Part shown: one piece after another, positions 1 through 64,000 of the stretch
Layout of the letters: the number at the start of each line of letters is the position of its first letter
Numbering within the stretch: the first letter of the stretch is position 1
Sequence record: NC_070990.1
Length of the DNA stretch: 64,000 nt
Origin: Escherichia phage MN03
Reading direction: 5' to 3' (one strand)
Notes under the pieces: model-generated
What the model was told of the DNA's origin: nothing
What the model saw: the letters and a program-made list of their open reading frames with translations, nothing else
The model's database searches: none
Made by a program: the position numbers and the translations under genes

Positions 1-146
1 CCATCAATGCCATCTTTACCATCAATGCCATCTTTACCATCAATGCCATCTTTACCATCAATGCCATCTTTACCATCAATGCCATCTTTACCATCAATGC
101 CATCTTTACCATCAATGCCATCAATGCCATCTTTACCATCAATGCC
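1..146. repeat. Tandem 18-bp repeat array (unit atcaatgccatctttacc, about 7 copies plus partial units), running off the window start
   Basis: Directly visible periodicity of 18 nt from position 3; on the minus strand it encodes G-K-D-G-I-D hexapeptide repeats. Confidence 0.9.
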
Positions 147-338
147 ATTAGCGCCAGTGTCGCCTTTCTCTCCCTGATCACCTTTTTCACCTTTAAACCA
201 ATCTCCGATACCGCAACCATTGGCAGATTGACCTACACCACAACCTCCATTGCCATTGCCATTGTTTCCACTTTTAGCAAAAACAGGCGATGCCATTACG
301 GACAGAGCTAGGATTGAGGATAATACAATTGCTTTCAT
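1..338 (-). CDS. Secreted collagen-like (Gly-X-Y) repeat protein, N-terminal part only; gene continues past the window start
   Basis: Minus-strand ATG at 338 with AGGAA upstream; translation MKAIVLSSILALSVMASPVFA (signal-peptide-like) then GNGNGG... GEKGDQGEKGDTGANGIDGKDGID repeats with no stop to position 1; not in ORF track because truncated. Confidence 0.5.
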   Translation of the reverse strand, partial: MKAIVLSSILALSVMASPVFAKSGNNGNGNGGCGVGQSANGCGIGDWFKGEKGDQGEKGDTGANGIDGKDGIDGIDGKDGIDGKDGIDGKDGIDGKDGIDGKDGIDGKDGID

Positions 339-360
339 TTCATAGATTCCTATACAGTAG

Positions 361-390
361 ACATAAAAAAGCCCCAGCCGTAGCCGGGGC
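361..390 (-). terminator. Hairpin plus T-run (rho-independent terminator-like) on minus strand
   Basis: gccccagccgtagccggggc stem-loop flanked by a run of A on the plus strand (T-run on minus). Confidence 0.4.
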
Positions 391-449
391 AAACCTGAAA
401 GCAACACATGACCGTTGCTATAAATACACTCGCAAATGCACTTACAGCA

Positions 450-478
450 ACGCAAAAAGCCGCTCAAAGGCGGCTATG
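450..478 (-). terminator. Hairpin plus T-run downstream of the 556..999 gene
   Basis: agccgc-tcaaag-gcggct inverted repeat preceded by aaaaa on the plus strand. Confidence 0.45.
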
Positions 479-555
479 CGGAAGCTTCAAATGGGGAGAG
501 GGCACGACGCTACAGAAAGAGCGTCACAGTACTAAAAGAGGGGGCTATATTCCTA

Positions 556-999
556 CTACTTAACCCTTGCCTCTTTGATGGGGTCGATGTATTTCTCAAC
601 GCCCCACTTGTGTTTACTGTCTGCGTAGAAAACATCAGGTGCACACTGGCTTGTCTTAGGGAAAGCCTGCGGGTCTTTCGTGCTACCTTTAAACTTCTGT
701 TTACCACGGGTGCGACCATTACAGAAGATTTCTAACTTCTTCTCCTCTTCTGTTTTAGCTCCCCCGCTCTGTAACAAAGAACGTTTATGATCAGCTAACA
801 ACAACGCATCAGCCCGATGGACACGATGGCCTACACGTTTTGCCACACTTGAAGGAACATGGGATTCAGCCTCAGCCTTTGCAGCACGACGTTTTAAACT
901 ACGCTTACTGACATGATTAGTTGCCTTCGGTTTCTCTTTCTCCAGTTCAGAGATAGCAAAACAACGCCCACCCTTCATGCTGATTTTAGATTTAGCCAC
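556..999 (-). CDS. Hypothetical basic protein (147 aa)
   Basis: ORF track; Lys/Arg-rich; no recognisable motif. Confidence 0.45.
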   Translation of the reverse strand: MAKSKISMKGGRCFAISELEKEKPKATNHVSKRSLKRRAAKAEAESHVPSSVAKRVGHRVHRADALLLADHKRSLLQSGGAKTEEEKKLEIFCNGRTRGKQKFKGSTKDPQAFPKTSQCAPDVFYADSKHKWGVEKYIDPIKEARVK

Positions 1000-1068
1000 A
1001 ATCTCATTCCTTTCAGTGATAAGTTATATCGGGCAAGCCCATCAAGTCGATAGGCTTGAACAAACAAC

Positions 1069-1278
1069 TTAATCAAGTAAACTAAACGACTTCCAACTGC
1101 GTAGCAGGATTGTACCATCGTCCATAGCTACACATAATTTCAATAATCCTTTGGTGACACTACTCACTGTTGTAATTCGTCCGGTTGTACATTTACCTTT
1201 ATTGCTATAAAGATATATTACACGACGGCCTAACAAGCGGGAAGGTGATTTCTTAAATTCTGAAATGTTAGTGATCAT
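1069..1278 (-). CDS. Hypothetical protein (69 aa)
   Basis: ORF track; tight end-to-start packing with neighbours on the same strand. Confidence 0.3.
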   Translation of the reverse strand: MITNISEFKKSPSRLLGRRVIYLYSNKGKCTTGRITTVSSVTKGLLKLCVAMDDGTILLRSWKSFSLLD

Positions 1279-1499
1279 AATGCTTGATACCTTTGAATGT
1301 GTTCAATACGGGTGGATTGAGCAAATGACGCTTTAACAGCCATTTTCCTAACTTCTTCTTTACGCTGGTTAGTGTGTACAGTATCCCAATGTTTGTTATC
1401 ACGTTGGCGCTGTAATATCTTACTACATTTGCGATGGTTTCCCGTGCTGCGATGTTTCTCACAAATAGGACACTTGCCAAAATTACTACTGAATATCAT
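1275..1499 (-). CDS. Hypothetical Cys/His-rich small protein (74 aa)
   Basis: ORF track; CPIC...HRKC pattern suggests a zinc-binding element; overlaps neighbour by 4 nt. Confidence 0.4.
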   Translation of the reverse strand: MIFSSNFGKCPICEKHRSTGNHRKCSKILQRQRDNKHWDTVHTNQRKEEVRKMAVKASFAQSTRIEHIQRYQAL

Positions 1500-1723
1500 T
1501 TTCTCAATCCCAGCTTTCTTAAGATACGGCCTAACGTTGTTTCTTGCGTGATAATATAACTGATCGCTTCACGTTCCAGCGTTTCAATCTTCATTGGCGA
1601 CGGATACCATTCACCGGTAATAACACATTTACATTCAACGCCATACTTTTTAGATAGGCGGTAATGTTGACCATTGACAAGATTCCTATAAATCGTGGTA
1701 TGTGTAATTAACATGATCGTCAC
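1496..1723 (-). CDS. Hypothetical protein (75 aa)
   Basis: ORF track; 4-nt overlap with downstream gene. Confidence 0.4.
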   Translation of the reverse strand: MTIMLITHTTIYRNLVNGQHYRLSKKYGVECKCVITGEWYPSPMKIETLEREAISYIITQETTLGRILRKLGLRK

Positions 1724-1764
1724 CTTTGATTAGATTCTTTGATTAATGCACTGAATCAATGCAC

Positions 1765-1803
1765 TGATAAAAGAAAAGGCGCTACCCGTTAAGATAGCGC
1801 CTT
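1765..1803 (-). terminator. Rho-independent terminator-like hairpin downstream of the 1826..2725 gene
   Basis: aaggcgcta / tagcgcctt 9-bp inverted repeat with 10-nt loop, followed on the minus strand by tttcttttat. Confidence 0.55.
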
Positions 1804-1825
1804 ATGTTTATTCAAATTGTCTTAC

Positions 1826-2725
1826 TTATGCCGCCTGACGTGCCGCCATAATTTCAGCCGCTTTACGCAATACTTCTTCCTCTTCTGCTTTCGCCGCTTG
1901 TTCGGTACGGGTAGCAACCGTTGAAGAGATACGACCGCGCAGACTTTCTAACTTCTCCTGCATAGCTGCAACAGTCTTTTCCATTTCATCAGCGTATGAA
2001 TCGAGTGATTCTAATTCCTTGCTTGATGCGTTCATCAGATAATCATCCGAGATCGCTACCGTTGAGGCCGTGACTTTCTTGATGAGTGAATCAAAGGACT
2101 TTTTAACCTTCCCAACTTCTTCACTCAGGGCGATAGTGTTATCGCTGGTTGCGCCGTTGCGCTCATCAGCCAGTAATTTGGCTTCAATACGGATTGCATT
2201 CAAGCGTTCAACCAAAGCGTAAATATCCTGATTAAAATCTTCCTTGTTTTTCGCCGGAATTTGCAGGTGTGCCGCCACGTTGTCATTGCAACCTTTGTAG
2301 AAGTTAGGATTATCCACTTCAATTGCACGACCTAATGCAAAGTTTTCGAAAGCGTTTGACCAGCGAGCGCGGTTTTGTTCCATTTTGGCCTTAATTTGCG
2401 CTTCTTTCGCATCTTCTTTAGCTTTCGCCTCACCTTCCAGATTAATCCACTTTTTACGACCATTTGCCGCATCGGTGTTAAACTTGATAGGAGTTAAGAA
2501 AGTAATTGCGGTAGCGATAACATCCATATCACGGAAACGTTCAGTTAACAGAAAATCAACCGCCGTCTGCAATACTTCCAGCTTTTTACCGTTACTGCGG
2601 AAGTGCTGCAAGTGCCCTAACAGAAAATTAGAAACATCTTGTTTGATCGCCGCGTTATTGCTACGAATGTTGTTAGCCAGTGCATTAAAACCGGATTCGT
2701 TAACCAGAGTAAAGATTTTAGCCAT
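1826..2725 (-). CDS. Hypothetical protein (~299 aa), coiled-coil-rich C-terminus
   Basis: ORF track ORF 1826..2734; start moved to ATG at 2725, which has AAGGTGA 6-7 nt upstream; no family recognised. Confidence 0.55.
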   Translation of the reverse strand: MAKIFTLVNESGFNALANNIRSNNAAIKQDVSNFLLGHLQHFRSNGKKLEVLQTAVDFLLTERFRDMDVIATAITFLTPIKFNTDAANGRKKWINLEGEAKAKEDAKEAQIKAKMEQNRARWSNAFENFALGRAIEVDNPNFYKGCNDNVAAHLQIPAKNKEDFNQDIYALVERLNAIRIEAKLLADERNGATSDNTIALSEEVGKVKKSFDSLIKKVTASTVAISDDYLMNASSKELESLDSYADEMEKTVAAMQEKLESLRGRISSTVATRTEQAAKAEEEEVLRKAAEIMAARQAA

Positions 2726-4096
2726 GATATTCACCTTTCAATTGTAAGGGCGCTATTGCCCCGCTCTCTATGAGCTTGTTTAAGTCACTATTAACTTAAC
2801 TATAACCACTCGTTGTTAAGTAGTTATAGGTAAGCGGGGCGGTCTTATCAGGAGTTAACCTTGCCGCCCCCTTATCCGTGATGTTTCATCTGGTATCTTT
2901 AATTAGTCGCTATAAACGAAGCCGACCTGATAGCGATGATCAATCATCACAATAAGGCTATGCGTCCGACTCTATTTAATTACATTGCTGTAACCGTCGG
3001 CAATATCGTCTACTTTGTTTTCGCTCCCGCTTATCCTTTTGTATCAGCTCTCTATCGCTAGTCATCGCCCACTACGGGATACTATTGCGAAAGAGTCACT
3101 AACCGCCTAATATTCCGGCGTTTTATATCTTTCAGCAGGTTTACTACATAACCCGGCTATGTACTTTCATCCTATGATGAATCTCAAGCCGTTCACATCG
3201 TAAACGTTCGCATTAAACCTTATTGTTAAATAGCAATTTGCCACTTTTTAACCACTCCCCGCCGCTCTCAATTGAGCGTTAATTCGTCGGACTTGCCTAC
3301 CCTGATTAACTTCTTTCACTGTAGCACCGTGTTAGCAATGACCTCCGCTACCCTTAACCGTGGGCGATTAGCTCAAGTCTTTGCGTGTACTCAATGAATC
3401 CGTTTATCAATGGTGACGTTTCCAGTAAGGGAATGTAAAACTGTTTACCCTGATAATTTAGGGAGTTTTACGCCGTTTTATCTGGTATGCTTTCCGATGG
3501 TTATTATCATCAAGCATATTCAACCGATATAGGAGAATGTTTAAATTATTAAAGAGCGGTAAATCTATCAGTGTGCTTTCTCACACTATGCAACTGTTAG
3601 CCGTTGTTACGCTTTTCACTGAAGCGATGATTTGCTTAGTGAGTGCTCATTATGAATCATGTTGTTTTCGCTGTCAACCGCTTTTTAATCTTTTTTCGTC
3701 GTTCCCGCTATTGGGAGGATATATCAATCAGCTTTATTTGATTGAAGATTAAGCGGTGAGGCTTAACTTATGACTCATATTGTTAAAGAGCGTTTAGCCT
3801 TTTAAAGTGTCTGCTAATCACTGTCACATTGAAGGCTTACTGATTCATTAACAGGCCGCCTACACCTGAACTAATCGCTGCACTATGTGCCACCTTTCCC
3901 GCGATACGTTGATTTGGGAACTAGTTAGCGATGTTTTGCTAACTTGTGGTTAGTATGGACTACTTTAACCACGTTTGCAACTCTTTTTATCATCTTCTTT
4001 TAATTCCTTTCCCTTATCTCGCGTGAATCTATGCGAAAGGGCAAGATGATAAGTTTTTAAAGAGCGGGATTTTTTAAGTCATCGCTGACTATGCTC

Positions 4097-4125
4097 ACTA
4101 TATATCAGGCTTTTTCCGGTGTCAA
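4097..4125 (-). promoter_or_regulatory. Candidate sigma70-type promoter (minus strand): TTGACA, 17-nt spacer, TATAGT
   Basis: Minus-strand reading of 4125..4097 is TTGACAccggaaaaagcctgataTATAGT; perfect -35 and 5/6 -10 with canonical spacing. Confidence 0.4.
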
Positions 4126-4509
4126 TACTCTTTTTTGAGAATATTTTCACTTTCTAGCCTGATTTTTAAAGAGCGGGGCAATTTCTTGCCTTGTATGTTT
4201 TACATCGTACCCGATGAAATGAAGTATACGCTAATCAGATGAGGTTGCAATAGGGTAAAGCAAATTATTTTAAACTTTTTCACTATAGGAAGGTAAAAGA
4301 GCAGGCGCACGCGATACATCATAGAAAACGGCTTGTAAAGCGATATTTAGCGGCCTAAAACGCATCACAACGGGCTAAAAGGGAGTAAGGCATACAATCA
4401 CCTCATAAAAGAGAAAAGCCTCACTAGGAGGCTTACAGGAAGGATTAGAGAATCAGATAAATTATGACCATAGGCATGACTACGGCACAATACAGGAGAA
4501 AGATTAAGC

Positions 4510-4887
4510 CTATGGATTTACACATTGACCATTACCGGACTCAATTTCATTCATGGACTCATCAAAGAGCGTCAACGATGAGCGCATCAAGTGATCTATC
4601 GTGATTTGTTTACCGGTAGTTTCATTTACCAGCAGAATAGCTTTGTTATCTGATTGCACATGATCAAAATCATTTACATGCAAAATAATAACTTTAGGTG
4701 ACTGTTTACCAGTTTCATAGTTTTCTATCAAATAGGTGCACTGTAAACCGTCAACCGTAGCAGGGGAGAACATTGCAGCCTTAACACTACCCATAGACGA
4801 TAGGAGAACGCCCAGCAGGAGAACGACAAGGAAGAAGCCCACGAATACTTTTACTACAAATTTGATAATACCCATGATAATAATCAC
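4510..4887 (-). CDS. Hypothetical membrane-anchored or secreted protein (125 aa)
   Basis: ORF track; N-terminal hydrophobic stretch IIKFVVKVFVGFFLVVLLLGVLL. Confidence 0.4.
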   Translation of the reverse strand: MIIIMGIIKFVVKVFVGFFLVVLLLGVLLSSMGSVKAAMFSPATVDGLQCTYLIENYETGKQSPKVIILHVNDFDHVQSDNKAILLVNETTGKQITIDHLMRSSLTLFDESMNEIESGNGQCVNP

Positions 4888-4972
4888 CTATAGTTAGAGA
4901 ATATAAGAATAAAGCATATCAGCGACGAATAACGCCACTGTAACGACGAACAAGCAACGCCAAAAATAATCA

Positions 4973-5248
4973 CTATTCATCGTTGCTATTCTCGCCAAAA
5001 AATGCTACGCTAATCTGTTCCACTTCTTCCAGCGACAGGAGAATCCCGCGTTGGGCTAAATACTTCCCAACAGTTAGATAATCTTGCACTAAACAGACAA
5101 TAGGAAAGCGTATATTTTGAATCTCACCTTTGGAAAGAAAAGACAAATATCCAACGTCGATTGATTCATCAAAGGACAATGTAACGCCACCGTAATTATG
5201 CGTATCAATTAACGCAATAGTTTCATTTCCCATTGGTATCATCCCCAA
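4973..5248 (-). CDS. Hypothetical protein (91 aa)
   Basis: ORF track; overlaps upstream ORF by 26 nt. Confidence 0.3.
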   Translation of the reverse strand: MGMIPMGNETIALIDTHNYGGVTLSFDESIDVGYLSFLSKGEIQNIRFPIVCLVQDYLTVGKYLAQRGILLSLEEVEQISVAFFGENSNDE

Positions 5249-5489
5249 TCAGACCATGATTAAGCAGGTTAGCCAGCGACAAATCACCGTCAATATAGAT
5301 TGATCTGAAATCATCGCGGGTAATTTCGAAATCAGCAAAGGCTAGCCAATCTTTAAGAGGCTGATATTCCATCCTGCAAAAAGTGATAACAGGCAAGATT
5401 ATCTGACCATCAAGTGTATTAAACTCGATAGATTGCCCACCAACAAAACAAGAAAAGCCGTTTGATAACTTAACTTCTTTGATAGCCAT
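5223..5489 (-). CDS. Hypothetical protein (88 aa)
   Basis: ORF track. Confidence 0.3.
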   Translation of the reverse strand: MAIKEVKLSNGFSCFVGGQSIEFNTLDGQIILPVITFCRMEYQPLKDWLAFADFEITRDDFRSIYIDGDLSLANLLNHGLIGDDTNGK

Positions 5490-5514
5490 TTTTACACTCC
5501 TGAAAATAGGTTAT

Positions 5515-6006
5515 TTACTTACTAGCCTTAATACAGTTGGCTAAACTAACGTGAACGGTATAAACAGCGTTATTAGCGTTATTATAAACAGTTGTAGCAA
5601 TCATCGACTCATTGATCGGGCCATAACTCACCAGATTGGTTACAGCTTTAACGTCTTCGTAACGTTGTACAGTGCCAAATGTAACCATATCCGAGTCACT
5701 ATCGGTGCGCTTGAGAACTAGATCATTGTTAGGCTGATTGTCTAGTGTCTTAGACTGAAAGAGAACGCCATCATTAGTTACGTTACTAAATTTCATCTTT
5801 AGCACAATGGTAGTGCCGTCACTATCCGCACCGTTGCAAATCATCCAACCTTTGTTGATGGAACTAACGAAAACACTAGCCGCATCAGTTGCAGGAGCAG
5901 GACTAGCAACAGCCTTGTCAGAAAGAGATGTGACCAGTGCACTAACACCAATCGCTGCAACCAGTGCATAACTTGCCAGATTAACTACCTGCATTGATTT
6001 AGCCAT
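5515..6006 (-). CDS. Secreted protein with predicted signal peptide (163 aa)
   Basis: N-terminus MAKSMQVVNLASYALVAAIGVSALVTSLSDKAVA then SPAP; Sec-signal-like. Confidence 0.5.
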   Translation of the reverse strand: MAKSMQVVNLASYALVAAIGVSALVTSLSDKAVASPAPATDAASVFVSSINKGWMICNGADSDGTTIVLKMKFSNVTNDGVLFQSKTLDNQPNNDLVLKRTDSDSDMVTFGTVQRYEDVKAVTNLVSYGPINESMIATTVYNNANNAVYTVHVSLANCIKASK

Positions 6007-6871
6007 TTGTGAATCCTCGTTGATATGTATTTGGTTTCATGTTTCACAAGATAGCACGTGTTTCTGATTCACACGTAGGGCCATTGCTCAGTTGACCACT
6101 TCACTGACTCGATAGTGTTCCAGCTTTCACCAGTCAATCGCAGAGTCCTTATCTTTAAACATTCTCCACTACTTAGACTGATCAGTCTTCATGGAGCTTA
6201 CTACTATCTAGCTACTTTGCATCACTGCTTCGCTTCGATGAATACAATTTACTACTACTTAATAAGGAAAGCAAGTGCTACGGGTAAACTATTTCTACTA
6301 TCTATATAGGACGGGGAACATACAACCGCAGAGCAGACCACGGGGAAACATAGCAAGATAGTGCGGTAGTAATATACCACTTAAATAATTGTATAACTCA
6401 AACATCAAAGACGTTCGCTACGCTCACAAAGGCACGCTGAAAAAGGAAAGTAATAAAAGAATAATAACATACATCAACCATTATCCACTTAATTAATACA
6501 TATATCATTATTGCACTCATAATAACAACTATTGAAACTATTTACACTCAAACTATGGGGAGCTGTGACCATCATTAATGGCATTATTAGTATGCTAATT
6601 AGTTGGCCTGTACAGTGCTGGCCTTTCTCTCACTCTCTAAAGGGGAACTAAATAAACGGGTAGCTAATGAATAGGATGGTATACACGGGGAAAGAATAAC
6701 GGGGAGTAGGCACGGGGAAAGGTGGAACGTTGAAAGGGAAGGTAAAGGCATTGCCAATAACCCTTTTTTAAATGAGGACTCCCCCTTTTTAGGAAACGCG
6801 CGGCGAGCGGCTAGCCCCATTCGGTCAAATCAGAATTTTAAACTCTTATATATAAGGTTGAAAGAGAACTT

Positions 6872-7036
6872 ATGTGGAAAATTAAGTTAATCATTAAGCA
6901 ATTCAAATGTGATCATGAGTACTATCGGATACGCAAAGCTTACGGGGATGAAAGAGTTCACACCCTTTATAAGTCCACTTGGAGATGTAGTAAATGTGGT
7001 AAGCTTAAACACAGCACATGGATGGACAGACCTTAA
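6872..7036 (+). CDS. Small putative zinc-ribbon protein (54 aa)
   Basis: ATG at 6872, stop at 7034-7036; MWKIKLIIKQFKCDHEYY...WRCSKCGKLKH; below ORF-track size cut-off. Confidence 0.3.
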   Translation: MWKIKLIIKQFKCDHEYYRIRKAYGDERVHTLYKSTWRCSKCGKLKHSTWMDRP

Positions 7037-7270
7037 CGTGACATGGCCTTAACATGAGGGTGCCTTAACATGAAGTAGTCATCAAAGATGACGTCCCCTT
7101 TATGTCTTAACTTTATCAGAGGGATGTATGACAGAAGATGAATACGGTAGCTTCTCTGAAGAAGACTACGAAAATGAATACAGGTATTCTCACGGGTGTT
7201 AATGTGAGGTGGCCTTTACGGGTATGTCTTATGATGTGCCCTTTATACTCTTATTCAGAGGAGAAGAATT

Positions 7271-7525
7271 ATGAATTTAGTACTAGACTTTTTATCAGAG
7301 ATGGTGCCTCGGTTCAGAACGGAGACATACGCTTTCGTGGTCAACAGTGACTCTGAAGAAGGGATGGAAGCTACTTGCTTAGGCCGTCTTGTTGATTTAG
7401 ATGATGAAACAGATTTCGATATTACAATTGATGTGAGTAGCTTAGGTTGGCTCTTCTTCAGAGCATTCCGCACTTACAGAAAAGAAACATACAAAGATTA
7501 CAGCAAGGGAGAGACAGATGAATAA
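7271..7525 (+). CDS. Hypothetical acidic protein (84 aa)
   Basis: ORF track; GAGGAG Shine-Dalgarno 8 nt upstream. Confidence 0.45.
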   Translation: MNLVLDFLSEMVPRFRTETYAFVVNSDSEEGMEATCLGRLVDLDDETDFDITIDVSSLGWLFFRAFRTYRKETYKDYSKGETDE

Positions 7526-8150
7526 TTTAATCAAAGCGATGGACCTTAACGAGTATAATTCACAGCTGTGTCGTTCTGGTTGTAGCTTACAGCATTTAGA
7601 AACTATGGGAAATGTCTCAGGACTGGCTGTACAAGATTTATATAGTGGAAGTATTCTTAAACCAACTATTACGGAGAAGAAAGATATGATGAGTTTAGTA
7701 GAACAATACCGTGGACTTCAAGTCGGTACTATTGGTGATAAATATGAGAACTACTACAAAGATCGCTCAAAAGTACTTGAAGAAGTTGCACGGGCTAAGC
7801 CTTCTACTCTGGAGGTAGTTGAATATGAATCTACTAAACATGAACACCTCCCTGACTATGCTCGTGCAATGATTGAGATGATTGAAGAAGCTGAATACGA
7901 AATGCTCCATGATTACATTACCTCCAAAGATGAATGGCATCGTGATGTTCGAATCGAAGAGGATGGTACAGAAACAATTACGTGGATTCACAAGAGTGAG
8001 CTAGTAGACGACGCACTGCGAGACTACGAAAAATTTTTGGTCGACGGCTCTATTCTTTTAGAGGAAGAGAAGGGTGCAGAACTTCCGTGGGAAGGTGAGA
8101 CGATTGCTCTAGGTAAGATGTTTAACCTGTCCGTTGGTGATTGTAAGTAA
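7518..8150 (+). CDS. Hypothetical protein (210 aa)
   Basis: ORF track; AAGGGAGAG upstream; 8-nt overlap with preceding gene. Confidence 0.5.
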   Translation: MNNLIKAMDLNEYNSQLCRSGCSLQHLETMGNVSGLAVQDLYSGSILKPTITEKKDMMSLVEQYRGLQVGTIGDKYENYYKDRSKVLEEVARAKPSTLEVVEYESTKHEHLPDYARAMIEMIEEAEYEMLHDYITSKDEWHRDVRIEEDGTETITWIHKSELVDDALRDYEKFLVDGSILLEEEKGAELPWEGETIALGKMFNLSVGDCK

Positions 8151-8155
8151 TATTT

Positions 8156-8178
8156 GCCTCCATTGGGAGGCTTTTTGT
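8156..8178 (+). terminator. Rho-independent terminator
   Basis: gcctcc-attg-ggaggc hairpin followed by ttttt. Confidence 0.75.
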
Positions 8179-8206
8179 GTTGTTGATAATGTAGAAGGAG
8201 TATAAA

Positions 8207-8680
8207 ATGTTTGGAGAAAACGGAGAACTCACGCCTGCACAGGTAGCTGAGATTACAGGAAGATTACCCGGAGTAACGGAAGAACTTGAAGGCCGTGGTA
8301 TGAACCCAAGCAATGGGAAGTTTCAAAAGGGAAATAAATTCGGACGACCCAGAGGTAGTAGAGGTAAACTGACACAATTAATGTTGGACCGTGTTGCTGC
8401 AAGTCATTTGTCTCCTGATGAAGTGTTAATTCAAATTTACGAAGATCCTAATATTCCACCTGATCTTAGATTCAAGGCTGCATCAAAAGTTGCAGATCTG
8501 GTATATCCTAAGGCGGCCTCTGTTGAAGTTAAGATTGAGGAAGAGAATGTAATCAACGAAGAATCATTGAATGCACAAATCAAGGACTTCTTGACTGGAG
8601 CACTTGGTATCGACGTTATGCCTCCAGAAGAAGACAACTCTGAGGACGCTGAAAAGGGGGAGGAAGCGGACGAGAGTTAA
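8207..8680 (+). CDS. Putative terminase small subunit (157 aa)
   Basis: Position immediately upstream of the large terminase; basic N-terminal half and acidic C-terminus; GAAGGAG SD; no diagnostic motif, call by synteny. Confidence 0.35.
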   Translation: MFGENGELTPAQVAEITGRLPGVTEELEGRGMNPSNGKFQKGNKFGRPRGSRGKLTQLMLDRVAASHLSPDEVLIQIYEDPNIPPDLRFKAASKVADLVYPKAASVEVKIEEENVINEESLNAQIKDFLTGALGIDVMPPEEDNSEDAEKGEEADES

Positions 8681-8841
8681 TTAAAGGAAACAGGGAGCTG
8701 TCGAAGATCATCTGATTAGCAATCTGAGGGTTGTTATAGTTTTATTGCCACGATGTTCTTTTGCAGTGTACCCTTGTAGTGGAGAGGGGAGGTTCTTTGA
8801 CGAAGGGACTTTCCCTTTTCTATTTTTAAACTGGAGGAAGT

Positions 8842-10383
8842 ATGTCATTAGATAAACAAATTTATGAAGCTCTAACTGGTAACAATCTTAGTGTAGACGA
8901 AAAGAAAGCACTATTGAATATGTTGAAAGAGCGTGACCAATGGAGGAAGTATAATAGGATTTTGTCTTTCAAGGCGTATGACTTCCAAAAGAAATTTTAT
9001 GCAGCAGGATTGAAGCATCGCTTTAGATTCTTGTGTGCAGCGAACCGTGTTGGTAAATCTTACAGTGAGGCATACGAGTTTGCTTGTCATGTCACAGGTC
9101 GCTACCCAACTTGGTGGACAGGATATAAATTTAAAAGACCTATCTTAGCATGGGCAGTTGGTATTACAGGGGATTCCACAAGGAAAGTATTGCAAAAGGA
9201 ATTGTTTGGTACACCTATCGGAAAGGATACAAATTTATTGGGGACAGGTGTCATTCCTCGTGATGCTATCGTCATTGACACGATAGAACGAGATGGTAAC
9301 AAACTTCAAATCGTACAAATCAAACATCAAAACGAAAGAGGAGAGTTTGACGGTTTAAGTACATTAGAATTCCGTTCAACCCAACAGGGTGAACACACAT
9401 TGATGGGTGCAACAGTTGACTACATTTGGTTAGACGAAGAAGATCCATACGAGTCTATGGCTATATTCGCACAGTGCGTCACACGTACACTCACAACTAA
9501 AGGTCTAGTTACAATTACAGCTACACCAGAGAACGGTTTAACTGAACTGGTAGATAAATTTATGAAAGGTGAAGGGGATGAGAACACAGGTTCTCTATAT
9601 TTCCAGAATGCTTCTTGGTGGGATGCTCATGCAGACCTAGGTGGACATATCACTGACCAAGATATAAAAGATATGACTGAAGGTATTCCAGCGTGGCAGT
9701 TAGAGATGCGTTCGAAAGGTATGCCATTGTTAGGAAGTGGTTTGATTTATGATGTATCGGATGACACAATTAAATGTGAACCATTCGAAATTCCTGATAC
9801 GTGGAAACGTGTCTGTGCAATTGATATTGGTATTGATCACCCAACTGCTGCTGTTTGGACAGCTTACGATGCAAACACGGATACTATCTATGTTTACGAC
9901 TCATATAAAGAAGGTGGCTTTACTCCAGTGTATCATGCTCCAGCTATTAATGGTCGTGGTCAGTGGATTCCTGTCATCCTACCGCACGATGCGGACAATA
10001 TTGAGAAAGGTAGTGGCTCATCTGTTGCTCAATTCTATAAGAATGCAGGAGTTAACGTACAGAGTGAGACCTTCTACAACAAAATTGGAATGGATGGTAA
10101 AAAGAACTTCTTTGTAGAACCGGGAATCACAGATATCCGAGAAAGAATGATGAGTGGACGCTTTAAAATCTTTAACACAGCCGCTAATGCTAAGCTATTC
10201 GAAGAGAAAGCTAGATATCACCGTAAGGTTGGTAAGATTATTAAAGAACATGATGACTTAATGGATGCAATGCGCTATTCAGCGTGCTCTGTTACACATC
10301 GTGGTCGCTCTAAGCATGACGTTAGCTACGGAAGTGCTTCTCTGTATGAGGCAAACGTAAGCAGATGGAATCAGAGTTACTAA
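8842..10383 (+). CDS. Terminase large subunit (513 aa)
   Basis: Walker A-like CAANRVGKS, Walker B-like IWLDEED, size and position before portal; GGAGG SD. Confidence 0.85.
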   Translation: MSLDKQIYEALTGNNLSVDEKKALLNMLKERDQWRKYNRILSFKAYDFQKKFYAAGLKHRFRFLCAANRVGKSYSEAYEFACHVTGRYPTWWTGYKFKRPILAWAVGITGDSTRKVLQKELFGTPIGKDTNLLGTGVIPRDAIVIDTIERDGNKLQIVQIKHQNERGEFDGLSTLEFRSTQQGEHTLMGATVDYIWLDEEDPYESMAIFAQCVTRTLTTKGLVTITATPENGLTELVDKFMKGEGDENTGSLYFQNASWWDAHADLGGHITDQDIKDMTEGIPAWQLEMRSKGMPLLGSGLIYDVSDDTIKCEPFEIPDTWKRVCAIDIGIDHPTAAVWTAYDANTDTIYVYDSYKEGGFTPVYHAPAINGRGQWIPVILPHDADNIEKGSGSSVAQFYKNAGVNVQSETFYNKIGMDGKKNFFVEPGITDIRERMMSGRFKIFNTAANAKLFEEKARYHRKVGKIIKEHDDLMDAMRYSACSVTHRGRSKHDVSYGSASLYEANVSRWNQSY

Positions 10384-10390
10384 AGTAAGG

Positions 10391-10418
10391 GGGAGGTTTG
10401 TCCTCCCTTCTTTTATTT
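10391..10418 (+). terminator. Rho-independent terminator after terminase gene
   Basis: gggagg-tttgt-cctccc hairpin followed by ttcttttattt. Confidence 0.7.
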
Positions 10419-10444
10419 AAGCTATCAACCGAGGGAGAGAATCG

Positions 10445-12688
10445 ATGGCTAAGCAAAAATATAGTGAAGAGGTGTTGGACGAGTTACGTGTTGACCTTCA
10501 ACGTCGTTTTAATTACGCTCAAGGCTACGTGGACATGGCTGTTAAGGGCTATGCTCGTGAAGCTTGGGAATATTTCTATGGTAACTTACCTGCACCAGTA
10601 ACTGCTGGCAGCTCTAGTTGGGTAGATCGTACTGTTTGGGAATCTGTTAACGGTACATTGCAAGATATTATTAACGTATTCTGCTCTGGTGATGAAGCAG
10701 TTACTTTCGTAGCTGACAACCAACAGGATTCTGATGCTGCTGATGTAGCAACTAAATTAGTCAACCAAATTCTTCTGCGTGATAATCCGGGATACAATAT
10801 TATCTCTTCTGCTGCACAAGAATGTCTGGTTACTCGTAACTCTTTTATCAAGTATTATTGGGATGAACAAACTTCTACTCAAACTGAAGAAGCTGAAGGT
10901 GTACCACCGGAAGCATTGGCTGCATATGTTCAGGGATTAGAAGCTGGTGGACTCAAGAATCTGGAAGTCTTCACTGAAGAAAATGAAGACGGTACAGTCG
11001 ATGTTAAAGTTACTTACGAACAAACTGTTAAACGTGTGAAAGTTGAATATGTTCCTTCAGAGCAAATCTTTGTTGATGAACATGCTACCTCTTTTGCAGA
11101 TGCACAATACTTCTGTCATCGTGTACGTCGTTCTAAAGAAGATCTGGTTGCTATGGGCTTCCCTAAAGATGAGATTGAAGCATTCAACGACTGGACAGAT
11201 ACGATGGATACCACTCAATCTACAGTTGCTTGGTCTCGTACTGACTGGCGTCAGGATATTGATGCTGATATTGGTACAGATACCGAAGATATCGCTTCTA
11301 TGGTTTGGGTTTATGAGCACTACATCCGTACTGGTGTTCTAGATAAGAATAAAGAGTCTAAACTCTATCAGGTTATCCAAGCTGGCGAGCATATCCTTCA
11401 CACTGAAGAAGTAACTCACATTCCGTTTGTAACCTTCTGCCCGTATCCGATTCCGGGTTCCTTCTACGGTCAATCAGTCTATGACATTACGAAAGATATT
11501 CAAGATTTACGTACCGCGTTAGTTCGTGGTTATATTGATAACGTCAACAATGCTAACTATGGTCGATACAAAGCCCTTGTTGGTGCATACGATCGTCGCT
11601 CTCTGCTTGATAACCGTCCCGGTGGAGTGGTTGAAATGGAACGTCAGGACGCTATTGACCTGTTCCCATACCATAACCTACCTCAAGGTATTGACGGCCT
11701 CCTAGGCATGTCTGAGGAGCTTAAAGAGACACGTACAGGTGTAACCAAACTAGGCATGGGCATCAACCCTGATGTGTTTAAGAATGATAACGCTTATGCA
11801 ACCGTCGGCTTGATGATGAATGCTGCACAGAACCGCCTCCGTATGGTATGTCGTAACATTGCTCACAATGGTATGGTTGAATTGATGCGTGGTATTTACA
11901 ACCTTATCAGAGAAAATGGTGAAGTTCCTATCGAGGTACAAACCCCTCGTGGTATGATTCAGGTAAACCCAAAACAATTACCAGCTCGTCACAACCTTCA
12001 AGTTGTTGTAGCCATCTCCCCTAACGAGAAAGCAGAACGTGCACAGAAACTGATTAGCTTGAAACAGCTGATTGCAGCAGATGCACAGTTAGCACCTCTC
12101 TTTGGTTTGGAGCAAGACCGTTACATGACTGCACAGATCTTTGAGTTGATGGGTATTAAAGATACTCATAAATACCTTCTGCCTCTGGAACAGTATCAAC
12201 CTCCAGAACCTTCTCCGATGGAAATCCTCCAGCTCGAGATGACTAAAGCTCAGGTTGAGAACGTACAGGCTTCTTCTCAGAAGATGATTGCTGATGCATT
12301 CGACCAACGTGAACGTACTACATTCGAACAGCAGAAAGCTGCGGATGAATTAAGTCTGCGTCAGGAAGAGTTGCAGTTCAAGCAAGAAAATGCAGCAGAT
12401 GCAATGACTCTGGAAAACCGTAAAGAAGATAACAATGCTACTCTGGAACAAGCTAAGCACAAGTTAGCTCTTATGCAACAGCAGGTCCGTCAGTATGAAT
12501 CTGTACTGAAAGAATTGCAGATGGTTATGTCTCATCAGGTAGACCAAGAGAAGATTGTTCAGCAAGCTCGTGTTCAGGACAAAACTTTGGAACTCCAAAA
12601 GAAAGAAGCTAATGTAACTAAGAAAGAGCAACAAGCTTCTCTCAAAGATTCACGGATTCCAGGCAAACGTCTTGGAAGTAAAAAGTAA
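10445..12688 (+). CDS. Portal protein (747 aa) with long coiled-coil C-terminal tail
   Basis: Large gene directly after the large terminase and before scaffold/capsid; call by synteny and size. Confidence 0.7.
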   Translation: MAKQKYSEEVLDELRVDLQRRFNYAQGYVDMAVKGYAREAWEYFYGNLPAPVTAGSSSWVDRTVWESVNGTLQDIINVFCSGDEAVTFVADNQQDSDAADVATKLVNQILLRDNPGYNIISSAAQECLVTRNSFIKYYWDEQTSTQTEEAEGVPPEALAAYVQGLEAGGLKNLEVFTEENEDGTVDVKVTYEQTVKRVKVEYVPSEQIFVDEHATSFADAQYFCHRVRRSKEDLVAMGFPKDEIEAFNDWTDTMDTTQSTVAWSRTDWRQDIDADIGTDTEDIASMVWVYEHYIRTGVLDKNKESKLYQVIQAGEHILHTEEVTHIPFVTFCPYPIPGSFYGQSVYDITKDIQDLRTALVRGYIDNVNNANYGRYKALVGAYDRRSLLDNRPGGVVEMERQDAIDLFPYHNLPQGIDGLLGMSEELKETRTGVTKLGMGINPDVFKNDNAYATVGLMMNAAQNRLRMVCRNIAHNGMVELMRGIYNLIRENGEVPIEVQTPRGMIQVNPKQLPARHNLQVVVAISPNEKAERAQKLISLKQLIAADAQLAPLFGLEQDRYMTAQIFELMGIKDTHKYLLPLEQYQPPEPSPMEILQLEMTKAQVENVQASSQKMIADAFDQRERTTFEQQKAADELSLRQEELQFKQENAADAMTLENRKEDNNATLEQAKHKLALMQQQVRQYESVLKELQMVMSHQVDQEKIVQQARVQDKTLELQKKEANVTKKEQQASLKDSRIPGKRLGSKK

Positions 12689-12697
12689 GGACGTCGA

Positions 12698-12934
12698 ATG
12701 AACATTAGGCATCAATTCAATAAAGAGCACGCCGCCGCTTTGGCGGCTCTCAATCTTAACGGCAGTCTTGACGCAGCATTAGAGGCATTGAAAGAAAGAC
12801 TCATGACAGAGATAGTTCAAACTGAACCTCATGAGAATAAGAAACGCGAAGATTGTTATCAAAAGTATAAAATGGTGGGTAGCTTAAAAGAGGTCATAAA
12901 AGCTGCTATCAATAGTGCAGGAGATGTTTCATAA
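12698..12934 (+). CDS. Hypothetical protein (78 aa)
   Basis: ORF track; AAGGA SD; TAATG stop-start overlap with next gene. Confidence 0.4.
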   Translation: MNIRHQFNKEHAAALAALNLNGSLDAALEALKERLMTEIVQTEPHENKKREDCYQKYKMVGSLKEVIKAAINSAGDVS

Positions 12935-14010
12935 TGCCACAAGATAATTATATTGACCCGAACGATTTTAAATCTTTCCTCCAACTGGATGACCTGAAAG
13001 GTTCTTTCAAAGAAGAACTCGGTCGATTAGAATCTGAACAAGAACCAGAAGTGGACATTGACGATGAGTTCCCGGAAAAAGACGGTGACGATTTCGACTT
13101 TGATACCGACCTTCTCGGTGAAAGCGATGAGCTTAAGTTCGAAGATGAAGATGGTTGGGAAGATCGTGAAGAGGAAGGCGAAGTCGAAGAAGATGAAGAT
13201 GAATCCTCTGAAGCAGAAGAACAAGAGGAAGAAGATTCAAGCGATGCAGAGTATGAAGATGATTCTGCTGACGGTGAAGGTGAAGTCTTTGATGTAGACT
13301 ACGAGACCGTTATCACCCTTCCTGATGGACGTGAGATGACTATTGAAGAACTTTCTAATGGCTATCTTACTGGTGCTGATATGACAGAACGAGAATCAAC
13401 TCTTCAGCGTCATATGGAAGCATTCGAGGAACGTGTAGTAGGTTTGAAGGATGTATTAGAACTAGCGTCTTTAGAAGCAGACCGAGTAATTGAAGATTAT
13501 AACGGTTTTGATTGGGACAAGCTTGCAGTAGAAGATCCTCAAGCATATGTTGAAAACAAACGTTTCCTAGAGAAGTACACAGCTCGCCGTCAACAGCTTG
13601 AACAGGCTCAGGTCCGTATTAAGCAGGAAGCAGCAGCTAAAGAGCAGGAAGCTTTCCAAGCCAAGAGTATTGAATGTGTTAATATTCTGAAACGTGAGAT
13701 TCCAAATTGGGATGAAAACTTATATCAAAACTTAATGCAATACGCAATTGACTTAGGTGCTACTGAAGAAGAAGTATTGAAGGAAAACCGTCCGTCTATT
13801 TTCCTAGCTCTCCACAAAGCATACCAATTTGATAAAGGTAAGCAACAGGTGATGGCTAAGATTAAACGTCCCGGTGCTCCACGCAAGGTTGTGAAGTCTG
13901 ATGCTGCAAAGTCTCGCACTTCCAATAAGCCCGACAACGCTAAGGTTGCCAAGGCATTCGCAGAGGGTCGCGTTAGTCACGAAGACGCATTCAAATTCCT
14001 CGTAGATTAA
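12934..14010 (+). CDS. Putative scaffolding protein (358 aa), highly acidic N-terminal region
   Basis: Asp/Glu-rich low-complexity N-terminus, helical C-terminal part, located between portal and major capsid. Confidence 0.5.
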   Translation: MPQDNYIDPNDFKSFLQLDDLKGSFKEELGRLESEQEPEVDIDDEFPEKDGDDFDFDTDLLGESDELKFEDEDGWEDREEEGEVEEDEDESSEAEEQEEEDSSDAEYEDDSADGEGEVFDVDYETVITLPDGREMTIEELSNGYLTGADMTERESTLQRHMEAFEERVVGLKDVLELASLEADRVIEDYNGFDWDKLAVEDPQAYVENKRFLEKYTARRQQLEQAQVRIKQEAAAKEQEAFQAKSIECVNILKREIPNWDENLYQNLMQYAIDLGATEEEVLKENRPSIFLALHKAYQFDKGKQQVMAKIKRPGAPRKVVKSDAAKSRTSNKPDNAKVAKAFAEGRVSHEDAFKFLVD

Positions 14011-14051
14011 TCGACAAATTAAATTATTAATAGTATAGGAGCTAACATAAC

Positions 14052-15110
14052 ATGGCTAATCCAACTTTATTTGTATCGTATGACCAGAATGGTAAAAAAC
14101 TTTCTTTTGCTAACTGGATTTCTGTTCTGTCCCCTCAGGATACCCCGTTCGTATCTATGACCGGTAAAGAGTCTATCAACCAGACTATCTTTAGCTGGCA
14201 GACCGATGCACTGGCAAGCGTTGACGGTAATAACGCACACGTCGAAGGCTCTCGTGCTGAAGACGGCGAAATGAAACCGACTGTTATCAAATCTAACGTT
14301 ACTCAGATTCTGCGTAAGGTTGTTCGTGTTTCTGATACTGCTAACACCACCGCTAACTACGGTCGTGGTCGTGAACTGATGTATCAGCTGGAGAAGAAAG
14401 GTAAAGAGATCAAGCGTGACCTCGAGAAAATCCTTCTGTCCGGTCAGGCTCGTACCGACGTTCTGGCTGATCAGTACCTGACTAACTCTGCAACTGATCC
14501 TGCAACTGTTGGTCTGAACGACACTCATGCAGCTCGTAAGACTGGTGCATTCCAGTTCCTGTGTGCTCACGGTGGTCTTGCTGGTGGCGTTGTTGACAAG
14601 ACCAAGAATGGTCCTGCTGACCCGGATACTGGTGCAGTAACTGTTAAAGTTGCACAGAATGCTTCTAACCCGACCACTAACATTGGTTTTGACGAAGCTG
14701 ATATCTTTGATATGACTCTGCAACTGTATACCGCTGGTTCTGAAGCAGATATCATCATGATTAACCCGGCTCATGCTAAGATCTTCGCTGGTCTGCAAGA
14801 AAATACTCAGGGTTCACGTAAGCGTATCTTTGAGAACACCAAGCAGTTCATCTACGAAGTTAACAGCATCACTGACCCGCTGGGCCAGAGCTACAAAATC
14901 ATCGTTAACCGTTGGATGCCTACCGATGCAGTTTACTTCTTCCGTAGCGCTGACTGGACTCAGATGGTTCTGCGTGCTCCGAAACGCACTGAACTGGCTA
15001 AAGACGGTTCTTACGAGAAGTGGATGATTGAAATGGAAGTTGGTCTGCGTCACCGCAACCCGTACGCTTCCGGCGTTCTGTTCACTGCCGCGGGAAAGGT
15101 GGTGGCGTAA
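14052..15110 (+). CDS. Major capsid protein (352 aa, short form)
   Basis: Position after scaffold, strong SD, followed by frameshift extension and a strong terminator; typical size. Confidence 0.8.
   Translation: MANPTLFVSYDQNGKKLSFANWISVLSPQDTPFVSMTGKESINQTIFSWQTDALASVDGNNAHVEGSRAEDGEMKPTVIKSNVTQILRKVVRVSDTANTTANYGRGRELMYQLEKKGKEIKRDLEKILLSGQARTDVLADQYLTNSATDPATVGLNDTHAARKTGAFQFLCAHGGLAGGVVDKTKNGPADPDTGAVTVKVAQNASNPTTNIGFDEADIFDMTLQLYTAGSEADIIMINPAHAKIFAGLQENTQGSRKRIFENTKQFIYEVNSITDPLGQSYKIIVNRWMPTDAVYFFRSADWTQMVLRAPKRTELAKDGSYEKWMIEMEVGLRHRNPYASGVLFTAAGKVVA
15092..15098 (+). promoter_or_regulatory. Candidate -1 programmed ribosomal frameshift slippery heptamer G GGA AAG
   Basis: GGGAAAG lies in the capsid frame as GGA-AAG, 10 nt before the capsid stop; the -1 frame is open from here into the Ig-like ORF. 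Confidence 0.5.
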
Positions 15111-15634
15111 CAGTAGACAGTGTGACTGTTAGCCCTGCGTCTTTAGCAAGTCTAGAGACAGGGGCTACTCGGCAGTTCACTGCAAGCGCGGAGAAAAGTG
15201 ATGGTTCTACCGAAACAACTGGCTTTACTTGGTCAGTGACAGGAGGTGGTTCTATCACTCAGTCTGGTTTGTATACTGCTCCGAGTGCGTCTCAATCCAC
15301 TGATGTATCCATTACTGCAACTTTAGAAGGTGTTTCTGGTACAGCAACCATTTCTGAAATTGTTGCTCCTGCTCCTACTATTGTAGCTAAGGGTCCAATT
15401 ACGGGTAAAACTGGTGGTTCTTCCACTAACTTCACTACCATGTTTACTGTAACTAGTTCTACTGCTGCGGATTACACGTTTGTTGTAACCCCTACAGAAG
15501 CTGGTACAGTAAGCGCCGCTGGTGCGTTAACCTTAGATGCTGCTGCAAGTGGCGAAGTTACTGTTCAAGCAAGTTTGACAGCTGACCCATCCATCAATGC
15601 AACATGCACTTTTACTGGTGTAACACCTGCTTAA
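15092..15634 (+). CDS. Ig-like (Big_2-type) C-terminal extension of the major capsid protein, reached by -1 frameshift
   Basis: ORF 15122..15634 has no SD and is in the -1 frame relative to the capsid gene; sequence TVSPASLASLETGATRQFTASAEK...TWSV...ITATLEGVSGTATISE resembles bacterial Ig-like group 2 domains. Confidence 0.55.
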   Translation, partial: GKGGGVTVDSVTVSPASLASLETGATRQFTASAEKSDGSTETTGFTWSVTGGGSITQSGLYTAPSASQSTDVSITATLEGVSGTATISEIVAPAPTIVAKGPITGKTGGSSTNFTTMFTVTSSTAADYTFVVTPTEAGTVSAAGALTLDAAASGEVTVQASLTADPSINATCTFTGVTPA

Positions 15635-15641
15635 AATTAGA

Positions 15642-15670
15642 CCCTGCCTTCGGGCGGGGTTTTTTCGTTT
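15642..15670 (+). terminator. Strong rho-independent terminator after the capsid gene
   Basis: ccctgcc-ttcg-ggcgggg hairpin followed by ttttttcgtttt. Confidence 0.8.
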
Positions 15671-15693
15671 TAAGACCTATACAAGCCAGTGTG

Positions 15694-15702
15694 TAATGTA
15701 TA
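15694..15702 (+). promoter_or_regulatory. Phage-type promoter element TAATGTATA, 34 nt upstream of the 15736 start codon
   Basis: One of six near-identical AATGTATA-core motifs, all in intergenic DNA and mostly 34-60 nt before a start codon. Confidence 0.45.
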
Positions 15703-15735
15703 TTCTTTGTCTACATATAACAAGGAGGACAACCT

Positions 15736-16488
15736 ATGGCAATGCCAGATGTTCAATACCCCATCAATACCTATGGGTGGCTAAAGAAGGCCGTGGCCCT
15801 CTGGGCAGATAGGGACGATGACGAATTTGTTAATCAAATTCCAAACTTTATTAACTTTGCAGAGAAAGAGATTTATCGTAACTTACGTATTCCTCCTCTG
15901 GAAAAAGAAGTATATTTAGATATTAAAGATGGAGTAGCTTACATTCCTCCTGATTACTTAGAAGCTCAATGGATGATGAGAGCCAAAGATGGCACAATCT
16001 TCCAAGTAACCTCTCCTGAAGAGATTAGCTATCGTAGACAGCATGGAACAATTAACCCATCTCACTGGAATAACCAACCTGTCAACTTTGCTCGTTTCGG
16101 TAGTCGTTTCATTTTCTACCCTAGCATCGAAGCAGATACTCCGTACTACCCTGATGATGGAAGCCCTTTGATTCCAGCAGAAAACTCAGTGATTCTTAGC
16201 TATTATGCAGACCCACCGGAATTCCATGAAGATACAGATACTAGTACTATTCTTACTATAGCACCAGAACTTCTTCTGTATTTCACCCTACGTCATGCTT
16301 GTCTCTTTGTTCAAGATGATAATGGTGTTCAGAAATGGTCAGCATTAGGAAAAGCTATCCTTGATGAAATGGTAGAACAGAATAAGAAACAAGAGTACTC
16401 AGGTTCACCTATCGCAATTCCGAATAACATGACTCGACTTCAGAGCAGCTTGCCTGATATTTATGGTATTCGTACTTCTCGTGTATAA
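15736..16488 (+). CDS. Virion structural protein (250 aa), function unknown
   Basis: ORF track; AAGGAGG SD; within structural module. Confidence 0.5.
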   Translation: MAMPDVQYPINTYGWLKKAVALWADRDDDEFVNQIPNFINFAEKEIYRNLRIPPLEKEVYLDIKDGVAYIPPDYLEAQWMMRAKDGTIFQVTSPEEISYRRQHGTINPSHWNNQPVNFARFGSRFIFYPSIEADTPYYPDDGSPLIPAENSVILSYYADPPEFHEDTDTSTILTIAPELLLYFTLRHACLFVQDDNGVQKWSALGKAILDEMVEQNKKQEYSGSPIAIPNNMTRLQSSLPDIYGIRTSRV

Positions 16489-16497
16489 GGAGATAAT

Positions 16498-19056
16498 ATG
16501 ATCGTTTATAATAACCAAGCACCTGATGCAGTGAATAACGTTGGGCAGTTTGGTGCTACTGAAGGCTCTATCGGAGCTTACAAGCAAGCAGCAGAATATG
16601 CAGCTGACTCCAAATATTGGGCACTGCTAGCAGAATCTAAGTTTGGTACAATTGATGATTTAATCGCTGAAGTAGAACGTCTATATCAACAGGGTGTTCT
16701 GATGAAGCAGGATATTGAAGATCTTAAGCAGGATTTTAAGGATCAAGATGCTCGTTTGATGACTCTGATTGCCCAAACCAACGCAGCAGTATCGGATGCT
16801 AATAATGCCGTTGCTCTCATTAACCAAAAACTTATTGAAGTCCAGAATCAGCTTGATGTTCTGTTAGGAATGTCTGTTGATGTAACAACTCTCCCTCCGG
16901 GAACTCCGGCTACTGGCTCTTTTAATCCTAACACTGGTGTAATCTCTTTAGGTATTCCAGAAGGTGATCCCGGAAAAGATGGTTCTGTTAAGGATTTGGA
17001 TACAGCACCTACAGGTGTTCCAGAGCTAGGTGATTTAGGTTTCTATGTTGACAAAGATGACAATACCGTCCACAAAACTACTCTAGATAACATTGCTAAT
17101 TTAATCCCATCTGTTCGTTCTGTCTCTATTAACGGCGGTCCAGCTCTTGATGGAGAGGTTGCTCTAACACTTAACAAAGAGACGGTAGGTTTAGGGAATG
17201 TTCTGAACGTTGCTCAGTACAGTCGTCAAGAGATTAATGACAAGTTTGATAAAACCACCAAGACATATCAATCTAAAGCAGAAGCTGATGCTGACGCTCA
17301 GTATCGCCAAGTTGGTGAGAAGGTCTTAGTTTGGGAAGCTACTAAGTATGAATTTTATACTGTTGCTGCTAACAAAACATTAACTCCTGTTAAAACTGAA
17401 GGTAGAATTCTTACTGTTAATTCCCGTTCTCCAGACTCCAGTGGTAATATTGACATTACCATTCCAACAGGAAACCCTTCTCTATATCTTGGTGAGATGG
17501 TAATGTTCCCTTATGACCCAACGAAGAATATCTCCTATCCGGGCGTTCTTCCAGCCGATGGTCGTCTAGTGTCTAAAGAGTCTGCTTCAGATTTAGGCCC
17601 ATCCCTTGTCAGCGGACAGCTCCCTGTTGTTTCAGAAACTGAATGGCAATCGGGGGCTAAACAGTACTTCTCTTGGGGTAAATTGGCAGATGGTATTACC
17701 GATGCAGATTCTACTAATTTTATCAACATTCGACTTCCTGATTGGACTGGAGGGGAGGCAATAAGAGCACCAGATTCTGATAAAGACTCTCAGTACAATG
17801 GGTCTGTACAGGCTCAGAAACCTTATGTTGTTACTGTAAATAACCAAGCTCCTGATGAGATTACTGGTAATGTGAACATCTCCAGATCAATTTTAGGTGC
17901 TGCCGCTTCTGGTACAAACTCTGATATAACATCCCTCACGGGACTCACTACAGCACTGTCTGTCACACAAGGAGGCACTGGAGCTAAAGACGCTGCTAGT
18001 GCTCGTTCTAATCTAGGTCTAAGCTCCATAGCTACACTCAACACAATTCCTATAGCTAATGGTGGTACAGGGGCAACTACTGTTGATGCTGCTCGTTCCA
18101 ATTTATCTATAGATAGAGTTGATCAAGCCTCTGGGGAGAGTAGATTACTATCTCCTAACAAAGAAACCTACCTCTTTGTGGATAATAATGGGTGGGGATG
18201 TTATAGTACCTCGCCTGGAAGAGTTGGCGATTTGGCTCTAGGTGTTGAAAGAGGAGGCACTGGAGCTAAAAATGCTGCTAGTGCTCGTTCTAATCTAGGG
18301 TTGGGAAGTGTTTCTACTCTGGATAATGTACCTATTGCTAATGGTGGGACAGGGGCTGGAGATGCTGCTGGTGCAAGGTTCAATATTGGAGCGCTAAGTA
18401 ACACCCCAGCAAATTCAGGCGTAGGTGGTACTGGGGATCGTGTCCAACATGCCTCCGGGAACGGCCTGTTTACTTTAGACTTGTTTAACTGCTACTGGTA
18501 TATGCAGCCAGAGGATACTAACTTCTGGATTGCCCACGGTGTGTCATATGCAGGGTCTGGTGGCGAAGCCTCACAATACGGTCGCATATCTTACGCAATA
18601 AAGATTGCAGACGGAACAATAAAATATGTCCATTGTCTTACAAACAAAAACACCACTGTTGATGTAAACGGATTTATCAAAGCGGCATCTCCGGTAGTTC
18701 ATATTTACTCCGACGGTAGATATGAGACGAACGAGGAATCTGAGGGGGTTAATGTCATTCGGCAAGGTGTTGGTGAGTACTTGATTACCGGTTGCCTTGG
18801 CTTAAACGCAGATGCAAAATGGGGAGGCATTGACGGCGGCTTTGAAATCCCTACTGACCGCAACAAACAACCTAGGGTTTGGCTGGACTATGAGATTAAA
18901 GAAGATGGTTCTATTTTAGTTAAAACCTATCACAGAACCCATCCAACCTCTCCGGTTTTTGCTAGAAATGAGATAGAAGGTTTTTCTGACGGTGATCCTA
19001 TTGATATCCCGAGTGATGCTTTTATTTCAGTTCGTGTTGAAATGCCTTCTGAGTAA
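16498..19056 (+). CDS. Tail fibre protein (852 aa) with internal GGTGA...SARSNLGL repeats
   Basis: Two to three copies of a ~45-aa motif (GGTGAKDAASARSNLGLSSIATL...PIANGGTGA); position in tail module. Confidence 0.65.
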   Translation: MIVYNNQAPDAVNNVGQFGATEGSIGAYKQAAEYAADSKYWALLAESKFGTIDDLIAEVERLYQQGVLMKQDIEDLKQDFKDQDARLMTLIAQTNAAVSDANNAVALINQKLIEVQNQLDVLLGMSVDVTTLPPGTPATGSFNPNTGVISLGIPEGDPGKDGSVKDLDTAPTGVPELGDLGFYVDKDDNTVHKTTLDNIANLIPSVRSVSINGGPALDGEVALTLNKETVGLGNVLNVAQYSRQEINDKFDKTTKTYQSKAEADADAQYRQVGEKVLVWEATKYEFYTVAANKTLTPVKTEGRILTVNSRSPDSSGNIDITIPTGNPSLYLGEMVMFPYDPTKNISYPGVLPADGRLVSKESASDLGPSLVSGQLPVVSETEWQSGAKQYFSWGKLADGITDADSTNFINIRLPDWTGGEAIRAPDSDKDSQYNGSVQAQKPYVVTVNNQAPDEITGNVNISRSILGAAASGTNSDITSLTGLTTALSVTQGGTGAKDAASARSNLGLSSIATLNTIPIANGGTGATTVDAARSNLSIDRVDQASGESRLLSPNKETYLFVDNNGWGCYSTSPGRVGDLALGVERGGTGAKNAASARSNLGLGSVSTLDNVPIANGGTGAGDAAGARFNIGALSNTPANSGVGGTGDRVQHASGNGLFTLDLFNCYWYMQPEDTNFWIAHGVSYAGSGGEASQYGRISYAIKIADGTIKYVHCLTNKNTTVDVNGFIKAASPVVHIYSDGRYETNEESEGVNVIRQGVGEYLITGCLGLNADAKWGGIDGGFEIPTDRNKQPRVWLDYEIKEDGSILVKTYHRTHPTSPVFARNEIEGFSDGDPIDIPSDAFISVRVEMPSE

Positions 19057-19065
19057 TTTAACAAT

Positions 19066-19084
19066 GCTCCCTTCGGGGGGCTTT
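19066..19084 (+). terminator. Hairpin with UUCG-type loop after the tail fibre gene (weak T-run)
   Basis: gctccc-ttcg-gggggc followed by ttt. Confidence 0.4.
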
Positions 19085-19096
19085 AAGGAGATTTAA

Positions 19097-21295
19097 ATGT
19101 CTAGAGAATTAATGCCCAAATCTGGTATAATGATGCCTCATGTGGTTGTAACCAGAGACGCGGCTGTTGTTGGGGTTTCTACTGTAGATGGACAGGCTGG
19201 AGCTATTAACCTCACCGGAAAATATTTACAGAAAACCGACGCAGCTGCTACCTATCAAACTAAAACAGAGGGTGCATCTAAAGATTTTGTGCTGGATTCG
19301 ATTCAACCTATTATGTCTGGTGCGCTGTTCCGAGAAGACCCTTGGGTTGTTAATGATACCCCATTCCGTTCTACTGGAGCTAATGGTGTAGAATCAGTTG
19401 ATATGATGAAAGTTACTACTGATAACTCAATCAAGATTGGTAGTTATGCCTCTTCAGTTCAAGGTGTAGAGATTCATTCTGCTGGTCGTCTTCAGGTTGT
19501 TGACCAGAATGACTCTGGGGTAGAAACTAAGTATCCAGTTTATTCTAAACGTTACCGTCCTGAGATTGAGGATTTGCCTTTTGCTGCAATTGGTTCTTAT
19601 GTTAAAGACTCTAAAGGTCGTACGGTAGGTGTTACTCGTACAGGGATTAACTCTGATATCAAACAGCTCACACAGAAAGTTACTTTCACTCAACCAGTAA
19701 CTGTCCCTGATGCAGTTGGTGATTATGATGCGGTGACTTTGAGACAGCTTCGAAACAGTGGTGGTGGCTCTGGTGGTCCTACGATGAGCGGTATCTCTAA
19801 CTTTGGTATTGGTGATTTCCATTTACGTGACAGTCGAGCTTTTATTCCAGCTTTTGAGGTAACGTCAGACGGTCAGCTTCTTAATCGTTCAGAGTACCCA
19901 GATCTCTGGGCTTATGCACAGCTGTTATCCCCTATCTCAGATTCTGAATGGCTTAGTGATGCCCAAAAACGTGGACAGTACTCTACTGGTGATGGTTCTA
20001 CTACTTTCCGCGTTCCAGACCGCAACGGGGTTCAGGTCGGTTCTATTAGGGAGCTATTTGGTCGCGGTGATGGTGGTACATCATCCAACGATGGTGTTAT
20101 CTATGATTCTGCTGCACCTAATATCAAAGGTAAGGTCGCTGGTGTATCAGCCGGGACTTATGCAGGGATATTCGGGACGTCTGTGCAAGATTCATTCTAT
20201 ACGGATAACAGTTTGTATCCGGCTGGTGGAGGGGACACTATACCTCCGGGGTCCGGTGCAGTTGATGGACGTAATAATACTCTAGTCTTCGACGCAAGCC
20301 AGTCCAACCCAGTTTATGGTCGTTATAGTATCTCTGACAACATTATACCGAGAAACTTTGTGGGGGTTTGGACTATTCGTGCTCATGGTGGATTTGTTGC
20401 TGCTAATACTTCTTGGTCTGTTATTAATAGTGACACCACACGACCTTCCAACGGAACGAAAGTTTCTAGTGGGTCAGTTGTCTCTGAGTATAAAATCGGT
20501 TCAGAAGTAGAAGCTTCTACTACTCTCAAAACTGATGCCTACATCAACGGAGCTTACTATGGAATCATTGACGTCTACAATAAAACTAAAGGAGTTACCA
20601 AGCAGTTAGCTTTCGACGATTCTGGTACACTGAATTCTGATAGGTATGTTTCTAGATTTGGCACTTTGATGTCTTGGAGTGAAACAGGAGCTAGGAAAGG
20701 AACATTCTCCATGGACAACCAAGGGCTAGGGTCTAACTTCTCCTTCAATTCCATACTAAGTGCTTCTCAATCATCTAGTGGGGGATACAAGACCACCACT
20801 CATGTTGGCATGATTCACAACGACGCCGGAACTTTTGCCGATTCTTGCTGGCACGTTGCAGGTGATGAAGACAACAAATACGGTTGCCGTCTAACACTTC
20901 GACCAAACAGGAATGAGATTTTATATTATACTTGGCAACCCGGCTCTACTGGAACATACACTCTTGCTCTGAATCCCGTGTCAGATGAAAGATTAAAACA
21001 TGATATCCAAGATATTTCCCCTGAGAAAGCTATCAAAGCTATTAAAGGTTTGGATTTCAAATCATTTGTGTATAACAATGATGAGCAAGGAAGAACTCGT
21101 CGTGGTATTATTGCACAGCAAGCAGAAAAGGTAGAACCTCTTTATGTTAAGACTCGTAGGTTCCACGACAATGATGGTGTAGAGCAAGAACAGAAAGAGC
21201 TAGACTCAGCTCCTATGCTCCTTGATACTATGCAGGTTGTTCAAGACCTTCTGAAGCGTATTGAAGTTCTAGAAGCAAAACTAGCAGAGAGGTAA
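19097..21295 (+). CDS. Tail fibre/tailspike protein with C-terminal intramolecular chaperone (peptidase S74-like) domain (732 aa)
   Basis: C-terminal SDERLKHDIQDI...GIIAQQAEKVEPLYV...LEAKLAER matches the auto-cleaving chaperone-of-endosialidase signature. Confidence 0.8.
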   Translation: MSRELMPKSGIMMPHVVVTRDAAVVGVSTVDGQAGAINLTGKYLQKTDAAATYQTKTEGASKDFVLDSIQPIMSGALFREDPWVVNDTPFRSTGANGVESVDMMKVTTDNSIKIGSYASSVQGVEIHSAGRLQVVDQNDSGVETKYPVYSKRYRPEIEDLPFAAIGSYVKDSKGRTVGVTRTGINSDIKQLTQKVTFTQPVTVPDAVGDYDAVTLRQLRNSGGGSGGPTMSGISNFGIGDFHLRDSRAFIPAFEVTSDGQLLNRSEYPDLWAYAQLLSPISDSEWLSDAQKRGQYSTGDGSTTFRVPDRNGVQVGSIRELFGRGDGGTSSNDGVIYDSAAPNIKGKVAGVSAGTYAGIFGTSVQDSFYTDNSLYPAGGGDTIPPGSGAVDGRNNTLVFDASQSNPVYGRYSISDNIIPRNFVGVWTIRAHGGFVAANTSWSVINSDTTRPSNGTKVSSGSVVSEYKIGSEVEASTTLKTDAYINGAYYGIIDVYNKTKGVTKQLAFDDSGTLNSDRYVSRFGTLMSWSETGARKGTFSMDNQGLGSNFSFNSILSASQSSSGGYKTTTHVGMIHNDAGTFADSCWHVAGDEDNKYGCRLTLRPNRNEILYYTWQPGSTGTYTLALNPVSDERLKHDIQDISPEKAIKAIKGLDFKSFVYNNDEQGRTRRGIIAQQAEKVEPLYVKTRRFHDNDGVEQEQKELDSAPMLLDTMQVVQDLLKRIEVLEAKLAER

Positions 21296-21299
21296 TATA

Positions 21300-21320
21300 A
21301 GCCCCTTCGGGGGCTTTAGT
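21300..21320 (+). terminator. Hairpin terminator-like element after the tailspike gene
   Basis: agcccc-ttcg-ggggct followed by ttagt. Confidence 0.45.
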
Positions 21321-21387
21321 AGTGAGTACCCTTAGTAAGTAATGAAACTAATATATCCCAAGAGGTTAATATATAGGAGACACTCAA

Positions 21388-21606
21388 ATGAAAATGATGA
21401 AACAAGCTGCATATGGTTTAATATGTTTAGGCGCAGGTGTTGTGGTATCCACCGCAGTTCCTGTAGGCGCAGTTCATCCATTAGTAACTGTCCCTGCTCC
21501 AGTAGAGAAGCTTAGCTCTCAATGCAAGCAGAGAACAATTCAAAATAACTTAGTTGTTATTTGCCCTGATGCTGAATCTAACGCTCTGAGAAAGATACTA
21601 CCTTAA
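21388..21606 (+). CDS. Small membrane protein (72 aa), possible holin-like or lysis-associated
   Basis: N-terminal MKMMKQ plus hydrophobic AAYGLICLGAGVVVSTAV; immediately upstream of the lysozyme gene. Confidence 0.4.
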   Translation: MKMMKQAAYGLICLGAGVVVSTAVPVGAVHPLVTVPAPVEKLSSQCKQRTIQNNLVVICPDAESNALRKILP

Positions 21607-21635
21607 TTTAAAGGGACTACAAAAGGAGGTTAGAA

Positions 21636-22127
21636 ATGGATAACGTCGCATTGCCACCTGTACAACTAAACTTAAGCCCAGCTGGAATGGAATTCATCAT
21701 GAAGCATGAGGGTATGAGAACAAAGGCTTATAAAGATTCCGCAGGTATCTGGACTATATGTGTAGGGGCTACGCGCGATATGAATGGTTATCCGGTTAGA
21801 CAAGGATTAACGTATTCTATAGAGGATTGTCTAGCTCTGCTAGATAGAGACACACAAGACTCTGTTCGTGCTACTCAGAAGAACATAAAGGTTCCTTTAC
21901 TAGTTCATGAGTTTGATGCACTCACTTCTTTCAACTTCAATGTTGGCAGTGGGGCTTTGAGCACATCTAAGTTAAGGAAGGTAATCAATGGAGATGTTAA
22001 GGGGGATGTTTATTCCGAATTTCTTCGTTGGGATAAAATAACGGTCAAGGGAGAGAAGCAGAGAAGTCAGGGTCTTCATAATAGAAGAGTTGCAGAAGCT
22101 AATCTTTACACCGAAGGTAAATATTAA
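21636..22127 (+). CDS. Lysozyme, glycoside hydrolase family 24 (T4-lysozyme-like) (163 aa)
   Basis: MKHEGMRTKAYKDSAGIWTICVGAT matches the GH24 catalytic Glu/Asp/Thr region; AAGGAGG SD. Confidence 0.85.
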   Translation: MDNVALPPVQLNLSPAGMEFIMKHEGMRTKAYKDSAGIWTICVGATRDMNGYPVRQGLTYSIEDCLALLDRDTQDSVRATQKNIKVPLLVHEFDALTSFNFNVGSGALSTSKLRKVINGDVKGDVYSEFLRWDKITVKGEKQRSQGLHNRRVAEANLYTEGKY

Positions 22128-22139
22128 TGGAGGTGCCTT

Positions 22140-22943
22140 TTGGCTATCGAAACTAATGCGGTAGTTATTACCGACTTAAACCCACTCTATCCTAGAGACA
22201 GGGATTACATCTACGAAGGGGCGGCTCAAATCCGCCTCATTAAACAAACGTTACAGAACACATTCCCCAATGTTACAGAACCGGTTGATATAGATTCTGA
22301 CACCTTTAAGATTATGTCAGAGAAGCTCAAGTTTACTGGTGATGCAATGGATGTTGGTGGTCTTATGATCAAGAACGTTACTCCGGGAACTGGTGACAAG
22401 GATGTTGTTACTAAAGGTCAGATGGAAGCGTTCATGAAGAACTGGATGGAGAATAAGCTCTATCGAATTGGTTCTTACTACATCACTGAAGAAGATATTA
22501 ACCCCGGTGATTCTATCTCCTTAGGGTTTGGTTCTTGGGCTAAAGTGACTGGTGTCATTATGGGTACTGGTGTAGTAAACCCTGATGGTTCTGTCCCTAA
22601 TGCTCAGAGAGTTGAGTTCCAAGCAGGTGGTACTGGTGGTCGTGTCTTCAATACCATTCGAACTGAGAACGTACCTCTGATGACAGTTAATGGCTCCAGC
22701 TTCTCTCTATCCAGTAACACTCACAGTCACAATATGGTGTTTGGTCGTGGAGATGCTAGTGGTCATAACAGCTCACCAAACTGGTATAGTCCGGGTGGTG
22801 GTTACAGTCAGAGAACTGATAGCGACACTCACACTCATACAATCTCTGGTAGTGTAAGTCTTGGTCGTGATGATATCTCTCGTCAACCTATTAACACTTT
22901 GCCACCATTCAGAGCAGCTCACATTTGGAGACGTATTAGCTAA
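22140..22943 (+). CDS. Virion structural protein (267 aa), TTG start
   Basis: ORF track; GGAGGTG 5 nt upstream of TTG; Gly/Ser/Thr-rich. Confidence 0.5.
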   Translation: MAIETNAVVITDLNPLYPRDRDYIYEGAAQIRLIKQTLQNTFPNVTEPVDIDSDTFKIMSEKLKFTGDAMDVGGLMIKNVTPGTGDKDVVTKGQMEAFMKNWMENKLYRIGSYYITEEDINPGDSISLGFGSWAKVTGVIMGTGVVNPDGSVPNAQRVEFQAGGTGGRVFNTIRTENVPLMTVNGSSFSLSSNTHSHNMVFGRGDASGHNSSPNWYSPGGGYSQRTDSDTHTHTISGSVSLGRDDISRQPINTLPPFRAAHIWRRIS

Positions 22944-22952
22944 GGAGGAATT

Positions 22953-25900
22953 ATGGCGCTGTATCCAATAAAGTCACTAGGTGCTGTAGGCGTTATCGCT
23001 GATCAGGCTCCGACAGACTTAGCTCCTAATGCTTTCACTAATGCTATAAATGCTCGATTTGTTGAGCAGAGAGTATTTAAGACGGGGGGCAATGCCCCTC
23101 TTTCTTATGTAGATGAAGATAAGGATTTAACCCCTCTGTCTTTCGTTTCTATGCCTTTCGATTATTATAGCGCAGGTAATAGCTTTCTTGTTGTAGGTAC
23201 GGATAAGAAGTTATATAAACTGACAGATGAAAGCTTGACTGATATTAGCCGTAAGGTTGCTACAGTCACTAAGAAGGCTTCTGCCTCAATTAAGATTTAT
23301 CCAGTTGTTTCTCAGATCGTTCCTAAAGAATCAACTATCTCAATGAACTTCAATCAGACCAAGAATCTAGAGGTTTCTCTTCTCCCTGCTGATGCTAACA
23401 ATACTGATCTTATTTGGGAGGTTAGTAACTCATCCTATGGAAGTATTGCGGTAGACCCTAGTGACTCTAAACTTGCTACTCTAACATCTTTTGAGAAAGA
23501 GGGTAATCTTGTAGTAACTATCTCTACTGCCAATGAATCCGTAGTGGCTCAGATTGCTGTTAATATTATCGACGGTGATTCAGGCATCTTCTTGAGTCAA
23601 GACACTGTTACAATTCGTAAAGGGGGGACTACTACTCTCACGGCTGTTACTGGCAAAACTCCTGTAACTTGGTCCAGCAATAACGCTTCTATTGTATCCG
23701 TAACCCCTAACGCCAACTCTTTAACTGCTGTCATTACAGCGAATGGAGAAGGTAATGTAACAATCACTGCTGATAACGGAACGAAGATTGCTTCTTGTGA
23801 GGTTGTTTCCATCCCTCAGATTGATAGTATCTCTTTAAGCCAGTCAGATGTTACTGTTAGTAGAGGTTCTCAGTATATCTTAACTGCTACCCTTTCTCCT
23901 GCTAACGCCCCTAATCAAAATATTACTTGGACCTCTTCTAATCCAAATATTGCAACAGTATCAGGGACTAGCACACAAGGGACGATCAACGCTCTACTTG
24001 CTGGTTTTACTGAGATTACAGCTACCACTGAAGAAGGTAACAGAGTTGCTGTCTGTACTGTACGTGTGGATTTAGCTGGAAGGACAATGAGAACAAGTGC
24101 TATGGCATTTGCCGCTCCTGTGTCAGAGTCAGTAGAAACTCAAGAGGAAGAAGTAGTAACTCCTCCTGAAAGTGAAGAGACGGTTTATTTTGCTGAGCCT
24201 ACATCCGGTATTGATACGTCAGGGATGTACGAAGGTAATAACTTCTATGACTACTCTAACGTGAATGACATTGAAGGTTTTGCAAGAGCTTCTTTACTGG
24301 CAACCCCTTTGTCATCTGTAACCTTAGATATTGTCAGTGCTTCTCTTGATGTTGGTGAAGAGATTGTCATTACAGCCACAGCTTCTCCAGAAGGTGAGTA
24401 CTCTTATCAGTGGTCTGTTGATAAAACTGGTTATGTTTCTACAACCTCAGTTACTGGTAAATCTATCAAACTGGTTGCTCTTCGTAAAGGGGAGATTAAT
24501 GTAACATGTACTGTCAGTCAGATGACTCAGAAAGATTACGATGCTTTTGATGACTATCCTTGGTATCACGCTGTTATCTCTAACTGTGCAGTTGCTACAA
24601 CTCACTATGAAACTCCTCAGGTAAAAGAATTCGAATCAGAATACTTTGTAGACCTTCCGGGATGGGGTGAGCAAACAGTTGTGGATAATGATGGAAACCC
24701 TTCAGTCAAGAAGTTTAACTGGAAATGTGAGAGAGTAAGATCTTTTAACAACCGTCTTTTTGCTCTGAATATGAGAGAGGCTAATGCTTCTGGTGTTACC
24801 ACTAACTATCCGCTTCGTCTTCGTTGGTCTAACTTTGCCAATGAGAACAAGGCTCCTACACTGTGGGATGACTTTGCCTATGATCGAGTTGTGTCTTCGG
24901 ACTTAGCTTCTAACATCGTAGGGCAGACTCAGGCTCTAGAGAATGGGTATGCTGGTTACATTGACTTAGCTGACTCTAATGGTAGCTTGATTGATATCCT
25001 GCCTCTTAAAGATTACTTGTTTGTTTATACAGAGTTTGAAACGTATATTGGTTCTCCAACTAATAACACGTACCAACCTCTAATGTTCAAGAAGCTTTTT
25101 AACGACTCTGGTATCCTTGCTCCTGAGTGTGTGGTTGAAGTAGAAGGTAGTCACTTCGTAGTTACTCAGAACGATGTAATCTTACACAACGGTGCAACTA
25201 AGAAATCAATTGCATCTAACCGTGTCAAGAACATGCTGATTAACGAGGTGTGTCTGGTTAATCCTTTAGCAACTCGAGTACACTTGCATCAGGATAAGAA
25301 AGAGGTTTGGGTTCTGTATGTAGGTCCGGGGGAGCCAAAAGAAAGCTTCGCTTGTACTAAAGCTGCTGTATGGAACTACGAGTTTGATACTTGGTCCTTC
25401 CGTACTATCCCATATGCTCAGTGTATTGGTCTGGTTGATCCTCCTGTTTTAGAAAGAGGTCCAATCTGGTCCGACTTCCAAGAAATCACTTGGGATGATC
25501 CATCTATTAAAGAACTCGTTTGGAGAAAGGATGCAACAAACTTTAGACAGAGGGTTACGATAGTAGGTTCATTCTTGAAGGGATTCTATCAAGTGGATGT
25601 GGGTGCTCTTGATTACTTCTATGACAGGCTAAATGATGTTGTTATAGAGAAGCCTCTGGAAATGAGGTTGGAGAGGACTGGTATAGATTTTGATAATGTG
25701 ACGAATGAGTGGAATCAGAAGCATATTAACAGGTTCCGACCTCAGACAACTGGTTCAGGTACTTACATATTTGAAGCTGGTGGTAGTCAATTCTCAAATG
25801 AATATGGACACCCACACACATCTAAGACATATACGATCGGTGTTGACAGGCATGTCTCGGTGAGACTGAACCATCCATACCTTTTCTATAATGTTATAGA

Positions 25901-25970
25901 TAATGATGTTAATAGTAATGCTGCTATCAATGGTTTAACGATAGAGTTTGCTGTTGGCGGGCGGAGATAA
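22953..25970 (+). CDS. Large structural protein with three tandem Ig-like (Big_2-type) domains (1005 aa)
   Basis: Three ~80-aa segments with V..S..TV/ITA...T...A.VTV pattern around residues 110-370; AAGGAGG SD. Confidence 0.6.
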   Translation: MALYPIKSLGAVGVIADQAPTDLAPNAFTNAINARFVEQRVFKTGGNAPLSYVDEDKDLTPLSFVSMPFDYYSAGNSFLVVGTDKKLYKLTDESLTDISRKVATVTKKASASIKIYPVVSQIVPKESTISMNFNQTKNLEVSLLPADANNTDLIWEVSNSSYGSIAVDPSDSKLATLTSFEKEGNLVVTISTANESVVAQIAVNIIDGDSGIFLSQDTVTIRKGGTTTLTAVTGKTPVTWSSNNASIVSVTPNANSLTAVITANGEGNVTITADNGTKIASCEVVSIPQIDSISLSQSDVTVSRGSQYILTATLSPANAPNQNITWTSSNPNIATVSGTSTQGTINALLAGFTEITATTEEGNRVAVCTVRVDLAGRTMRTSAMAFAAPVSESVETQEEEVVTPPESEETVYFAEPTSGIDTSGMYEGNNFYDYSNVNDIEGFARASLLATPLSSVTLDIVSASLDVGEEIVITATASPEGEYSYQWSVDKTGYVSTTSVTGKSIKLVALRKGEINVTCTVSQMTQKDYDAFDDYPWYHAVISNCAVATTHYETPQVKEFESEYFVDLPGWGEQTVVDNDGNPSVKKFNWKCERVRSFNNRLFALNMREANASGVTTNYPLRLRWSNFANENKAPTLWDDFAYDRVVSSDLASNIVGQTQALENGYAGYIDLADSNGSLIDILPLKDYLFVYTEFETYIGSPTNNTYQPLMFKKLFNDSGILAPECVVEVEGSHFVVTQNDVILHNGATKKSIASNRVKNMLINEVCLVNPLATRVHLHQDKKEVWVLYVGPGEPKESFACTKAAVWNYEFDTWSFRTIPYAQCIGLVDPPVLERGPIWSDFQEITWDDPSIKELVWRKDATNFRQRVTIVGSFLKGFYQVDVGALDYFYDRLNDVVIEKPLEMRLERTGIDFDNVTNEWNQKHINRFRPQTTGSGTYIFEAGGSQFSNEYGHPHTSKTYTIGVDRHVSVRLNHPYLFYNVIDNDVNSNAAINGLTIEFAVGGRR

Positions 25971-25974
25971 CAAC

Positions 25975-26000
25975 AAGGGGCTTCGTGCCCCTTTTATTGT
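25975..26000 (+). terminator. Rho-independent terminator
   Basis: aaggggc-ttcgt-gcccctt followed by ttattgtttt. Confidence 0.7.
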
Positions 26001-26013
26001 TTTGGAGGAACTT

Positions 26014-26982
26014 ATGGGTGCAGGTGGTTTTCGTAAGAATACTGGTCGCAACAACACCACACTCCCGTACAACGTTGGGTTTCTCAATAATGTACAGGAC
26101 ACAGAAACATATAACGTAGCCGTGTATGATGAATTACAAAAAGTTAGCACAGCTACTAACCAAATGTTCCAAGCTATAGATGAAATTCACGAAGAGATTG
26201 ATGTTCGTATTAAAGCTCTTAATGCAATGAATCTACAATTTGATGAGCTTGAGAATAGAATTACTACAGAGATAGAAACAGCTATTGCAGATATCCAAAC
26301 CCAGATGGGGAACCTGTCCACTGAGGACATTTGGGATAATTCTGTTCAACCTCCTGTGAAGCTAGAAAGCACTGTATCTGGTTTTAAGACCAGCATCGAA
26401 GATAACACAACTAAAATTCAGACAGTAGAAGGTATTGTTAACGATCAAGGTCAAGAGATTGCTCTTGTTCAGACAGAACTGCAAAATATCAACGGAAGCC
26501 TTTCTCAGTATATGAAACTCTCTGAGTATGAAGCTACGTGGGGTGTTAACTCTACAGTCAACGGAAGATATGCTGGAGTCAAGTTAACTAACAACGGAAC
26601 AAACAGTCAATTCCAAGTAACAGCTAACAAATTTATTGTTGGTGATGGCAGCTCTGGGAATACCCCCTTCGTATTTGAGGGTGGGCGAGCTAGGATGGAA
26701 TTCGCTGACATAAAGAACGTCAACATCACAACTGCTCAGATTGCCAACGCTAGGATCCAATGGGCACAGATTGATAACGTATCTATCTCCAATGCTCAGA
26801 TTCAGAACTTATCAGCGGATAAAATCACTGCTGGTTCTATGTGGGGTTCTAACTGGAGACTTACTGTTGGTGGTGATTTTGTTATGGGTGGTACAGGTGG
26901 TTCTCAGTTGTGGATGAATGGTAATAGAATAGATTTTTATGATGGGAGTGGAACTCTTCGAATAAGAATAGGGAGTTGGTAA
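26014..26982 (+). CDS. Virion structural protein (~322 aa)
   Basis: ORF track ORF 25948..26982; start moved to ATG at 26014 (GGAGG SD) because the earlier start lies inside the terminator hairpin. Confidence 0.5.
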   Translation: MGAGGFRKNTGRNNTTLPYNVGFLNNVQDTETYNVAVYDELQKVSTATNQMFQAIDEIHEEIDVRIKALNAMNLQFDELENRITTEIETAIADIQTQMGNLSTEDIWDNSVQPPVKLESTVSGFKTSIEDNTTKIQTVEGIVNDQGQEIALVQTELQNINGSLSQYMKLSEYEATWGVNSTVNGRYAGVKLTNNGTNSQFQVTANKFIVGDGSSGNTPFVFEGGRARMEFADIKNVNITTAQIANARIQWAQIDNVSISNAQIQNLSADKITAGSMWGSNWRLTVGGDFVMGGTGGSQLWMNGNRIDFYDGSGTLRIRIGSW

Positions 26983-26983
26983 C

Positions 26984-28018
26984 ATGGCATATGGAATATG
27001 GACACGCCCGGTTGGTCCGGGTCCAGCGGCACCTGCTGATATTTACATCGATAGTGGTAGCACATTCCCTCAACTCAGAAATAGAGTCAGTGGGAATTTC
27101 TCTTTTAGTGGAAATACCTGTGACTTGCCTATAAGTGGTTGGGATGGTAGTGGTCAGATAGTTGTAGTTCCAACAGGGTCTGTTGTTTGGGAGAGATACA
27201 TACCTCCTAACGTAACGTCTGATGTGTATTGGATAACGGATATATCTGTTATTAATAACTCAACCTTCAGAGTTACTATGGACTATAATGTAAACGGTTG
27301 GGTATTTGATATGGCTTTTAATGTGTATCAAATATGGCCTAGAGCTAACAGGAATTATGGAATCACATTCTCCAACTCTGCTGACTATTTCTCAATATCC
27401 GATTCTGGGGTTGTTGGTCAATGTATTTGGGCTTGGGAGGGTGACATAAATGGTTCTCTTCAAATACCAGATATTGGTGGTTTTGATATGAGCCGAGCAA
27501 CTGTCTACGCGAATTGGAGTAACGGTGGAGCAGGGCTGCTATACAATCCATCCAATAGGGTTGTTTATGTGTACCAGAACAGGTCTCATGATAATGGTAA
27601 CACAAACCAAACAGGATACATTGGTGGTGTTAGAATTGCCGTCTTCTGTGATGGTTCTGGAGTACCAACCCACAATGGTGGTTTAAATATCTTCTCTCCA
27701 AATGGGTCTCAGTGTGTATTTTCTACATATAGAACCCCTTTTAGTGTTGAGGGATTTATGCCTATGAGTGGCGGTAACACATCTCTGGCCTATCCAATGA
27801 TACCACTATCTTACGGAGCAGGAGCAATAAGAGGCAAGGCTAGTGGTTGGTATTTTCAACACACAAGATCTCACATGATGAATGGCTCTTCTTTCGGTAC
27901 AGGTTTCGGAAGGATGATTTACTCTTGGAGTAGTCAATATGATTTAGGAGGGGGTGGTGCCCTCGGGTTAAGTATTCCAATATTAGATGCTAGAAAGATA
28001 TTCAGGAGTATACAATAA
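26984..28018 (+). CDS. Virion structural protein (344 aa)
   Basis: ORF track; Gly/Ser/Asn-rich. Confidence 0.5.
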   Translation: MAYGIWTRPVGPGPAAPADIYIDSGSTFPQLRNRVSGNFSFSGNTCDLPISGWDGSGQIVVVPTGSVVWERYIPPNVTSDVYWITDISVINNSTFRVTMDYNVNGWVFDMAFNVYQIWPRANRNYGITFSNSADYFSISDSGVVGQCIWAWEGDINGSLQIPDIGGFDMSRATVYANWSNGGAGLLYNPSNRVVYVYQNRSHDNGNTNQTGYIGGVRIAVFCDGSGVPTHNGGLNIFSPNGSQCVFSTYRTPFSVEGFMPMSGGNTSLAYPMIPLSYGAGAIRGKASGWYFQHTRSHMMNGSSFGTGFGRMIYSWSSQYDLGGGGALGLSIPILDARKIFRSIQ

Positions 28019-28027
28019 GGAGATATT

Positions 28028-28810
28028 ATGGCAATCAGAATGGGTATCGAAGAACTAGACCCAATGGTACAGCAAGCTTCAAAGAAGTATGGGATTCCTG
28101 CTGCTTTGATTCATGCTGTCATCCAAAGAGAGTCCAGTGGTCGTCCTACAGTGGCCTCTGGAACTGGTCCTGTAGGTTTAATGCAGATCAGTAAAGGGTT
28201 GGCTAAAGATTACGGTTACAAACTAGAAGATAGACTTGACCCAGCAAAGAATATTGATATGGGCGCTCGTTACATAAGAGATAACTTAAAAGCTTTTAAT
28301 GGTGATGTTAAGAAAGCAATGGTTGGTTATTCAGAAGGTATCGGTGGAGCTAAGCAAATGTTCGCTGGTAAAAAGGGGTTTACTCCACAAGCTCTTGACT
28401 CCATGAACAATAAACACTTTCTTCCTTTCTATGGTGATGCAGCTTCTCAGATTGCTAACCCTGTTGGAGCTTTGCAAGCTGTTCAACCAGTCAATCAGTT
28501 TAGTCCTGACTTGTTAGATAGAGAGAAGGCCGCACAAGCTCCAACTCAGGCAGAGATTGCTGCTTCTAAGACAGGTGCTTTAGGCGGAAATCCAGTAGAG
28601 TTTTACTCTGATGAAGTGCAGGAAGGCGAAAATCAGAAACCTCAACAGAACTTTGGTAATGCAGTATTAGGGGTAGCTGCTATGCTTGCTGGTAAACCTC
28701 CCACTTCTCAAACAGTTCAGAGGGCAAGTGCACCACATGCAGCAGGTTCTCAGTACAGTCCACAAACACAAGCAGTGCTCAGACGTCTGGCTAGCATTGG
28801 TGTAAAGTAA
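28028..28810 (+). CDS. Virion-associated lytic transglycosylase (SLT domain) protein (260 aa)
   Basis: IQRESSG ... GLMQ ... GYSEG matches the SLT catalytic-Glu region; AAGGAG SD. Confidence 0.7.
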   Translation: MAIRMGIEELDPMVQQASKKYGIPAALIHAVIQRESSGRPTVASGTGPVGLMQISKGLAKDYGYKLEDRLDPAKNIDMGARYIRDNLKAFNGDVKKAMVGYSEGIGGAKQMFAGKKGFTPQALDSMNNKHFLPFYGDAASQIANPVGALQAVQPVNQFSPDLLDREKAAQAPTQAEIAASKTGALGGNPVEFYSDEVQEGENQKPQQNFGNAVLGVAAMLAGKPPTSQTVQRASAPHAAGSQYSPQTQAVLRRLASIGVK

Positions 28811-28829
28811 TAATCTTTAAGGAGGACTT

Positions 28830-29882
28830 ATGTCTTTATTTGGAAAATCAGCTTCTAGCAAAACCACAGTGGCCCCTTCCTCTCAGGTTGATGCCCTGCT
28901 GAAGCAGATTGTTGCTAATGCTCAGAATATGCAGAACAACGATCCGGGATTCATCTCCCAACAACTGGCTGGGTTTAATGGCAACCAACAGGGTGCTCTG
29001 AACAACTTAGCAGCTTCTACTACTCAGAAGCAATTGGCTGATATGTACACGCCTCGTACACAGCAAGGGTTGGACCAATTAAACTCTCTTGCACAGCAGT
29101 ATCAGAATATTGTCAATGGTGGTGGTCTAACTGCTGATGGTGTTAATAACTTTAGTAAAGGATTGAATAACTCAGCTCTTGCTCAAGCGACTAGTAAGGC
29201 AGCTTCCAATGTATCCCTCGGAAATGGTTCTGATTCAGGCTCTCTCCGTAGAGCTGCTGCTCAAGGTGCTGCTCTGAACAGTGCTAATACAAACTTAGCT
29301 CGTACTATCAGTGGCAAGAATATGGGAATCAGTGCTCTTCAACAAGACCAAAACTTCCAGAGGGGCTTACTTGGTGCTCAGTCAGGATTGGCTGGACAGA
29401 ATCTCAATCTTGGTGCTCAAGGTGTTCAGGCAACTCAACAAGCTATCCAGAATCAACTCATGGCTGGTAATCTACAACAGCAACAAGCCCAAGCTCAAGC
29501 TGATATTAATTGGCAGAACGCTATTGGCTCTCAACAGTATGGGTGGAATCAGCTTAACAACCAACTTAATGTATTAAATAGTGTAAGCCCAATGGCTGGG
29601 TACACGATTAAGAATGCTGCTCCGGGGGTTAATACTGGACAACAGCTCCTAGGTGCTGGTATCACTGGATTAGGTATTGCAGGTCGTATGGGTGCTTTCT
29701 CTCCTAATCAACAGACTCAGAATGCTTGGAGTTCCTATAACAACTCAGGTGGGCAATCTGGAATGGCTGGTCCTATGATTGGTGGTTCTAATCTTTCTCA
29801 ACAGAAAGGTCAGTCTAACTGGTTATCCACAGCAGGTAGTAATATCTTAGGTGGTGTCTTAGGGGCATTTGGAGCAAACTAA
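28830..29882 (+). CDS. Gln/Asn/Gly-rich internal virion protein (350 aa)
   Basis: Low-complexity Q/N/G composition; paralogous to the next gene; AAGGAGG SD. Confidence 0.5.
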   Translation: MSLFGKSASSKTTVAPSSQVDALLKQIVANAQNMQNNDPGFISQQLAGFNGNQQGALNNLAASTTQKQLADMYTPRTQQGLDQLNSLAQQYQNIVNGGGLTADGVNNFSKGLNNSALAQATSKAASNVSLGNGSDSGSLRRAAAQGAALNSANTNLARTISGKNMGISALQQDQNFQRGLLGAQSGLAGQNLNLGAQGVQATQQAIQNQLMAGNLQQQQAQAQADINWQNAIGSQQYGWNQLNNQLNVLNSVSPMAGYTIKNAAPGVNTGQQLLGAGITGLGIAGRMGAFSPNQQTQNAWSSYNNSGGQSGMAGPMIGGSNLSQQKGQSNWLSTAGSNILGGVLGAFGAN

Positions 29883-29894
29883 AGGAGATTTGAT

Positions 29895-30863
29895 ATGGGA
29901 CTTTTCGGAGGCGGGGGTAGTAAAACTACTTCCCAAATGATTCGCCCTGAATACATTCAACAGTATATTGACCAGCTTAACCAACAGATTGGTAATACTA
30001 GTTCAGGGGATTATGTTTATCGTGACAATGTAGGGTTTAATAACAATCAGACAGAGGCACTTAACAACCTAGCACAATCTGGCGCTCTAGGTACTCTCTC
30101 ACAGCAGTATATGGATGCAGCAGGTCAAGGCTTGGGTTATCTAGATAATGCCTATAAAGGTTATCAGAGCCTCTCTGGACAAGGTGGGATTACTGGAGAG
30201 CAGATTGGTGCTCTCGCTGGTCAACTGTATGATGATGACGCTGTGCAAGCAGCCATTACAGCTAATAATGAACAGGTTCAACAGAACTTGGCACGTAATG
30301 CTCTTCCTCAGTTAGCTCAACAGTTTGCTGGTCAACAAGGTTCAGGTGCTCGTATGGCTAAATCTTTTGCCCAAGGTGATGCTCTGAATCAGATGCAAGG
30401 GCAAGCAACAGATATTACCAACAGTGCCTATAACTCAGCTATCAGCCAAGCTGAAAGCATCCTCTCTGGTAATAGACAGAATCAGGCAGCTGCTCTCTCT
30501 GGTCTTTCTAATATTGGTTCTAACCTTTCTAACCTAGGTCAGCAGGGTGCTAATTTGTCTCAACAGCAAATAATGAATCAATGGAATGCAGGGTTGCAGC
30601 AACAACAGCAACAACAGAATGAATATGATAATGCCTACCAGAATGCTCAGAACGCAGCTAATTGGGGATGGCAAGATATCAATAACCAACTCGGTGCAGC
30701 AGGTGTACTTAACGGTGCTCTCGGACAAACTACAACTACTAAAACATCTGGTGGCAAAGGTGGTTTCCTTGGTGGAGCTATGAGTGGTGCAGCAGCTGGC
30801 TCTTCCTTTGGACCTTGGGGTGCATTAGCTGGGGGTGTAATCGGTGGGTTGGCTAGTACTTAA
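29895..30863 (+). CDS. Gln/Asn/Gly-rich internal virion protein, paralogue of 28830..29882 (322 aa)
   Basis: Shared motifs (NNQ..ALNNLA, Q-rich centre, Gly-rich hydrophobic C-terminus). Confidence 0.5.
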   Translation: MGLFGGGGSKTTSQMIRPEYIQQYIDQLNQQIGNTSSGDYVYRDNVGFNNNQTEALNNLAQSGALGTLSQQYMDAAGQGLGYLDNAYKGYQSLSGQGGITGEQIGALAGQLYDDDAVQAAITANNEQVQQNLARNALPQLAQQFAGQQGSGARMAKSFAQGDALNQMQGQATDITNSAYNSAISQAESILSGNRQNQAAALSGLSNIGSNLSNLGQQGANLSQQQIMNQWNAGLQQQQQQQNEYDNAYQNAQNAANWGWQDINNQLGAAGVLNGALGQTTTTKTSGGKGGFLGGAMSGAAAGSSFGPWGALAGGVIGGLAST

Positions 30864-30876
30864 TTAGGAGATAAAT

Positions 30877-32526
30877 ATGCAACAGACAACTTACGCTCAG
30901 GTCAGAAGTCGTGACCCGAGAAATACTTTCTATGGTGTTAATCCGGGAGCGGCTTCGGCCTCTCCTTATATGGCTAGACCAACTCAGACAGCAGATATTT
31001 CTATGTATCAACGTCCTGCTATACCTGCTGGGCTTTCCTCTCTTGTAGGTCAAACTTCAGTAGATTATCAGAATATGTTGAATCCTGTTCAGAGTAATGG
31101 TCTTCCTTCTGATATCCCAAATGATGTACAACCTCAAGCACAACAGGCTGTAACTCTTCCTGAGTTTGAGAATCAAGAAACCATGCAAGCTGCTGGACTT
31201 TCCCCTTCTTCTATTCCTCCAGAATCAGAACCTCTTCCGGTAACACCTCCTACTAAACCGTTAGAAGCTGGTCCTATGGAGTTTACTCCTTCTCAGGTGG
31301 AACAGGCACAAGGTGTGATTAATACTCTTGCTCAAGGACAAGACGCTGGTGATGGAATGACTGCTGCTACTCGTGCTAAAGATCAGGAACGTGTTAACAA
31401 CGATATCTTGCAAGTTGCGAAAGCTAAAGACCCTTCGGAAGCTTGGAACAAACTACAGAAAGAACCATTCTATCAGAACTCTAGTTTCTACACAGGTTTG
31501 ATGGGTGTAGGTCTTTCCATTATGTCAGGTAAGTCTCCTATTGAAGCTTTCCAGATTGGTCAGGGAATGGCTAATCAAGATGAGACTAAGAAGCAACTGG
31601 AAGCTAACCGTGATGCTCTGATTGAACAAGGCTTCTCTCAAGACTCGATTGCAGCTGCTATTGCTAACGGAGACCCATCTCTACTGAAGATGAGATCTGT
31701 AGACCCTGCTCAGAAAGAAGCGTTGTATGCTGCTCGTGAAGAACGACAAAATGCTGAATGGGATAGACGTCAACAGATTCAAGAGCAAACTATGCGTGAG
31801 CGTGCTGATGAAACTCGTCGTGCCGCTGAAGAAAGAGCTAACATGAACTTTGAACGTCAGAAAGAGTTGATTGGTTATCGTGATAAGGTTAAGGCTGAAC
31901 GTGCTGAACAAGCTGCTCAGAGTTTTAACTTTAACCCGAAAGAAGTTCGTCTTGCTCAGAATACAGCTGAAGGTACGGTTGCTAAGCAGTGGGCAGAGAA
32001 AGGTGGCCTGTTTAACCAGTCTAACAAAGACTTGGATTTGGCTGATAAGGCTGTTAAGGATAAAGACTATCAGACAGCTCGTTCTGCTTACATGCAGGCT
32101 ATCATGAACTCCGCAAGGGCTGAAATCGGTGCTACTCGTTCTCTTACCGAAGAAGACTTGGGGCACTTTGCAGAAGACCCATCAATCTTCGTTCGTGTTG
32201 GCAACAAGTTTGCACTGAAGTCTGGATGGCGTCCTACTGATTCTGCTCTTGCTTATGCTCGTAAGCAAGCTAACGTTGGTCACACCTCTGCAATGAAAGG
32301 TGTTGCTGATGCTAAGAGAGCTACGATTGAAGCTTACATCGGTTCTGGTATGGATAAGAAGAGAGCTACTGCATTGGTTAACCGTGCAATCCCTTCTGGT
32401 GGTTTCTATGACCCTCTAGGTGTTTTCTCTGAACAAGCAGAAGAAGCAGTTGGTGGTGCAGCAACCAATCCTAAGCTTAATGGTGCTTTATCAGCTGTCG
32501 AAGACACTAGCTGGTTTACTCAATAA
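30877..32526 (+). CDS. Internal virion protein (549 aa)
   Basis: ORF track; AGGAG SD; position among internal/ejection proteins. Confidence 0.5.
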   Translation: MQQTTYAQVRSRDPRNTFYGVNPGAASASPYMARPTQTADISMYQRPAIPAGLSSLVGQTSVDYQNMLNPVQSNGLPSDIPNDVQPQAQQAVTLPEFENQETMQAAGLSPSSIPPESEPLPVTPPTKPLEAGPMEFTPSQVEQAQGVINTLAQGQDAGDGMTAATRAKDQERVNNDILQVAKAKDPSEAWNKLQKEPFYQNSSFYTGLMGVGLSIMSGKSPIEAFQIGQGMANQDETKKQLEANRDALIEQGFSQDSIAAAIANGDPSLLKMRSVDPAQKEALYAAREERQNAEWDRRQQIQEQTMRERADETRRAAEERANMNFERQKELIGYRDKVKAERAEQAAQSFNFNPKEVRLAQNTAEGTVAKQWAEKGGLFNQSNKDLDLADKAVKDKDYQTARSAYMQAIMNSARAEIGATRSLTEEDLGHFAEDPSIFVRVGNKFALKSGWRPTDSALAYARKQANVGHTSAMKGVADAKRATIEAYIGSGMDKKRATALVNRAIPSGGFYDPLGVFSEQAEEAVGGAATNPKLNGALSAVEDTSWFTQ

Positions 32527-32546
32527 GACCTAAGTCCTGCCTTCTA

Positions 32547-32555
32547 TAATGTATA
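32547..32555 (+). promoter_or_regulatory. Phage-type promoter element TAATGTATA, 39 nt upstream of the 32594 start codon
   Basis: Motif tcTATAATGTATATAGG; the ORF-track start at 32549 lies inside this motif. Confidence 0.45.
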
Positions 32556-32593
32556 TAGGGGGTAGGACATTTTTATTTATAAAAGGAGACGTT

Positions 32594-35500
32594 ATGGCTA
32601 ACATTAAACCGTGGGAAGAAGCTTCCAAAGCTCCTGCGTATCTGAATGCCTCTCCGGAGCAACAAGCTCAAATGAGAGAACAATATAAGGCAGCAGGTGG
32701 CTCTATTCCTGAGGAACAACCAGTAGCACAACCACAACAAGAAGAACGTGGTGCTATAGGTGAGTTTGCTCAAGGTGTGTCAAATGCTCTTCAATCTGGT
32801 GGTGCAAATATTGCAGCTAGTGCTGCTAAAGGTATTGGTGGTTTAGTTGAGATTGGTGAGAATCTAGCTGGAGCACAAACTAGTTATGGTAAGCGTATCC
32901 AAGAGAACTCTCAGAACCTTCTGAAAGAACGTATGGATAAGATTGAGGATGGGATTGGTAAAACTGTCGGTCAGTATGCTGGCGTTGCTGGTGATATCGG
33001 TTTGACAGTTGCTAACCCATTGGCTGCTGCTGCTATCATCGCAGGTCGTGAGACAGGTCGTGCATATGCAGACCAAACCCCTGAAGAGGGAGAGGATAAG
33101 TCTATTCTAGATGCAGCCTTAGTTGGTGGTGCTAACTATGCAGCTCAGAGAATCCTTCCGGGTGCTGTTGGTACAGCTGAGTCCACACTTGGACGTATTG
33201 GTCAGAACGTTGCTAGTAACGCAGTGGCTGGTGCTAAAGGTGGTGCTCTTGTGGGTGCTGCTGAAGTTCAGAACAAGTATGGCGACGACAACGATCTAGC
33301 TAAGACATTGGAAGGTGTTATCGAAGAAGGGGCTATGGGTGCTGCATTTGGTGGCGCAGTTGGTGGGGTTCATGGTTTGATTAGCCGTCCAGATTCTGCT
33401 GTCTTCAAGAACACTCCAGAGTATGCGAAGACTGATATTGCTGCTGATGATGAACTGATTCGTAGTGCTAAGAATATTGATGAACTGAAAGAAGCTTATT
33501 CTAAAGCTGAAACTGCTAATGCTGCTTCTGCTCTGAACCTTCTGGATGAGAATGGATTCCGTATTACAGATGCTGTTGCTGTAGACTTCCCTGCTGCTCA
33601 GCGTATTCTTAATACTGACCAAGCTCGTGCTGAGAAAGCTGCTTCCGTTCAGAAAGAACATTCCAACATTCCGGGCCTCAACCCTTTAGCTTCTCCTGCT
33701 AAGACTCGTGGTAAAGCATTCGCTGACAACGAGCACAACCAGAAGCAGGCTGTTGCTATGAAGGATGCAATGGCTGATTACACCAAAGACAATACGAAAG
33801 CTCTTACAGATGTTCTAGATAACCTAGACCGTGAATTAACTTCTCTCCGAGCTTCTGGTGATTTTACTGGTAGTCCGATTGATATTAAGAACCGTACACA
33901 AGCCGACCGTGATTTCATTGATGCTTACAAGACTTTCTACAATGAAGCAAATCGATTCAAAGCTCGTGATGGTGAAGACTTTAATAACTTTGTAGAGAAA
34001 GCTGCTGAACTACAGAAGATGGCTGATAATGTTTCTCCAGAGATGAAGAAAGCTATCGGTGGGTTGAAGAAACTGAAAGGTATGCCTGAAGGTTTTAATC
34101 CTATCCAAGATGCTTACACTCTGAACAATACAGCTAAGTTCATGAGCAATCAAGATCGTGGTTGGACTTCCCTGACTGATGATGGATTCCGTGAGACTTC
34201 TTCACCTAGTCTGGTAATGAACACTCTCGGTGCTGCTAAGTATGCTCTGAATCGCTTCTCTTCTCAGCGTGCTCGCTCTCAACGTGTTAAGCAACAAGAA
34301 TCTAACAGTGAAGCTATCCGCTCTCTGGCTCGTGGTGATTTGGAAGTTGCTCGTGCTAAATCTACTGCTGATGAAGCTCGTGCTAAGATGGAAGAAGAAC
34401 CAGTTGTTGATGACATTAAATTTAAGACGCAAAATGACGTGGAAACCGAACCGGTTCTGGAGCCTTCTTCTAGTACTGTGACGGAAGAAAATCTTCCTTC
34501 TTCTACTCCTCAAGAAACCCCTCTCACAGCTCGTGATTTAGTTGCGCAAAGACGCGCTATCCGTCAGGCTGAACAGCGTCGCGCTGAAGAAGAGGCGGCG
34601 GCGGCTCAAGAAGCTCCGGTCGAACAAGCTCCACAGGCTGAACCTCTCCCTGCTCGTAACCCTCTAGAGGAGCGTCGTGCAATGGAACAGCAACGTGCTC
34701 AAGAAGAGGCCGCACAGGCTCCAGAACCAACCGTAGAGGAACCAACAGTCAAAGCTGAGCCATTACCTGCTCGTGCTCCTAAAGCTCCTAAGGAAGCTGT
34801 ACAGGACGTTAAACCGGCAAGTGGTGTAGAACGTTTAGCTGCTATGTCTAGTGCTGCTCGTCAGGCTACTAAAGATCGTGCAGAACGCTTTGCTCGTTCT
34901 CTGTACTCTAAGGCTGCTAAAGCTAAAGCTACTGCTGAAAACTTCTTGGCTTATAAAGGCGATCCTAAGGAACTGATGCGTCGTATTCGTCAGGAAGACA
35001 ATGCTATCAACACTGAACGTCATGAAGAAATGGCTCGTAACCAGCTGGCTTCTCAGCAAGGTATTGCTACTGCTAAGAACAACACTGTACGAACTAATTT
35101 TGCTGAATGGGTTAAGGAACGTGGTCTGCCAGAAGACATTGCTACTAAGGCATTACGTGCTGAAGAGAAAGGTTTAGGTGGGAACGTAACTAACTTGGAT
35201 AGTCTGAAACGTCGTGCTGAAAGGTTGTATCAGAAGCAGCGTGAGGATGAGTTTGATAGACTGTATCAACAAGCTCTAGAAGAGAACAAAGCTTTCGATA
35301 AGAAAGATGCTCCTAAACTGGTTGACCAGAAGAAAGAGCTTCAGTCTGAGATTGATGCTTTGATTGATTCAGAACCTTTACGTCCTGCTCAGAAAGATGC
35401 TATGCGTAAGCTGATGAATGACTTTGTAGATGGGAAGTTTAAATCTTCAGAGAAGGCTGGTAGGGAAGAGGCTTTGGAAGTTGGTCAGATGAAGGATATT

Positions 35501-37015
35501 TGGGATGGGTTTATTAACACCTACAACAGAGAAGTGAATGCCTTCAACAAAGCTAACAAGAACTCTCAGTACGAAGCTGCTGCTAAGCACTTACAGGCTC
35601 GTGAAGAACGTCTTGCTACCCTCAGGAAAAAGGCTCAGGCTCGTTCAGATGCTAAGGCTGCTGTTGAGAATGAACGTAAAACTTTAGAGGCTATTGCAGC
35701 TCAGAAGAGTGAGATTGAGAAGATGATGGAAGGTTTACCTAAACCTGTTCGTGAGGCTCAGGAATCTCGTACATTGAAACAGTTGGCTGCTCACCATGAC
35801 AAGAACTCTCCAGTTCCTCCAGAGAAGTTCCGTAGTTACATTGAACGTATCCACAACGCCGAGTCAGATTACCTTGATCGTCAGCGTCGTTTAACTGATG
35901 CAGAGGAAGATGCTCGTCAGGCCAAGTGGAACAAGATGTACGAGCAAGCGGAAGAGATGAACCGTAAGTTTGATGTGGACAAGAGAGTTAAGCGCAGTGA
36001 AGAGCTTAAAGCGGCCCAAGAGCGTGAGAATGATCTTATGGCAGTACAACGTCAACGTGATGACATTCATCGCCGCCTGATGCGTACTATGGAAGATAAG
36101 GGCATATCTAGAGAGGATGCTGAAGCGTTTGCTGGTTCCTATATGGACAACCGTTATGCACTTCTTGAGAAACCTATGACTCCTACTGAACATCAGAATG
36201 CTCGTTCTCGTATCGAAGCTGATGTTGAGAAGTTTGCTAAGAAGTACGAATCAATGACTCCTATCGAGAAAGAGATTGTTAAGGTTACTGGAGATACTGA
36301 AGGTAAGCTTGATAACTTGGATGCGGATACTAGGAAGGCTATTGAGGAGGCTCAGAAGGTTGACTCTGATATTAAGAAACTGCAAGAGGAAGAGTTGGAG
36401 ATGGAGAAGATTCGTTCTGCTCTGCCTGATGATGAAAGATCTCAAGCAAATTCTGATATCTTGGAAAGCATTAAACAACAGGAAGAGGTCTTTGCTGATA
36501 AAGTAGAGAAAGCTTTCTTGAGTGGGAAGAGCTTGGATGAGTTGGCTAGTGTGGCTGAAGTTTTAGACAGGGTTCATGGTGCAGATAAGGCTGGTAACAA
36601 CCGTCGCTTTGTACGTGCATTGCAGACTGCTGCTGAAAACAAGAAGAAGTATGGTGATAATCCAGTAGCTTGGTTTAGTGCTGATGATTACTCTGCCATT
36701 GCTAAACTTGGTGCTTCTTCCGCAGGTGGTAACAAATCCAGAGCACTGGAGAAGATCTTTGGTTCTACAGCTGAACAGGCTAAGAGTAAGTTGCTTGGTA
36801 GGGATGATGTAGCGAAGATGAGACGTGTGATTGAAGAGAACCCTGATATCAAGATTCCTTCTTACAAGACAACAAATCGTACTGAGTACTTGCAGTTCTT
36901 GGAGAAGTTTAATGACGAAGGGAAGCCTAAGATTAAACGTGGCTCATTGTCAGAGAAGCTTGAACGCAGTAAGCGTCAATCGAGACTCCGTGTAAGAGTT
37001 CGACCTAAGGAGTGA
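32594..37015 (+). CDS. Giant internal virion / ejection protein (~1473 aa), coiled-coil-rich
   Basis: Start moved from 32549 to ATG 32594 (AAAGGAGA SD); size and position typical of podovirus internal core proteins. Confidence 0.6.
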   Translation: MANIKPWEEASKAPAYLNASPEQQAQMREQYKAAGGSIPEEQPVAQPQQEERGAIGEFAQGVSNALQSGGANIAASAAKGIGGLVEIGENLAGAQTSYGKRIQENSQNLLKERMDKIEDGIGKTVGQYAGVAGDIGLTVANPLAAAAIIAGRETGRAYADQTPEEGEDKSILDAALVGGANYAAQRILPGAVGTAESTLGRIGQNVASNAVAGAKGGALVGAAEVQNKYGDDNDLAKTLEGVIEEGAMGAAFGGAVGGVHGLISRPDSAVFKNTPEYAKTDIAADDELIRSAKNIDELKEAYSKAETANAASALNLLDENGFRITDAVAVDFPAAQRILNTDQARAEKAASVQKEHSNIPGLNPLASPAKTRGKAFADNEHNQKQAVAMKDAMADYTKDNTKALTDVLDNLDRELTSLRASGDFTGSPIDIKNRTQADRDFIDAYKTFYNEANRFKARDGEDFNNFVEKAAELQKMADNVSPEMKKAIGGLKKLKGMPEGFNPIQDAYTLNNTAKFMSNQDRGWTSLTDDGFRETSSPSLVMNTLGAAKYALNRFSSQRARSQRVKQQESNSEAIRSLARGDLEVARAKSTADEARAKMEEEPVVDDIKFKTQNDVETEPVLEPSSSTVTEENLPSSTPQETPLTARDLVAQRRAIRQAEQRRAEEEAAAAQEAPVEQAPQAEPLPARNPLEERRAMEQQRAQEEAAQAPEPTVEEPTVKAEPLPARAPKAPKEAVQDVKPASGVERLAAMSSAARQATKDRAERFARSLYSKAAKAKATAENFLAYKGDPKELMRRIRQEDNAINTERHEEMARNQLASQQGIATAKNNTVRTNFAEWVKERGLPEDIATKALRAEEKGLGGNVTNLDSLKRRAERLYQKQREDEFDRLYQQALEENKAFDKKDAPKLVDQKKELQSEIDALIDSEPLRPAQKDAMRKLMNDFVDGKFKSSEKAGREEALEVGQMKDIWDGFINTYNREVNAFNKANKNSQYEAAAKHLQAREERLATLRKKAQARSDAKAAVENERKTLEAIAAQKSEIEKMMEGLPKPVREAQESRTLKQLAAHHDKNSPVPPEKFRSYIERIHNAESDYLDRQRRLTDAEEDARQAKWNKMYEQAEEMNRKFDVDKRVKRSEELKAAQERENDLMAVQRQRDDIHRRLMRTMEDKGISREDAEAFAGSYMDNRYALLEKPMTPTEHQNARSRIEADVEKFAKKYESMTPIEKEIVKVTGDTEGKLDNLDADTRKAIEEAQKVDSDIKKLQEEELEMEKIRSALPDDERSQANSDILESIKQQEEVFADKVEKAFLSGKSLDELASVAEVLDRVHGADKAGNNRRFVRALQTAAENKKKYGDNPVAWFSADDYSAIAKLGASSAGGNKSRALEKIFGSTAEQAKSKLLGRDDVAKMRRVIEENPDIKIPSYKTTNRTEYLQFLEKFNDEGKPKIKRGSLSEKLERSKRQSRLRVRVRPKE

Positions 37016-37022
37016 TAAAAGA

Positions 37023-37055
37023 AAAGCCCCAACCGAAAGGAAGGGGCTTTATTTG
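37023..37055 (+). terminator. Terminator hairpin at the convergence of plus- and minus-strand modules
   Basis: aagcccc-(12-nt loop)-ggggctt followed by tatttgtttc. Confidence 0.6.
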
Positions 37056-37204
37056 TTTCTAAGTTTTAAAAACCATCAAATTCGTCATACATCCCAATTC
37101 TCTTCAGAAGTCTGGATGTTCATCTTCAAAGCATCCTGAGATGCCTCCATAGAACCAATCCGATTTACTTCCAAGGATAACAACTTCTTCATTCATATAC
37201 CCTC

Positions 37205-37366
37205 CTAGATTGTGTTTATAAAATTAATAAGCTTCTCTTCGCTTTCATCAAAAGCTTTTCCAGCTGCTTCCATCTCCCAAGTATGGGCGTTGTTGATAAA
37301 GCTCTGAGCTTCTAATAGGTCGTGGATTAAGTCGAAGAGTTTATTTTTATCTGCTTGTGTGATCAT
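37205..37366 (-). CDS. Small hypothetical protein (53 aa)
   Basis: ATG at 37366 with AGGAA SD; MITQADKNKLFDLIHDLLEAQSF...; below ORF-track cut-off. Confidence 0.25.
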   Translation of the reverse strand: MITQADKNKLFDLIHDLLEAQSFINNAHTWEMEAAGKAFDESEEKLINFINTI

Positions 37367-37374
37367 GTCAGTTC

Positions 37375-37602
37375 CTAGATTAAATCGTAATACTGAATAA
37401 TGTCAGAGAGTTTGAACTCTCGAATCTCATCTTTCTCTACATCTATCGCTGTCATAATCCAACAAGGTTTGCCACCGTTATGAAAACGGGAGCTAGCAAC
37501 GGAGGTTCGGAGTGGAATAACGGACCGGTCAGCAACCTCGCCTCTCCAATTGCGATAGCGAAAGCGAAGCACTTGTTGCGTAGATTTTTGATCATCACTC
37601 AT
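37375..37602 (-). CDS. Hypothetical protein (~75 aa)
   Basis: ORF track ORF 37375..37737 trimmed to internal ATG at 37602, which overlaps the HNH stop by 8 nt. Confidence 0.4.
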   Translation of the reverse strand: MSDDQKSTQQVLRFRYRNWRGEVADRSVIPLRTSVASSRFHNGGKPCWIMTAIDVEKDEIREFKLSDIIQYYDLI

Positions 37603-37996
37603 TTCCTTTTTTGAATTGTTTTCTTGCATCATTCTCTTCTTTTGTTTTAATCTTATGACAAGGGTCTTTACACAGAACCTGAAAACCTTCTTTCTCACAT
37701 AGAGCACGAGAGATGATTTCATCCCAAGTTGCTTCATGATCTAAGGGAACTATAGGCTCTATGTGGTCAATAGCCATATCCTTTACAGGGTGGTCAGAAC
37801 CACACATGGCACACTTAAAGTGCATTGCCAGTCTTCCTGTCTTTGGATTAATCTTCTGCTCTGTCTTGGCGTCTGCTAGTGCATCGAACATGGGCTTCCA
37901 CTTTCTAGTCAGAGAACGAATCCCTGACTTGATGAAAGAGTTGTAACGAGCTTCAGTCCACATTCCACTACAGCGAGTCTTCTCAGACTTCGCCAT
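37595..37996 (-). CDS. HNH endonuclease (133 aa)
   Basis: CAMCGSDHPVKDMAIDHIEPI ... LCKDPCHKIKT: Cys pairs plus DH and terminal His of the HNH motif. Confidence 0.7.
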   Translation of the reverse strand: MAKSEKTRCSGMWTEARYNSFIKSGIRSLTRKWKPMFDALADAKTEQKINPKTGRLAMHFKCAMCGSDHPVKDMAIDHIEPIVPLDHEATWDEIISRALCEKEGFQVLCKDPCHKIKTKEENDARKQFKKGNE

Positions 37997-38175
37997 AATC
38001 AGCTTCTTCCCAAACTCGTTTGTTTACACGATGACTCACCTTACCCTCACGAGGAATACGACCAGTTCTCTGATCAAACAGTTGATGTTTAATCTTTTGG
38101 TCTTTACGAGATTCACGGTTGGAGGAGTTTTCATCATATGAACGATAATCAAATTTACCCATTATAATATCCTTA

Positions 38176-38994
38176 TTACCAAGATTTATCTAACCATGTC
38201 CAGTCGAACAGGTCTTCCGGAGTCTGACCAACAAAGAGCAGCCGAGCATTCTCAAGCATCTTCTCTTCATCTTCAGTATCGAACTTCTTATAATATTCCA
38301 TTCGTACTATATGATACATGGTCCACTTATCCGTAACACCAGCCAATAGTTTAGCTGCTGCTTTCTTCCCTATTCCTTGACGTCGAAGCTGGAGCTTACC
38401 ACCCCACATAACTTCTTTACGTTCTCCACATCCGGGGATATTATCTGTACCATCTCCAACCAGCATCTGATAGAAGAAATTTTGCCATGAAACTAAATCA
38501 GATACGTAGTGAGGAGGAACCTCTTTCTGTCTTTCTCCACAAGCCCAACGATAATGCCATCCGGGAGTTATCAACAAATCCTTGTCTCTAGTACAGATGA
38601 TAGTATTCTTATCTCTACGTTGCCTTTCAGCTAGTGCATCATCAGCCTCTCTCCCAAATACATCTATGTATTCATACTTACCTTTAATATAATCACCAAC
38701 GTTTTGCCAGTGAAAAGGTCTTTCTCCGGGAGGTCTATTTGCTTTGTAATCTTGCTGCTTAGCAACATCGAAACGGAAATTACCACCTTCGCTGAAGTAG
38801 AACACAACCTTGCTGCAACCTGAGCGAGCAATGATTGTATCTATCTTGTACTGAAGTCGTTCAATCATGAAATTGTAATCAACTGGAACACGTCCTGTGT
38901 CAAGAAAGGGATGCTCCTGAGTAAGAGCACCCACTTCATATCGAAGAACGTCAGCATCCACTATAGCAACTTCAGGGAGCTTAACTTCTTCCAT
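38176..38994 (-). CDS. 5'-3' exonuclease / flap endonuclease (FEN-like, RNase H-type)
   Basis: AIVDADVLRY, GREADDALAE, TRDKDLLI, GDGTDNIPG and GIGKKAAAKLL match 5'-3' exonuclease family motifs; start uncertain (ORF track gives 39018). Confidence 0.75.
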   Translation of the reverse strand: MEEVKLPEVAIVDADVLRYEVGALTQEHPFLDTGRVPVDYNFMIERLQYKIDTIIARSGCSKVVFYFSEGGNFRFDVAKQQDYKANRPPGERPFHWQNVGDYIKGKYEYIDVFGREADDALAERQRRDKNTIICTRDKDLLITPGWHYRWACGERQKEVPPHYVSDLVSWQNFFYQMLVGDGTDNIPGCGERKEVMWGGKLQLRRQGIGKKAAAKLLAGVTDKWTMYHIVRMEYYKKFDTEDEEKMLENARLLFVGQTPEDLFDWTWLDKSW

Positions 38995-39870
38995 AAATAT
39001 CATCCTGAGCTTGTGCAATAATCCAATCTAGATCTGATACTGCTGATTCAATAGTTGAGTCATTAAACAGTAGATATGTTTTTCTCTGTTCGCCTTCAAT
39101 ATATGAGCGAGAGTCTCCATCAAAAGAGCAACCATCTCTAAGAACTTGGACAACTTGGACATGGAAATTCTTTTCTAGTTCTCGTACCTCTGCATCAAAA
39201 CCTCCGTCAGTAAACACGACAATATCATCCTGACCTAGCCCTTCTTGTTTGATGCTTTTTACAGCAAGATCCCCCATATGATTGTTGCCAAACATAGGTT
39301 TTAAGAAGTCTTCACTTGTAGAAATCATCAAATCTCTTACAGACTTCCCTCCCCATTCTGGTCTAGGTTTTTCTTTCCATTCACGGTCTTCATAGCGTGC
39401 TAGAAAGTTTTCTAGAGGTATGCCTAGTGCAGCAGCAGCTACCTTGTACATTGGCTCCTTGAAGGATTTGGTTGAATAATTGTGATGGTATGAATGGGCA
39501 TTAACCCAAGCATTGGCTATCGTATCTTTACCACAACCCGGAGGCCCATTAAGAATTACTACTAAAGGCTTATAGTGGGAATCTCCCACCATATTGGTCA
39601 GTGCTGGATTGCCTTGAGATTCCATTTCTAATTGCTCCGTGTGGTCATGTGAGTAATCTACTGGAGAAGTTTTGTTACCAGTAACTTTAGGTAAAATCGC
39701 TCTAGTTGTTTCTACGTACCTACCGCCATCAACATTGATTTGAAACTCTACAAGTTCATTCTGTAATTCATACCCTGATAAGTTGGATAGCTCCTCCAAC
39801 TCATCTCTGACGAAATTTAAATGTTTGATTTTAATTGCAAGAGCTTTCTTTAAAGCTTTTACCTCTTCAT

Positions 39871-39880
<10 letters not shown>
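38981..39880 (-). CDS. P-loop kinase, dNMP-kinase-like, with ~100-aa N-terminal extension (299 aa)
   Basis: LNGPPGCGKDT P-loop; GKDT resembles phage deoxynucleotide monophosphate kinases; rest unassigned. Confidence 0.5.
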
Positions 39881-41366
<1,486 letters not shown>

Positions 41367-41367
<1 letters not shown>

Positions 41368-41627
41368 TATTCTATTCCACGCTCTTTCAGAGCTTCTAAC
41401 AATCCATTGTGATTGGCAGCACATTCTGTGTACTGGTCCTGATACCACTCCAACGTAGTGGCTAATGCTTTTCCTTGAGCACTTTCTAAAAGAGGCAGGT
41501 CAACCCTACATTCAGCTTTTAGGTTTGTTGGTAAGGGCATTGATTGCCTGCTGTTGTCGCTCGTTGAACAAGCTGACATACTCATCACTAGCGCAGACAT
41601 TATAAAAAACTGGTTTAGTTTTCTCAT
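41367..41627 (-). CDS. Putative o-spanin (outer-membrane lipoprotein), overlapped out-of-frame with the i-spanin (~86 aa)
   Basis: MRKLNQFFIMSALVMSMSAC then STSDNS: lipoprotein-type signal with Cys, Ser at +2; starts inside the i-spanin gene in another frame. Confidence 0.45.
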
Positions 41628-41862
41628 AATGCATCTCTTTATAAACGGTTTCCGTGTTCTTCTTCCAGTTAGATAAACCGGTAAGAACCCTCTGAGCAAC
41701 TTCATCAGCTGCTCTATTTCTTTCAATCTCTAACTCTTGTTGATGTTTCTCTTTGTCCAGATTACTGCTGTCTGTTTGATATTCGTTAAACTTCATACCA
41801 CCAAAGAATACAAGAGCTGAGAAAACGATAAACCCTAAGTTATCACTTAATGTGTTTTGCAT
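41512..41862 (-). CDS. Putative i-spanin (N-terminal transmembrane helix plus coiled coil) (~116 aa)
   Basis: MQNTLSDNLGFIVFSALVFFGG TM segment then QQELEIERNRAADEVAQRV coiled coil; start moved to ATG 41862 (GGAG SD) because the track start sits in the terminator. Confidence 0.5.
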   Translation of the reverse strand: MQNTLSDNLGFIVFSALVFFGGMKFNEYQTDSSNLDKEKHQQELEIERNRAADEVAQRVLTGLSNWKKNTETVYKEMHYEKTKPVFYNVCASDEYVSLFNERQQQAINALTNKPKS

Positions 41863-41875
41863 GTTGTCTCCAACG

Positions 41876-41899
41876 AAAAAAGCCACCCGGAGGTGGCTA
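41876..41899 (-). terminator. Rho-independent terminator between SSB and spanin genes
   Basis: Minus-strand agccacc-tccg-ggtggct followed by tttttcgtt. Confidence 0.7.
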
Positions 41900-41919
41900 A
41901 GCTATAACAAGGAGAGTTA

Positions 41920-42666
41920 TTAGAATGGGCTATCGTTGTCGTCTTCGTAAGTAGAAGCAGGCTCTTTATCAATCGTAGGGATTGAAGGAGTAGCTTCTTT
42001 CTGCTCTGTTTCAGAAGCACGAGTAATTTCACGACCAGCCAGAGGCATATTCTTAGCGTCATTAGCTTGAGTAAGCAGGTTGCGCTGGAACGGGAACATC
42101 AGTTGATAGGATGCTACGTTCTCATCGGTTTCAGCATACGGTTCGAAGAATACCAGAGGACTACGAGCTTCACCAACTGCTGCACGATATTTGGTTGGGA
42201 TTGGAGAAATGGTCTTGATGGAGTTTTTAACTTCACCAGCTTTGTTAGTGTAAGAGTTAACCAGAATGTTAACAGGCTGACCTAACAGAACATCTTTGAA
42301 CCAAGACAGATCACCTTTCAGTGCTTGAATACTTGGGTCAATCATCTTGCAAAGATCAAGAATACCAGAGTTCTTAGCTCGTGGGTTTACATCATAACTC
42401 TTGAACTGGCAAGCTGGACGTGGTTCTAATGCCTTACCATCGGAATCTTTACCAGTAGCATCAACACCAATCAGCTCGAAAGCTAAATCCATACGGAAAG
42501 CCGGATTCTTAGGAGTTACTGCTTTGGTCTTCGGGTCAATCCAAGGGTCACGATTGTGAACACCCAAACCTACTACACGAACGATACGTGCTTCGTATTC
42601 ACCATCAGGGATTACATCGTAGTTGGATTTACGGGAAGAAGTTGCGATAGTTGGAATCATAGACAT
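41920..42666 (-). CDS. ssb: Single-stranded DNA-binding protein (248 aa)
   Basis: Acidic C-terminal tail ending EDDNDSPF, resembling the SSB C-terminal D-D-D-I-P-F tip; next to replication genes; phage promoter motif upstream. Confidence 0.55.
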   Translation of the reverse strand: MSMIPTIATSSRKSNYDVIPDGEYEARIVRVVGLGVHNRDPWIDPKTKAVTPKNPAFRMDLAFELIGVDATGKDSDGKALEPRPACQFKSYDVNPRAKNSGILDLCKMIDPSIQALKGDLSWFKDVLLGQPVNILVNSYTNKAGEVKNSIKTISPIPTKYRAAVGEARSPLVFFEPYAETDENVASYQLMFPFQRNLLTQANDAKNMPLAGREITRASETEQKEATPSIPTIDKEPASTYEDDNDSPF

Positions 42667-42725
42667 AGTGTAATTTCCTTATTTAATTTGAAAGATTGTT
42701 GCTCTCTTTGAGCGGTTATGTATAG

Positions 42726-42734
42726 TATACATTA
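42726..42734 (-). promoter_or_regulatory. Phage-type promoter element TAATGTATA (minus strand), ~60 nt upstream of the SSB start
   Basis: Plus-strand tatacatta at 42726-42734. Confidence 0.45.
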
Positions 42735-42797
42735 CGCTTATACCGATAAGAGTACTATATAATATAAGAACCTTTGGTAGTAGATATAACACACTAG

Positions 42798-42806
42798 TAA
42801 TGTATA
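42798..42806 (+). promoter_or_regulatory. Phage-type promoter element TAATGTATA (plus strand), pointing into an ORF-free AT-rich region
   Basis: ctagTAATGTATAtattg; divergent from the SSB promoter about 60 bp away. Confidence 0.35.
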
Positions 42807-42902
42807 TATTGTATAGCTGATAAAGTTATTGCAGGCTTGTATATTGGGCAATTCACAGAATCCCTTGCAAGTACCGAAGGGCAGGAGCCACCTGCGAGAT
42901 AA

Positions 42903-42968
42903 AAATAGAGAATTAAGGAATCCTTGATTTAGGTTGTAGGGACTCCTAGGGACTTTGATTCTCTATTT
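42903..42968. repeat. 11-bp inverted repeat (aaatagagaat / attctctattt) flanking a 44-bp spacer with tagggact direct repeats
   Basis: Directly visible: 42903-42913 is the reverse complement of 42958-42968. Confidence 0.6.
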
Positions 42969-43082
42969 AAAAGAATATTAATTACTTATTACCTAAATAA
43001 TTAACTAACTTACTTAAACCAAATTCAAGAATAATAGATAAAAAGATTATTCCTAAGAAAGCTAAAAAGTAAAGGATATAAG

Positions 43083-43247
43083 TTACCATTCAAGTAAACC
43101 TTTAAAGTTAGACTGTTCTAATATCCTCTGATAACGGAGATTAGAATCAGCTTGTTTCTTTAACATCTCATTATATTGATCTCTGATAGAGTCTTTATGT
43201 ACTACAGGTTCTTTAAATAATGAGATCTTGTTCTTTTCTTCTTTCAT
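43083..43247 (-). CDS. Hypothetical small protein (~54 aa)
   Basis: ORF track ORF 43083..43331 trimmed to internal ATG with GGAAGG SD; overlaps the phosphoesterase 3' end. Confidence 0.3.
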   Translation of the reverse strand: MKEEKNKISLFKEPVVHKDSIRDQYNEMLKKQADSNLRYQRILEQSNFKGLLEW

Positions 43248-43716
43248 CAAAAACCTTCCTAATCTCTTGCAGAGAAACAGCTTTATAATCAATTTGCTCC
43301 ATTGATGTACAGAAATATCTCCAATCATCAATTACATGATTATGTGTATGAGCATAAATATTAAACTTTCCTCTCATCTCATCAGTGTGAATAGGAATAT
43401 GAGTTACCCAAAACTCTTTGTACTTATAATCACCAGAGATTCTACGGAAGACTTTCATCATATCAGGGAGAAGTTCTAACCTGTCATGGTTTCCTAAGAC
43501 TAGATGCTTCTCTCCTTTTACTTCAGCGATGATATCAAGGGCATACTTTTCAAACACCCAGTCACCAGTAAAGAAGATTTTATCTCGCTTAGTTACATGA
43601 TCAAATGCAGCTAGAATTGCTTTGTCATGTTCTTCGATGGTTTTAAATTGCTTACGAAAACTACAGATGTTGCGATGACCTAAGTGACCATCCCCTGCAA
43701 AATAAACTTCAGCCAT
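43213..43716 (-). CDS. Calcineurin-like metallophosphoesterase (167 aa)
   Basis: GDGHLGH, GDWV, GNHD and HTH motifs in canonical order. Confidence 0.8.
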   Translation of the reverse strand: MAEVYFAGDGHLGHRNICSFRKQFKTIEEHDKAILAAFDHVTKRDKIFFTGDWVFEKYALDIIAEVKGEKHLVLGNHDRLELLPDMMKVFRRISGDYKYKEFWVTHIPIHTDEMRGKFNIYAHTHNHVIDDWRYFCTSMEQIDYKAVSLQEIRKVFDERRKEQDLII

Positions 43717-43725
43717 AAAGACCTC

Positions 43726-43941
43726 TTAGATAGTGCACCCGTCGCAAGTTAAATCACCTAGAAGGGATAGAGAAAGTAATCTGGATTGCTCATCACTGTA
43801 TAGTTGATCTATCTCTTCTTTAAGTTTTGCCAACTCAATGAAATTGATAAGTTGACCATGTTCAAGACAGTCAGCTTTTAGTATGAACAAAACTTCAGCG
43901 TCTGTTGAATCTTCACTTGAGTATTTATCAATGTATTCCAT
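43726..43941 (-). CDS. Hypothetical protein (71 aa)
   Basis: ORF track. Confidence 0.4.
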   Translation of the reverse strand: MEYIDKYSSEDSTDAEVLFILKADCLEHGQLINFIELAKLKEEIDQLYSDEQSRLLSLSLLGDLTCDGCTI

Positions 43942-43943
43942 TT

Positions 43944-44165
43944 TTATGCCACATCTCCTTGTTTATTGTTAATAACATCCAGTGCTGTATAAGCTTTACC
44001 TGTTCCTAAGTATTCCAGAACAGGAGGACTCTTCTTTTCTTCAGCGACTATATAAGGTGTGATTTTTCCTTTCAGTACAGCCTGAGATGCTTTAGCACTA
44101 TCTTCAGATGTGTGAATAGTAGTAAGCCCTTTCTTCCCAATTCTATAAGTGTGAACCCAAATCAT
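43944..44165 (-). CDS. Hypothetical protein (73 aa)
   Basis: ORF track. Confidence 0.4.
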   Translation of the reverse strand: MIWVHTYRIGKKGLTTIHTSEDSAKASQAVLKGKITPYIVAEEKKSPPVLEYLGTGKAYTALDVINNKQGDVA

Positions 44166-44167
44166 TC

Positions 44168-44329
44168 TTATTCCTCATATTCCCAATTTCTTTCATAATA
44201 TCCAGAGTTATAGTTTAGGGCGCACTTCTCGGCCTCTTCTATATCGTCAGTGTTTAGGATATTTACCCATCCTCCAACTTCATCAAAACCTTCTTCTACT
44301 TCGTTAAACCATACACTATACTTTTTCAT
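44168..44329 (-). CDS. Hypothetical protein (~53 aa)
   Basis: ORF track ORF 44168..44362 trimmed to internal ATG that forms an ATGA overlap with the upstream small ORF. Confidence 0.35.
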   Translation of the reverse strand: MKKYSVWFNEVEEGFDEVGGWVNILNTDDIEEAEKCALNYNSGYYERNWEYEE

Positions 44330-44502
44330 CGAGAAGTTCTTCCCCAATCTTTTACATAGCATCGACCGTTAACCCACTTTGTCTCTGACTTAAATTCCTG
44401 AGACAATCTCACTTCACAGTCTTCTCTACTAGCATCTCCTCCAATATCAATCAGATATAAGAATAGAGCTATACCTAAAGCCCAAAGAATTATCTTCTTC
44501 AT
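44326..44502 (-). CDS. Small membrane/secreted protein (58 aa), not in ORF track
   Basis: MKKIILWALGIALFLYLIDIGG...; ATGA overlap with the upstream gene stop at 44499-44502. Confidence 0.35.
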   Translation of the reverse strand: MKKIILWALGIALFLYLIDIGGDASREDCEVRLSQEFKSETKWVNGRCYVKDWGRTSR

Positions 44503-44909
44503 CGAATCACCAAAGGCTCTTCAGAGTACACAGGAGCGGCTATTTCTACAGGAGGTGCTGCCCTAAGGTCATTAAGTCTTACGCCCTTCAGCATACCGTC
44601 TAGGTGGTCCTTTTTAGGGATTCCAACAGGGAAGTCATCAATCCAGATATCGACGAAGAAACCTAACTGTCGACACACCTCATCCTTCTGTACACCATTA
44701 CAAAAGATGACAGGGATTTGCAGGGTCTCTGCATCATAGAGGATATCCACGTTATCATAACCGTTAGGCTCTGAGAAACGGAAAGTCACGAATCTTACAT
44801 CATGTCCATACCCTTTCATCAAGCCTATCACATCTCTCCACAGTCGTCTGTCTGCTGTGTAAGTGTCATCATAATCTAAACCAATATTCATGTCAAATCC
44901 TTTAGACAA
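44499..44909 (-). CDS. Putative HAD-like hydrolase (136 aa)
   Basis: NIGLDYDDT resembles HAD motif I and WIDDFP a C-terminal Asp motif; weak. Confidence 0.35.
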   Translation of the reverse strand: MSKGFDMNIGLDYDDTYTADRRLWRDVIGLMKGYGHDVRFVTFRFSEPNGYDNVDILYDAETLQIPVIFCNGVQKDEVCRQLGFFVDIWIDDFPVGIPKKDHLDGMLKGVRLNDLRAAPPVEIAAPVYSEEPLVIR

Positions 44910-44911
44910 GA

Positions 44912-44937
44912 AAAGCCGCCCGAAGGCAGCTTCTTAT
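44912..44937 (-). terminator. Hairpin plus T-run on minus strand
   Basis: Minus-strand agctgcc-ttcg-ggcggct followed by tttcttg. Confidence 0.4.
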
Positions 44938-45113
44938 TTAACTGTTCACTTTAGCTTCAAGTGTTTCGTTTTCAATACTCAAGTCAATCACTACACCAGT
45001 AAGCTCAACGACTGCTTGGCGAAGGGCATCTTTACCCATAGAGTGTACTTGAGATAAGAAGAAAGCTTTACCTTCTTCAGTGGATAGGGTTTCTTTTAAT
45101 TCAGAAGCAGTCA
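44938..45113 (-). CDS. Small hypothetical protein (58 aa), not in ORF track
   Basis: ATG at 45113 with AAGGAA SD; MTASELKETLSTEEGKAFFLSQ... Confidence 0.35.
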
Positions 45114-45123
45114 TTGATATTCC

Positions 45124-45291
45124 TTATGTTATGTTATAAATTCGCATGATTGTACCACCATTGGCTTCAATAGCAGCAACCATTTGGTTTCGTTCTTCAT
45201 CCGTGTAAACTAACACACTTCTAAACTCACCTGTTGCATCAGTATAAAGGATGTTATATTTCGGAGGTGGCTTACGGTAAATACCTTCCAT
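45124..45291 (-). CDS. Small hypothetical protein (~55 aa)
   Basis: ORF track ORF trimmed to ATG preceded by GAGGAG. Confidence 0.35.
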   Translation of the reverse strand: MEGIYRKPPPKYNILYTDATGEFRSVLVYTDEERNQMVAAIEANGGTIMRIYNIT

Positions 45292-45474
45292 CACTCTTTC
45301 TCCTCTCGCTCTTTCCACAGTTCGGCTAGCTCTAGATAGAACTCAGCCTCATCAGGACGACCTTGTTCATTACAGATGGCGCTCTGACGATAACACCAAT
45401 CCGATGGCATCTCTTCCACTTCAATCTCCTTGTTATGAACCAATCAATAAGAATAGTTCATTCGTCTTATTTAT

Positions 45475-45669
45475 TCACTCTACCAATGCAGGTACTTCTA
45501 TCCGTTTAACTGTGAATGTCTTGTTTGGAAACTTTCGAACTAGCTCTGCTGCTTTGGTTATTGCTAAGTTCTCTGTCTCAAAGATACACAGTTGACCATT
45601 TAATGCTACGAGAGTGGAGCCACCGCTGAAGACGGCCCAAGATTCATAATAACCACGAACACTCATCAC
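45475..45669 (-). CDS. Hypothetical protein (64 aa)
   Basis: ORF track; 4-nt overlap with upstream gene. Confidence 0.4.
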   Translation of the reverse strand: MMSVRGYYESWAVFSGGSTLVALNGQLCIFETENLAITKAAELVRKFPNKTFTVKRIEVPALVE

Positions 45670-46034
45670 TCAACCTCAATATTATATAGAGTTTTCAGTG
45701 TATCTTTAATCCAAGTAATTCGTTTTTGGTTCTTGTGGTGTGATCTGTTATCTCTATCTCTGAAATATTGGTCACAGCCAAAAGGGTATGTATGGTCCGA
45801 GAATTTATCTTGGTTAAACATATTCTTCATGTCATCCACGTCTAGATGTTTTGTGAAATAATAATACTTCTTATAACAGCGGAAGTTGAAGCATAGTCCG
45901 TGATCTTCATTAAACCAAGGAGGACACTCTTCTGTTTGAGTTATATGATAATACTGGAGGAGGAAATCTTCCATCCCTCTCTCCTTGAATAAACACCTAA
46001 GTGTTCTATAGATTATATTAGTTTCTTTCATCAC
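45666..46034 (-). CDS. Hypothetical Cys-rich protein (122 aa)
   Basis: ORF track. Confidence 0.45.
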   Translation of the reverse strand: MMKETNIIYRTLRCLFKERGMEDFLLQYYHITQTEECPPWFNEDHGLCFNFRCYKKYYYFTKHLDVDDMKNMFNQDKFSDHTYPFGCDQYFRDRDNRSHHKNQKRITWIKDTLKTLYNIEVE

Positions 46035-46039
46035 TCACC

Positions 46040-47884
46040 TTAGTGTGTGTGCATCCAGTTAAGTCCAATCTGACAATCAGAAGCCAGAGGGCATTCCATG
46101 TTCAAATACTCACCAGCCTTCTTAACACAAAGCTCGGTGTGCTCTTTGAGTTTCTGTACATCATTACGGTTCACTGAGAATTGACCTTCATCGTGCATAT
46201 CAATTACCTTAGCACAACGAACCTTATCTTTCTCAATCCACTTGTTAAGGAACATCATAGCATATTTCATAACAACAGCACCAGCACATTGCAGGAGTGT
46301 GTTAAGGGCTTTATGAACCATAACCTTACCAGTGGCATCCCGTCTCATTGTAATCTTACGACCATCAACTCCAATCAAGTATCCTTGAGCAGCTTTCTCT
46401 GTCATACGATCAATGAGGATTGCAATACATGGGTTCTCTGCTAAGAAACGTGCTCGCATCACTGAACCTTCGTCAGCCCCACCACCTACAATTGAACCAA
46501 GCTTAGCGTCACCAGCACCATAGTTGAATGCGTAGATAAACGTCTTAGCGTTGTCACGAGTAGGAAGACCAGCAAGTTTCTGGTTGTGGGAGTGGATATC
46601 ACCTTCAAGGAGAATATCACGATACATAATAGCAGAAGCTAAACCACGTTCTGCCAGAGCTTTCTTAGCTGGATTGTTCTCTTCGATTGCCTCAGCAAGC
46701 ATATCCCTACACTCTTTAATGAGGTAGTGAGCGAGCATACGAAGTTCAAGCCCAGAACCATCATACCCTAAGAATACTTCTTTACCAGCGGGTATGTAAT
46801 ATTTGTAAGCACCTACAGGTTTGTCTTTCTTCCCCGGTTTACCTTTCTCATAAATTACGTTAGTACCTTTTCGTATATAACAACCATCAGGAACAACGTT
46901 AGTAATAACGAAAGGACGAGAATGATCACTGTCTGAGTTATAGTCAGACTCAAACAAACTGCGACACTCGTGACCAAACAAACCACGGGAGGGAATATTA
47001 ACCACGATACGATGTTTGAATCGAAAAGTCGGCGTAGCGCAGCTGTTAGCTTCTGCCGAAAGTTTACCATCTTCTCGCTCCTTTGCTATGAGTCCACTGA
47101 TAAGACCTAGCCTGTGAGCCGCCACAACGCGTCTCTTAAGCAAACTTCCGACACTCCCTAGCTCACCCCCTAACCCTTCTTCAAGAGTCTCCTCGAGGTT
47201 TGTAGGAGCTGTAGGCCACTTGTTTGATGTGGCTAGTGCTTTCTTAATCTCATCAAACGTTACAGGATTACGGCGATTAGGGTTTAATCCCAAACCAAAC
47301 ACGTAAGCCTTCATGTAATTCTTAGTCTTAAACCTGAAATGCTTTTCTAAGAACTTCTTAATATCAGCGTCAACCATCTCAGCTGTCTGCTTCTGCTTAG
47401 CATTGCCTCGCATCCAAGCAGTATACCATGCTTGGTATGTTCCATACTTTCTCATATCTTTCTTAATTTCGAAAGTATTCCAAGGCTTCTTAGATACGTT
47501 AAACTCTGGAGGAAGAAAGCCCTCATCCATAAGAGCTTCTTTAACTCGTGCATCTTTCGATGGGTCAAAGTCTACGTATTCGACACAGGTGAATGCTCCA
47601 CCAATATCTTCTCTCTTCAGCCCAACCCTATCACAATAGGCTTGAGGCCACTTCTGTAAAGCTCCAGACTTCTTAAATGGCTTCATGTAAGTAGAGCCAT
47701 CTAATCTCATCTTAGGTAAGAGAGGAATCAACTCTCTGTCAATATTAACAATAATCTCTTTAAGGAGGTGAACATACCACCGAGCATTTCTTCGGTTGAA
47801 ACTCACTCCGTGCTTTGCTTGCTTAGAGATTATATCAGCGACAGTCATCTCTGTCAAAAATGGAAGAGCGTCCGGGTTGCTCAC
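46040..47884 (-). CDS. DNA polymerase, family A, polymerase domain; no exonuclease motifs in its N-terminal region (614 aa, GTG start)
   Basis: Motif A GYDGSGLELRMLAHY, motif B RDNAKTFIYAFNYGAG, motif C VIDMHDEG; AAGGAG SD before GTG. Confidence 0.8.
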   Translation of the reverse strand: MSNPDALPFLTEMTVADIISKQAKHGVSFNRRNARWYVHLLKEIIVNIDRELIPLLPKMRLDGSTYMKPFKKSGALQKWPQAYCDRVGLKREDIGGAFTCVEYVDFDPSKDARVKEALMDEGFLPPEFNVSKKPWNTFEIKKDMRKYGTYQAWYTAWMRGNAKQKQTAEMVDADIKKFLEKHFRFKTKNYMKAYVFGLGLNPNRRNPVTFDEIKKALATSNKWPTAPTNLEETLEEGLGGELGSVGSLLKRRVVAAHRLGLISGLIAKEREDGKLSAEANSCATPTFRFKHRIVVNIPSRGLFGHECRSLFESDYNSDSDHSRPFVITNVVPDGCYIRKGTNVIYEKGKPGKKDKPVGAYKYYIPAGKEVFLGYDGSGLELRMLAHYLIKECRDMLAEAIEENNPAKKALAERGLASAIMYRDILLEGDIHSHNQKLAGLPTRDNAKTFIYAFNYGAGDAKLGSIVGGGADEGSVMRARFLAENPCIAILIDRMTEKAAQGYLIGVDGRKITMRRDATGKVMVHKALNTLLQCAGAVVMKYAMMFLNKWIEKDKVRCAKVIDMHDEGQFSVNRNDVQKLKEHTELCVKKAGEYLNMECPLASDCQIGLNWMHTH

Positions 47885-47900
47885 TTTATACTCCTTTAAA

Positions 47901-48323
47901 TTATTGGTAAAGTAAATCTGTAAATGCTTGGTTATCTTCTACTACATTCAACATGGTAGCTTCATCACTATAAGCCCTAACCGTCCCGTTGACAACTGTC
48001 CAAGGAGGAGGTGGAGGTGGTGCATGGTTAGCCCTAGCTTCACGAGGTTGCTCTCGTACTAAATGAGCCACAACCCTCTGATTAGCAACTTCTTCTCTTT
48101 CTCTGATAGCTCTCTGAATGTAGGCCAGCTTCATGCCCCAAGCTTCTTCAAACTCTTGAGGGTGTTTATCACTGATAACCACATACTGACGTTCAGGAAT
48201 ACCAGAGCGAATTTCTGATAATAATTCATGGAACAAATCCAGTTCATGTTCAGTGAGATTCATTTCGATATCATCCCACTTGAGAACTAAGAAACGGTTT
48301 GGATATCTAGCTGGTAATGGCAT
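47901..48323 (-). CDS. Hypothetical protein with poly-Pro tract (140 aa)
   Basis: ORF track. Confidence 0.45.
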   Translation of the reverse strand: MPLPARYPNRFLVLKWDDIEMNLTEHELDLFHELLSEIRSGIPERQYVVISDKHPQEFEEAWGMKLAYIQRAIREREEVANQRVVAHLVREQPREARANHAPPPPPPWTVVNGTVRAYSDEATMLNVVEDNQAFTDLLYQ

Positions 48324-48325
48324 CC

Positions 48326-48483
48326 TACTCCACCTCTACTTCAATGTAAGTTCTCTCGCCAACATCGTCTTTTAAGACCCATGACTTGGCATCTTCTTCC
48401 GACTTAAAAGCTTTCACAACGCTGTATCCGCCTTCCCATTCATCGCCGAACCAGCGCTGTCCTACGTAAATGTATTCTTTCAT
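48326..48483 (-). CDS. Small hypothetical protein (52 aa), not in ORF track
   Basis: ATG at 48483 with AGAGG SD; MKEYIYVGQRWFGDEWEGGY... Confidence 0.3.
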
Positions 48484-48486
48484 CAC

Positions 48487-48771
48487 TCAACCTCTTGGGA
48501 ATGGCATCAAAAATTCCATAGCAGATTTAATCTCATTATTGATTCGTGAATCACGATAAGAGATAAACTTACCTTTGCTATCACGTAACATCACATGGGT
48601 TCTGGCTGTTTTGTGAGGGAGCAATGTGATACTAGTTGGAATAGCATCAATCCCTACAGCGTATTTGTCAATAGTCTTACTTTCAGCCAACAGATAAGAC
48701 CAAGTACGCGGTTTCTGCTCCGGGCGGTTAGGGTATGTGTCCCGAATTTGAACCATAGCTAACTTATTCAT
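48487..48771 (-). CDS. Hypothetical protein (94 aa), paralogue of 48773..49027
   Basis: Shared C-terminal pattern TART.V.LR...GKFISY...PFP.G. Confidence 0.45.
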   Translation of the reverse strand: MNKLAMVQIRDTYPNRPEQKPRTWSYLLAESKTIDKYAVGIDAIPTSITLLPHKTARTHVMLRDSKGKFISYRDSRINNEIKSAMEFLMPFPRG

Positions 48772-48772
48772 A

Positions 48773-49027
48773 TTAAACTCCTTTAGGGAATGGGATGAGA
48801 TTTTCTACTGCAACACGGAAAGATTTTTCTACGTTCTTATTCTTATAAGAGATAAATTTTCCATCAGCTCCTCGAAGGAGTACGTTAGTGCGAGCTGTAT
48901 TTGGGTTTTGTTGAATCATAGAACGAATGATGTTCTCTGAACCTCTATGCTTATTGGTGAATTTCCAACTGATAGTTTTACCGGTACGAGTTACATCAAT
49001 GATGTTTACGATTTTTACAATAGACAT
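48773..49027 (-). CDS. Hypothetical protein (84 aa), paralogue of 48487..48771
   Basis: See paralogue; tandem arrangement. Confidence 0.45.
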   Translation of the reverse strand: MSIVKIVNIIDVTRTGKTISWKFTNKHRGSENIIRSMIQQNPNTARTNVLLRGADGKFISYKNKNVEKSFRVAVENLIPFPKGV

Positions 49028-49096
49028 ATTTATTACCTAAGAAGTTTAATTTGGTTTATATAAAAGAAAAGGCCACCTGATTAGGCAGCCTTTGTT

Positions 49097-49390
49097 CTAG
49101 AGACGAAGCCAAGTTTGATAGTCAGCTTCAGTGTAATGGTTGTTTCTAGAGTTATTTTTCATTTCCTTGAGAGTAGCTCTCAGGTCAATGTTATGCTCTC
49201 TCCTTGTTCTATTCGGGTCTGTATCTTCTAATAGATGGGAGTGATCACTACAAGAGTAGTGCTTATAGTGGTCCCTGTATCCTCTACTTGGAGAATACTT
49301 GGTCATTAAAGTTGCAACTCTTTTTACACCCTCTGCTTTACAGAATTTACAATAAGTGTGAATTGTACATCTTTTTGTTTCTGCTGACAC
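49097..49390 (-). CDS. Hypothetical Cys/His-rich protein (97 aa)
   Basis: ORF track. Confidence 0.4.
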   Translation of the reverse strand: MSAETKRCTIHTYCKFCKAEGVKRVATLMTKYSPSRGYRDHYKHYSCSDHSHLLEDTDPNRTRREHNIDLRATLKEMKNNSRNNHYTEADYQTWLRL

Positions 49391-49400
49391 TATAACCTCT

Positions 49401-49715
49401 TTATGAGCTTAAAGCTCCTTTGCGTGCTCCAGCTGCTTTTCCAGCTCGATCACCACTTTTGCCGCCGTTTGAACGGTTTGAGCTGACTGATTCAACACGT
49501 AAGTTGCTTGACGCATTAGAGCCTCCAGACTTGACAGCTCGTTTGTGTCCAACGTCTTTACCTCTGACAGCAGCTTTTCCATCGCGCTTTTCAACGATGC
49601 GACGTGCACGGTGGCGCTGAGCATCTCCGCTCTTGCTCCCAACGCCTGTTTCACCACGGGCAATTGCGGTACGTCTTTCTTGTGCATAATCTCTCTTTCC
49701 TACATGATCTGCCAT
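49401..49715 (-). CDS. Basic Gly/Arg/Lys-rich small protein (104 aa)
   Basis: AAGGAG SD 6 nt before ATG 49715; A/T-rich third codon positions; promoter motif upstream. Confidence 0.4.
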   Translation of the reverse strand: MADHVGKRDYAQERRTAIARGETGVGSKSGDAQRHRARRIVEKRDGKAAVRGKDVGHKRAVKSGGSNASSNLRVESVSSNRSNGGKSGDRAGKAAGARKGALSS

Positions 49716-49751
49716 TTAGAACTCCTTAATATATCAGTGTACACTAAGGAG

Positions 49752-49760
49752 TATACATTA
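49752..49760 (-). promoter_or_regulatory. Phage-type promoter element TAATGTATA (minus strand), 37 nt upstream of the 49715 start
   Basis: Plus-strand tatacatta at 49752-49760. Confidence 0.45.
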
Positions 49761-49771
49761 TAAGTTACTGT

Positions 49772-50509
49772 TTAAGCTTTCTTTTCCATTGCTTTAACAA
49801 TCGCCTTACAGAAACCAGAACGAACAATATCATCTGATTCACCATCTACAATCTCAGCAAACTCATACAGATCGTGTTCATCAATAAAGTTAGTAGCCCA
49901 AGTTAGACCACTCTCGCGACCACGCATATCATGCTGGTTTGTATCACCCATACAGAACAATTGAGAGGTTTCTCCCAATCGAGTCATGATGGAGAAGGCT
50001 TCATCCTTAGTTGTGTTCTGGAACTCATCAACAATAACAATAGCATCATTGAAAGAACGACCACGGAGATATTCCAGAGGTACAAACTCAATGTTACCAT
50101 TTCCGATTTGGCATTCATAGAATCCCTTACCATATCGCTGAGTAATAACATCAATGATAGGCATCAGGTATGGTTCAAACTTCTCACGCATTCCTCCCGG
50201 AAGTAACCCAAGAGAGTTGCCCATGCCAACCGAAGGGCGACTCAGAATGATCTTCTGAATCTTACCGCTCTTCAGTGCATCAATAACTGTGGAAGTGATT
50301 ACAAAGGTCTTACCACAGCCCGCAGGAGCGTCTGTGAACACAACTTGTTTAGTCTTAATAGCATTGAGTAGCTCAGACTGAAACTGGTTCTGAGGGACTA
50401 CAGGCTTTGCTAAAACCACCTCTTCATACTCTCGCTTACCCTTACGAGTAACAAGTGCTTCTCGACGAAGGTCTTTCCGTGATTCTTTCCGTGATTGACG
50501 ACGACTCAT
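49772..50509 (-). CDS. phoH: PhoH-like ATPase (245 aa)
   Basis: DAPAGCGKTF Walker A, ILSRP and GLLPGGMREKFEPYLMPIID match the PhoH family. Confidence 0.8.
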   Translation of the reverse strand: MSRRQSRKESRKDLRREALVTRKGKREYEEVVLAKPVVPQNQFQSELLNAIKTKQVVFTDAPAGCGKTFVITSTVIDALKSGKIQKIILSRPSVGMGNSLGLLPGGMREKFEPYLMPIIDVITQRYGKGFYECQIGNGNIEFVPLEYLRGRSFNDAIVIVDEFQNTTKDEAFSIMTRLGETSQLFCMGDTNQHDMRGRESGLTWATNFIDEHDLYEFAEIVDGESDDIVRSGFCKAIVKAMEKKA

Positions 50510-50703
50510 TTACGCTCTCCAATTTCTTCGTAATGACATTCAGTAGTTAAGCAGTCTTTACAGATTGCTGTATAAACCCTGACGTTAGTAAATCGTTTGT
50601 TCTTCCCTTTGGTTGGAGAGCCTTTGGCAAGCTCTCTGATAACCTTGTTACTTAAGTGAAGGTTTGTTCCTTCACATTTAGAGCACTTCACCACAATGTC
50701 CAT
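50506..50703 (-). CDS. Small zinc-ribbon protein (65 aa)
   Basis: CSKCEG ... CKDC Cys pairs. Confidence 0.45.
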   Translation of the reverse strand: MDIVVKCSKCEGTNLHLSNKVIRELAKGSPTKGKNKRFTNVRVYTAICKDCLTTECHYEEIGERK

Positions 50704-50888
50704 TCAGTAAGAGACCACAGAGAGTCACCTATGTGGGCATTGTCATTCCTGATGAGGTCTTTGATTTTATCAACATCAGTTAAGTGAGTCACATTCAAAA
50801 TGTCCTCAACATCCGGGGCATATTTAAATATGGCAACAATACTGTTGTGATCTTCAGCGTATCTTTCTAGAACATAAACTACGCTCAT
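50688..50888 (-). CDS. Hypothetical protein (66 aa)
   Basis: ORF track. Confidence 0.4.
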   Translation of the reverse strand: MSVVYVLERYAEDHNSIVAIFKYAPDVEDILNVTHLTDVDKIKDLIRNDNAHIGDSLWSLTEWTLW

Positions 50889-51208
50889 GCGACGTTAACC
50901 TCTTTATGAAGTCTGTAAACAGCTGTCGCCATACAAGCAACAGCTTCGTTATGTGGGAGATGCATACCTGTAGAACCATCCCAATCTTTAAACTCGTTGT
51001 CAAAGACTCCAGTAGGTTCTGGATACAGAGCTTGCAGCTCCACTAGATCATTAGCAACTTGTTGCCATTTATCATCAGACCAGATAGGGTCATCCAACCA
51101 GTAATACAAATAGGAATGGATGATCAATTGCCTTCTATGCCGATTGATTACTTCAGCGGGACTTATTTCACTTCCATTTGAAGTCCTAAATGTATTACTG
51201 TCAATCAT
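50885..51208 (-). CDS. Hypothetical protein (107 aa)
   Basis: ORF track. Confidence 0.45.
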   Translation of the reverse strand: MIDSNTFRTSNGSEISPAEVINRHRRQLIIHSYLYYWLDDPIWSDDKWQQVANDLVELQALYPEPTGVFDNEFKDWDGSTGMHLPHNEAVACMATAVYRLHKEVNVA

Positions 51209-60112: not shown

Positions 60113-61309
60113 TTAGTAGTTTACAACAGTGCCATCATTCAGGGTAAGACTGTTAATCTGCAACACACGACCAAGCTGGCGATCACCAATCGGTGCATTC
60201 CACCCAGAGCGGTAGAAGTTACGACCACAGAAGAACAAGATCACATTACTTGCTACAGTTGAACCATTCTCAGGATGCTTGATGTTAGCGATATAATAAC
60301 CACGACGCAGATTACGACGGGTTACCGGGTTGATCTCTAACCCTTGTTCTTCAACTTGCATTGTTTCAGGAACAGGTTCCGAAGACTCTTCAGCAACTGG
60401 CTCAGCTGCCAATGCAGAGTTTTCGTCATCTGCCGATTCAGCAAATTCTTCTTCCACTTCTTCAACAGGCAGTTCGTAAGCAACGCGGTAGTCAGGATCA
60501 ACACCAGAGAAGCTCTTAACAAACTCAACAATATTGTGAGTGTAAGTTTCCAGAGTTGTTCCAGTCAGTCCCGGAGCTGTGTTAACTTCCAGAACCCAAG
60601 CGTTAGTATTTTTACTAATCAGGTCAACAGCACCGAAGTTCAAACCCAGAGCAGATACAGCTTTGTGGGCTTGAATCAGAACCTGATCAGGCGGCGCATC
60701 TTGGAAGTTTGAGGAATAAACCCAACCAGTATGATGGTTTCGAACGTCTTCACGATAGGAAGGATCTTCACGATAACCATTACGGCGAATCTTTTTCTGA
60801 ACATAGGTGATAACACCTTCAAACACATGAACACGCCATTCACGACGTGGGCCTAGAATGCCACGGGTATAGAGAGGGGCGGGAGCTACACCTTCACCCT
60901 GAAGACGAACAGTGATGCCTTCTCCAGAATGACCATTCAGAATAGCACGTTCATAAACAACACTATCCAGAGTCCACTCTGAAGCCTGAGCAGCACTGTT
61001 TGTGTATTCTACAGTATGTACCCCAGCAGCTTCCAAAGTTTGAAATGCTGTCATTTTGTTAGCGGCTCGGTTCAAGGCAACCACAGAGTTCAATACAGTT
61101 GCACCGCCAAAGAAAGAATCATTATATCGACGGTTTCCGTAGTTGACAACAATATCACCAACTCGAGAACGATAACGAGAACCCTCTGATACCAGAGACA
61201 TTACGTTAGCATTTAGTCGAAGTTCCTGAATCTTAGTGTTAATTGCAGAAGTAAGTTCACGAACTGAATCAGAAGGGCCATAAGGAAGAACACGGATACG
61301 AGTAGTCAT
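60113..61309 (-). CDS. ATP-grasp-fold ligase with acidic linker and extra C-terminal domain (398 aa)
   Basis: EWRVHVFEGVITYVQKK and GLNFGAVDLISKNTNAWVLEVNTAPGL match ATP-grasp core motifs. Confidence 0.7.
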   Translation of the reverse strand: MTTRIRVLPYGPSDSVRELTSAINTKIQELRLNANVMSLVSEGSRYRSRVGDIVVNYGNRRYNDSFFGGATVLNSVVALNRAANKMTAFQTLEAAGVHTVEYTNSAAQASEWTLDSVVYERAILNGHSGEGITVRLQGEGVAPAPLYTRGILGPRREWRVHVFEGVITYVQKKIRRNGYREDPSYREDVRNHHTGWVYSSNFQDAPPDQVLIQAHKAVSALGLNFGAVDLISKNTNAWVLEVNTAPGLTGTTLETYTHNIVEFVKSFSGVDPDYRVAYELPVEEVEEEFAESADDENSALAAEPVAEESSEPVPETMQVEEQGLEINPVTRRNLRRGYYIANIKHPENGSTVASNVILFFCGRNFYRSGWNAPIGDRQLGRVLQINSLTLNDGTVVNY

Positions 61310-61311
61310 TG

Positions 61312-61536
61312 TTAGATACCTTTAAGTTTAAGAATTTCGTTACGAGTTTTTTGAATCTGAGCTTCAATTTCGAAGTAGTCATTGAACGCATCGTTCTCTA
61401 CTTCATCGGATGGTGCATCAATCAGACCGAAAGCGAACGGATACAGCTTTCGCTGCTCCGTTACTAATTCGATATGAACTCCTATGTAATACTGTAGGAG
61501 AGTAATCTTCGGTTTCTTAGGAACCAGATTTGACAT
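61312..61536 (-). CDS. Hypothetical small protein (74 aa)
   Basis: ORF track; between ATP-grasp and amidotransferase genes. Confidence 0.4.
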   Translation of the reverse strand: MSNLVPKKPKITLLQYYIGVHIELVTEQRKLYPFAFGLIDAPSDEVENDAFNDYFEIEAQIQKTRNEILKLKGI

Positions 61537-61750
61537 GAGGTTCTACCTTAATGCCTTTGATTTTTACATAATCAGCAAGCACGTTGTTGATCACCGTTGG
61601 GAAAGGAACCTCAACCTGTGTTTCAAGTACTTGACCAATACCAGCTTGCATCCACTTTTGGATTGCACGAAGGTTATCACATCCTGTGCTCGTCATCGGG
61701 ATACGTCGAGTAGTTACAACGTTATCCAGCATCATCTTACGAATTTCCAT
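61517..61750 (-). CDS. Hypothetical small protein (77 aa)
   Basis: ORF track; between ATP-grasp and amidotransferase genes. Confidence 0.4.
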   Translation of the reverse strand: MEIRKMMLDNVVTTRRIPMTSTGCDNLRAIQKWMQAGIGQVLETQVEVPFPTVINNVLADYVKIKGIKVEPHVKSGS

Positions 61751-61752
61751 AC

Positions 61753-63783
61753 TTAACCTCTATTCAATGAACATTTAGGAGAATTACAATAAACTTGATT
61801 CATAGAACCAAGCGTACAACTTTCAGCATCGCGCCACGGAATCTGCTTAAAACACTCTGAGCAGTAGCCGAGGGTTGACCACATTGCTTTGGTGAAGTCA
61901 GTGCTTCGGTTTCCGTCGAAGCTGACGACAGTTTTGCGGAGAGCTGTTCGTGATTCAGGAAACACACCTGCTTTCTCAGCAGGTTCCTCCTTTTTTGGCT
62001 TAGTTGAGATTGCAAAAATACTGTTGCTACGTTTCTCAACATAAGCATCAACAACATCCTCCAGAGTGATGCCTGTCTGTTTCGCTGAGGAAGGTAATAC
62101 AGTCATACGACCGATCATATCTTCAGTTACACGTAAAGCGAATTCAGGACGACGGGCGTTTGTTGTATCTGTTGCTTTAATCCAGACATAACCATCTTTG
62201 ATCGTAGCATTAGACACTTTCTTCTTTACTTCTACAGCGCAGACTTTACAGATATCTTCACCACGAAGACGACTAAGTTCATCATCGAACTCATTCTCTG
62301 TTTTAACTTCACCGCAGATTTCACAAACACCAATAGGAGTTTCCTCCTCTTCTTCCTCTTTAGGTTTAGTCAAACCTTCCAGACATTCAGGATGCCAATA
62401 GCACTGATATGCGAAGACTGCTTTAGGTGCATCCTTCCAATCAATGTGCTTATCACAACCACCACAATCACCATGAGAGTGCGCTTCCCAGAATTTACGA
62501 GTGATAGTAACACCATTCTTGTTGACGAAACTATCATTCATATCAAAAGGGATATCATCATCGAAGTCAGCAGTAGTTGACTCAGGCTCCTTTTTCTCCA
62601 GAGATGGGTCAACAAAACGACCTGCTGTGATCACTAAACGGACCATAGCATTGACTTCGGAGATGCAGGATACTGTCCCACGGTAAACAATTTTAGGGTC
62701 TTTCAGGGCATCCTGATAAGCCTTAATGTCTACGTTATGAACATCACCTTCGATATACTCTTGAGATTTCTCATCGTAGATATAACCAATCATCTTACCA
62801 CGAGAAGGAACAGCACCGGCAGTTGCATAAGGAACAAACTCATGCGGAGTGATTTCCACAGTCATATCGCGGCGAATATCAATGTTTCGATCGCTTGCGA
62901 TTTTGTTTTGACTTACCACTGCGTTTCTTCGACGAACGTCTGCCGCTGTCACACCCGGCTTCGTGTCGTAAGGATTGCTTGTACTGCTTTTTGAGGAACT
63001 TTGATAGTTGCTTTGGCTGTAATTGTTCGAGTAGTAATTGCCCCAACGATTGACTACCGTAAAAACCGGAAGCTCGTGGGCGACCTCTTCAACCAGTGTC
63101 ATGCTGTTATTAGACATGTCAAAGATATACTCTGTACCAACTTTACACTCAAAATGCTCATCAATACGGTTCTTGTGAGACTTCGAACGCTTCAGAATCC
63201 ACATCAGCATATCTTCTTCAGAAGCGCCAAACCAATCTCTGTTACAACGTGCGAGATGGAAAGGACGTTCTTCGTTACGAATGATATGAAGGCGGTTATC
63301 AGAAGCATCATGCCAGATTAAGGTGAAAGCACCATCCAGCTTTTGAATAGTCTCTGCTGCACCAATAGTGTTAATAGAGTGGCAGATGTTCTCACTATCT
63401 ACCTCGAAGTTTTTACTGTCAGGTAACAGGTCTTGGTCCATCAAGGTTCCATTATGAACCAGAGTGATGTTACCATGTTGGAAAGGATGGGCGTTCTTGG
63501 CGTTAACTGCACCTTTCGTTGCATGACGGCTGTGACCAACAATCCATGAAGGCGCTACAGTGTACGCTGTTTCACCAGTGGTATGCTTCTTGTACTCATC
63601 TTGTAGGATGAATGCGAAAGAAGGAAGAGCTTCTTTATAAGTGAAGACTTCCTTAGTGCTTTTACGCTGACCAAAGATACCTGAGGAATGTTGTCCTCGG
63701 AATACTCCAGCATAAAAGAGTTGGTTGAATACGTCTAAATCAGTGCTTGACAGATTACCGCCAGCTAATACGATGCCACAAAT
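61753..63783 (-). CDS. Class-II (Ntn-type) glutamine amidotransferase domain protein with ~450-aa Cys-rich C-terminal region; probable ATT start (~676 aa)
   Basis: ORF track ORF 61753..63444 stays open upstream to a TAG at 63787-63789; N-terminus (I/M)CGIVLAGG...RGQHSSGI...GHSRHATKG...AHPF...HNGTL...DSENI matches PurF/GlmS-type GATase II with Cys directly after the start; AGGTGG SD 8 nt upstream of ATT. Confidence 0.6.
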   Translation of the reverse strand: MCGIVLAGGNLSSTDLDVFNQLFYAGVFRGQHSSGIFGQRKSTKEVFTYKEALPSFAFILQDEYKKHTTGETAYTVAPSWIVGHSRHATKGAVNAKNAHPFQHGNITLVHNGTLMDQDLLPDSKNFEVDSENICHSINTIGAAETIQKLDGAFTLIWHDASDNRLHIIRNEERPFHLARCNRDWFGASEEDMLMWILKRSKSHKNRIDEHFECKVGTEYIFDMSNNSMTLVEEVAHELPVFTVVNRWGNYYSNNYSQSNYQSSSKSSTSNPYDTKPGVTAADVRRRNAVVSQNKIASDRNIDIRRDMTVEITPHEFVPYATAGAVPSRGKMIGYIYDEKSQEYIEGDVHNVDIKAYQDALKDPKIVYRGTVSCISEVNAMVRLVITAGRFVDPSLEKKEPESTTADFDDDIPFDMNDSFVNKNGVTITRKFWEAHSHGDCGGCDKHIDWKDAPKAVFAYQCYWHPECLEGLTKPKEEEEEETPIGVCEICGEVKTENEFDDELSRLRGEDICKVCAVEVKKKVSNATIKDGYVWIKATDTTNARRPEFALRVTEDMIGRMTVLPSSAKQTGITLEDVVDAYVEKRSNSIFAISTKPKKEEPAEKAGVFPESRTALRKTVVSFDGNRSTDFTKAMWSTLGYCSECFKQIPWRDAESCTLGSMNQVYCNSPKCSLNRG

Positions 63784-63862
63784 TTTCTAATCCACCTGAA
63801 GGGTAAACCCTTTCATCTAATTAACCTTTAAATTGTGCCCCTTTGTCAGAGGCACCCATTGA

Positions 63863-64000
63863 TTACAGCGCTTGCTCTAACTGATTTTCCAGATGGTCTG
63901 GAATGTACCCTGTGATATTGCTATCACTGTGACCAGACTCACGTAGTAAGTCAAAAATAGCACGGATACGTTGTTCTGGAGCGTGTCTTACTTGAGATAG
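63863..64000 (-). CDS. C-terminal end of an upstream gene (partial, start beyond window end)
   Basis: Open minus-strand frame ending ...PDHLENQLEQAL with stop at 63863-63865. Confidence 0.3.
   Translation of the reverse strand, partial: LSQVRHAPEQRIRAIFDLLRESGHSDSNITGYIPDHLENQLEQAL

What the first reader, a model, noticed from the sequence alone, without database searches (positions are those of the whole stretch)
28830..30863. Paralogous pair of Gln/Asn/Gly-rich, prion-like-composition virion proteins
Two adjacent genes encode ~330-aa proteins dominated by Q, N, G, A and S, with shared blocks and Gly-rich hydrophobic C-termini. They sit between the SLT-domain protein and the giant internal protein. 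Such composition suggests flexible or self-associating ejected proteins, possibly forming a trans-envelope channel.
Basis: seen in the sequence. Interest (0 to 1): 0.4.

Follow-up and report, generated by a model that had tools for sequence, protein, structure and literature searches.

The report
Duplicated Kuravirus DNA-ejection proteins
These two adjacent genes are the already-described small ejection proteins of phiEco32/SU10-type coliphages, which are carried in the phage head and expelled at infection; the find is ordinary, but their family turns out to be much wider than annotated.

Summary
Window 28830-29882 (350 aa, "A") and 29895-30863 (322 aa, "B") are real adjacent genes. Q, N, G, A and S make up 62-63% of each, and both end in Gly-rich hydrophobic tails. 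They are true paralogs (hhalign E=1.8e-33; both hit phrog_4287).

The window is a Kuravirus. A is phiEco32 gp23 / SU10 gp21 (349/350 and 339/350 identical). B is SU10 gp22 (322/322). Published proteomics shows SU10 gp20-24 in virions and absent from genome-release intermediates. Virion presence and ejection are therefore already established.

"Prion-like" holds only as composition: 34-35 Q/N in the best 80 residues. The low-confidence models are all-helical over the first ~250-275 residues, and the sequences are well conserved.

New here:
- The module defines a superfamily of at least 635 protein clusters.
- It includes Bruynoghevirus LUZ24 gp53, the inferred ortholog of Pa223 gp56, which has been proposed as the outer-membrane channel of the ejectosome.
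- Some relatives carry a self-cleaving Peptidase_S74 chaperone directly after the Gly zipper, or are fused to cell-wall hydrolases.
- The pair is consistently one mostly basic and one acidic copy.

Most likely role: the small membrane-inserting subunits of the trans-envelope DNA channel. Interest is low to moderate.

The parts
28028..28810 (+). SLT lytic transglycosylase, the first gene of the ejection-protein block (= SU10 gp20, phiEco32 gp22)
   Evidence: Pfam SLT E=1.2e-23. 258/260 identical to SU10 gp20. In the SU10 virion and lost on genome release.
28819..28825 (+). Shine-Dalgarno site AAGGAGG of paralog A
   Evidence: Read directly from the sequence, 4 nt upstream of the ATG at 28830.
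28830..29882 (+). Paralog A: 350 aa, 35.8 kDa, pI 9.9 (= phiEco32 gp23, SU10 gp21)
   Evidence: ORF. phrog_4287 'DNA ejection protein' E=1.4e-117. 349/350 identical to phiEco32 gp23 and 339/350 to SU10 gp21. No Pfam, NCBIfam or PDB sequence hit.
29340..29579 (+). Most Q/N-rich 80 residues of A (aa 171-250, 35 Q/N). Lies within the predicted long helix 192-252 and contains the conserved NWQNA...WNQLNNQLNVLN block.
29643..29702 (+). First Gly-rich hydrophobic segment of A (aa 272-291, QLLGAGITGLGIAGRMGAFS). Its first residues align with the start of the Gly zipper of B.
   Evidence: Highest Kyte-Doolittle 19-residue window in A, 1.16. Conserved in the A family. The hhalign A/B alignment ends here.
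29820..29879 (+). Second Gly-rich hydrophobic C-terminal segment of A (aa 331-350, WLSTAGSNILGGVLGAFGAN), reached after a variable N/Q/G/S linker
29882..29888 (+). Shine-Dalgarno site AAGGAGA of paralog B, overlapping the last base of A's stop codon
29895..30863 (+). Paralog B: 322 aa, 33.3 kDa, pI 4.3 (= SU10 gp22, phiEco32 gp24, annotated 'DNA injection/ejection protein')
   Evidence: ORF. phrog_4287 E=3.5e-109. 322/322 identical to SU10 gp22 and 319/322 to phiEco32 gp24.
30477..30716 (+). Most Q/N-rich 80 residues of B (aa 195-274, 34 Q/N, includes QQQQQQQ). Overlaps the predicted long helix 219-275.
30750..30860 (+). Glycine-zipper C-terminus of B (aa 286-322, GGKGGFLGGAMSGAAAGSSFGPWGALAGGVIGGLAST), the best-conserved part of the B family
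   Evidence: Seven overlapping GxxxGxxxG motifs in B, five of them in this tail. Sub-threshold Pfam hits to the Glycine zipper 2TM domain (E=0.008) and YMGG/Omp Gly-zippers. Near-invariant columns. A homolog, P0140, hits Gly-zipper_Omp at E=2e-4.
30877..32526 (+). 549-aa ejection protein (= SU10 gp23), candidate periplasmic-tunnel subunit by position. Carries the motif GLMGVGLSIMSGKSPIEAFQIGQG.
   Evidence: phrog_12130. In the SU10 virion and lost on release. The motif is shared weakly with C-terminal parts of long fusion relatives: core HMM E=4.4e-4, the only significant hit among 287 window ORFs; BLASTP E=5e-4. No detectable similarity to LUZ24 gp51.
32594..37015 (+). Giant ejection protein (= SU10 gp24, phiEco32 gp26), 1473 aa when read from the ATG at 32594
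   Evidence: phrog_14629 aligns from residue 16 of the 1488-aa ORF. AAAGGAGA lies upstream of 32594. SU10 lists 1473 aa.

Best explanation
A and B are the two small DNA-ejection (internal virion) proteins of a Kuravirus.

Shown by published work on identical or near-identical proteins: they are packaged in the head and leave the particle when the genome is released.

Inferred mechanism:
- After the nozzle forms and the tail needle is lost, A and B pass unfolded or extended through the tail channel. Their Cys-free, charge-poor, Q/N/G/A/S-rich composition would suit that passage.
- Their helical N-terminal ~250-275 residues oligomerise into a tube.
- Their C-terminal glycine-zipper segments insert into a host membrane, most likely the outer membrane. 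This makes them the membrane-proximal subunit of the ejectosome, the functional counterpart of T7 gp14 and Pa223 gp56.
- The SLT protein cuts the peptidoglycan. The 549-aa protein builds the periplasmic tunnel. The 1473-aa protein reaches the inner membrane.
- The duplication into a mostly basic copy (A) and a consistently acidic copy (B) suggests that the two co-assemble into one hetero-oligomer.
For: - Identity with SU10 gp21/gp22 and phiEco32 gp23/gp24.
- Virion mass spectrometry and loss on genome release in SU10. The distant single-copy homolog of Proteus phage Privateer is also annotated as MS-verified in virions.
- The gene order SLT, A, B, ~500 aa, >1000 aa is kept in an integrated E. 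coli relative.
- Homology to LUZ24 gp53: phrog_4287 E=2e-10, phmmer links to family members, subfamily hhalign E=2.9e-33 over 312 columns.
- LUZ24 gp53, gp51 and gp50 have the same lengths (313, 505, 1055 aa) and order as Pa223 gp56, gp54 and gp53. Those were proposed to be the outer-membrane channel, periplasmic tunnel and inner-membrane complex, with predicted membrane helices in the Gly-rich tail.
- The Gly-zipper tail is conserved.
- Relatives are fused to the cell-wall hydrolases Hydrolase_2 and SLT.
- A-family median pI is 9.7 (net +5). B-family median pI is 4.4 (net -7), acidic in 32 of 32 members.
Against: - No structure exists. AF2 monomer models have pLDDT of about 41, and fold searches gave nothing usable.
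- There is no detectable sequence similarity to any solved chain, so none to any deposited ejection-protein structure, even with the family profile.
- Hydropathy of the tails (maximum 0.94-1.16 over 19 residues) is below that of classical transmembrane helices. The Pfam Gly-zipper hits for B are below threshold.
- The outer-membrane assignment for Pa223 gp56 is itself a prediction in a preprint.
- SU10 cryo-EM saw no ordered density for these proteins.
- A few A-family members are near-neutral (pI 5.6-8), so charge complementarity is not universal.
Confidence: 0.6

Rival explanations
1. They are ejected but do not form a membrane pore. They instead build or extend the periplasm-spanning tube below the nozzle, or act as a plug or adaptor between the nozzle and the 549-aa tunnel protein. 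On this reading the Gly-rich tails serve subunit packing rather than membrane insertion.
For: Long predicted helices make up most of each protein. Tail hydropathy is sub-transmembrane. [quoted passage not shown] S74 chaperone domains in relatives are typical of fibre-like trimers.
Against: Glycine zippers of this type are characteristic of membrane-embedded or membrane-inserting segments, and relatives hit Gly-zipper_Omp/YMGG. The homologous Pa223 gp56 tail is predicted to be membrane-spanning. A ~500-aa protein is already in the position of the tunnel subunit.
Confidence: 0.2
2. Their main role is inside the head, for example as an internal core, portal-barrel stabiliser or DNA-organising filler. 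On this reading they leave the capsid only passively and have no part in the conduit.
For: P22 ejection proteins stabilise the portal barrel and occupy head volume (summarised). The basic copy A could bind DNA. No ordered density is seen in SU10.
Against: The genes are conserved next to a transglycosylase. Relatives are fused to cell-wall hydrolases. The hydrophobic Gly-zipper tail is conserved, which a purely intra-capsid role does not explain. B is acidic.
Confidence: 0.12
3. The Q/N-rich regions are prion-like domains that drive amyloid or condensate self-assembly of the ejected proteins.
For: There are 34-35 Q/N in the best 80-residue window, above the 30-per-80 criterion of Michelitsch and Weissman (2000), which I recall from memory. 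Charge is low.
Against: The Q/N-rich stretches lie within predicted long alpha-helices. They contain regularly spaced Leu, Ile and Trp and invariant positions across orthologs down to 37-45% identity. Q/N richness is a moderate, family-wide trait, with a median of 20.6% over 135 relatives, not an inserted low-complexity tract.
Confidence: 0.03

Closest known systems
SU10 gp21 and gp22 / phiEco32 gp23 and gp24 (Kuravirus ejection proteins; PHROG 4287 'DNA ejection protein')
   Same: These are essentially the same proteins: 97-100% identical, with the same gene order and lengths. They were detected in virions and lost on genome release.
   Different: Nothing of substance differs. The published work does not describe the paralogy, the composition, the charge asymmetry or the wider family.
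Bruynoghevirus LUZ24 gp53 / Pa223 gp56 (313 aa, proposed outer-membrane channel of the ejectosome; bioRxiv 10.1101/2025.06.11.659172)
   Same: A remote homolog from end to end. It has the same architecture, a helical body followed by TTSSGGGG and a Gly-zipper tail. It holds the same position upstream of a ~500-aa and a >1000-aa virion protein. It is a virion protein by mass spectrometry.
   Different: It is single-copy and less Q/N-rich (16%). No SLT gene lies directly upstream. Its function is likewise only predicted. Orthology of LUZ24 gp53 to Pa223 gp56 is inferred from genus, identical lengths and gene order, not from the Pa223 sequence.
Salmonella phage 7-11 gp20, Cronobacter phage A24 gp089, Proteus phage Privateer gp018 (Grimontviridae 'DNA ejection protein', ~410 aa)
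   Same: Same module (7-11 gp20 against phrog_4287, E=2.3e-136). Same position after the tail genes. Privateer gp018 is annotated as MS-verified in virions.
   Different: They are single-copy. 7-11 gp20 and A24 gp089 carry a C-terminal Peptidase_S74 intramolecular-chaperone domain directly after the Gly-rich segment, with an SDxxxK Ser/Lys spacing. A and B lack this domain. Privateer gp018 was not scanned for it.
T7 gp14 / DEV gp73 / P22 gp7 (small membrane subunits of podophage ejectosomes)
   Same: The proposed role is analogous: a small ejected protein encoded at the head of the ejection-protein block, followed by a tunnel subunit and a large subunit.
   Different: There is no detectable sequence similarity to any solved chain. 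A and B are about twice their size, ~320-350 against ~150 aa. A and B are duplicated, and the transglycosylase is a separate gene rather than part of the large subunit.

Membership tests
Kuravirus ejection proteins (SU10 gp21/gp22; PHROG 4287) | Sequence membership | tested here: met
   phrog_4287 E=1.4e-117 for A and 3.5e-109 for B. 339/350 and 322/322 identical to SU10 gp21 and gp22.
Kuravirus ejection proteins (SU10 gp21/gp22; PHROG 4287) | Position in the late operon, after the tail needle and the SLT gene and before the ~550-aa and ~1470-aa proteins | tested here: met
Kuravirus ejection proteins (SU10 gp21/gp22; PHROG 4287) | Present in purified virions and absent from particles after genome release | not testable with these tools
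   Published for SU10 proteins that are 97-100% identical: PMC4281155 Table 2; PMC9509320 text and Supplementary Table 1.
Outer-membrane channel subunit of a podophage ejectosome (Pa223 gp56 / T7 gp14 type) | Homology to Bruynoghevirus gp53/gp56 | tested here: met
   LUZ24 gp53 against phrog_4287, E=2e-10. phmmer links. hhalign probability 99.9%, E=2.9e-33, 312 columns. The LUZ24-side alignment used representatives that had been recovered with the query profile, so that E-value is partly circular. The single-sequence hits are independent of this.
Outer-membrane channel subunit of a podophage ejectosome (Pa223 gp56 / T7 gp14 type) | Sequence or fold similarity to structurally solved ejectosome membrane subunits (T7 gp14, DEV gp73) | tested here: not met
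   Single sequences and the family profile found no credible PDB chain at E up to 10. Foldseek against PDB gave no hit at E<=0.001, using a low-confidence model.
Outer-membrane channel subunit of a podophage ejectosome (Pa223 gp56 / T7 gp14 type) | Membrane-inserting segment | tested here: inconclusive
   A conserved GxxxG-repeat tail is present. Pfam Gly-zipper hits are sub-threshold for B (E=0.008-0.56) and stronger but still below the gathering score in relatives. Maximum Kyte-Doolittle value is only 0.94-1.16.
Outer-membrane channel subunit of a podophage ejectosome (Pa223 gp56 / T7 gp14 type) | Forms an oligomeric pore in the host outer membrane after ejection | not testable with these tools
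   Only monomer AF2 was available, and confidence was poor.
Prion-like / Q/N-rich amyloid-forming domains | Q/N enrichment of at least 30 Q+N in 80 residues (Michelitsch-Weissman criterion, recalled from memory) | tested here: met
   35 for A (aa 171-250) and 34 for B (aa 195-274).
Prion-like / Q/N-rich amyloid-forming domains | Low-complexity, poorly conserved, non-helical (disordered) character of the Q/N region | tested here: not met
   The region lies within predicted long helices, at low model confidence. It holds invariant Trp, Asn, Leu and Gln positions across orthologs and aligns between the paralogs.
Prion-like / Q/N-rich amyloid-forming domains | Self-propagating amyloid formation | not testable with these tools
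   Needs biochemistry.
Peptidase_S74 (intramolecular chaperone, self-cleaving) matured proteins | A PF13884 domain with an SDxxxK Ser/Lys dyad at the C-terminus | tested here: not met
   No Pfam hit for A or B; both end at the Gly-rich segment. The domain is present in relatives: 19 of 59 longer representatives, P0180 and P0158 (E=2e-9 and 7e-8), and 7-11 gp20 and A24 gp089 (20.5 and 22.2 bits against a cut-off of 22).

The most novel reading that the evidence does not exclude
The Kuravirus pair belongs to a large, previously undelimited superfamily of podophage ejection proteins. The ancestral form would be matured by a C-terminal self-cleaving S74 intramolecular chaperone, which would imply trimer-based assembly of a membrane-inserting glycine-zipper protein. 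That form is often one polyprotein together with the lysin and the tunnel module. In Kuraviruses it would have lost the chaperone and duplicated into a mostly basic/acidic pair that co-assembles into a hetero-oligomeric outer-membrane channel.
Probability: 0.3. Interest if true: 0.5.

Novelty: already known. Interest (0 to 1): 0.3.

Why it matters
How short-tailed phages build a DNA conduit across the Gram-negative envelope is known structurally only for T7-like and N4-like phages. Kuraviruses are therapy candidates with an unusual extendable nozzle, and their five ejection proteins have no structures.

Three results give concrete hypotheses for a system that already has cryo-EM infrastructure (SU10):
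- gp21 and gp22 are paralogs of one module.
- The module links to the Bruynoghevirus outer-membrane-channel candidate.
- Some relatives carry an S74 chaperone or are fused to lysins.

The hypotheses are a hetero-oligomeric assembly, a defined membrane-inserting tail, and a maturation cleavage in relatives. None of this changes the basic picture, which is already published.

Tried and rejected
- **Structure prediction.** AF2 on both family alignments gave pLDDT 41.5 and 41.6. I used only the secondary structure and no tertiary inference.
- **Fold searches.** Foldseek of the B model against PDB gave no hit at E<=0.001 and TM<=0.2; the listed hits are generic long-helix proteins such as colicins and chemoreceptors, and I reject them as meaningless. 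Foldseek against BFVD returned only uncharacterised phage proteins at TM 0.2-0.3. These matches are probably sequence-driven; they are consistent with the sequence superfamily but add no fold.
- **Library scans.** Pfam, NCBIfam and PDB sequence searches of A and B found nothing significant. I reject the FlgB hit (E=0.025) and the two PDB hits (E 0.3-0.6) as compositional noise.
- **Link between the 549-aa gene and the long fusion relatives.** A 119-column HMM with flanks failed (E=1.4). A 42-column core-motif HMM gave E=4.4e-4. I spotted the motif by eye before testing it, so I keep this only as a weak lead.
- **gp549 against LUZ24 gp51.** BLASTP found no similarity (E=0.12). The 'periplasmic tunnel' label for gp549 therefore rests on position and size only.
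- **Savalia et al. 2008 (phiEco32 proteomics).** The paper could not be read.
Full report
**What is there.** The window is a Kuravirus genome (Gordonclarkvirinae). The 3-kb stretch around the finding is 99.8% identical to Escherichia phage vB_EcoP_DE5 and 96.4% to phiEco32. The coordinates in the finding are exactly two ORFs on the + strand: A (28830..29882, 350 aa) and B (29895..30863, 322 aa). Each sits 4-6 nt downstream of a strong Shine-Dalgarno site. A is 349/350 identical to phiEco32 gp23 and 339/350 to SU10 gp21. B is 322/322 identical to SU10 gp22 and 319/322 to phiEco32 gp24. The computed masses of 35.8 and 33.3 kDa match the 35.9 and 33.3 kDa listed for SU10 gp21 and gp22.

**Check of the observation.** Q, N, G, A and S make up 62.9% of A and 61.8% of B. 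Charged residues are only 6.6% and 8.7%, and there is no Cys. Among the 37 ORFs of at least 150 aa in the window, these two are by far the most Q/N-rich: 26.6% and 25.2% against a median of 9.4%. Their best 80-residue windows hold 35 and 34 Q/N, and the next-best ORF holds 19.

The paralogy is real and not a by-product of composition. Four results support this:
- BLASTP with compositional adjustment gives 31% identity over 275 residues, E=2e-12.
- The Smith-Waterman score lies about 13 SD above both global and 25-residue block shuffles.
- Both proteins hit the single family phrog_4287, at E=1e-117 and 1e-109.
- Profiles of the two ortholog families align with probability 99.9%, E=1.8e-33, from residue 1 to the first Gly-rich segment.

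The Gly-rich hydrophobic tails are present. B 286-322 is a run of GxxxG repeats and is the best-conserved part of its family. A has one such segment at 272-291, which aligns with the start of B's tail. It then has a variable N/Q/G/S linker and a second segment at 331-350.

One detail needs correcting. A 549-aa gene (30877-32526) lies between the pair and the giant protein.

**What is already known.** SU10 gp20-24 were detected by mass spectrometry in phage preparations. These are the SLT transglycosylase, gp21, gp22, a ~60-kDa protein and a 163-kDa protein (PMC4281155). Siborova et al. [quoted passage not shown] On that basis the authors call them ejection proteins that are released after the tail needle detaches and probably extend the nozzle into a trans-periplasmic channel. 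They saw no ordered density for them in the head (PMC9509320). RefSeq already annotates phiEco32 gp23 and gp24 as 'DNA ejection protein'. The stated refutation test, absence from virions, has been done and fails.

**'Prion-like'.** The count criterion for Q/N-rich regions is met. Everything else points away from a low-complexity, disordered or amyloid domain. AF2 models built on 28- and 32-sequence alignments are of low confidence (pLDDT about 41), but they are uniformly alpha-helical over residues ~18-252 of A and ~19-275 of B. The Q/N-richest stretches lie largely within the longest helices. Leu is 9-10% of each protein. Those stretches also contain invariant or near-invariant Trp, Asn, Leu and Gln positions in orthologs down to 37-45% identity. 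Q/N richness is a moderate trait of the whole superfamily, with a median of 20.6% over 135 representatives. I treat the composition as a property of a conserved helical module. It may be tuned for passage through the tail channel, but that is inference.

**The wider family (new here).** I searched a merged profile of both paralog families against 1.84 billion cluster representatives. It found 635 proteins at E<=1e-3 and 107 at E<=1e-10, nearly all matching the ~320-residue module end to end. Three architectures occur.

1. Stand-alone proteins of ~300-360 aa, like A and B.
2. The module plus a C-terminal Peptidase_S74 intramolecular-chaperone domain. Of the 59 representatives longer than 365 aa, 19 hit PF13884 at E<=1e-3. 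The same holds for the single-copy 'DNA ejection proteins' of Salmonella phage 7-11 and Cronobacter phage A24, both Grimontviridae. In these, the SDxxxK Ser/Lys motif follows the Gly-rich segment directly. Proteus phage Privateer gp018 is the same kind of single-copy homolog and is annotated as MS-verified in virions, but I did not scan it for S74. From the established behaviour of S74 domains in endosialidases and tail fibres, which self-cleave at that Ser after chaperoning trimer formation (my own knowledge), the mature product would end where A and B end. A and B themselves have no S74 domain.
3. Proteins of 650-1600 aa with the module at the N-terminus. Some have S74, Hydrolase_2 or SLT cell-wall hydrolase domains, and one has a Hint domain. 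Thirteen of these carry a motif AGxxxxAGxSPxxxxNIGxG that also occurs in the window's 549-aa protein. Support for that last link is weak.

Fusion to peptidoglycan hydrolases independently ties the module to envelope penetration.

**Link to a proposed function.** LUZ24 gp53 (313 aa, a 'phage particle protein') is a remote homolog.
- It hits phrog_4287 at E=2e-10.
- It hits family members directly by phmmer, including proteins 43-48% identical to B.
- Its subfamily aligns with the A/B profile at probability 99.9%, E=2.9e-33, over 312 columns. This is partly circular, because the subfamily members came from the profile search.
- It ends in the same TTSSGGGG plus Gly-zipper tail.

LUZ24 gp53, gp51 and gp50 have the same lengths (313, 505 and 1055 aa) and order as Pa223 gp56, gp54 and gp53. 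In a 2025 preprint these are all MS-confirmed virion proteins. The authors assign them as outer-membrane channel (T7 gp14-like), periplasmic tunnel (seen bound around the portal) and inner-membrane complex. They predict membrane helices in the gp56 tail and an AF3 nonameric channel. The window has the same layout: small module (here duplicated), then ~550 aa, then ~1470 aa, with the transglycosylase as a separate upstream gene.

**The duplication.** Both copies occur together across divergent Gordonclarkvirinae. They also occur in an integrated relative inside a 389-kb E. coli chromosome contig. There the upstream 334-aa protein is A-type (hhalign E=7.6e-55) and P0044 is B-type. Grimontviridae and Bruynogheviruses have one copy. 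The two lineages differ consistently in charge. The A family has a median pI of 9.7 and net charge +5, although a few members are near-neutral. The B family has a median pI of 4.4 and net charge -7, and all 32 members are acidic. This suggests subfunctionalisation and possibly a hetero-oligomer. That is inference only.

**Most likely mechanism.**
- Shown by published experiments on near-identical proteins: packaged in the head and expelled at genome release.
- Inferred from homology, synteny and sequence features: the helical body oligomerises, and the glycine-zipper tail inserts into a host membrane, most likely the outer one. This forms the first segment of the conduit that the 549-aa and 1473-aa proteins continue, while the SLT protein opens the peptidoglycan.

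I put 0.6 on this overall: about 0.95 that they are ejection proteins, and about 0.4 that they are specifically the outer-membrane element. Rivals are a periplasmic tube or adaptor role (0.2), a mainly intra-capsid role (0.12) and amyloid-type assembly (0.03).

**Verdict.** The extra findings are useful leads rather than surprises: the paralogy statistics, the charge asymmetry, the delimitation of the superfamily, the homology to the Bruynoghevirus channel candidate, and the S74 and lysin fusions in relatives. Interest is 0.3.

Noticed in passing
Locus L003 (E. coli GCA_023211535.1 contig DAHCAP010000002.1, 204317-225285); also P0043 in a 317-kb Enterobacter cloacae contig: An element inside a 389-kb chromosomal contig encodes an SU10-type major capsid protein (PF17236), a terminase, an SU10-type portal (PF23899), an SLT protein, an A-type (334 aa) and a B-type (322 aa) ejection protein, and then 498-aa and 1113-aa proteins. 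It looks like an integrated or temperate relative of the Kuravirus structural module, although Kuraviruses are regarded as strictly lytic.
   Followed up: partly
L006:5986-7221 (Salmonella phage 7-11 gp20), L005:5974-7203 (Cronobacter phage A24 gp089), and proteins P0120, P0158, P0180: Relatives of the ejection module carry a Peptidase_S74 intramolecular-chaperone domain directly after the glycine-zipper segment, with SDxxxK spacing. This predicts self-cleavage that would leave a mature protein ending where the Kuravirus proteins end. None of the papers I read mentions it.
   Followed up: partly
Proteins P0180, P0158, P0160, P0176, P0198, P0202, P0214, P0222, P0228, P0236, P0237, P0240, P0242; window 30877-32526 (aa ~210-233): Long relatives (800-1300 aa) fuse the ejection module to cell-wall hydrolase domains and to a region with the motif AGxxxxAGxSPxxxxNIGxG. 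The same motif occurs in the window's 549-aa ejection protein. This hints that the separate Kuravirus genes correspond to one polyprotein-like gene elsewhere. The statistical support is weak (E about 4e-4).
   Followed up: partly
window 32549-32594: The mechanical ORF for the giant protein starts at 32549 (1488 aa). The real start is probably the ATG at 32594 (1473 aa). It is preceded by AAAGGAGA, the PHROG alignment begins at residue 16, and SU10 and phiEco32 annotate 1473 aa.
   Followed up: yes
window 26984-28018: The DUF6453 protein (344 aa, = SU10 gp19, annotated 'membrane protein') lies between the tail-needle gene and the SLT ejection gene. SU10 Supplementary Table 1 marks gp19 'no' in both columns where gp16-18 and gp20-24 are marked 'yes'; I did not see the column headers but read this as not detected in virions. 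Its role in the late operon is unexplained.
   Followed up: no
window 25948-26982: The listed ORF starts at a TTG (344 aa). phiEco32 gp20 and SU10 gp18 (the tail needle, Phage_Tail_Tip domain) are annotated as 322 aa, so the true start is probably the internal ATG (MGAGGFRKN...).
   Followed up: no
window 37375-37996, minus strand: Two overlapping minus-strand ORFs (120 and 133 aa) lie just downstream of the ejection-protein block. phiEco32 has two adjacent HNH endonuclease genes at the corresponding place. I did not examine them.
   Followed up: no

Follow-up and report, generated by a model that had tools for sequence, protein, structure and literature searches.

The spanins of 677 phage genomes were curated by Kongari et al. 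2018 (PMC6139136), who classed those of phiEco32 as an "overlapped" ("ovl") two-component spanin with an overlap of 116 nt. Their Table S4 places the phiEco32 i-spanin gene at 35417-35768 and the o-spanin gene at 35272-35533, with products of 116 and 86 aa. In SpaninDB, where members of a family share 40% identity or more across 40% or more of the length, the phiEco32 i-spanin belongs to family JH2 together with those of Felix O1-like phages, NJ01, ECBP2 and KBNP1711, and the o-spanin belongs to a family shared by NJ01, ECBP2, KBNP1711 and phiEco32 (PMC6139136). Spanin genes located at a distance from other lysis genes have also been described: T4 pseT.3/pseT.2 is the accepted case of unlinked spanin genes (Kongari et al. 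2018, PMC6139136), and in the C3-morphotype podophage Privateer the endolysin and the spanins are 12 kb apart.

We analysed a stretch of 64,000 nucleotides from Escherichia phage MN03 (NC_070990.1), which we call the window. It belongs to a phiEco32-like Kuravirus, with 98-99% nucleotide identity to phiEco32 and ShigP1; over positions 40200..43000 the identity is 99.3% with Shigella phage ShigP1 and 98.3% with phiEco32. The i-spanin and o-spanin encoded here are respectively 100% and 98.8% identical to the phiEco32 proteins, the sole residue difference being T22 in our o-spanin for M22 in that of phiEco32. Phages Paul, SU10 and 172-1 encode exactly this o-spanin, identity of the spanins to those of NJ01 is 93-97%, and the pair falls within the JH2 (i-spanin) and NJ01/phiEco32 (o-spanin) families of SpaninDB. 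Relative to gp39 and gp38 of phiEco32 the lengths, the 116-nt overlap and the neighboring genes are the same, and nothing of substance differs. A preliminary description of the window had proposed an overlapped i-spanin/o-spanin pair at 41512..41862 and 41367..41627; the open reading frames place both genes at exactly these coordinates, on the minus strand, and the reading agrees with the curated phiEco32 annotation (i-spanin gene of 351 nt, o-spanin gene of 261 nt, overlap of 116 nt). The overlapped spanin pair is therefore already known and curated, in the spanin database since 2018 and in several GenBank records, with those of ShigP1, EK5 and Paul already annotating the pair as spanins. We regard it as very likely that the two genes encode the two-component spanin of a phiEco32-like Kuravirus; the predicted spanin function of the Kuravirus/Felix O1-type family rests on sequence signals, architecture and context.

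The i-spanin gene (homologue of phiEco32 gene 39) occupies 41512..41862 on the minus strand and encodes a protein of 116 aa that starts with MQNTLSDNLGFIVFSALVFFGGMKFNEYQTD, ends with NVCASDEYVSLFNERQQQAINALTNKPKS and has the N-terminal sequence MQNTLSDNLGFIVFSALVFFGGMKF. A Shine-Dalgarno sequence, GGAG, lies 5 nt 5' of the ATG (41868..41871, minus strand), where the GenBank record of phage Paul also marks a ribosome-binding site. By hydropathy, the protein has a single strong hydrophobic stretch near the N-terminus (peak at residues 5-23), and we assigned the transmembrane helix to residues ~9-23, LGFIVFSALVFFGGM, encoded at 41794..41838 (minus strand). This is in line with a GenBank note on the near-identical Paul i-spanin, for which TMpred placed a transmembrane domain at residues 8-23, and with a single-sequence AF2 model that is all-helical, with a helix at residues 3-28, at low confidence (pLDDT 58). 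The candidate is thus, as judged from its sequence, a small inner-membrane protein with one N-terminal transmembrane domain. Its profile match in PHROG is phrog_1152, "Rz-like spanin" (1.8e-37); phmmer against PDB sequences returned nothing meaningful.

Two features of the i-spanin call for qualification. The preliminary description had labeled it a transmembrane-plus-coiled-coil protein, and of this label the transmembrane segment stands and the coiled coil is not supported: for the phiEco32 protein the tables of Kongari et al. 2018 (PMC6139136) give 0 coiled coils by Pepcoil and 61% helix by Jpred, which makes it one that is predicted to be helical, and the same authors list more than 120 i-spanins that have no predicted coiled coils. 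They also flagged the N-terminus of the phiEco32 i-spanin as net negative. Because of this charge, the positive-inside rule alone does not predict the N-in/C-out topology that an i-spanin requires, and we have assumed N-in topology rather than predicted it.

The o-spanin gene (homologue of phiEco32 gene 38, with corrected start) occupies 41367..41627 on the minus strand, and its 261 nt encode a precursor of 86 aa and a predicted mature protein of 67 aa. The N-terminus, MRKLNQFFIMSALVMSMSA followed by CSTSD from the cleavage site onward, has a basic n-region (R2/K3) and an uncharged hydrophobic core. Codons for the signal peptide (residues 1-19) and Cys20 span 41568..41627 (minus strand, with Cys20 at 41568..41570); the lipobox reads M-S-A-C and the +2 residue is Ser. 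In E. coli, Ser at +2 directs a lipoprotein to the outer membrane. The o-spanin candidate therefore combines, in its sequence, a signal peptidase II lipobox with a residue other than Asp at +2. For the identical protein of phage Paul, a GenBank note records a LipoP prediction of SpII cleavage between residues 19 and 20 with a score of 18.0. The preliminary description had put forward transmembrane and lipoprotein prediction as checks on the pair, and the Paul depositors had in effect already run both. An N-terminus composed of Met, K/R, a hydrophobic stretch and a lipobox is kept in o-spanins down to 27-35% identity, and the lipobox cysteine, Cys20, is invariant in distant homologues (27-38% identity).

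Disulfide-capable periplasmic cysteines are present in both sequences. In the i-spanin this is Cys90, which lies in the periplasmic domain and is invariant in 5 divergent homologues (27-38% identity); in the o-spanin these are Cys40 and Cys69, of which Cys69 is likewise invariant in 5 divergent homologues. The o-spanin ends with ...NHNGLLEALKERGIE and carries no hydrophobic segment there. A unimolecular spanin of the T1 gp11 type, which pairs an N-terminal lipobox with a C-terminal transmembrane domain, was ruled out, as this lipoprotein has no such domain. In PHROG, the o-spanin matches phrog_2425, labeled "unknown function" (3.5e-27), together with a weak match to phrog_456, "Rz-like spanin". 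A scan of all six frames of the 64-kb window for lipobox ORFs of at least 45 aa returned the o-spanin as its sole match. About 13 kb of the genome lies outside the window and may encode another outer-membrane disruptor.

Many database records start the o-spanin 29 codons too late, which leaves an ORF of 174 nt (57 aa) from which the signal peptide is lost; a 57-aa hypothetical protein is called in RefSeq phiEco32, SU10 and ShigP1 among Kuravirus records. Support for the upstream start came from L015, an IMG/VR sequence with 48% identity. Because the o-frame of L015 opens just 4 codons ahead of the conserved Met, the start is fixed at 41627. The preliminary description had this start right where many database records do not.

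The overlap extends over 116 nt (41512..41627, minus strand). As the o-spanin start lies 235 nt into the i-spanin gene, frame arithmetic gives it the +1 frame relative to that gene, which bears out the description of an out-of-frame lipoprotein that starts inside the first gene; the o-spanin gene extends 145 nt beyond the i-spanin stop codon. An o-spanin gene may be embedded in, overlap or adjoin its partner on the same strand, and here it is the overlap that is found and that is conserved in relatives. Both frames were intact in all 20 of the related loci examined, down to 27-38% protein identity, and the proposal that conservation of the overlap be examined in related phages thus gave a positive answer. 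We also compared how nucleotide diversity is distributed over codon positions in 14 distinct Gordonclarkvirinae sequences. In the part occupied by the i-spanin alone, diversity in the i frame was 0.109/0.064/0.268 at first, second and third positions, and in the part occupied by the o-spanin alone it was 0.161/0.048/0.315 in the o frame. Because diversity is dominated by third positions in each part, both parts evolve as coding sequence, each in the frame of its own protein. Across the overlap, the mean for the same 14 sequences was 0.076, roughly half of the 0.147 and 0.175 in the flanks, and a 68-nt stretch of the overlap (41561..41628) is ~82% identical in DNA sequence to Felixounavirus spanin loci.

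The other lysis genes of the window are found elsewhere. A holin-like gene at 21388..21606 (plus strand) matches phrog_11161, holin (2.8e-50), which is an annotation label only, and is followed by a GH24 endolysin gene at 21636..22127 (plus strand; Pfam PF00959 Phage_lysozyme, 3.7e-32; phrog_7, endolysin). Both lie inside the structural module, 19.2 kb from the spanin pair and on the opposite strand, so the claim that the lysis functions are dispersed over ~20 kb, with holin-like and GH24 genes at 21388..22127, proved accurate. A location in or beside the lysis cassette is usual for spanin genes, though not obligatory, and the pair in the window lies apart from it. Its neighbors in a leftward cluster are the gene 40 homologue (a conserved unknown protein), a macro-domain protein and the phage sigma factor, and further genes encode a GTP-binding-domain protein, a dNMP kinase and an exonuclease. 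In every member of the Gordonclarkvirinae examined, L015 among them, the pair has these same neighbors. The dispersed layout is conserved in the subfamily, and with T4 as precedent it is not new. In more distant phages, homologues occur close to lysis genes: those of Salmonella phage Sasha (i-spanin, 34% identity, 2e-10; o-spanin, 34% identity, 9e-16) belong to a cassette ordered holin, endolysin, membrane protein, i-spanin and o-spanin, and those of the Felix O1-like phage heid are two genes away from a putative lysin. As for the gene 40 product itself (41920..42666), its acidic ...EDDNDSPF tail suggested a single-stranded-DNA-binding protein like T7 gp2.5. This idea was unsupported: there was no match among PDB sequences, BLASTP against T7 gp2.5 was not significant, and the AF2 model (pLDDT 37) was unusable.

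The phage sigma factor gp36 recognizes a single element, tAATGTAtA, and gp36-type promoters have been mapped 5' of phiEco32 genes 6, 13, 26, 40, 58 and 68 (PMC8948821, PMC4331800). An exact match to the motif, TAATGTATA, is present at 42726..42734 (minus strand), ~60 nt ahead of the gene 40 homologue. This gp36-type element is the likely source of the transcript that reaches the spanin genes. Between the gene 40 homologue and the i-spanin, a terminator scan identified an intrinsic-terminator-like hairpin, AGCCACCTCCGGGTGGCT (41881..41898, minus strand), with a T-tract at 41875..41880. The GC-rich hairpin is entered as a terminator in the phage Paul record and is conserved in the relatives read. 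A near-consensus sigma-70 promoter at 40926..40955 (minus strand), inside the macro-domain gene and upstream of the sigma gene, fits the prediction in the literature. As part of the leftward middle-gene cluster, the spanin genes are probably transcribed from the promoter of gene 40 (P40) by read-through of the hairpin terminator. Given their position right after a terminator and 19 kb away from the lysis genes, we can only infer the level and timing of their expression.

These features suggest how the pair would act. The 116-aa product would be anchored in the inner membrane by its N-terminal helix and would extend a mostly helical domain of 88 aa into the periplasm. The 86-aa product would be exported, cut by signal peptidase II before Cys20 and lipidated at that cysteine, and the Lol pathway would then carry it to the inner leaflet of the outer membrane, because its +2 residue is Ser and not Asp. 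The periplasmic domains would join by their C-terminal parts into a complex that spans the periplasm through the peptidoglycan mesh, with both spanins probably present as disulfide-linked dimers by way of the conserved Cys90 of the i-spanin and Cys40/Cys69 of the o-spanin. The spanins would be made independently of the late holin/endolysin transcript and would stay inactive until the wall is degraded. In the lambda model, intact peptidoglycan keeps spanin complexes inactive, so that such independent synthesis is harmless. Once the distant holin and GH24 endolysin had destroyed the wall, the freed complexes would draw the inner and outer membranes into contact and breach the latter, and lysis would thereby be completed. 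The formation of the complex, its disulfides, the fusion of the membranes and the timing are points that we infer from the lambda and T4 paradigms.

While reading the related loci we observed that the overlap, kept whole in most, is split by an HNH homing endonuclease gene in at least 8 of ~94 Gordonclarkvirinae records. Two variants of the element, ~67% identical to each other, are present: one in Bas86, Bas87, SU7 and PAS59, and the other in KM01, E20-1 and EK010. KM01 shares 98% identity with the window on either side of the insert, which here is 545 nt long and follows nt 288 of the segment that runs from the i-spanin start to the o-spanin stop, a site within the lipobox codons (about window position 41574/41575). 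The insert gives the i-spanin a new C-terminus, ...FNQRQKEAERVLKSKE, in place of ...FNERQQQAINALTNKPKS, each ending at a stop codon. It carries the HNH ORF, and its 3' end, in another frame, provides a replacement lipoprotein signal, ...KKKLLSCTGILLAFSLSAC (in the other variant, MLTKKKQKSCLVILLASSLMAC), that is fused to the old mature o-spanin. The old o-spanin start, upstream in the split loci, reaches a stop codon without a lipobox cysteine. The Bas87 record treats the interrupted i-spanin as a two-piece join, and we asked whether the insert could be an intron. An Rfam E-value scan of loci L004 and L008 found no group I or group II intron, and the upstream i-spanin copy ends in a conserved in-frame C-terminus and a stop codon of its own. 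We therefore rejected the intron and favor a free-standing homing endonuclease gene as the predicted nature of the insert.

The EK010 and E20-1 loci are mosaic. On the i-spanin side they match Suseptimavirus ECBP2 at 91% identity and the window at 80%, whereas on the side of the mature o-spanin they match the window at 96.6% (97% Kuravirus-like) and ECBP2 at 78%; the endonuclease gene they carry shares 95% identity with its counterpart in the Kuravirus KM01. These mosaic flanks suggest transfer between genera, as would be expected of homing with co-conversion. The window itself carries an uninterrupted spanin allele. We would put at about even the chances that the overlap, the best-conserved DNA of the locus, is a recurrent HNH homing site, at which the element brings a replacement C-terminus and a replacement signal and converts an overlapped pair into a separated one with no product lost, and that the window represents the empty, cleavable allele.

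Could the lipoprotein itself be illusory? The i-spanin-like gene alone might be real, with the second product either the 57-aa protein of RefSeq (MSMSAC..., with no signal peptide) or no protein at all, and with the lipobox there by chance. The 174-nt ORF is what most database records contain, and the Shine-Dalgarno sequence ahead of the start at 41627 is weak (AGAG). A loose lipobox pattern occurs 0.6 times per shuffled window, and 27% of synonymous recodings of the i-spanin gene leave the o-frame open throughout the overlap, so the pattern by itself is weakly significant. Against this, variation in the o-only part is dominated by third positions in the o frame (0.161/0.048/0.315), the lipoprotein N-terminus is conserved down to 27-35% identity with a LipoP score of 18 for the identical protein, and the relatives split by the endonuclease gene carry a new lipoprotein signal peptide before the mature part. 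The pattern statistics are weak, and it is conservation that settles the question, lifting the predicted overlapped pair above chance; a chance lipobox seems to us barely credible. The lipoprotein and its partner might instead serve another function in the envelope, such as superinfection exclusion or receptor masking, and be expressed with the middle genes rather than for lysis. T5 Llp and phi80 Cor are phage outer-membrane lipoproteins that provide models for such a role. The genes do lie in a middle-gene cluster among genes of nucleotide metabolism and transcription, 19 kb from the holin and endolysin; the proteins have no similarity to experimentally tested spanins (lambda Rz/Rz1, T4 PseT.3/PseT.2), and the PHROG family of the o-spanin is labeled "unknown function". 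However, homologues of both proteins sit within the canonical lysis cassette of Sasha, the lipoprotein is always paired by overlap with a type-II membrane protein, and both partners have conserved periplasmic cysteines. Moreover, the window holds no other spanin candidate, and unlinked spanin genes are known from T4. We therefore hold a non-lytic envelope function to be quite improbable.

It is also conceivable that the pair is a spanin by descent that has become dispensable or is poorly expressed, with some other factor, such as a disruptin-like peptide or an unrecognized protein, disrupting the outer membrane. Such a state would account for the position away from the lysis genes and would be in keeping with the terminator-like hairpin just ahead of the i-spanin start; some phages lack spanins and have other disruptors of the outer membrane (passages in Kongari et al. 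2018, PMC6139136; phiKT), and the locus tolerates insertion of a homing endonuclease gene. Yet purifying selection acts on both frames in all relatives, and all of the endonuclease-carrying loci read keep both products, by means of the replacement C-terminus and signal peptide. That both products are complete in the split loci argues for selection on function, and we consider dispensability highly improbable. A working two-component spanin remains our reading of the pair.

The practical value of these results is for gene annotation. Many records give the o-spanin a wrong start, and because PHROG 2425 remains unlabeled as to function, automated pipelines keep missing the o-spanin. The locus also illustrates two known points, namely that spanin genes may sit apart from the holin and endolysin, and that a homing endonuclease can separate overlapping genes. 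The second point was made by the comparison of T5 with Shivani and phiR201, where a GIY-YIG homing endonuclease gene separates an overlapped spanin pair (Kongari et al. 2018, PMC6139136). [quoted passage not shown] The Gordonclarkvirinae element differs from this GIY-YIG gene in being of the HNH type, in sitting exactly in the lipobox codons and in encoding the new signal at its 3' end. The HNH split is thus a second example of a known phenomenon.

The tested spanins of T4 resemble those of the window in setting. PseT.3 and PseT.2 (117 and 83 aa, as mature-gene products, against 116 and 86 aa here) are likewise encoded away from the holin and endolysin, among earlier-class genes of nucleotide and RNA metabolism, but their genes are separated whereas those of the window overlap. 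BLASTP of the window spanins against the two T4 proteins found no similarity, and despite the similar sizes and unlinked context we make no claim of common descent. The preliminary description had called the architecture "classic", which holds for the overlap and does not extend to membership in the sequence families of lambda Rz/Rz1: neither protein had an Rz/Rz1 match in Pfam at E<=1, nor a match in NCBIfam. By these searches the pair has no detectable sequence relationship to P2 LysB/LysC or lambda Rz/Rz1, its periplasmic domains are shorter (88 and 67 aa) and have no predicted coiled coil, and its genes are outside any lysis cassette. The organization is nonetheless that of these prototypes. 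Lambda Rz/Rz1 (embedded) and P2 LysB/LysC (the "overlapped" prototype) each consist of a type-II inner-membrane protein and an outer-membrane lipoprotein, as predicted here, and in both the lipoprotein gene begins within the first gene, shifted to its +1 frame, as it does in the window. The likeness is closest with P2 LysB/LysC, in which the second gene runs beyond the end of the first (Kongari et al. 2018), just as the o-spanin gene does here.

The o-spanin is called as a 174-nt (57-aa) ORF starting MSMSAC... in the RefSeq/GenBank records of phiEco32, SU10, ShigP1, XT18, several BASEL phages, and others. In the coordinates of the related phage loci themselves, this short ORF lies at 2668..2841 in both L001 and L002 and at 1468..1641 in SU10 (L007), among others, equivalent to 41367..41540 in the window. 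Because the annotated ORF begins at MSMSAC..., the signal peptide is lost from the predicted protein; PHROG 2425, the family that contains the o-spanin, carries the label "unknown function". The o-spanin start, within the dual-coding overlap, is also where the DNA resembles that of Felixounavirus: 68 nt (41561..41628) are approximately 82% identical to spanin loci in more than 200 Felixounavirus genomes, and the overall identity of the spanin proteins is just 30% or so. Dual-coding constraint or past exchange could be the cause of this likeness.

Downstream, the start codon of a macro-domain (Appr-1-p processing) gene (40927..41367, minus strand) overlaps the o-spanin stop codon (ATAATG). In a comparison that takes in loci L014 and L018, this gene is missing from NJ01, ES17, O18-011, Bas94, and others, in which the o-spanin is followed directly by the sigma-factor gene, and by this pattern of absence it is an accessory gene of the spanin-containing operon. 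Within the macro-domain gene, immediately upstream of the phage sigma-factor gene, there is a near-consensus sigma-70 promoter (40926..40955, minus strand; TGGACA-18-TATAAT, 11/12), in agreement with the cited bioinformatic prediction for phiEco32 gene 37/36.

Upstream of the spanins is a conserved homologue of phiEco32 gene 40 (41920..42666, minus strand; 248 aa; phrog_6599, "unknown function"). It ends in an acidic C-terminal tail, ...YEDDNDSPF, which resembles the tails of single-stranded-DNA-binding proteins. A search of PDB sequences gave no match, BLASTP comparison with T7 gp2.5 was not significant, and the AF2 model has a pLDDT of 37. On both strands, the 315-nt intergenic region upstream of this gene has a cluster of sites matching the phage-sigma promoter element TAATGTATA (42716..42815): exact matches at 42726..42734 (minus) and 42798..42806 (plus), and copies with one mismatch at 42716..42724 and 42807..42815 (both plus). 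The plus-strand copies would be directed away from gene 40, antisense to the leftward genes.

An HNH homing endonuclease gene, inserted exactly at the lipobox codons (window equivalent ~41574/41575), splits the i-spanin/o-spanin overlap in at least 8 of approximately 94 related phages. Such loci are found in Bas87 (L004 1992..3029), KM01 (L023 564..1604), SU7 (L008), E20-1 (L024), and EK010 (L025); an Rfam scan of L004 and L008 identified no intron. The insert provides the i-spanin with a new C-terminus and the o-spanin with a new lipoprotein signal peptide, the latter encoded in a second frame across the 3' end of the HNH gene, and the overlapped pair thereby becomes a separated one. In EK010 and E20-1 the flanks of the HNH gene are mosaic, consistent with co-conversion between genera. 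In some Kuraviruses (SU10, L007 2022..2435; also CHD5UKE1, 1-6af, and FH3), a different HNH gene, on an insert of approximately 424 nt beside the terminator hairpin, separates the gene 40 homologue from the i-spanin. With HNH genes at two sites, the spanin neighbourhood is a hotspot for homing endonuclease genes. An endonuclease-split spanin pair has precedent in T5/Shivani (Kongari 2018, PMC6139136), although the endonuclease inserted there is of the GIY-YIG type, whereas that of Bas87, KM01, and the other relatives is of the HNH type.

Follow-up and report, generated by a model that had tools for sequence, protein, structure and literature searches.

The Locus and Its Neighboring Genes

The DNA analyzed here, a 64-kb stretch referred to below as the window, is from a phiEco32-like coliphage (Kuravirus). 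A 1-kb query around the locus matched 97 phage records at 80-99% identity, all of them Escherichia or Shigella phages of the phiEco32 group (Kuravirus, Suseptimavirus; subfamily Gordonclarkvirinae). The locus is in the middle of the replication gene block, and the genes near it are without exception on the minus strand. From left to right it has a gene on the minus strand, two promoters that face away from each other, a conserved non-coding element ending in a long hairpin (H3), and an extremely AT-rich tract.

The gene on the left (41920-42666, minus strand) is an ORF homologous to phi32_40 and SU10_37 (homolog table, PMC8948821 supplement) and is served by the promoter P40. An earlier note on this DNA called it the SSB gene. 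The gene is present but the SSB label is weak: the protein belongs to PHROG 6599, a family of unknown function, it has no Pfam match and no PDB sequence match, and only a few GenBank records call it ssDNA-binding protein or SSB. Its tail (...EDDNDSPF) does resemble the acidic C-terminus of SSB, and we refer to it as SSB-like.

The gene on the right (42982-43089, minus strand) is the homolog of gene 41 (phi32_41 in phiEco32). It codes for a hydrophobic, single-helix peptide of 35 aa, MVTYILYFLAFLGIIFLSIILEFGLSKLVNYLGNK, which matches PHROG 24970 (E = 3e-24). Both the frame and the peptide are kept in relatives, where the substitutions are conservative. The start of the gene overlaps the stop of the preceding ORF (ATGGTAA), within an operon, and the gene is without a promoter of its own. 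The region from 42667 had been described as 416 bp free of ORFs, which the presence of this conserved gene contradicts; the truly non-coding stretch is 42667-42981. Gene 41 is missing in 8 of the 20 relatives first compared (the Paul, XT32, Bas86, NC-B, E20-1, TH43, Bas88, ECBP2 group), all of which keep the promoter and the non-coding element unchanged.

Gene 41 fills most of the AT-rich tract, which lies to the right of H3 (42969-43081, GC 0.17-0.23). The tract had been described as very AT-rich and as part of the ORF-free region; its AT-richness is borne out (GC 18-22% over 42970-43089), its freedom from ORFs is not. Stretches of 60 nt with GC <= 0.20 occur at three places in the 64 kb, and this tract is the longest of them. 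The 60 nt that follow H3 have a GC content of 0.15-0.28 in six non-homologous types of flank, and only 1% of the 60-nt windows of the genome are at or below 0.28. Beside H3, AT-richness is thus conserved as a property, whatever the DNA there encodes.

A Probable Divergent Pair of gp36 Promoters

Phage phiEco32 encodes a sigma factor, gp36, and six gp36 promoters have been published, upstream of genes 6, 13 and 26 (late) and of genes 40, 58 and 68 (middle). They share a single element, tAATGTAtA, and transcription starts 6-8 nt downstream of it (PMC8948821; PMC4331800). In a 2025 cryo-EM study, AATGTA was placed at -14 to -9 of gp36 promoters, and the C-terminal domain of gp36 was found to read the -35 region of the gene 68 promoter (P68), where -37G and -34A are essential and their mutation abolishes gp36 transcription (PMC12276001). 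The same six sites are given for phage SU10 (SU10 Table S2).

The six published promoters map in the window to 8187(+), 15694(+), 32547(+), 42726(-), 49752(-), and 54119(-). The exact motif TAATGTATA is present in five copies in the 64-kb window, where 0.68 are expected, and none of 100 shuffled sequences reached five. The earlier note had pointed to two phage promoter motifs about 60 bp apart in opposite orientation, and exact copies are indeed found at 42726-42734 on the minus strand and at 42798-42806 on the plus strand, with 63 nt between them. The two promoters are back to back and do not overlap. Since the minus-strand motif is among the six published sites, it is the known P40, a gp36-dependent middle promoter with a predicted start at 42719. 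This promoter lies between CDS37 and CDS38 in SU10 Table S2 and upstream of gene 40 in phiEco32. The P40 motif is exact in all 20 relatives first compared, and reads TAATGTATT in L082-L084.

The plus-strand motif marks a predicted new promoter. Its -10-like element is the exact TAATGTATA at 42798-42806 (positions -15 to -7) and its -35 region is TTGGTAGTAGATAT at 42774-42787 (positions -39 to -26). The P68-like promoter at 54119(-) has the identical 14-mer, equally far from its -10 element. No other exact copy of the 14-mer is present in the window, and both copies have -37G and -34A. The -10 element is a perfect TAATGTATA in the plus-strand promoter and AAATGTATA in P68.

The plus-strand promoter motif is exact in 20 of the 20 relatives from GenBank and IMG/VR that were first compared. 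Across 18 aligned versions, the -35 block and TAATGTATATA never change, whereas the 10 nt that separate them are free to vary, which is the footprint expected of a two-part promoter. In myPSH1131, L002, and L032-L036, an insert of about 190 nt with a small ORF separates the two promoters, and TGGTAGTA keeps its spacing. The plus-strand promoter therefore stays with the element on its right across the insert, indicating that it is linked to that element and not to P40. In L080 and L082-L084, whose SSB-like proteins are 71-81% identical, TGGTAGT and AATG are retained and the spacer is 1 nt shorter. The metagenomic contig L036, with TAATATATA (a G-11A change in the promoter), is the sole such exception noted.

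As had been claimed, the plus-strand promoter faces away from every gene and runs against all the neighboring ones. The site appears neither in the phiEco32 promoter sets (PMC8948821; PMC4331800) nor in SU10 Table S2; that it is unreported is judged from later papers summarizing the original promoter paper (Pavlova et al., 2012). Its sequence, taken with the published biochemistry, makes it a seventh gp36 promoter, previously unlisted in those later summaries. From the position of AATGTA at -14 to -9 and the mapped starts 6-8 nt past the element at other promoters, transcription is predicted to start at 42813. No transcript data for this or any related phage were found in the literature searched. 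It is highly probable that this is a real gp36 promoter and that it reads the conserved non-coding unit on the plus strand.

Conservation and Coding Potential

The relatives compared came from GenBank and IMG/VR (the first 20), and more distant loci were added later by Logan/ENA look-ups. A metagenome scan by the SSB-like protein added few new variants. The near-invariant core of the element (42872-42968, plus strand) comprises the block that contains hairpin H2, followed by H3. Its identity between relatives is 93-98%, against 70-88% for the adjacent gene, and it occurs once per record in 97 of the 97 related phage records at 92% identity or more, 70 of them at 99% or more. Even where the SSB-like proteins are only 71-81% identical, the core is almost unchanged. 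Conservation breaks off sharply at the end of H3. To the right of it at least six unrelated arrangements are found, namely, gene 41, the end of a longer phosphoesterase gene (Paul/ECBP2 group), and inserts in L002, L080, L082/L083, and L084. Across the element the local GC skew is positive, opposite in sign to that of the flanking minus-strand genes.

Small ORFs on the plus strand start with TTG and are 21-32 aa long; they were rejected, since in relatives a 1-nt indel and non-homologous replacement break them. Neither tRNA nor tmRNA genes were found, and Rfam 15 gave no match at E <= 1 over 40000-46000. BLAST of the element against 5,426 E. coli genomes gave no match. A pattern scan for H3 in GTDB genomes gave two cyanobacterial matches, about the number expected by chance. 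Among antisense targets elsewhere in the 64-kb window, the longest complementarity was 11-12 nt, which is the chance level.

The element is absent in the 7-11-like, GAP52, and Privateer phages, in which the SSB-like protein is about 42% identical and 0-100 nt are present upstream of the homologous gene. In a sister clade (L007 type; SSB-like protein 64-70% identical), a different and equally invariant hairpin of about 55 nt occupies the same position. A conserved hairpin of some kind upstream of the SSB-like gene may thus be general in the group.

Structure of the Predicted Transcript

If it ends at H3, the predicted unit from 42813 is about 155-160 nt long and not the plus-strand transcript of about 250 nt proposed earlier. 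Its first part is a 5'-terminal hairpin, H1 (42813-42829, plus strand), which lies right at the predicted start. All of the nine sequence versions of H1 fold as a hairpin from +1. Its pairs change between CG, UA and AU, between UA and GC, and between GC and GU, a covariation score reached by none of 500 shuffles, and in slid windows pairing drops to about 40%. H1 folds on the plus strand at -4.8 kcal/mol against 0.0 kcal/mol on the minus strand. Its stability is not unusual when compared with shuffled sequence. The idea that a 5' hairpin is a general trait of gp36 transcripts was not supported.

H1 is followed by a variable middle domain (42833-42871, plus strand), in which alignments and folds reveal a hairpin that takes at least four mutually non-homologous forms. 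Between L080 and L082/L083, two compensatory pairs are found in the same 5-bp helix of this hairpin. The near-invariant block that comes next (42872-42902, plus strand) contains H2 (42881-42885 paired with 42891-42895) and the A-tract GATAAAAAT. In L080, GCAGG/CCUGC of H2 is changed to GCUGG/CCAGC, a compensatory swap of A-U to U-A. Taken together, H1, the middle hairpin and H2, each with compensatory changes, and the conserved G-U pairs that are possible only on the plus strand indicate selection on a folded plus-strand molecule, which favors a functional RNA.

H3 (42903-42968, plus strand) is 66 nt long, with a lower stem of 12-16 bp and an upper part that holds two TAGGGACT boxes. The inverted repeat and the tandem boxes described earlier are both there: the repeat spans 14 nt (42903-42916 and 42955-42968, 93% complementary), extending as RNA to 16 pairs with G-U, and the boxes at 42937-42944 and 42947-42954 are the only two copies in the 64 kb. 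The fold is more stable on the plus strand (-23.5 kcal/mol) than on the minus strand (-18.2 kcal/mol). Across 25 distinct versions H3 is nearly invariant. The only change in the lower stem is A-to-G, which makes a G-U pair, and the lengths of the UCC(C)U tract and the AGG(G)A box co-vary (CC/GG, CC/GGG, CCC/GGG). The invariance of H3 and of most of the core makes them uninformative about RNA pairing, for or against; at the variable sites of the core, enrichment at unpaired over paired positions was not significant (p = 0.05). Stems and loops are both invariant, beyond what a secondary structure needs, and a protein-bound DNA site would fit this as well.

An invariant, terminator-like UAUUUUUAUC comes after H3 on the minus strand. 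The plus-strand sequence past H3 is UAUUU, with only 3-4 U, and then a run of A. On the minus strand H3 begins 14 nt past the stop of gene 41; in the Paul group the phosphoesterase gene ends about 30 nt from it. Flanked by an A-tract and, on its other side, by a U-rich run, and placed right after the last gene of the converging minus-strand operon, H3 is probably a two-way terminator. A standard terminator scan does not call it; the base of its stem is rich in A/U and its loop is large. We infer that H3 is a non-canonical two-way terminator or a processing hairpin.

A Candidate Small or Antisense RNA

The earlier note had named a replication origin first and a structured RNA as the alternative. 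The divergent promoter pair that it described has been borne out and strengthened, as the -35 and -10 elements both match and are conserved in relatives, and of the two readings the RNA has the more direct support, the origin being neither shown nor excluded. That the unit is a new phage gene for a small or antisense RNA has, in our estimation, about an even chance of being correct. The identity of the promoter, the conservation of the element, its lack of coding potential, and the compensatory changes in its hairpins follow from the sequence together with published biochemistry; the steps built on them are more conditional.

The host RNA polymerase with gp36 would start near 42813 and transcribe rightward, against all the neighboring genes, from a promoter back to back with P40, which drives the SSB-like gene on the minus strand. 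This would yield a non-coding RNA of about 155-160 nt, made up of H1, a replaceable middle hairpin, the invariant H2 block, and the invariant H3. Its 3' end is placed provisionally at H3, which probably ends transcripts from both directions. This middle-phase small or antisense RNA would most likely be the functional product. Its invariant 3' domain would be exactly complementary to the 3' end, or to the read-through, of the mRNA of the converging operon. As to target and effect we can only speculate, but from this complementarity a cis-antisense role like that of λ OOP is the simplest mechanism.

Alternative Readings

The unit could also be a transcription-activated replication origin, in which middle-type transcription of the plus strand opens the DNA, primes replication, or does both, and the AT-rich DNA beyond serves as the unwinding element. 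As part of this proposal, the invariant G-rich block and the hairpin would mark the place of replisome loading, for example on the displaced plus strand. We regard the origin as possible but distinctly less probable than the RNA. The same doubtful standing applies to its fuller form, that this is the primary origin of phiEco32-like phages and that a phage sigma factor licenses it in place of an initiator protein or a phage RNA polymerase. A structured leader would then be transcribed, the invariant hairpin or the displaced plus strand would recruit a T7-like replisome, and the DNA of lowest GC would melt beside it. The strongest point in favor of an origin is the conserved AT-richness (GC 0.15-0.28 in the six non-homologous flanks); the longest of the three most AT-rich tracts in the 64 kb directly follows the element. 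The promoter is of the middle (P68) sub-class and faces away from genes, and the position in the middle of the replication gene block is suitable. The element is in single copy in 97 of 97 records, including the shortest (58-70 kb), and the invariance of stems and loops fits a cis site recognized by protein. No dedicated initiator protein is annotated, an absence that suggests initiation of the T7 kind.

Against these points, the part that is strongly conserved is the structured segment and not the AT tract, most of which is a conserved protein-coding gene in two thirds of the relatives. The selected folds of the 5' and middle hairpins point to a free folded RNA there and not to an R-loop. There are no iterons beyond the two 8-nt boxes, and in the 7-11, GAP52 and Privateer phages the space upstream of the homologous gene is too short for such an element. 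The cumulative GC skew has two turning points, at about 5 kb and about 38 kb, where the direction of transcription changes, and none at 42.8 kb, although this is a weak test in phages.

It is improbable, though less so than the last proposal below, that the locus is a matter of transcription architecture only. H3 would then be a terminator or processing hairpin between the upstream operon and the P40 unit. The RNA itself would be functionless, and the plus-strand promoter would act at the level of DNA, for example by divergent-promoter supercoiling that boosts P40, or by collision with read-through polymerases. Such a role suits the back-to-back, non-overlapping arrangement of the two promoters, the closeness of H3 to the gene before it (14 nt past the stop of gene 41, or some 30 nt from where the phosphoesterase gene ends in the Paul group), the invariant UAUUUUUAUC after H3 on the minus strand, and the different invariant hairpin at the same place in the sister clade. 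However, it leaves unexplained the invariant block at 42872-42902, which lies beyond a minus-strand terminator, the compensatory pairs of H1 and of the middle hairpin, both of which belong only to the plus-strand transcript, and the linkage of the plus-strand promoter to the element when it is about 190 nt away from P40. Moreover, terminators normally drift in sequence whereas H3 is invariant, and the terminator scan does not call H3.

Finally, a pair of the type I toxin-antitoxin kind, in which the plus-strand RNA is an antisense regulator of gene 41 and the two share a two-way terminator as in par/Fst and TxpA/RatA, would suit a conserved 35-aa single-helix hydrophobic peptide whose gene converges on the plus-strand unit with H3 common to both, but it is very improbable: it fails on the 8 of 20 relatives in which the promoter and the element are unchanged although gene 41 is absent, and, in addition, L080 and L082-L084 have other right flanks and gene 41 has no promoter of its own and overlaps the preceding ORF in its operon.

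Implications

phiEco32 is the model system for sigma factors encoded by phages. Its promoters have been counted as six, each of them serving genes. The transcription map of this phage is altered by a seventh promoter, particularly one that is the best match to the consensus, runs against genes, and is tied to the most conserved non-coding DNA among the stretches compared. If it is real, the phage spends middle-phase transcription on a product that is not a protein. If the small or antisense RNA is confirmed, it would represent a new family of phage regulatory RNA with members in at least 97 sequenced coliphages, among them several candidates for therapy. If the locus proves to be an origin instead, it would be the first replication origin for this phage subfamily. 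For the engineering of these phages, the element is a landmark that is either safe to avoid or must be kept.

Comparison with Known Systems

The closest relatives of the plus-strand promoter are P68 and P40 of phiEco32. Like both, it has AATGTA at -14 to -9, is intergenic, and is conserved across the genus, and with P68 it shares the identical 14-nt -35 block, the spacing, and -37G/-34A. Unlike P68 and P40, it points away from all genes, no ORF lies downstream of it, and its start is a predicted one.

As a terminator, H3 can be likened to bidirectional intrinsic terminators and to the par RNA I/RNA II of pAD1, which also have an A-tract, a hairpin, and a U-rich run between converging units. 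It differs from bidirectional intrinsic terminators in being 66 nt long, branched, A/U-rich at its base, and invariant in sequence, and in failing the canonical scan.

Among known origins, the primary origin of T7 has the promoters phi1.1A and phi1.1B and an AT-rich region, and oriF and oriG of T4 have a middle promoter and an unwinding element. The locus shares with them a phage-specific middle-type promoter, AT-rich DNA, and a replication gene block; as an origin it would also resemble ColE1 RNA II. However, unlike in the T7 and T4 origins, about 155 nt of conserved, structured, G-rich sequence separate the promoter from the AT tract, the AT tract is largely coding, and the promoter runs against the local genes.

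For the small or antisense RNA that we prefer, the model is λ OOP, a short RNA made from its own promoter in the direction opposite to the surrounding operon, beside replication genes, ending in a hairpin and complementary to the 3' end of the converging message. All of these traits of OOP and of similar phage cis-antisense RNAs are common to the predicted unit. In spite of this likeness, the predicted RNA has no sequence or Rfam similarity to OOP. It would be made by a phage sigma factor and be about twice as long, and it would lie mostly in intergenic DNA and not over a coding region, with a partner gene that varies between relatives.

Apparent promoter sub-classes and variants

Judged by the -35 sequences shared within the window, promoters recognized by the phage sigma factor, gp36, seem to comprise two sub-classes. 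Two late-type promoters on the plus strand (15694-15702 and 32547-32555) have TAAGACCTA in common between -38 and -30. In the other pair, made up of the new plus-strand promoter beside the SSB-like gene (42798-42806) and the P68-like promoter (54119-54127, minus strand), the common sequence is TTGGTAGTAGATAT, which spans -39 to -26.

Among the copies of the plus promoter seen, only that of L036 (ERZ1034915 contig, 68 kb) has an altered -10 element, TAATATATA. The change, G-11A, affects a base contacted by gp36, and may reflect either natural variation or a mistake in the assembly. About 190 nt are inserted between P40, the minus-strand middle promoter serving the SSB-like gene, and the plus promoter in the relatives L002, L018 and L032-L036. 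The L036 insertion contains an ORF on the minus strand (about 50 aa) whose start codon overlaps the plus promoter's -35 block. At P40 itself, the -10 element is directly followed by an inverted near-copy (42715-42735; GTTATGTATA / TATACATTAC), the two together forming a palindrome across the site where P40 transcription is predicted to begin. Conservation of the near-copy does not extend to the SU7/MLP3 group.

The two boxes of H3 and the sister-clade hairpin

In hairpin H3, which ends the conserved core to the right of the plus promoter, the two TAGGGACT boxes (42937-42954) vary together: in the Paul, ECBP2, L080 and L084 versions one G is lost from each, leaving AGGACT twice. No intermediate form was seen among the relatives compared. 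The upstream UCCU tract can pair with either box, which suggests two alternative helices.

A sister clade (L007, L008, L009, L086, L088, L089 and L091), with SSB-like proteins of 64-70% identity, does not have the element upstream of the SSB-like gene. At the same position it has a different hairpin of about 55 nt, which is nearly invariant: GGAAGCATCTAGCAAAGCTAGCATATCAAAGCTAAGCTAAGCTATATGCTTTATCC.

AT-rich places and the gene 41 homolog

Besides the tract at this locus, the GC content over 60 nt falls to 0.20 or below at only two places in the whole window, 6446-6548 and 49002-49072. Both are intergenic, and the latter adjoins a terminator-like hairpin on the minus strand. The gene 41 homolog (42982-43089, minus strand) encodes a conserved, hydrophobic peptide of 35 aa with a single helix (PHROG 24970). 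Its ATG overlaps the stop codon of the preceding ORF, and the gene is missing in about a third of the relatives.

Terminator and predicted 5' UTR of the SSB-like gene

A terminator of canonical form (41881-41898, minus strand), AGCCACCTCCGGGTGGCT and then a T run, lies downstream of the SSB-like gene. Its predicted 5' UTR holds an invariant block (42690-42715) with a GCUC-AAAGA-GAGC hairpin. By analogy with T4 gene 32, which has a translational operator, this hairpin block is a candidate counterpart and could serve the SSB-like gene as such an operator.

Follow-up and report, generated by a model that had tools for sequence, protein, structure and literature searches.

Where does translation of the glutamine amidotransferase gene of this phage begin, and what accounts for a start codon that is not AUG? 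The window, by which we mean the whole 64,000-nucleotide stretch of Escherichia phage MN03 (NC_070990.1) that was analysed, is DNA of a phiEco32-like coliphage, and the features around the start of the gene are compiled in Table 1. According to the initial annotation, the gene initiates at an ATT directly before the codon of the catalytic Cys; the positions given there for the start region all match when the minus strand is read, in which the frame runs TAG, AAA (63786-63784), ATT and TGT. From the ATT to its stop, the gene comprises 676 codons, for a mature protein of 675 amino acids (about 76 kDa), and this 2031-nt span is the one annotated as the CDS of phi32_83, SU10_085 and Bas90_0080. 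In the ORF listing of the window, the first canonical start of the frame is the TTG at 63444, which is codon 113, and no ATG, GTG or TTG occurs in codons 1-111. The duplex between AGGTGG and the anti-SD has a predicted energy of -5.9 kcal/mol, and the string GGATTAGAAAATT of the spacer and start is identical in phage BUCT695 and in the lineages L020, L117 and L173. The same frame also holds a short mini-ORF, absent from the initial annotation, which opens with the ATG at 63816-63814 and ends at the same TAG.

Table 1. Features of the amidotransferase gene and its start region (positions are those of the window).
Feature	Position	Strand	Basis or remark
Class II (Ntn) glutamine amidotransferase gene, phi32_83 orthologue	61753..63783	-	ATT start to stop; translation; Pfam
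TGT, catalytic Cys1 codon	63778..63780	-	Invariant column in alignment A1; aligned with Cys1 of PurF 1ecb
ATT, putative AUU initiation codon	63781..63783	-	Aligned with the ATG of homologues; conserved in 97 records
8-nt A-rich spacer ATTAGAAA, with in-frame TAG 63787-63789	63784..63791	-	Sequence
Shine-Dalgarno AGGTGG	63792..63797	-	8 nt before the ATT
Hairpin AAGGG-TTTA-CCCTT, abutting the SD	63799..63812	-	Sequence and fold
In-frame 9-codon mini-ORF, ATG to TAG (MKGFTLQVD)	63787..63816	-	Homologous to the C-terminal tail of the HNH-HTH endonuclease ORF
Leader, 50 nt, putative remnant of a homing-endonuclease cassette (3' end)	63781..63830	-	Identical (100%) in three phage groups
G+C-rich hairpin resembling a terminator, following the upstream amidoligase gene	63835..63855	-	Fold; upstream edge of the conserved leader
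3' end of the amidoligase gene (phi32_84 orthologue)	63863..64000	-	Stop TAA 63865-63863; gene continues beyond the window

The product matches Pfam GATase_6 (1.1e-14; 55 bits, cut-off 27) and GATase_7 (27.4 bits, cut-off 25), and the profile of alignment A1 matches the GlmS glutaminase domain (1xff) at 1.5e-11 and PurF (1ecb) at 3.9e-7. Cys1 of the phage enzyme aligns with Cys1 of E. coli PurF and Cys2 of human GFAT1, and the catalytic columns C1, R28, N110-G111 and D128 are invariant in alignment A1. Judged from position, not structure, R28, N110, G111 and D128 would be equivalent to R26, N101, G102 and D127 of PurF. As far as the sequence allows this to be read, the mature protein begins with the catalytic Cys, whose codon follows the only possible start. 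The C-terminal region of about 440 amino acids has no Pfam match.

The comparison of homologues supports the ATT start well. Those of other phages read ATG TGT GGN ATH at the position aligned with the ATT-TGT of the window. Among 129 distinct homologues, the start codon is ATG in 104, ATT in 21, GTG in two and ATC in one, while one more reads ATG TGC TGT; this last is the exception to a start directly before the Cys, which is found in all 125 homologues beginning with ATG or ATT. Most ATT lineages checked have an in-frame stop 2-12 codons upstream, and the stretch from this stop to Cys1 lacks any canonical start. The gene has the sequence features of the AUU-initiated class: its AUU is in frame and conserved among orthologues, an SD lies at a distance of 5-10 nt, and a functional protein could not be made from any canonical start. 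A sequencing error, which the initial annotation had named as a circumstance that would overturn its proposal, is contradicted by the presence of the same leader in 97 independent phage records: of these, 95 are from Escherichia/Shigella phages and match the 69 nt of leader and start at 98.5-100% identity, and two are from Aeromonas phage BUCT695, at 91%. At least 10 further lineages have the ATT. All the comparative evidence that we gathered supports initiation at this codon. A stronger SD as compensation for the ATT was considered and set aside, the SDs of ATT starts showing only a weak trend to greater strength relative to other starts (p = 0.07).

The coding sequence itself bears on where the protein begins. 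Between genera, codons 1-111 carry 40-42 synonymous-only differences versus 22-25 amino-acid changes and no stop; a stretch that has no canonical start, yet is under purifying selection, is therefore translated. This conflicts with the reading in which the N-terminal glutaminase domain is dead and the product, of 563 amino acids and 63.8 kDa, starts at TTG 63444. Such a product is what automatic gene callers assume from the first canonical start, the SU10 paper expects 63.8 kDa (PMC4281155), the start is placed downstream in the annotations of EK010, SU7 and BUCT695, and most other records have no annotation under the leader and first codons. However, the SU10 value is a prediction for the truncated ORF and does not come from a measured N-terminus, and together with the selection on codons 1-111 the invariance of the catalytic residues makes a dead domain very improbable. 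Mass spectrometry of SU10 preparations identified the amidotransferase, in a study whose supplements have no peptide list (PMC4281155).

The ATT start is right but not new, since it is already annotated in GenBank. The CDS begins on ATT in the curated GenBank/RefSeq records of phiEco32 (2008), SU10, Bas90 and Bas88; phi32_83 is the sole ATT start among the 128 CDS of phiEco32, and its annotation gives neither a note nor evidence for the ATT. The phi32_83 gene (EU330206 / NC_010324) and its SU10 and BASEL orthologues are the same gene as that of the window, with a leader that is 100% identical over 69 nt and the same annotated ATT, and we found no difference in sequence. Callers limited to ATG, GTG and TTG truncate or drop the enzyme, as in EK010, SU7, BUCT695, VPp1, 275E43-1 and Klyazma; the truncated gene models lose the catalytic domain, for which the Cys1 anchor offers a simple correction rule.

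The in-frame TAG allows another reading, in which translation starts at the ATG at 63816, reads through the TAG and produces a pro-enzyme whose 12-residue propeptide (MKGFTLQVD-X-KI) is cleaved autocatalytically to expose Cys1. B. subtilis PurF has an 11-residue propeptide, and the ATG, in frame and 12 codons upstream of the Cys in a conserved mini-ORF, stands close to that length. Propeptide-type Ntn amidotransferases have an uninterrupted extension before Cys1, whereas here it is closed by the TAG; moreover, no tRNA gene is present in the window, where TAG closes other long ORFs normally. Two consecutive stops (TAG TAA) occur in L183, a TAA immediately precedes the ATT in L080, the upstream in-frame ATG is missing from most ATT lineages, and the ATG-start homologues have no propeptide, so that we consider read-through most unlikely. 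Stop-codon reassignment or a suppressor tRNA was likewise discarded on the tRNA and TAG observations and because long ORFs are intact under the standard code.

The origin of the ATT start is indicated by relatives that carry a homing-endonuclease cassette. L081, with an ATG start, and L087, with an ATT start, have flanks that are about 98% identical, and L087 alone has a 500-nt insert. With a slash at the junctions, this insert reads ATG/TGTGGTAG-TTGACA(17)TATAAT-AAGGAG-ATG(HNH ORF)...AAAGGTAGGAACCTAAAATT/TGTGGAATCG. The same presence or absence of a cassette between ATG and TGTGG distinguishes L172 from L173, and the comparison also holds for the cultured Vibrio phages BA6 and WD615, where the BA6-type start site is ATG/TGTGGAATTG. 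In L136, the endonuclease ORF begins ATG TGT GG/G, so the original start of the enzyme has been captured by the endonuclease. The ORFs match HNH endonuclease families in PHROG (5.6e-64 for L173 and about 1e-19 to 1e-25 for L087 and L136), as does a fragment in BUCT695 (3e-5), which also matches HTH_3 (5e-7). Presence/absence polymorphism, a fixed site and a conserved target, which characterize a homing cassette, are thus found in the relatives and not in the window.

Start codon and endonuclease are closely associated. Non-ATG starts occur in 10 of 11 endonuclease-positive versus 11 of 104 endonuclease-negative lineages (Fisher p = 5e-8), those of the positive lineages being ATT, ATC or TTG, and among 92 ATG lineages there is not one with an HNH ORF upstream of the amidotransferase gene. 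The six closest homologues of the endonuclease in cultured phages all lie directly upstream of an amidotransferase gene, beside the start codons ATT, ATT, ATC, TTG, TTG and ATG; UFV-P2, with an endonuclease and an ATG, is a counter-example. At the level of sequence comparison, these loci demonstrate that the intact cassette in the relatives takes over the original ATG or brings its own promoter and SD, that the displaced enzyme gene receives a new hairpin-SD-start module from the 3' end of the cassette, and that the start codon of this module is almost never ATG. A search of a 5.8-billion-protein set for full-length homologues of the HTH ORF of L183 returned the query itself only, and scans of IMG/VR for GGATAG-type leader patterns gave mostly chance matches.

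The insert in L087 could also suggest a self-splicing intron whose removal restores ATG-TGT, for the TGTGG is repeated there and deleting the 500 nt would restore ATG TGT GGA exactly. The inserts are filled by the endonuclease ORF with no room for a ribozyme, however, and by our reasoning no choice of boundaries in L087 gives both a U at the end of the 5' exon and a G at the end of the intron. There is no Rfam intron match in the window, L087, L173 or L008, and no ATGTGYGG in the approximately 220 nt upstream of the gene within the window; neither the ribozyme core nor the splice boundaries of a group I intron were found. An intron, or an error creating the ATT or TAG, is consequently next to impossible as an explanation. 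No known RNA element emerged either, with no Rfam match in the window or in the cassette loci.

The window itself, like phiEco32, has no homologue of the L087, L136, L173 or L183 endonucleases. Since it holds only a 50-nt 3' tail and no HNH endonuclease ORF, we file it as a vestige and not as a cassette. Its leader and that of BUCT695, which adjoins HNH and HTH remnants, share about 94% identity (peak value over 50 columns), and the leaders of BUCT695 and L183 run on into HNH/HTH coding sequence. The L183 ORF, which ends in KLKGKLERDLSLGED before its stop, reads through the sequence homologous to the mini-ORF of the window. The BUCT695 enzyme is 65% identical to those of the ATG-type GAP52/A24 versus 53-57% to the phiEco32-like enzymes. 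As a counterpoint, the homology on which the vestige reading is based extends over about 50 nt and to BUCT695 and L183 only. Some ATG leaders have the motif AGGATTA in their SD regions as well, and ordinary RBS sequence could account for part of the leader similarity. In addition, GGATTAG AAA ATT is the common end of two different HNH families, and the leader could have pre-existed, with the endonucleases inserting upstream of it.

The leader is much more conserved than the gene that it precedes, with 100% identity over its 50 nt versus 76% for the CDS, a value that falls to about 52% at third codon positions; the stem of the terminator-like hairpin at its upstream edge differs in both arms between EK010 and the window. 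The initial annotation had taken the hairpin before the SD as a sign of regulated translation, and this was borne out only in part. A hairpin abutting the SD does recur statistically in non-ATG leaders (mean z of -1.62 versus 0.02 in ATG leaders, p = 2e-5), most of which have equivalent hairpins of unrelated sequence; the SD, on the other hand, is not sequestered by it. In the window, the hairpin does not exceed shuffled sequences in stability in contexts of 43-71 nt (z of +0.33 and -0.99), and the 28 nt just upstream of the SD give z = -2.3. The stem is kept in BUCT695 (with the loop TTAA) and is longer in L183 by a complementary A/T pair, and there are no further copies elsewhere in the window. 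The hairpin is, on these comparisons, a recurrent part of the non-ATG start module, with a putative regulatory role. An alternative hairpin that would sequester the SD by pairing GGUUUACC with GGUGGAUU is present in the 71-nt MFE fold; it was dropped because a T-to-C change in BUCT695 (AGGTGG to AGGCGG) would disrupt a pairing arm, and the BUCT695 leader folds into the AAGGG/CCCTT hairpin only. Neither the phiEco32 gp36 promoter motif tAATGTAtA (PMC8948821, PMC4331800) nor a sigma-70 promoter has a convincing minus-strand match in the leader.

The complete conservation of 50 nt would fit a multi-part device, such as one in which ribosomes start at the ATG of the mini-ORF, translate through the hairpin and SD, terminate at the TAG and restart 3 nt downstream at the AUU. 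This termination-reinitiation differs from our reading only in how ribosomes reach the AUU, by coupling instead of de novo 30S binding, and is compatible with a cassette origin. The mini-ORF, which has AAAGG 8 nt upstream of its ATG, shares the frame of the gene and stops 3 nt short of the ATT, and both phiEco32-like phages and BUCT695 retain it; the endonuclease ORF stops 1-3 nt before the ATT in L173, L183 and L087, so that a coupling geometry is common in the module. Yet the mini-ORF of BUCT695 has no SD and both of its substitutions alter the peptide (F4L, V8A), no upstream in-frame ATG accompanies the ATT module in L183, L020, L117, L048, L070 and L080, and in VPp1, WD615 and L136 the endonuclease stop precedes both the hairpin and, by 30-45 nt, the start. 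We therefore regard reinitiation as unlikely, although it retains more weight than read-through or a dead domain.

Taken as a whole, the best explanation, which we hold to be probable, is that the amidotransferase is started at AUU and that its leader is the surviving 3' end of a cassette; the origin of the ATT from a homing-endonuclease cassette is what this reading would add to the existing annotation. Translation would begin at the AUU, placed by the SD AGGUGG 8 nt upstream, and removal of fMet would then expose Cys1. The 50-nt leader, with its hairpin, SD, spacer and ATT, would not be the ancestral ribosome-binding site of the gene. Instead, a free-standing HNH cassette (HNH_3 plus HTH) would have inserted exactly between the original ATG and TGTGG and later have been deleted from the phiEco32-like lineage, its 3' end surviving as the leader. 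The non-ATG codon may keep the right-hand junction from recreating the endonuclease target ATG/TGTGGAATCG, which would combine immunity from self-cleavage with initiation still at a low level; this immunity role is conjectural, and the cleavage site is postulated. Given its perfect conservation in the phiEco32 group, the module is presumably now needed for expression of the enzyme from AUU.

A broader proposition is more tentative: a family of HNH cassettes may target the universally conserved ATG/TGTGGNATHG at the start of phage Ntn-amidotransferase genes, insert after the start codon and ahead of Cys1, and carry a portable hairpin-SD-non-AUG restart module, in which ATT, ATC or TTG would be the immunity determinant, and the phiEco32 group may have co-opted the fossil as an obligatory translation signal. 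If this is true, homing events can leave molecular fossils in phage genomes in the form of rare AUU starts, and a non-canonical start would have a concrete and testable reason, that is, protection of the target site plus expression of the displaced gene. One enzyme family has more than ten independent non-ATG starts, tracking with a mobile endonuclease, and a gene whose active site looks essential could survive the entry of a selfish gene at its very first codon boundary. Cultured Vibrio phages without and with the cassette exist for direct testing (BA6/KIT05 versus WD615/VPp1).

The known systems closest to this locus differ in what they share with it. GlmS, PurF and AsnB share with the phage enzyme the GATase_6/7 domain, the Cys1 nucleophile and the conserved Arg, Asn-Gly and Asp, whereas the phage enzyme has an unrelated, Cys-rich C-terminal region of about 440 amino acids and its gene sits in an amidoligase / ATP-grasp gene cluster. 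The free-standing endonucleases of T4-like phages (seg and mob, with intronless homing, and mobE splitting nrdA in Aeh1; PMC2988022) are likewise HNH genes occurring sporadically between near-identical genomes, beside very conserved coding sequence and with flanking sequence replaced along with them. Unlike seg and mob genes, the cassettes described here are inserted exactly between the first two codons of the target gene and supply the displaced gene with a replacement hairpin, SD and non-ATG start, an arrangement of which we found no description in the literature searched.

AUU starts are extremely rare, and infC and pcnB are the only two confirmed AUU-initiated genes of E. coli. Like the gene in the window, they have an AUU behind an SD, no canonical alternative, conservation among orthologues and an expected low level of initiation. 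The AUU of infC serves the autoregulation of IF3. In E. coli reporters, initiation at AUU reaches about 1-2% of that at AUG (bioRxiv 10.1101/063800), and at this level some enhancing mechanism may be needed for enough enzyme to be made. In contrast to infC and pcnB, AUU of the type found in the window goes together with a mobile endonuclease cassette, and within one enzyme family it has turned up in many independent phage lineages.

Re-reading of the minus strand (GCGCTG TAA tcaatGGGTGCCTCTGACAAAGGGGCACaatTTAAAGGTTAATTAG ATG AAA GGG TTT ACC CTT CAG GTG GAT TAG AAA ATT TGT GGC ATC GTA) confirmed all the positions at which the initial annotation had placed the codon of the catalytic cysteine (Cys1), the ATT before it, the in-frame TAG, the AGGTGG and the hairpin. 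An in-frame ATG and its mini-ORF were absent from that annotation. The TAG is an ordinary stop in the window, where no tRNA genes were found; codons 1-111 of the amidotransferase frame contain no ATG, GTG or TTG, and the earliest canonical start codon of this frame is the TTG at 63444. On the plus strand, a sigma-70-like promoter match (63747-63774; TTGACA, 16 nt, TACGAT) lies antisense within the first codons of the gene and is probably due to chance, the number of matches being as in shuffled sequences.

Features of the start region (NC_070990.1), promoter of the L087 cassette, and codon preceding Cys1 in individual phages
Feature	Position	Strand	Basis or remark
TGT (Cys1 codon)	63780-63778	minus	sequence
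ATT	63783-63781	minus	sequence
In-frame TAG	63789-63787	minus	sequence
AGGTGG	63797-63792	minus	8 nt 5' of ATT
Hairpin aaggg/ttta/ccctt	63812-63799	minus	sequence
Mini-ORF, 9 codons, MKGFTLQVD*; in-frame ATG	63816-63814	minus	closes at TAG 63789-63787
Perfect sigma-70 consensus promoter of cassette	L087:98-160		TTGACA, 17 nt, TATAAT
Codon before Cys1, VPp1			ATT
Codon before Cys1, 275E43-1			ATT
Codon before Cys1, Klyazma			ATC
Codon before Cys1, T2S1			TTG
Codon before Cys1, WD615			TTG
Codon before Cys1, UFV-P2			ATG

As judged by homology, the gene product belongs to the class-II (Ntn) glutamine amidotransferases: it matches Pfam GATase_6 and GATase_7 above the gathering cut-offs, and a profile built from eleven phage homologues matches the glutaminase domain of GlmS (1.5e-11), its position 1 aligning with Cys1 of E. 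coli PurF and Cys2 of human GFAT1. Residues C1, R28, N110-G111 and D128 are invariant in the homologue alignment. The proposal that translation begins at the ATT directly before the Cys is supported by comparison in three ways: the aligned position is ATG TGT/TGC GGN in all homologues from Proteus, Cronobacter, Salmonella, Aeromonas and Pseudomonas phages; codons 1-111 of the window and of two other phiEco32-like groups are separated by 40-42 synonymous-only differences and 22-25 amino-acid changes, with no stops; and the leader with the start (69 nt) is 98.5-100% identical across 95 Escherichia/Shigella phage records, a conservation that also excludes a sequencing error behind the TAG or the ATT. 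Codons 1-111 thus appear to be translated despite having no canonical start, and initiation at AUU seems to be the sole reading consistent with the sequence data. Mass spectrometry of SU10 preparations has detected the protein; the mass given for it there, 63.8 kDa, is a prediction from the shortened ORF and not a measured value. In E. coli, AUU gives approximately 1-2% of the AUG level in reporters, and the only confirmed AUU genes are infC and pcnB (bioRxiv 10.1101/063800).

The window derives from a Kuravirus, a coliphage of the phiEco32 type (99.2% identity to Bas90 and 96.7% to phiEco32 over the 1 kb compared). The orthologous CDS of phiEco32, phi32_83 (GenBank EU330206 / RefSeq NC_010324; 2031 nt), starts on the same ATT, the sole one in our recount of all 128 CDS of that phage (112 ATG, 13 GTG, 2 TTG, 1 ATT); therefore, the phiEco32 authors had already reached this conclusion in 2008. 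The CDS likewise starts on the ATT in the Bas90, Bas88 and SU10 records. The ATT start as such is known and repeats a curated annotation; in the literature searched, phiEco32's own papers aside, no paper connected an ATT start with an amidotransferase. Most records leave the leader unannotated, and about 40 further phiEco32-like records have nothing annotated across the leader and the first codons. The GenBank records of EK010, SU7, BUCT695 (an Aeromonas phage), VPp1, 275E43-1 and Klyazma place the start downstream, at an ATG or TTG, giving protein models that lack Cys1 or the entire glutaminase domain.

Homologues collected from IMG/VR, metagenomes and genomes were anchored on Cys1, resulting in 129 distinct N-terminal domains. 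The codon preceding the Cys is ATG in 104 of them, ATT in 21, GTG in 2 and ATC in 1, while one reads ATG TGC TGT; that lineage (L038 / L119) has two N-terminal cysteines (ATG TGC TGT GGA, M-C-C-G-I-V). In this family ATT is commoner than GTG and TTG combined, the opposite of normal start-codon usage, and the ATT lineages are dispersed over the tree (15 state changes in total by parsimony). Most of these have an in-frame stop 2-12 codons upstream and no canonical start from there to Cys1.

Three near-isogenic pairs directly display the insertion of a free-standing HNH homing-endonuclease gene at the start of the enzyme gene. Between the homologue loci L081 (ATG) and L087 (ATT), whose flanks are about 98% identical, the difference is a 500-nt insert exactly after the ATG of L087, running from ATG/TGTGGTAG through a consensus promoter, AAGGAG and an HNH ORF to AAAGGTAGGAACCTAAAATT/TGTGGAATCG; a 4-codon relic ORF (ATG TGT GGT AGT TGA) is left on the enzyme's original RBS. 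Comparing L172/L175 (ATG) with L173 (ATT), a different HNH ORF (phrog_374, 5.6e-64) occupies the original ATG together with the ATGA by which this overlaps the preceding gene, and closes at the in-frame TAG of GGCAGGAGGATTAG AAA ATT/TGTGG. The third pair consists of cultured Vibrio phages with flanks about 99% identical, BA6/KIT05 (ATG) and WD615 (TTG), the latter having an HNH cassette, then a hairpin, TAAGGTGA and TTG in place of the native 5' UTR. In locus L136 the endonuclease ORF starts ATG TGT GG/G TGG, the enzyme's RBS and first 8 nt having been captured, and the enzyme restarts at ATT. The upstream ORFs of L087 and L136 match HNH PHROGs (about 1e-19 to 1e-25) and show the pattern of the HNH_3 plus HTH type (CxxWTxCxNxDGYP...HRxxY...RHTCDNxxCxNPxHL, then HTH). 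The metagenomic contig L136 also has, just 5' of its endonuclease and amidotransferase genes, a tRNA-like sequence with a GGTTCGATTCC T-arm motif (L136:90-140). An intron is excluded, since the inserts are filled with ORFs and no choice of boundaries meets group I rules; an Rfam search of the window, L087, L173 and L008 found nothing.

The leader in the window is best read as the last ~50 nt, the 3' end, of such a cassette. Its best 50-column stretch is about 94% identical to the BUCT695 leader (flanks about 50%, CDS 42-84%), and the BUCT695 enzyme is 65% identical to its ATG-type counterparts in A24 and GAP52, two Cronobacter phages, and 53-57% to phiEco32-like ones. The sequence GGATTAGAAAATT abutting TGTGG is found also in L020, L117 and L173, where the enzymes behind it are very different. 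The relationship of the leaders appears to be lateral, not vertical. In L183, the C-terminal half of an HNH-HTH ORF reads through the hairpin and SD into TAG TAA ATT TGC, and the window translation NLKVN*MKGFTLQVD* matches KLKGKLERDLSLGED* of that locus. The copy in BUCT695 is dead: an N-terminal HNH fragment of 29 aa (3e-5) and an HTH_3 ORF (5e-7; 68% identity to L183) are followed by stop codons and then by a window-type leader. Neither the rest of the window nor phiEco32 contains a homologue of these endonucleases.

Non-ATG starts are present in 10 of 11 endonuclease-bearing lineages versus 11 of 104 without an endonuclease (Fisher p = 5e-8), and at least eight of the latter 11, the window among them, have leaders resembling a cassette end (GGAT(T)AGnnAnATT behind a hairpin). 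In 92 ATG lineages the ORF upstream could be analysed, and not one of these ORFs matches HNH; the genes found there are amidoligase, class-I amidotransferase or gamma-glutamyl cyclotransferase. As a control, cultured phages were searched with the L136 endonuclease, disregarding the start codon, and all of the best six matches lie directly upstream of an amidotransferase gene. VPp1 and WD615 have identical enzyme N-termini and start at ATT and TTG, respectively; ATG would seem to be avoided, rather than ATT selected.

The compared loci show the cassette at the ATG/TGTGG boundary, where it supplies a replacement translation signal with a non-ATG start codon. The endonuclease would recognise the enzyme gene by its conserved beginning; most of this recognition site would be recreated if the right-hand junction had an ATG, so that a near-cognate start codon would give immunity while the enzyme is still made. 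At codon 4 there is a synonymous difference, ATT to ATC, between BA6/KIT05 and WD615/VPp1 and also between L172/L175 and L173; it may represent a second immunity change or co-conversion. UFV-P2, with endonuclease and ATG, is an exception.

The window hairpin alone has about -6 kcal/mol and is no better than shuffles in contexts of 43-71 nt; in the 28 nt directly upstream of the SD, z is -2.3. Over the same 28 nt, 21 independent non-ATG leaders have a mean MFE of -5.05 and a mean z of -1.62, versus -1.37 and 0.02 for 104 ATG leaders (Mann-Whitney p = 2e-5). Stems of non-ATG leaders are of unrelated sequence (for example CCTAGA/TCTAGG, CCCAGC/GCTGGG, GACTC/GAGTC, CCTGA/TCAGG and CTTAC/GTAAG) yet end invariably at the SD, and in L183 a stem of the window type is longer by one complementary A/T pair. 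The hairpin therefore belongs to the module. It leaves the SD uncovered; another fold of the window, which would mask the SD, was rejected, as a T-to-C change in its pairing arm in BUCT695 would disrupt it and BUCT695 folds only the AAGGG/CCCTT hairpin. Candidate roles are to stabilise the endonuclease mRNA at its 3' end, to insulate against ribosomes or transcripts arriving from the endonuclease gene, and to help a weak codon initiate.

The 50 nt from TTAAAGG to ATT (63830-63781) are identical in Kuravirus, Suseptimavirus and the KBNP1711 group, whose amidotransferase CDS are 24% different, with third codon positions about 52% identical. One T-to-G substitution would be enough to bring back ATG, yet it is seen in 0 of 95 genomes. 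Either the entire device is needed as is, or recombination keeps the segment homogeneous. It is plausible that the mini-ORF is translated and ribosomes then reinitiate at the AUU; such coupling would not be general, as most ATT lineages are without an upstream in-frame ATG.

The last ~440 aa of the amidotransferase (61753-63090, minus strand), in which no Pfam match was found, contain several CxxC-type cysteine pairs (for example HGDCGGCDKHIDW...YQCYWHPEC, GVCEICGEV...DICKVCA, GYCSECFKQ...YCNSPKC), suggestive of zinc-ribbon-like modules. Downstream, a 398-aa ORF (60113-61309, minus strand) corresponds to the ATP-grasp (RimK-like) enzyme of an amidoligase / amidotransferase / ATP-grasp cluster; its Pfam scores lie only under the cut-offs (RimK 18.3 bits), and it ends in an acidic linker and a C-terminal region of ~70 residues without a domain match. 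On the other side, a G+C-rich hairpin (GTGCCTCT-GACAA-AGGGGCAC; 63835-63855, minus strand) stands 3' of the amidoligase stop, followed only by a short AATTT. It was not called by a simple terminator scan; MK373770 has a terminator annotated under a 1-kb match spanning this region, and in EK010 both arms of the stem after the amidoligase are different (GGGCGC...GGGCGC). In 7-11/GAP52-like phages (Grimontviridae) and Lahexavirus LAh_9, a terminator-like hairpin upstream of the gene precedes a recurring TTTAAATG(T)AA, located upstream of the ATG (L006, L007, L009, L010, L011, L026-L029), which is similar to tAATGTAtA, the gp36 promoter element of phiEco32 (PMC8948821); in the window, TTTAAAGGTTAAT stands at the equivalent place.

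What is new here is a proposed origin of the ATT, the SD and the hairpin, and the observation that non-ATG starts recur in this amidotransferase family as footprints of homing-endonuclease cassettes, for which the cultured phage pairs offer a test ground. The feature in the window joins two known kinds, the AUU-initiated gene and the free-standing endonuclease insertion.
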